From NCBI GenBank assembly GCA_964388265.1, contig CAYLXZ010000018.1:2134-13455 (forward strand): 11,322 nt of DNA, given 5' to 3'. This DNA is from Candidatus Micrarchaeota archaeon. GTDB taxonomy: Archaea; B1Sed10-29. Below, in pieces: positions 1 through 11,322 of this stretch. The notes beneath the pieces are model-generated. The model saw nothing but the letters and a program-made list of their open reading frames with translations, searched no databases and had not been told where the DNA came from. How positions within the stretch are numbered: the first letter of the stretch is position 1; every line of letters starts with the position of its first letter. Made by a program: the position numbers and the translations under genes.

Positions 1-17
1 GTTTATAAACCTTCTGG

Positions 18-36
18 AATAAAGCATTTATTAAAA
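18..36 (+). promoter_or_regulatory. Putative archaeal BRE/TATA promoter (TTTATTAA at 27-34) for a probably leaderless P-type ATPase transcript
   Basis: TTTATTAA starts 27 nt upstream of the ATG at 54 and is preceded by purine-rich AATAAAGCA (BRE-like). There is no Shine-Dalgarno before the ATG. This spacing is typical of leaderless archaeal mRNAs. Confidence 0.55.
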
Positions 37-53
37 GACCTCCTACTTGAAAC

Positions 54-2714
54 ATGTCGAACTTCTACCAATCAACCATACAAGAAACACTGAAGAAACT
101 AGGAACACGAGAAAAAGGACTAACCCAAGAAGAAGCAGAAGAAAAACTAGAGAAATACGGAGAGAACAAGCTAGAGAAAAAAGAAGAAATACATCCACTA
201 GAAATATTCCTAAGGCAGTTCAAAGACACACTAGTCATCATACTGATACTAGCCGCAGTATTCTCCTTCGCAATAGGACACATGCTCGACGGAGGATTCA
301 TCGTCATAATAGTTATCCTGAACTCAATACTAGGATTCATACAAGAATACAAAGCCGAAGAATCCCTACAGAAACTCAAAGAAATGACCGCGCCCGAAGC
401 AATCGTTATACGAGACGGAGAAGAGGAGAAAATTCCAGCAAAGAAACTAGTGCCAGGAGACATCATACTCATACAACAAGGAGACAAAGTACCCGCGGAC
501 GCCAGAATAATAGAATCCATGAACTTCAAGGTAAACGAAGCAGTCCTAACAGGAGAATCCCTACCAGAAGACAAACACGAAGAAAAGATAAAAGAAGAAA
601 GACAGCCAAGTGAAAGAACAAACATGGTGTACATGGGTTCAACAGCCACATACGGACATGCAAAAGCCATAGTAACAGCCACAGGGATGGAAACCGAGTT
701 CGGAGAAATAGCAGGATTAATAACCGAAAGAGAAAAAACCACACCACTACAGAAGAAACTAGCTACCTTTGGAAAAAGACTAGGAGCAGTTATACTCGCA
801 GTAGCAGCCATCATATCCATAATAGGGATACTTCAAGGTGGATCCACAGTGCAGATGATTCTAACAGGTATCACTCTGGCAGTGGCAGCTATTCCAGAGG
901 GACTACCCGCAGTAGTCACCATCACCCTAGGCCTAGGTGTAAAGAAGATGGCGAAAGAAAACGCCCTAGTAAGAAAACTACCAGCCGTAGAAACACTAGG
1001 ATCCACAACAGTCATATGCAGTGACAAAACAGGAACAATAACCAGAAACGAGATGACTGTGGAGAAAATCAAGACCGAAGCAAACGAATTCAAAGTAACC
1101 GGATCAGGATACAAAGAAGAAGGAGAATTCAAGCTAGATGAAGAAGAGATAGATCCAGAGAAATACAAAGAACTACATCTAGCTCTGGAAACTGGCTTCC
1201 TCTGCAATAATGCTGAAGTAAGAGACGACTCCGTGCTAGGAGACCCAACAGAAGGAGCTCTATTCGTAGTAGGTGAAAAAGCAGGAATAGAAAAAGAAAA
1301 ACACGGAGAAAGACTTCATGAAATACCATTCAGTTCAAATAGAAAAAGAATGACAGTGGTATACGAGAATGAAGAGAAAATGGCTTACGTCAAAGGAGCC
1401 GCGGAAACGATTCTAGAAAGATGCAACAGATACATGGAGAACGGAGAAATCAAAGAACTAACTGAAAAGAAGAAAGAGAAATTCATCAAGGAAAACGACG
1501 AAATGAGCTCCAGCGGACTAAGAGTACTGGCCATGGCACACAAGAAACTAGAGAAAGACATAGATGAGATAGAAGATGAAGAAATAGAAGAAGATTTGAT
1601 TTTCACTGGATTAATCGGTATGATAGACGCTCCTAGAGAAGGAGTAAAAGAAGATATAGAGAAATGCAGGCAAGCAGGAATAGACGTGAAGATGATAACA
1701 GGAGACAACGAACAAACAGCTCGAGCAGTAGCAAAAGAAGTTGGATTAAGCGATGAAGAACCAACCACAGGGAAAGAAATAGATAAACTAACCGACGAAG
1801 AGTTAAGAGAAGTAGTGGAAGAGAAAAAAGTGTTCGCAAGAGTATCTCCAAAACACAAAGTAAGGATAGTTGAAGCCCTCAAAAACAATGACGAAGTTGT
1901 AGCAGTCACAGGAGACGGAGTGAACGATGCACCCGCACTCAAAAAAGGACACATAGGCATATCAATGGGAATAACAGGCACCGACGTCACGAAAGAAACC
2001 GGGGAAATGATTCTACTCGATGATGACTTCAGCACCATAGTCCAGGCAGTTGAAAGAGGAAGAAACATCTACCAGAACATAAAGAAATTCGTCAGATACC
2101 TCCTAAGCTGTAACGCAGGAGAAGTAGCTACAATGCTGTTCGCCGTGTTAGCTGCATTCGCCTACCTACCACTTTTACCTGTTCAAATACTATGGGTGAA
2201 CCTAGTTACCGATGGACTACCAGCACTAGCGCTTGGATCCGATCCACTGGACCCAGAAGAAATGAAGAGACCACCAAGAGACAAACATGAAAGCATAATT
2301 GACAGAGAGATGGTTTTCCTAATCATATTCGTTGGCATAATAATGGCAGCGGGAACACTATTCATGTTCACCAACATCTCCTCAGGTAAAGCTACCCATA
2401 GAACCATTGCATTCACCGCGCTGATAACCATGCAGATGTTCCTTGTCTACAGCATGAAAGCAAGAGGCCCAATGAATATAAGGGACATCACCGAGAACAA
2501 AAAACTCATAGCAGCTACCACCGGATCCATGGCACTTCAGGTAATGGTCGTATACCTGCCATTCATGAATGTAATTCTACATACAACTCCCCTAGCTCCA
2601 TGGGTATGGGGAGCAGTACTAGGACTAGGTCTACTATCTCTAATCGTGGTAGAAACTGGAAAAAGAATATTCCTATATCTAGATCCTGAAGAATGGACCA
2701 CAAGAATAAGTTAA
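54..2714 (+). CDS. Cation-translocating P-type ATPase, type IIA (SERCA/PMR1-like, probable Ca2+ pump), 886 aa
   Basis: All P-type motifs are present: LTGES (A domain), IPEGLP (TM4), CSDKTGT phosphorylation site, KGA, MITGD and TGDGVNDAPAL. TM5 LSCNAGEV and TM6 QILWVNLVTDGLPALALG closely match the SERCA Ca2+-site helices. Confidence 0.95.
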   Translation: MSNFYQSTIQETLKKLGTREKGLTQEEAEEKLEKYGENKLEKKEEIHPLEIFLRQFKDTLVIILILAAVFSFAIGHMLDGGFIVIIVILNSILGFIQEYKAEESLQKLKEMTAPEAIVIRDGEEEKIPAKKLVPGDIILIQQGDKVPADARIIESMNFKVNEAVLTGESLPEDKHEEKIKEERQPSERTNMVYMGSTATYGHAKAIVTATGMETEFGEIAGLITEREKTTPLQKKLATFGKRLGAVILAVAAIISIIGILQGGSTVQMILTGITLAVAAIPEGLPAVVTITLGLGVKKMAKENALVRKLPAVETLGSTTVICSDKTGTITRNEMTVEKIKTEANEFKVTGSGYKEEGEFKLDEEEIDPEKYKELHLALETGFLCNNAEVRDDSVLGDPTEGALFVVGEKAGIEKEKHGERLHEIPFSSNRKRMTVVYENEEKMAYVKGAAETILERCNRYMENGEIKELTEKKKEKFIKENDEMSSSGLRVLAMAHKKLEKDIDEIEDEEIEEDLIFTGLIGMIDAPREGVKEDIEKCRQAGIDVKMITGDNEQTARAVAKEVGLSDEEPTTGKEIDKLTDEELREVVEEKKVFARVSPKHKVRIVEALKNNDEVVAVTGDGVNDAPALKKGHIGISMGITGTDVTKETGEMILLDDDFSTIVQAVERGRNIYQNIKKFVRYLLSCNAGEVATMLFAVLAAFAYLPLLPVQILWVNLVTDGLPALALGSDPLDPEEMKRPPRDKHESIIDREMVFLIIFVGIIMAAGTLFMFTNISSGKATHRTIAFTALITMQMFLVYSMKARGPMNIRDITENKKLIAATTGSMALQVMVVYLPFMNVILHTTPLAPWVWGAVLGLGLLSLIVVETGKRIFLYLDPEEWTTRIS

Positions 2715-2740
2715 AACCACGAGTACAATAAGAAGTAACC

Positions 2741-3943
2741 GTGAGCAAGATGGATGAGAAACAGAAACAGGAACTCAAGAAAAAGATAAAAAAACTCAAA
2801 GAAATGAAAGGAGAAGGCACAGAACTAATCAGCCTATACATACCACCGGACTACAACGTATCACAAGAAGTCCGAAGGCTGAAAACTGAGTACAGCGAAG
2901 CAGCCAACATCAAGTCAAAATCCACGAGAAAAAACGTTCAATCAGCAGTTAAGAGCCTTCTTCAAACTCTTAAAGGAGTTAATAAACCACCTGAGAACGG
3001 AGTAGCTCTATTCTGCGGTTACATAGACGGAAAAGTAGAACAATACAAGATAGTTCCCCCAGAACCCATCCAGAGCAATCTATACAGATGCAGCAATGAA
3101 TTCTACCTAGAGCCGCTGGAAAAACTAGTGGAATCCAGAGAAAAATACGGGTTAGTCGCAATAGACGGAAAAACCGCTACAATAGGGAAATTAAGAGGAA
3201 AAAACGTGGAGATAATACAGCAGTTCTCATCCAAGGTACCCAGCAAACACACAAAAGGAGGATGGAGCCAGAAAAGATTCGAAAGACTCATCAACGAAGC
3301 AAAACACGAGTACTTCAAAAAAGTAGCAAGCGTAGTGAACCAAGAATTCCAAGATGATGAGATAAAAGGCGTTATACTCGGAGGACCAGGGCAAAGCAAA
3401 GACAAACTACACAACGAAGAATACCTAAACAAAAAAGTAATGGATAAAGTAATGGGAAAAGTCAGCACCAGCTACGCCGATGAATCAGGAATAAACGAGC
3501 TCCTGGACAAATCCGAAGACATGATAAGAGACCTAGAGGTGCAGAGAGAAAGACAGAGTATAAATGACTTCATACAAAAGATATCAACGAACGAACTAGC
3601 CACCTACGGTTTAAAAGAAGTCACGCAGGCACTTAAGAAAGGCAAGGTAAAGAAACTTCTAATATCCAATGAAGTGGACTGGGAAAAAGTAAAAGTAAAG
3701 TGCCCAAACTGCGGAGAAGAGAAAAAACTAGTCAAAGACTGGGAAGAATTCCAAGAACAAGGACGAAAATGCCCTGAATGCGGAGAAGAAAGAAACATAG
3801 AAGACAAGAAAAAGATAACTGACAAACTAGAGGAACTAGCAGAACAAACAGGAGCAGAAGTAGAGTACATATCCACGGACACAGATAAAGGACAGCAGTT
3901 CCACGAAGCATTCGGAGGAATAGGCGCAATACTCCGATACTGA
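2741..3943 (+). CDS. prf1: Peptide chain release factor aRF1 (eRF1/aRF1 family) with non-canonical GGWSQ catalytic loop and a Zn-ribbon minidomain. GTG start at 2741, alternative ATG at 2750.
   Basis: N domain: GTELISLYIPP, EAANIKSKSTRKNV (NIKS), PPENGVALFCG, LYRCSNEF (YxCxxxF). M domain: VPSKHTKGGWSQKRFER and ILGGPG. C domain: ATYG, CPNC...CPEC and terminal FGGIGAILRY. Confidence 0.92.
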   Translation: MSKMDEKQKQELKKKIKKLKEMKGEGTELISLYIPPDYNVSQEVRRLKTEYSEAANIKSKSTRKNVQSAVKSLLQTLKGVNKPPENGVALFCGYIDGKVEQYKIVPPEPIQSNLYRCSNEFYLEPLEKLVESREKYGLVAIDGKTATIGKLRGKNVEIIQQFSSKVPSKHTKGGWSQKRFERLINEAKHEYFKKVASVVNQEFQDDEIKGVILGGPGQSKDKLHNEEYLNKKVMDKVMGKVSTSYADESGINELLDKSEDMIRDLEVQRERQSINDFIQKISTNELATYGLKEVTQALKKGKVKKLLISNEVDWEKVKVKCPNCGEEKKLVKDWEEFQEQGRKCPECGEERNIEDKKKITDKLEELAEQTGAEVEYISTDTDKGQQFHEAFGGIGAILRY

Positions 3944-3966
3944 TCCTTCCAACTAAATGATCCAAG

Positions 3967-5064
3967 ATGTACGAGATAAAGAAGAACCCAAAGGACTTCA
4001 AAGTCGAAGAGATCACTCCAAACAAAGAAACACTCAAAATAAATAAAGACTACAGTTTCAATCCTTCAAGCAAGGGAGATCATCTAGTATGCGTTCTAGT
4101 TAAGAGAGACTGGGAGCAGAACAAAGCCATCAAAGAAATAAGCAACCGGCTGCATATCTCCAGGAAGAGAATAAGCTACGCCGGAACCAAGGACAAGAGA
4201 GCCTTAACAAGCCAGAGAATCTCAATCCGGAAAGCAGAACCCAAAGACATAGAGGAAATGAAGATAAAAGACATCGAGATACATTCAATAAAGAAATCCG
4301 TGGATAAAGTAGCCATGGGAGACCTATGGGGAAACAAATTCACAATAAAAGTAAATACAGACCAAGAAATCAAGGAAAGCATAGTTCCGGAGAAGGTGCC
4401 TAACTACTTCGGGCACCAGAGATTCGGAAAAATAAGACCAATAACTCACCTGGTTGGGAAAGCACTTCTTGAAGAGAATCCGGAGAAAGCAGTGAAGATA
4501 TATCTCGCTAAAACCTTTGAGGATGAAAGCGAAGATGCTAAGAAAGCCAGAGAATGGCTCAAAGAGAACTGGGAAGAAAAACCGTTTAAAGAAGCTCTGA
4601 AGAAGTATCCTGACTACCTAGGGTACGAGAGAACACTTATACATCACTTGGCGGAGTACCCACGGGACTTCATAAACGCGATCCGTGAACTGCCAAAGAA
4701 CCTGGAGATAATGTTCATACACGCCTACCAGAGCCATCTATTCAACCAATATATAGATAAAGTAAAAGATAAAGATATCCAACAGGAAAAAGGACCGATA
4801 TACGGATACAAAACAGAGCTAGAGAACGAATACGAAGAAGAAGTGCTGGAAGAAGAAAACTTGAACCTAGATGATTTCAAGAATAGCCTGATGCCTGAGA
4901 TAAGTGTGGAAGGAGAAAGAAGAGAACTATTTATCGACCTAAAGGACTTCGAGATCCTTGAAGAAGGAAAAGGTTACTACGTAGTTAGTTTTTCCCTACC
5001 AAAGGGAAGCTACGCCACAGTTGTAATGGATGAAATCTTTAAAAAGAATGAAGAGGAAGTATAA
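3967..5064 (+). CDS. truD: tRNA pseudouridine(13) synthase TruD, 365 aa
   Basis: Motifs PKDFKVEEI, SYAGTKDKRALTSQRISI (catalytic Asp in GTKD), GDLWGNKFTI, PNYFGHQRFG, HAYQSHLFN and FSLPKGSYATVV. Confidence 0.95.
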   Translation: MYEIKKNPKDFKVEEITPNKETLKINKDYSFNPSSKGDHLVCVLVKRDWEQNKAIKEISNRLHISRKRISYAGTKDKRALTSQRISIRKAEPKDIEEMKIKDIEIHSIKKSVDKVAMGDLWGNKFTIKVNTDQEIKESIVPEKVPNYFGHQRFGKIRPITHLVGKALLEENPEKAVKIYLAKTFEDESEDAKKAREWLKENWEEKPFKEALKKYPDYLGYERTLIHHLAEYPRDFINAIRELPKNLEIMFIHAYQSHLFNQYIDKVKDKDIQQEKGPIYGYKTELENEYEEEVLEEENLNLDDFKNSLMPEISVEGERRELFIDLKDFEILEEGKGYYVVSFSLPKGSYATVVMDEIFKKNEEEV

Positions 5065-5067
5065 TCA

Positions 5068-6366
5068 ATGGATGATAAATCAAAGATTTTACTGCTAGAG
5101 GCAGCTGTAATCATCATCTTCCTATCTCTAGCTTTTGTTCCTAGAATGTATCCTGATGAAGGAACTTACCTGAACTACGGTGAAGCATGGAGAACCGGTG
5201 AATTAATTCCCAGTGCGGAGATACCTGTTCTGCATAGACCTGTATTTGTTTCATTGGTTTCCTTGGTATCTAACCTTTCTCTTTCTTTAGCTAGGTTAAT
5301 TCTTCTTCCCTTCGTGATGGGTTCAGTTTACTTAGCGTATTTAATCGGTGAAAAGCTTGATTTACGTGGAGAAATTACCTCTATTCCTTTATTGCTTTCA
5401 CCTATCTTTCTTTTTTATCTAGGGACCTTGCTTCCTGACTTCCTCTTGGTCTTCTTTATCTTACTATCCATCTACCTGTTCATAAAGTCGGTTAAGGAGA
5501 ATGATGTGAAGTGGAGTTACTTCGCGGGTTTATCAACTGCTCTGGCAGTTCTCACGAAGGAATCAGGCGCTCTATTAATCCCAGTGTTCCTGGTTTTCTA
5601 TAAAGAATTTGACTACAAGAGATTCTTAGCAGCTTCCTTGATTCCCATAGGGCTTTATATCCTGGTTATTGGTCGGGACTTCTTTCTATTCCTTGGTTAC
5701 TCGCTAAAGTACTCTTTCCCTATAGCTCAGCCAGGTATCAATACTTTTGTGAACATGGTTTCAATGGGACTTGGAGGAGTTCTATTTCTCTCTATCCTGG
5801 GTCTATGGAAGATGGATTACGGTGAATTCAAGACCAAGTTCTCTTTAGCTTACTGCCTTGTGTTTATTCCCATTACTCTGGCTCTGAGTTCCACATGGGT
5901 AGAGAGATACGCTATACTTTTCCTACCTGGATTACTGATCCCTTCAGCCATGGGCTTAAAGGAGATATGGAGGAAGAAGTACCTTATCCTTATTTTACTT
6001 ATTCTTATCCTAGGTACAGGTGCTTATCTGTATTCTGATCTGTCGAAAGCAGAGGAAGAATGGGGAACCAGTAAATACAGATCAGGGCTAGAAGCTATTT
6101 CTTCCTACCAAGATGAAGAGGTATTCATGCAGATAAATGACGAGCAGGTAAGGTGGATCACAGGTTCAAATAGATTTAAGAAGCTTCCAAGGAACTACGA
6201 GCAGTTCAAAGAAGCCACTGGATGTGAAGAAGTAACTGTCGCGATGTGGAAGTACGGTGAAGCCACGATATGGGAACCATATTACTGGAATGAAGAGATC
6301 TCGAAGTCCATTATAAAAGAAACTGATGAAGTAAAAATATTCAAAGCGAACTGCACGGGTCAATAA
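5068..6366 (+). CDS. GT-C fold membrane glycosyltransferase (ArnT/PMT-like, GT39/GT83-type), 432 aa
   Basis: Polytopic membrane protein with PDEGTY (the DE pair after TM1), HRPV, LLPDFLLVFF, GLSTALAVLTKESG and ERYAILFLP, then a C-terminal soluble domain. This is the usual layout of lipid-phosphate-sugar-dependent GT-C enzymes. It starts 3 nt after the truD stop. Confidence 0.8.
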   Translation: MDDKSKILLLEAAVIIIFLSLAFVPRMYPDEGTYLNYGEAWRTGELIPSAEIPVLHRPVFVSLVSLVSNLSLSLARLILLPFVMGSVYLAYLIGEKLDLRGEITSIPLLLSPIFLFYLGTLLPDFLLVFFILLSIYLFIKSVKENDVKWSYFAGLSTALAVLTKESGALLIPVFLVFYKEFDYKRFLAASLIPIGLYILVIGRDFFLFLGYSLKYSFPIAQPGINTFVNMVSMGLGGVLFLSILGLWKMDYGEFKTKFSLAYCLVFIPITLALSSTWVERYAILFLPGLLIPSAMGLKEIWRKKYLILILLILILGTGAYLYSDLSKAEEEWGTSKYRSGLEAISSYQDEEVFMQINDEQVRWITGSNRFKKLPRNYEQFKEATGCEEVTVAMWKYGEATIWEPYYWNEEISKSIIKETDEVKIFKANCTGQ

Positions 6367-7835
6367 GTCCTGTTCACGACCTCTTCACATAGGTCCGATC
6401 CCGGTGAAACAGGTTCATCTATCAATTTATACACTCTATAATCTTCGTTGGAGTAAACTTCTTTAAATCTACCGTGTTTGGAGACGTATGGGAAACCTGT
6501 ACAGGTTTCTCTTTCCACTACCCTATAGAGCATGTAACTCGAGTTGTATTTCTCCATTATACGAATCGTTTCATTTGCTTTGCTGGTGGCCATGGCTCTC
6601 CTTATGTCGTGGTATCTTTCATCTACATTAGGAGCGTATTCTAGGTAAGCGTCCATCACGTTCTTTCTCTCAGCTACTCCTGTTATGTAGTGTCCTTCTG
6701 TCCAGTAGGCCATCACCGTAGCGTTTTCAGGAGTATTGTTCTTTATCCAGGTCATTGCTCTGTATTGATTTGGTTTTGGTGGGGAAGTTATCATCTTTAT
6801 CCCTGGCATGACTATAACTAGGATCAGGTAGACTACTACCGCTATCTTCAGTAGCTTGGTTGGAACTATATCTAGCTTGAGATCAGATCTTAAGTCCTTG
6901 AACTTGGTGGCGAACACCGTGCCCGCTATTATGGATATTGGGAATATTATAACATCGTTCATTCTGCTGAATATTAGTAGAGAGGCAAGTGCACCTATTA
7001 GTAGCCATTCTCTAACTGGCTTGGTGACTCTTCCATCGAGTTTGAAGAACCCGTAGATAGCCATGATGACCACGGCAACATTGAATGAGATCGCTGTCAA
7101 GCCTGATTCGATTATGAAGAACTGTATACCGCTGCTGAACTCCACGAATATATCATAGGCTTCATATCTCTGGAATAACCCATATTTATCTATGAGAGGA
7201 TAGAAGTAGGTTGCGAAGAACGCTAGGAAAGCGGTGGAGAAAGGTAGGATTAATCTCTTTAGTTTTCTTCTCAATATGAATGCACCTATCAACAGCATCG
7301 AGATCCCCACAAGAGGACTTAGATACAGAGCGAATAACACAGGGATGAATGAAAGAGCATTGAGTTTTTTGTTATCTTTGTTGATCATCAGGAAGCTTAA
7401 AAGCATCACTATCAAGGCTGGTAAGCGTGGGTTGAGATGTATGGAGAAATAGGAGTAAGCTGGATTGAAGAAAAGGAATACAGAAGCATATAGAGACTGT
7501 TTATCAGTTAACCCTAAGTCCTTAGTGAAGAAGTAACATAGTACTATGCCTAGGCCACCTATCAATGGAGCTAAGATGAATTTAGCCGCTGGCATGAGAT
7601 GGATCATCCATGAGAAAGCTGGAGGATACGTCAAGGGCCTTCCTCCAAAGGATAAGGGATCGGTCCGTGCTCCTGATACGATTAAATCAGCTATTCTGGT
7701 GTGATAGTAGGTGGTGCCTCCGTACATGGAGTTATGGTAAAGAAAGACTCTGAGTACCTGAGGAAGAGTGAATATAATGGTGGCGATAACAGCAAAGATA
7801 ATCAACTTCTGTTTGGAGCTAAAGTCATTGAACAT
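6360..7835 (-). CDS. STT3/AglB-like (oligosaccharyltransferase-fold, GT-C) membrane protein with degenerate motifs, 491 aa
   Basis: N-terminal TYYHTRI...DPLSFGGRPLTYPP resembles the STT3 DxYYH...DP..YP.G..YPP loop, followed by multiple TM segments. C-terminal AMTWIKNNTPENATVMAYWTEGHYITGVAERKNVMD aligns with the STT3 WLxxNTPxxxxVxSWWDYG...xR segment. The stop overlaps the convergent gene by 7 bp. Confidence 0.72.
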   Translation of the reverse strand: MFNDFSSKQKLIIFAVIATIIFTLPQVLRVFLYHNSMYGGTTYYHTRIADLIVSGARTDPLSFGGRPLTYPPAFSWMIHLMPAAKFILAPLIGGLGIVLCYFFTKDLGLTDKQSLYASVFLFFNPAYSYFSIHLNPRLPALIVMLLSFLMINKDNKKLNALSFIPVLFALYLSPLVGISMLLIGAFILRRKLKRLILPFSTAFLAFFATYFYPLIDKYGLFQRYEAYDIFVEFSSGIQFFIIESGLTAISFNVAVVIMAIYGFFKLDGRVTKPVREWLLIGALASLLIFSRMNDVIIFPISIIAGTVFATKFKDLRSDLKLDIVPTKLLKIAVVVYLILVIVMPGIKMITSPPKPNQYRAMTWIKNNTPENATVMAYWTEGHYITGVAERKNVMDAYLEYAPNVDERYHDIRRAMATSKANETIRIMEKYNSSYMLYRVVERETCTGFPYVSKHGRFKEVYSNEDYRVYKLIDEPVSPGSDLCEEVVNRTY

Positions 7836-7930
7836 CTTTATCTTACCTTCAAGGATCCCTTGTTCTATTGAAAAGAACCCGTGGTATTTATCTTCTTCGG
7901 ACCCTAGATACTTCGCCTTTCATGTTCTAC

Positions 7931-7940
7931 TTAATAAAAA
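7931..7940 (-). promoter_or_regulatory. TATA-like element TTTTTATTAA upstream of the AglB-like gene (could instead be part of an oligo-T terminator)
   Basis: It has the same TTTATTAA core as the element upstream of the ATPase and lies about 95 nt upstream of the ATG at 7835, directly after a pyrimidine tract on the - strand. Confidence 0.3.
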
Positions 7941-7949
7941 GAGATTGAG

Positions 7950-8009
7950 AAAGAGGGAAAGGACATGGGTAAGAGATAAGTAACTGCATTCCCCGTCTTT
8001 CCTATCTTT
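7950..8009. repeat. Imperfect inverted repeat / stem-loop in the intergenic region between GT2 and the AglB-like gene
   Basis: Left arm AAAGAGGGAAAGGACATGGG (7950-7969) pairs with right arm CCCCGTCTTTCCTATCTTT (7991-8009) as AAAGA/TCTTT, GGAAA/TTTCC, GAC/GTC and GGG/CCC with small bulges, around a 21-nt loop. Confidence 0.55.
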
Positions 8010-8101
8010 TAAAATAGTTTGACAAGTATCTTAATGGATGGTGATATCTCTACTTTTTGTTTAATAGGTTCTTCAGTTGCTTTATTGGAAGGAAAACAGA
8101 G

Positions 8102-8776
8102 TTATATTCCTGTTGTCCAGGACCTGAGAACTGATTTGGCTAGATAGGTTCCGAGTTTAAAGCTTTTGCTCCATCCGAGTTCGTTGAACTTGAAGCTCTT
8201 TGGCGGGTAATCTATCTCGACTGGTATGTACTTCATCTCCATACCTCTAGATATGGCTTTTAGGTTTATCTCGGACTCTACTTCGAATCCGTCTTTCTCA
8301 AGGCCTAGGTCCAGGAAATCTTCTCGGTATACTGCTCTTATTCCGCATATTGCGTCCTCTACTTTTTTCCCTGTTGCTAGGAGTACGGCTAGTTTTGCTA
8401 AAGCGTTGTTCACTCTTCGTGGCCATGGTACCTTGTTGAAGTTTCTTTTCCCGGTTACCAGTGTTCCTGGTTCAAGTTCTTTTAAAAACCTGGGTAGTTT
8501 TTCTATTTGGTGTTGGTCGGCGTCCGTGAATATTATCTTTTCTCCATTCGCTTCCTTTGCTCCTTTTCTCATCGCGTAGCCTTTACCTTGGTTAGGTGTG
8601 TAGTGTATTACTTGGTCTGCTCCTGCTTTCTCAGCTAGTTCAGTGGTTTTGTCGTTTGATCCGTCGTCAACGACCATTACTTCAAATTCTTCATCTAAAG
8701 ATAGTTTCCTAAGTTCTTTCACTGTGTTCTCTATGTTTTCTTCTTCGTTGTAGGATGGTACTATTATTGTTATCAT
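8102..8776 (-). CDS. Glycosyltransferase family 2, DPM1-like polyprenol/dolichol-phosphate sugar synthase, 224 aa
   Basis: Motifs IIVPSYNEEENI, VVDDGSNDKT, NQGKGYA, FTDAD (DxD), DAICGIRA and FEVESEI. No TM tail. Its start overlaps the upstream stop (ATGA, 8773-8776). Confidence 0.9.
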   Translation of the reverse strand: MITIIVPSYNEEENIENTVKELRKLSLDEEFEVMVVDDGSNDKTTELAEKAGADQVIHYTPNQGKGYAMRKGAKEANGEKIIFTDADQHQIEKLPRFLKELEPGTLVTGKRNFNKVPWPRRVNNALAKLAVLLATGKKVEDAICGIRAVYREDFLDLGLEKDGFEVESEINLKAISRGMEMKYIPVEIDYPPKSFKFNELGWSKSFKLGTYLAKSVLRSWTTGI

Positions 8777-9705
8777 CGGTGGAACACCTTTTCATCTATT
8801 GCTGTGGCTGTTAACCCTACTGCGCTAGGTAGCCATACTCTTATGGTGCTCCATAGGATCAGGAAGCTTCCTATTACTCCTTGTGATAATCCGAAGTACG
8901 CCATGGATAGCACTAGGTATCCTCCGCCTTCTGCTACGCCTATTCCTTTTGGTGTCAGAGTCAGTAGTGTTAGGCTATGTCCTACTGATGCGAATATGAA
9001 TACTTGGATTATCGAGAGGTTTACTCCTAGTGATGAGAATAGTAGTGCTATCGTGGTTATCTCTAGCACGGTGGAGAGAATTAGTAGGATGACTATGATA
9101 GTTGATCTTTTTGGGTTGAGGCTGTGGAACTGTTCTTTGAGTTGTTCGTGGAATCTTATTGCGTAGTATTTCTTGAATATCTTGCCTATTAGGTGTGTGA
9201 ATTTCTTGAATCGGAATAAGAGCACGATTATTGCTCCTGTCATGGTTAGTACTAGTCCTGCTAGGAAGAACACGAGGTTTTGGTTGAAGTCAGGTGACCT
9301 GGGTGCGAGTAGCACTATGGCTAGGAGTAGTAGGAAGAACATGAGGAGGAATTTCCAGAACTTGACCATGAAGCTGGTTGCTATGGCTTCTGATCCGCTT
9401 GAGTTTTCCTTTCTGGAGAAGTAGGCTCTTAGTAGGTCTGCTCCGAATCCTGTTGGTGCGAATAGCCCCATTAGTGCTTTGGTGTTTATTCTTAGGCATT
9501 TTTTGAATGGTTCTTTCATGAGGTAGTTCCAGGCTAGGAACCAGAGGTATAGTGATCCTAGGAATGATAGTGCTCCGGCTGTGAGTAGTAGTAGATTGGC
9601 TTTGTAGAGGGCTTGTGGGTCTGTGAATTTGAATAGCGCTGCTATTACTCCTATTGCTACTGTTATCCAGAGTATTCTTTTTATCTTGTCTTTCATTTGA
9701 TCCAC
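8773..9705 (-). CDS. Lysylphosphatidylglycerol-synthase TM domain / UPF0104 flippase-like membrane protein (similar to the AglD C-terminal domain). GTG start at 9705 or ATG at 9696.
   Basis: About 310 aa with about 8 hydrophobic segments, PTGFGADLLRAYF (PxxxGG[ED]xxRxY-like) and LTPKGIGVAEGG (TPGGxGxxE signature). Translationally coupled to the GT2. Confidence 0.8.
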   Translation of the reverse strand: MDQMKDKIKRILWITVAIGVIAALFKFTDPQALYKANLLLLTAGALSFLGSLYLWFLAWNYLMKEPFKKCLRINTKALMGLFAPTGFGADLLRAYFSRKENSSGSEAIATSFMVKFWKFLLMFFLLLLAIVLLAPRSPDFNQNLVFFLAGLVLTMTGAIIVLLFRFKKFTHLIGKIFKKYYAIRFHEQLKEQFHSLNPKRSTIIVILLILSTVLEITTIALLFSSLGVNLSIIQVFIFASVGHSLTLLTLTPKGIGVAEGGGYLVLSMAYFGLSQGVIGSFLILWSTIRVWLPSAVGLTATAIDEKVFHR

Positions 9706-9725
9706 ATCTGTCTGCTTGTTGTGTG

Positions 9726-10289
9726 TTAGTTGAAGAATTTATCTGTTAGGTAGTTCACTGTGCCTAGTAGGTGTTGTGGTGTTTTTGCTTTCACTGTGAT
9801 TGTGTTGTTTTCTACTATGACTTTGTTTTCTTCGTAGTTCGGGTACTTTAAGTGTATGAGTAGTTTATCTGTGTTTTTGATGTTCATGCATTGTTGTAGT
9901 GTCTTGTTTTTTATTGATGCTTTTTCTGTGGCGTTTATCTGTGCGCATGTCTTGGGTTCTCCGTCTTGGTATCCTATTTGATGTATTTGACTTAGGTTTA
10001 TTTCGTGGTTTGTTAGTGTGAATGCTATGTTGCTCATGGATTTTATGATTAGTGAGTTTCCTTCTGTTTCATCTATGTCTTGTTCGAAGATTAGTTGGGT
10101 TTGGTTGTTTTGTTGTATTAGTGTTTCTAGGTGTTGTGTTGGTTTTTGTTTTGAGTGTATGCATAGGTCTTTGTAGCATGCTTTGTTGTATTTTGACTGT
10201 GGTTGTGTGAATATGTAGATGTTGATTGCTGCGAGTATTAGTGCTAGAGTTATTCCGGTGTAGAGTATTGTTTTCTGTTTCTCGTCCAT
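9726..10289 (-). CDS. Hypothetical protein with a single N-terminal TM anchor/signal and an extracellular Cys-pair domain, 187 aa
   Basis: N-terminal hydrophobic helix TILYTGITLALILAAINIYIF, 4 Cys and five N-x-S/T sequons. Codon usage (A/C-ending) matches neighbouring genes, and there is an SD-like AGAGGA upstream. Confidence 0.75.
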   Translation of the reverse strand: MDEKQKTILYTGITLALILAAINIYIFTQPQSKYNKACYKDLCIHSKQKPTQHLETLIQQNNQTQLIFEQDIDETEGNSLIIKSMSNIAFTLTNHEINLSQIHQIGYQDGEPKTCAQINATEKASIKNKTLQQCMNIKNTDKLLIHLKYPNYEENKVIVENNTITVKAKTPQHLLGTVNYLTDKFFN

Positions 10290-10322
10290 GTTTACATCCT
10301 CTTTGGTTCTTTGTTTCTGGTG

Positions 10323-10353
10323 TATAATTATGGGTTCGGGTATATTATGGGTT
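10323..10353 (-). promoter_or_regulatory. Tandem TATA-like direct repeat (AACCCATAAT-ATA / AACCCATAATTATA on the - strand), putative promoter/operator of the downstream glycosylation genes
   Basis: ATTATGGGTT occurs at 10327-10336 and 10344-10353 (+ strand), each adjoining TATA. The element lies 34-64 nt upstream of the ATG at 10289. Confidence 0.4.
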
Positions 10354-10411
10354 GTGGTTGGGTTTGGTGGAGTTGAAATTAAGAGTTAGAATTTGTTGGG
10401 TTTTGTTCCCT

Positions 10412-10460
10412 GAAAGAGAGAGGGAGAGATAAAAAGGGGTTTTGAGGGGTTTTACGCCCT
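10412..10460 (-). terminator. Putative terminator of the S-layer gene: short GC hairpin followed by TTTTT and a long pyrimidine tract
   Basis: The - strand after the TAA reads AGGGCGTAAAACCCCT (AGGG/CCCT stem), then CCCCTTTTTATCTCTCCCTCTCTCTTTC. Oligo-T/pyrimidine tracts are the usual archaeal termination signals. Confidence 0.5.
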
Positions 10461-10469
10461 GTTTTGGTT

Positions 10470-11321
10470 TTATGCGGTTAGCAGTGTTATTAGTTCGTCT
10501 GCTGCGTTTGCTGTGTCTGTTGCGCTGTATCCTGCTGCTAGTAGTTTGTTTCCGTCTTCTGCTAGTACGGCGTTTCCTTGTGTTGTTAGGTCGCTTGCTC
10601 CACTCATTCCGTCTGCTACTGAGTTTACGCTTGGTCCACCTACAACTACTTGGTATTGTGCCGTTGCAGATCCGTCCATTGTTATTAGGTCTTGTGGTGT
10701 TGTTACTGTTTTCTGGGTGTCGTAGAATTCGTCTGCGTTTCCTATTGCTCCTTCGCCTGTTCCTTGGATGTCTAGGCTGGTTAGTTTCCAGTTTCCGAAT
10801 TCGTCGCCTTCGCTTACTGTCATTCCTTCTTCTCCACCTTCGTCTATTCCTGATACTTTTAGCAGTGTGCTTCTGTCTTTTTCCGGTAGGTATACTGTTG
10901 CTTTTTCTGTTCCTGTGTCTGTTATTTCTATTCCTGTTCCTGTGATGTGGTATTTGTCGGTTGTGTTTACATCGTTTTGTTGGTAGTCTATGTAGTCTGT
11001 GTCTCCAAAGCTTGAAGATCCTGCTTTTATTCCTTCGTCGTCGGCGTCCGCATCGTATGATGCGTATACTTTATCTCCTGAACCGCCATCGGTTAGTAGT
11101 GCTTCTACTTCTTCTGAAGCTGCGGTTGCTGTTGCGTTGTATGCTCCGGATAGGTCTAGTGTTGGTGTTCCTGAGCTCATTACTGCTTGGTCTCCTAGCT
11201 GTACGTGGAATCTACTGGTTGATGGGTCTGCTATTGTGTCTCCTTTGATGTAGACTTTGTCGGTGTAGTTGTCTACTGTTGCTGTGAAGTCTAGTGCTTC
11301 TCCTCCTTGGTCTAACGTGAA
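10470..11321 (-). CDS. S-layer (glyco)protein, C-terminal part; 5' end lies beyond the window
   Basis: The frame stays open from the ATG at 11180 to the window edge (FTLDQGGEALDFTATVDNYTDKVYIKGDTIADPSTSRFHVQLGDQAV-M...). The C-terminus VVVGGPSVNSVA...LLAAGYSATDTANAADELI matches the archaeal S_layer_C signature (xxVGGPxxN...xVAGxxxxxTxxAA). It is acidic and Thr/Gly/Asp-rich with NYT, NAT and NTT sequons. Confidence 0.85.
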   Translation of the reverse strand, partial: FTLDQGGEALDFTATVDNYTDKVYIKGDTIADPSTSRFHVQLGDQAVMSSGTPTLDLSGAYNATATAASEEVEALLTDGGSGDKVYASYDADADDEGIKAGSSSFGDTDYIDYQQNDVNTTDKYHITGTGIEITDTGTEKATVYLPEKDRSTLLKVSGIDEGGEEGMTVSEGDEFGNWKLTSLDIQGTGEGAIGNADEFYDTQKTVTTPQDLITMDGSATAQYQVVVGGPSVNSVADGMSGASDLTTQGNAVLAEDGNKLLAAGYSATDTANAADELITLLTA

Positions 11322-11322
11322 G

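Follow-up and report, generated by a model that had tools for sequence, protein, structure and literature searches.

Canonical archaeal aRF1 (TIGR03676; 4AF1 and 3AGK/3VMF; the aRF1 of H. volcanii) is a three-domain class-I release factor with the NIKS and YxCxxxF motifs, a Gly-Gly-Gln loop of set length, an R-F pair past the loop and a zinc ribbon in the C domain, and it is encoded in a single copy. The aRF1 gene of the window (the whole stretch of 11,322 nucleotides that was analysed) from a Candidatus Micrarchaeota archaeon shares these features, with the difference that the Gln of GGQ has given way to Trp and another Gln has become fixed two positions further on (+2), and that its genome family yielded no Mtq2, the Gln methyltransferase.

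Other members of the superfamily have a comparable loop. The eukaryotic Vms1/ANKZF1 (eVLRF-1), a ribosome quality control factor that works on split 60S subunits, reads no stop codons and is reported to cut the 3' end of tRNA, has a release-factor-like M domain with a Gln in a non-GGQ context, as the window aRF1 does, although the two are not closely related. The available text of Burroughs and Aravind 2019 (PMC6514570) gives the eVLRF-1 motif as GxuQ and describes two Vms1-like release factors, acVLRF-1 of Actinobacteria/Chloroflexi and aVLRF-1 of archaea, both with a GGxSQ loop and a predicted catalytic Gln. This agrees with the VLRF1-like loop recognised in the initial annotation of the window, which also took a missing N domain to be general among VLRF1 types; in the same text, this holds for acVLRF-1 and not for aVLRF-1, which keeps the domain. 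In the genomes fetched here, the x of GGxSQ is Trp in nearly all aVLRF-1/acVLRF-1-type proteins, and the loop of the fetched examples reads KH[ST]KGGWSQ[KR]RFERL, with an identity to the window loop of up to 100%. However, aVLRF-1 carries a coiled coil at its N terminus and lacks the C domain, the reverse of the window aRF1, scores 31-61 bits on TIGR03676, and in each genome checked (G104, G105 and G107) accompanies a canonical GGQ aRF1, whereas the window gene is the sole aRF1 of its genome.

The second comparable group, baeRF1 family 10 (PF18854; Methanosarcinales, Thermoplasmata, Archaeoglobi and some bacteria), shares a KHKKGGWSQxRF loop and the M and C domains with the window aRF1. In contrast to it, these proteins have PF18854 as their own best family (68-91 bits), score 59-146 bits on TIGR03676, which is below the cut-off, have no detected eRF1_1 domain, and, in all four genomes checked (G104, G105, G106 and G108), occur as paralogues alongside a GGQ aRF1. 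Pelota/Dom34, of which the genome of the window also encodes one, belongs to the same superfamily but has another N domain and no catalytic loop, whereas the window loop is strictly conserved. Pelota, without the Gln, is described as a non-catalytic superfamily member in the available text of PMC6514570, where this loop is said to be poorly conserved and of variable length in the inactive families.

The aRF1 gene and its catalytic loop

The aRF1 gene (2741..3943, + strand) has a GTG start at 2741 and a TGA stop codon and encodes 400 aa; the public gene call (P0005) starts from the ATG at 2750 and gives 397 aa. The product scores 462.9 bits on TIGR03676 (cut-off 234.7; 463.9 bits in the genome search). 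Its stop-codon-reading N domain (2780..3127, + strand, residues 14-129; PF03463, eRF1_1, 51.8 bits) includes the NIKS motif (2906-2917, + strand, residues 56-59) and the YxCxxxF motif (3083-3103, + strand; Y115, C117, F121), and N56, I57, K58, S59, Y115, C117 and F121 are invariant in an alignment of 30 aRF1 sequences. The M domain, responsible for peptidyl-tRNA hydrolysis (3143..3532, + strand, residues 135-264), matches PF03464 (eRF1_2) with 130.1 bits, against 57.8 bits for baeRF_family10 (PF18854) and 48.6 bits for acVLRF1. The C domain (3542..3940, + strand, residues 268-400; PF03465, eRF1_3, 80.3 bits) has a CxxC...CxxC zinc-ribbon insert (3701-3781, + strand), whose C321, C324 and C344 are nearly invariant in the alignment. 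The AF2 model has a pLDDT of 84.3; Foldseek with this model retrieved 4af1 at E 3.8e-41, and the TM score against eRF1 (5lzt_ii) is 0.83. The window protein is a bona fide three-domain aRF1 with the aRF1/eRF1 fold, and the Pfam matches to eRF1_1, eRF1_2 and eRF1_3 confirm the N domain with its motifs and the C domain noted earlier. As context, a P-type cation-transporting ATPase is encoded upstream (54..2714, + strand; PF00122, PF00689, PF00690, PF13246) and, as had been seen, the tRNA pseudouridine-13 synthase truD adjoins downstream (3967..5064, + strand; PF01142, 371.7 bits; TIGR00094, 268.7 bits).

Among the features of aVLRF-1 that were compared, only the GGxSQ loop is present in this protein: the N domain runs from residue 14 in place of an N-terminal coiled coil, eRF1_3 occupies residues 268-400, and the M domain neither has acVLRF1 as its best match (48.6 vs 130.1 bits) nor clusters with aVLRF1. 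Similarly, PF18854 is not the best family (57.8 vs 130.1 bits) and there is no clustering with baeRF1 family 10.

The codons GGA GGA TGG AGC CAG at 3257-3271 encode GGWSQ and were re-read exactly as first reported. They lie in the catalytic loop KHTKGGWSQKRFERL (K-H-T-K-G-G-W-S-Q-K-R-F-E-R-L; 3245..3289, + strand, residues 169-183), where Trp175 (TGG; 3263..3265, + strand) stands at the site of the universal catalytic Gln, an alignment column with W in 8 and Q in 22 sequences. Two residues past the Trp, Gln177 (CAG; 3269..3271, + strand) is, from the sequence alignment, the candidate for a relocated catalytic Gln. Residues 173-175 thus read GGW and not the catalytic GGQ tripeptide, so the window protein is an aRF1 by descent and architecture that departs from the functional hallmark.

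Trp175 is due to neither sequencing error nor chance. It is present in all 8 proteins of the clade, which have a mutual identity of 65-74%, and the codon is TGG in the five genomes of GTDB family f1, to which the window belongs, that have an aRF1. Contigs from a second sample of the same study (X2) match exactly, and related strains from an independent study (X5, depth ~38-47) have synonymous variants nearby and none at 3263-3271; run X4 gave no match to the stretch. In the sister lineages the codon at the Gln site is CAG or CAA, from which TGG is two or three base changes away, in line with the earlier argument that at least two substitutions make a single sequencing error unlikely. TGG encodes Trp in the genome of the window: 18 of the 30 aRF1s have a Trp opposite residue 314, which is also encoded by TGG. 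The DNA pattern for GGWSQ was found in five of the six f1 genomes and in none of the 25 other genomes of the class; likewise, the loop is GGW(TGG)SQ in 5/5 f1 aRF1 genes and GGQ in the 25 of 25 non-f1 aRF1 loci read.

Copy number, trees and origin of the loop

The genome of the window (82% complete) has one aRF1 and a Pelota, with no further relatives and no bacterial RF-1 or RF/ArfB-type domain, so the suggested search for other family members gave a Pelota and neither a second aRF1 nor an aVLRF1. In family f1, exactly one aRF1 is present in five of the six genomes, none of the five having a second; no aRF1 was found in the sixth (72% complete). The GGW genomes searched gave aRF1 and Pelota only, without any aVLRF1 or baeRF10 gene. 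The genome of the window uses each of the three stop codons: 617 long ORFs end with TAA (311), TAG (154) or TGA (152). A specialised paralogue, with the true GGQ aRF1 in the 18% of the genome that is not assembled, or a Trp arising from an assembly error, could appeal to this incompleteness; however, a single aRF1 in the five f1, three Nitrososphaerota and 15 crenarchaeal genomes, together with a TGG kept across the 65-74% identical orthologues and the contigs of an independent study, leaves such an explanation with next to no probability. Among the four options of the initial annotation (main terminator, M-domain chimera, intermediate towards VLRF1 and specialised paralogue), a main terminator with a shifted catalytic Gln appears to be the best fit, the gene being the only aRF1 in all five f1 genomes that have one.

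The N, M and C domains have identities of 47-52% to neighbouring GGQ aRF1s and 14-29% to aVLRF1/baeRF10. Without the loop, the M domain is 44-45% identical to the GGQ aRF1s of Micrarchaeota and 14-24% identical to aVLRF1/baeRF10 (14-15% to aVLRF1 by itself); only the 15-residue loop of the window aRF1 is paralogue-like, with aRF1-like sequence on both flanks. A chimera formed by M-domain exchange with aVLRF1 or baeRF10 is not supported, the M domain being aRF1-like once the loop is set aside.

Trees of 84-85 aRF1 rows, built with and without the loop columns, gave the same result, with the f1 clade (support 100) within the aRF1 part of the tree and apart from aVLRF1 and baeRF10. The baeRF10 proteins form a separate clade (support 87 with the loop columns and 99 without), and aVLRF1 is on a branch of ~3 changes per column that the two trees place differently and not reliably. 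An evolutionary intermediate towards VLRF1 finds no support, as the f1 clade is nested in the aRF1s and joins neither aVLRF1 nor baeRF10. The placement of the f1 clade goes no further than among the aRF1s of its own class.

The loop has a mean identity of 92% to aVLRF1 loops and of 67% to neighbouring GGQ aRF1 loops, and for the f1 form, KHTKGGWSQ[KR]RFERL, the identity to aVLRF1 loops reaches 100%. This likeness would suit a gene conversion of at most 15 codons from an aVLRF1/baeRF10 paralogue, an explanation limited to how the loop arose, which fits either functional reading given below; it is also favored by the demands of point mutation, which would take two base changes in one codon via a stop (TAG) or Arg (CGG). 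Such a conversion is nevertheless rather improbable, given that none of the GGW genomes searched gave a donor, that the f1 loop is flanked on both sides by aRF1-like sequence, and that in the other two GGW lineages the sister loops differ at that single codon only.

GGWSQ and Mtq2 across archaea

The loop was surveyed with a degenerate DNA pattern scan that left the +2 residue free and covered at least 120 loci. Outside Micrarchaeota, GGWSQ was found in the sole aRF1 of three Nitrososphaerota genomes (G041, G075, G076) and of 15 crenarchaeal genomes of a Desulfurococcales-like clade. Both clades are nested among GGQSQ sisters, whose loops differ from the GGW loops at one codon only (TGG in place of CAG, the background being GGQSQ). 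The GGW label takes three changes on the aRF1 tree (clade supports 100, 100 and 98), and from the nesting of the two extra clades three origins on the tree follow; the switch from GGQ to GGWSQ thus appears, on these alignments and trees, to have arisen independently at least three times in archaea. In a scan for convergent changes, residue 175 was the only aRF1 position differing in all three lineages. A literature search found no published description of GGWSQ in a sole aRF1. The survey of related archaea proposed earlier revealed GGW in all f1 aRF1s, and the GGWSQ sole aRF1s of the two further phyla, which the initial annotation had missed, are new here.

Mtq2 methylates the Gln of GGQ in the aRF1 of H. 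volcanii (PMC6144793), and the available text of that study describes this methylation as conserved in each of the three domains of life, with Mtq2 orthologues in all archaea. Here, Mtq2 (TIGR00537) was found in none of the six f1 genomes vs 28 of 35 others, in none of five of the Nitrososphaerota GGW group vs 22 of 26, and in none of the 15 crenarchaeal GGW genomes vs 13 of 14 GGQ genomes, counts that include genomes without a stated completeness (G041-G103). For the crenarchaeal set, E <= 1e-10 with near full-length coverage was required, because just 8/31 genomes pass the curated cut-off. By tree rows, GGW goes without Mtq2 in 23/23 and GGQ goes with it in 50/57; since Mtq2 was not found in the remaining 7 of the 57 GGQ genomes, its loss is not specific to GGW. 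One GGQ genome without Mtq2, G059, is sister to the crenarchaeal GGW clade. With three origins, a paired test of GGW against Mtq2 has 2-3 independent pairs, too few to reach significance. The available text of PMC10804810 gives G-Q-X3-R as the preference of human HEMK2, which the S-Q-K-R of the GGW loop does not match.

The +2 Gln and termination with GGW

The +2 residue is Gln in 26/26 GGW aRF1 rows, and in the GGQ rows it is Q (35), A (12), S (9), H (1) or K (1). The f1 lineage gained this Gln, its neighbours having S, A, H or K, whereas in the crenarchaeal and Nitrososphaerota lineages it was invariant before the switch, so that in those two its being conserved is not in itself a sign of a new catalytic role. 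Compared with GGQ aRF1s, the GGW loops keep the same Gly-Gly and the same length, and the G, G, S, Q, R and F of the loop, as well as its length, are strictly conserved in the 26 GGW aRF1s. Within the M domain, the AF2 model has its lowest confidence at the loop (mean pLDDT of 74 and 64 for the 10-residue blocks over residues 161-180), so this model cannot show the reach of Gln177 to the ester bond. No compensating change in the 23S peptidyl-transferase core is shared among one f1 genome (G002) and three crenarchaeal GGW genomes (G046, G047, G053), in which nucleotides 2061-2063, 2251-2252, 2451, 2506, 2553, 2583-2585 and 2602 (E. coli numbering) are unchanged; the genome of the window (G000), whose assembly has no 23S rRNA, and G041, whose copy ends before domain V, are outside this comparison.

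The window aRF1 is probably an orthologue that serves a Micrarchaeota (DPANN) family as its sole, working class-I release factor, with a loop switched from GGQ to GGWSQ. As for how it works, it is tentatively proposed here that GGWSQ is a methylation-independent alternative class-I loop. The Gln two residues downstream, as in the GGxSQ of aVLRF-1, acVLRF-1 and baeRF family 10, would position the hydrolytic water in the peptidyl-transferase center, and Trp would keep the backbone NH of the old site and fill the pocket of the N5-methyl-Gln. With the Gln relocated and the pocket occupied by Trp, the factor would need no methylation, and Mtq2 may have been lost for want of a substrate, or its loss may have come first and favored the switch. 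If so, GGQ would not be obligatory, and the catalytic Gln would have moved convergently in at least three unrelated lineages, with Mtq2 dispensed with, giving the same solution as in the rescue-type paralogues aVLRF-1 and baeRF family 10.

Alternatively, the factor may be a working main terminator in which Gln177 is not catalytic, the backbone NH at 175 and the ribosome providing catalysis, the +2 Gln being structural and Trp having become fixed after Mtq2 loss because an unmethylated Gln is poor. The unchanged Gly-Gly and loop length, the presence of the +2 Gln before the switch in two of the three lineages, and GGQ genomes without Mtq2 such as G059, by which Mtq2 loss could come first, all count for it; so does the behavior of bacterial release factors, where Gln-to-Ala variants keep much of the release activity and Gln-to-Pro variants do not. 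This alternative is unlikely, though not negligibly so, as S-Q is kept after Trp in 98/99 GGW ORFs among the matches listed, from four protein families, f1 acquired the +2 Gln along with the Trp, and a two-base change to Trp made three times points to a specific requirement and not to mere tolerance.

Two further alternatives abandon ordinary hydrolysis. A loop that cuts the 3' end of the tRNA instead of the ester bond, as in Vms1/ANKZF1, would accord with the VLRF1-type sequence, but the loss of a tRNA at each termination would be costly and the protein is an ordinary aRF1 everywhere outside the loop, making this extremely improbable. It is also very unlikely that the GGW aRF1 is confined to stop-codon reading and ABCE1 recruitment and leaves the peptide to be freed later by another hydrolase, as in Pelota-type rescue. 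The missing canonical Gln and the precedent of Pelota, a non-catalytic member in the available text of PMC6514570, would favor it; however, conservation of the loop is strict, in sequence as in length, across 26/26 GGW aRF1s, unlike in the inactive families described there, and the genome of the window gave no RF/ArfB domain of bacterial type.

The GGQ tripeptide has been treated as the one motif common to all class-I release factors, and here the sole release factor of whole archaeal clades is without that Gln, which affects annotation pipelines and catalytic-site rules that demand GGQ. If the GGW factors are active, the canonical Gln position would be dispensable, the GGxSQ loop of Vms1-like factors could serve ordinary termination, and the purpose of Gln methylation, long open, would become directly testable. 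Should GGWSQ be an alternative class-I loop, as tentatively proposed, these lineages would be natural experiments on how a Vms1-like loop arises and works in a stop-codon-reading terminator.

A complete aRF1 with Trp at the GGQ position

The codons GGA GGA TGG AGC CAG at 3257-3271 belong to ORF 2741/2750-3943, and aRF1 residues 169-183 translate to KHTKGGWSQKRFERL. The protein is a complete aRF1, as the initial annotation had proposed: it scores 462.9 bits against TIGR03676 (curated cut-off 234.7), matches eRF1_1, eRF1_2 and eRF1_3 of Pfam, and its NIKS and YxCxxxF motifs fall in invariant alignment columns. The nearest solved sequence is Halobacterium aRF1 4AF1 (290 bits), and the AlphaFold2 model (pLDDT 84.3) matches 4af1 at E 3.8e-41 and the eRF1 in 5lzt at TM 0.83. 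The gene lies between that of a P-type ATPase, on its upstream side, and truD, which follows it. Elsewhere in the window, 5068-9705 is a run of membrane glycosylation genes assigned by Pfam, including a PMT_2 glycosyltransferase (5068-6366, + strand) and, on the - strand, a weak Dpy19/AglB-like protein (6360-7835), a family 2 glycosyltransferase (8102-8776) and an LPG_synthase_TM protein (8773-9705); the - strand ORFs at 9726-10289 and 10470-11180 have no Pfam match.

The Trp is real. All seven nearest database proteins (65-74% identical) have GGWSQ[KR]RFER, and all next-best proteins (≤51%) have GGQS. Among whole genomes from this organism's GTDB family (f1), TGG occupies the Trp175 codon in 5/5 aRF1 genes, with no aRF1 found in the sixth genome (72% complete), and GGQ was read in 25/25 non-f1 aRF1 loci; the GGWSQxRF DNA pattern occurs in 5/6 f1 genomes versus 0/25 other genomes of the class. 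The TGG, which the initial annotation had considered unlikely to be a sequencing error, also stands in further samples: contigs of a second sample from the probable source study are identical across the codon, and a run of a different study (depth about 38-47) contains related strains with synonymous variants close by and none at 3263-3271. This genome reads TGG as Trp: at the alignment position of residue 314, also encoded by TGG, 18/30 aRF1s have Trp.

This aRF1 is the only release factor found for the cell. A single aRF1 and a single Pelota were detected in the genome (725 kb, 82% complete), a bacterial RF-1 domain was not, and the same pair occurs in the other f1 genomes; the search for a second, GGQ-containing aRF1 thus favors the earlier reading of a main terminator. 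Under the standard code, crude gene calls span 83% of the genome and end in TAA (311), TAG (154) or TGA (152), and therefore all three stop codons are used. In the same 82%-complete assembly, ARAGORN finds only 21 tRNAs, tRNA-Trp not among them, and no 23S rRNA was found, most likely because of assembly gaps or intron-bearing tRNAs.

The GGxSQ loop in other families and the chimera question

According to Burroughs and Aravind 2019 (PMC6514570), classical aeRF-1 has GGQ, whereas aVLRF-1 and acVLRF-1 have GGxSQ, which agrees with the VLRF1/baeRF type initially assigned to the loop; x is Trp as a rule among the matches listed here. These come from a KHxxGGW[S]xxRF scan of one genome per prokaryotic species (at least 120 loci), which left the position two residues after Trp (+2) free; W-S-Q was found in 98/99 of the listed ORFs longer than 150 residues. 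Classed by Pfam and NCBIfam, most ORFs among the matches listed are aVLRF1-like (about 315 aa, coiled-coil N terminus, acVLRF1 as best family) or baeRF family 10, the latter from Methanosarcinales, Thermoplasmata, Archaeoglobi and some bacteria. A canonical GGQS aRF1 (551-595 bits) accompanies them in 5/5 genomes checked. Two loci stand apart: a third aRF1-like ORF of a Methanolobus genome (L270, G104:C5; 347 aa) reads KHSKGGFSQRRFERL, the single case seen of Phe for Trp, and an aVLRF1-like ORF in a record titled Candidatus Nanoarchaeia archaeon (L112) has a loop region only one residue different from the one in a Methanosarcinales MAG (L045), which may reflect a binning artefact or transfer.

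A chimera formed by M-domain exchange, also offered in the initial annotation, was rejected. Identity to 17 neighboring Micrarchaeota GGQ aRF1s is 52%, 47% and 47% for the N, M and C domains, and 45% and 44% for the parts of the M domain on the N- and C-terminal sides of the loop, whereas identity to aVLRF1-like and baeRF family 10 proteins is 14-29% everywhere outside the 15-residue loop. Both on a tree of 100 rows and on one of 99 rows that omits the loop columns, f1 groups as a single clade (100*) within the aRF1s and joins neither aVLRF1 nor baeRF10. The loop itself has a mean identity of 92% to aVLRF1 and 67% to neighboring aRF1s, and a conversion tract confined to it is possible; however, a donor gene was found in no GGW genome searched.

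Recurrence in three lineages

Among the matches listed, four survey loci are bona fide aRF1s, one in a Nitrososphaerota MAG (478 bits) and three in crenarchaeal MAGs titled Desulfurococcaceae, Candidatus Zestomicrobium tamdykulense and Sulfolobales (384-388 bits), each MAG having the GGWSQ aRF1, Pelota and no other aRF1. Among 31 genomes related to the crenarchaeal one, the loop reads GGWSQRR[FY] in 15 and GGQSQRR[FY] in 14 (one loop was unparsed and one genome had no aRF1 found); the corresponding 31 for Nitrososphaerota include three with GGWSQ and 25 with GGQS, 22 of them GGQSQ (two had gene fragments only and one no aRF1 found). The GGW label needs three changes on the trees, its clades (100*, 100*, 98*) each being nested among the GGQ aRF1s of their own group. 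GGWSQ thus recurs in three lineages, with Trp strictly coupled to Ser-Gln, and is broader than initially thought. In the two new lineages, sisters have CAG|TCT|CAG versus TGG|TCT|CAG in GGW genes, a change of one codon by two bases with Gln already present at +2; f1 gained this Gln too, since its neighbors have S, A, H or K there. Besides the Trp site, no aRF1 position changed in all three lineages.

Two further features of aRF1 were observed. The conserved Thr of S-Y-T-D-E, at the M-domain end (residues 246-250; window 3476-3490, SYADESG), is replaced by Ala in f1 and by Ser in the Nitrososphaerota GGW clade, both departing from their sister groups at residue 249, with no such change in the crenarchaeal GGW clade. 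In six related DPANN genomes (G007:C105, G012:C3, G018:C31, G019:C12, G027:C73, G029:C36), the aRF1 profile matches in two pieces inside single frames of 862-997 aa, broken at profile position 174 in the GGQ loop, suggesting that an intein interrupts the catalytic motif.

Mtq2 and a proposed mechanism

According to PMC6144793, the GGQ motif is universal, Mtq2 occurs in all archaea, and this enzyme methylates the motif's Gln in Haloferax aRF1. Over the curated cut-off of the archaeal model TIGR00537, Mtq2 was found in 0/6 f1 genomes versus 28/35 others, and in 0/5 genomes of the Nitrososphaerota group (three GGW genomes and their two nearest relatives) versus 22/26 others. In the crenarchaeal set, where only 8/31 genomes, all GGQ, pass that cut-off, matches at E ≤ 1e-10 occur in 0/15 GGW versus 13/14 GGQ genomes. 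Across tree rows, 23/23 GGW lack Mtq2, with no case of both together, and GGQ rows comprise 50 with and seven without (completeness of G041-G103 is not given); these amount to three independent coincidences, not 23, and a paired test is too small to reach significance. One genome of the sister group of the crenarchaeal GGW clade (G059, L188) keeps GGQSQ with no Mtq2-like match at E ≤ 1e-10, and may be an intermediate state or incomplete.

The conserved sole aRF1 keeps its stop-codon-reading motifs and has GGWSQ instead of GGQSxx. Here it is proposed that the Gln at +2 would take on the positioning of water, the role predicted in GGxSQ families, while Trp would keep the backbone amide of the old Gln position and fill the space of the methylated Gln, and methylation would become unnecessary. 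The relocated Gln sits in S-Q-K-R, a misfit to the G-Q-X3-R preference of human HEMK2 given in PMC10804810. In the main rival explanation, the side chain at 175 matters little and Gln177 is structural only; the modeled loop does not decide between this and a relocated catalytic Gln, because its confidence is low (pLDDT 64-74).

In GGW genomes that have 23S rRNA, the peptidyl-transferase centre shows no change in its core nucleotides. A MAFFT alignment places U at the normally highly conserved G2505 (E. coli numbering) in three DPANN genomes, one GGW and two GGQ (L233 of G002, L237 of G011, L239 of G012), and the C2452 and A2453 columns vary too; an artefact of the alignment may explain this.

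The searchable literature contained no description of a sole aRF1 with GGW (most subscription journals lie outside the search, and an earlier mention is possible), its full texts no report of a GGQ change in a Micrarchaeota release factor, and, among the papers listed on Trp and the aRF1 GGQ or on Mtq2 absence in archaea, no title or abstract that deals with such a factor. The GGW aRF1 is a real variant of an essential release factor, undescribed in that literature, and the missing Mtq2 matches form a coherent system-level correlate of it.
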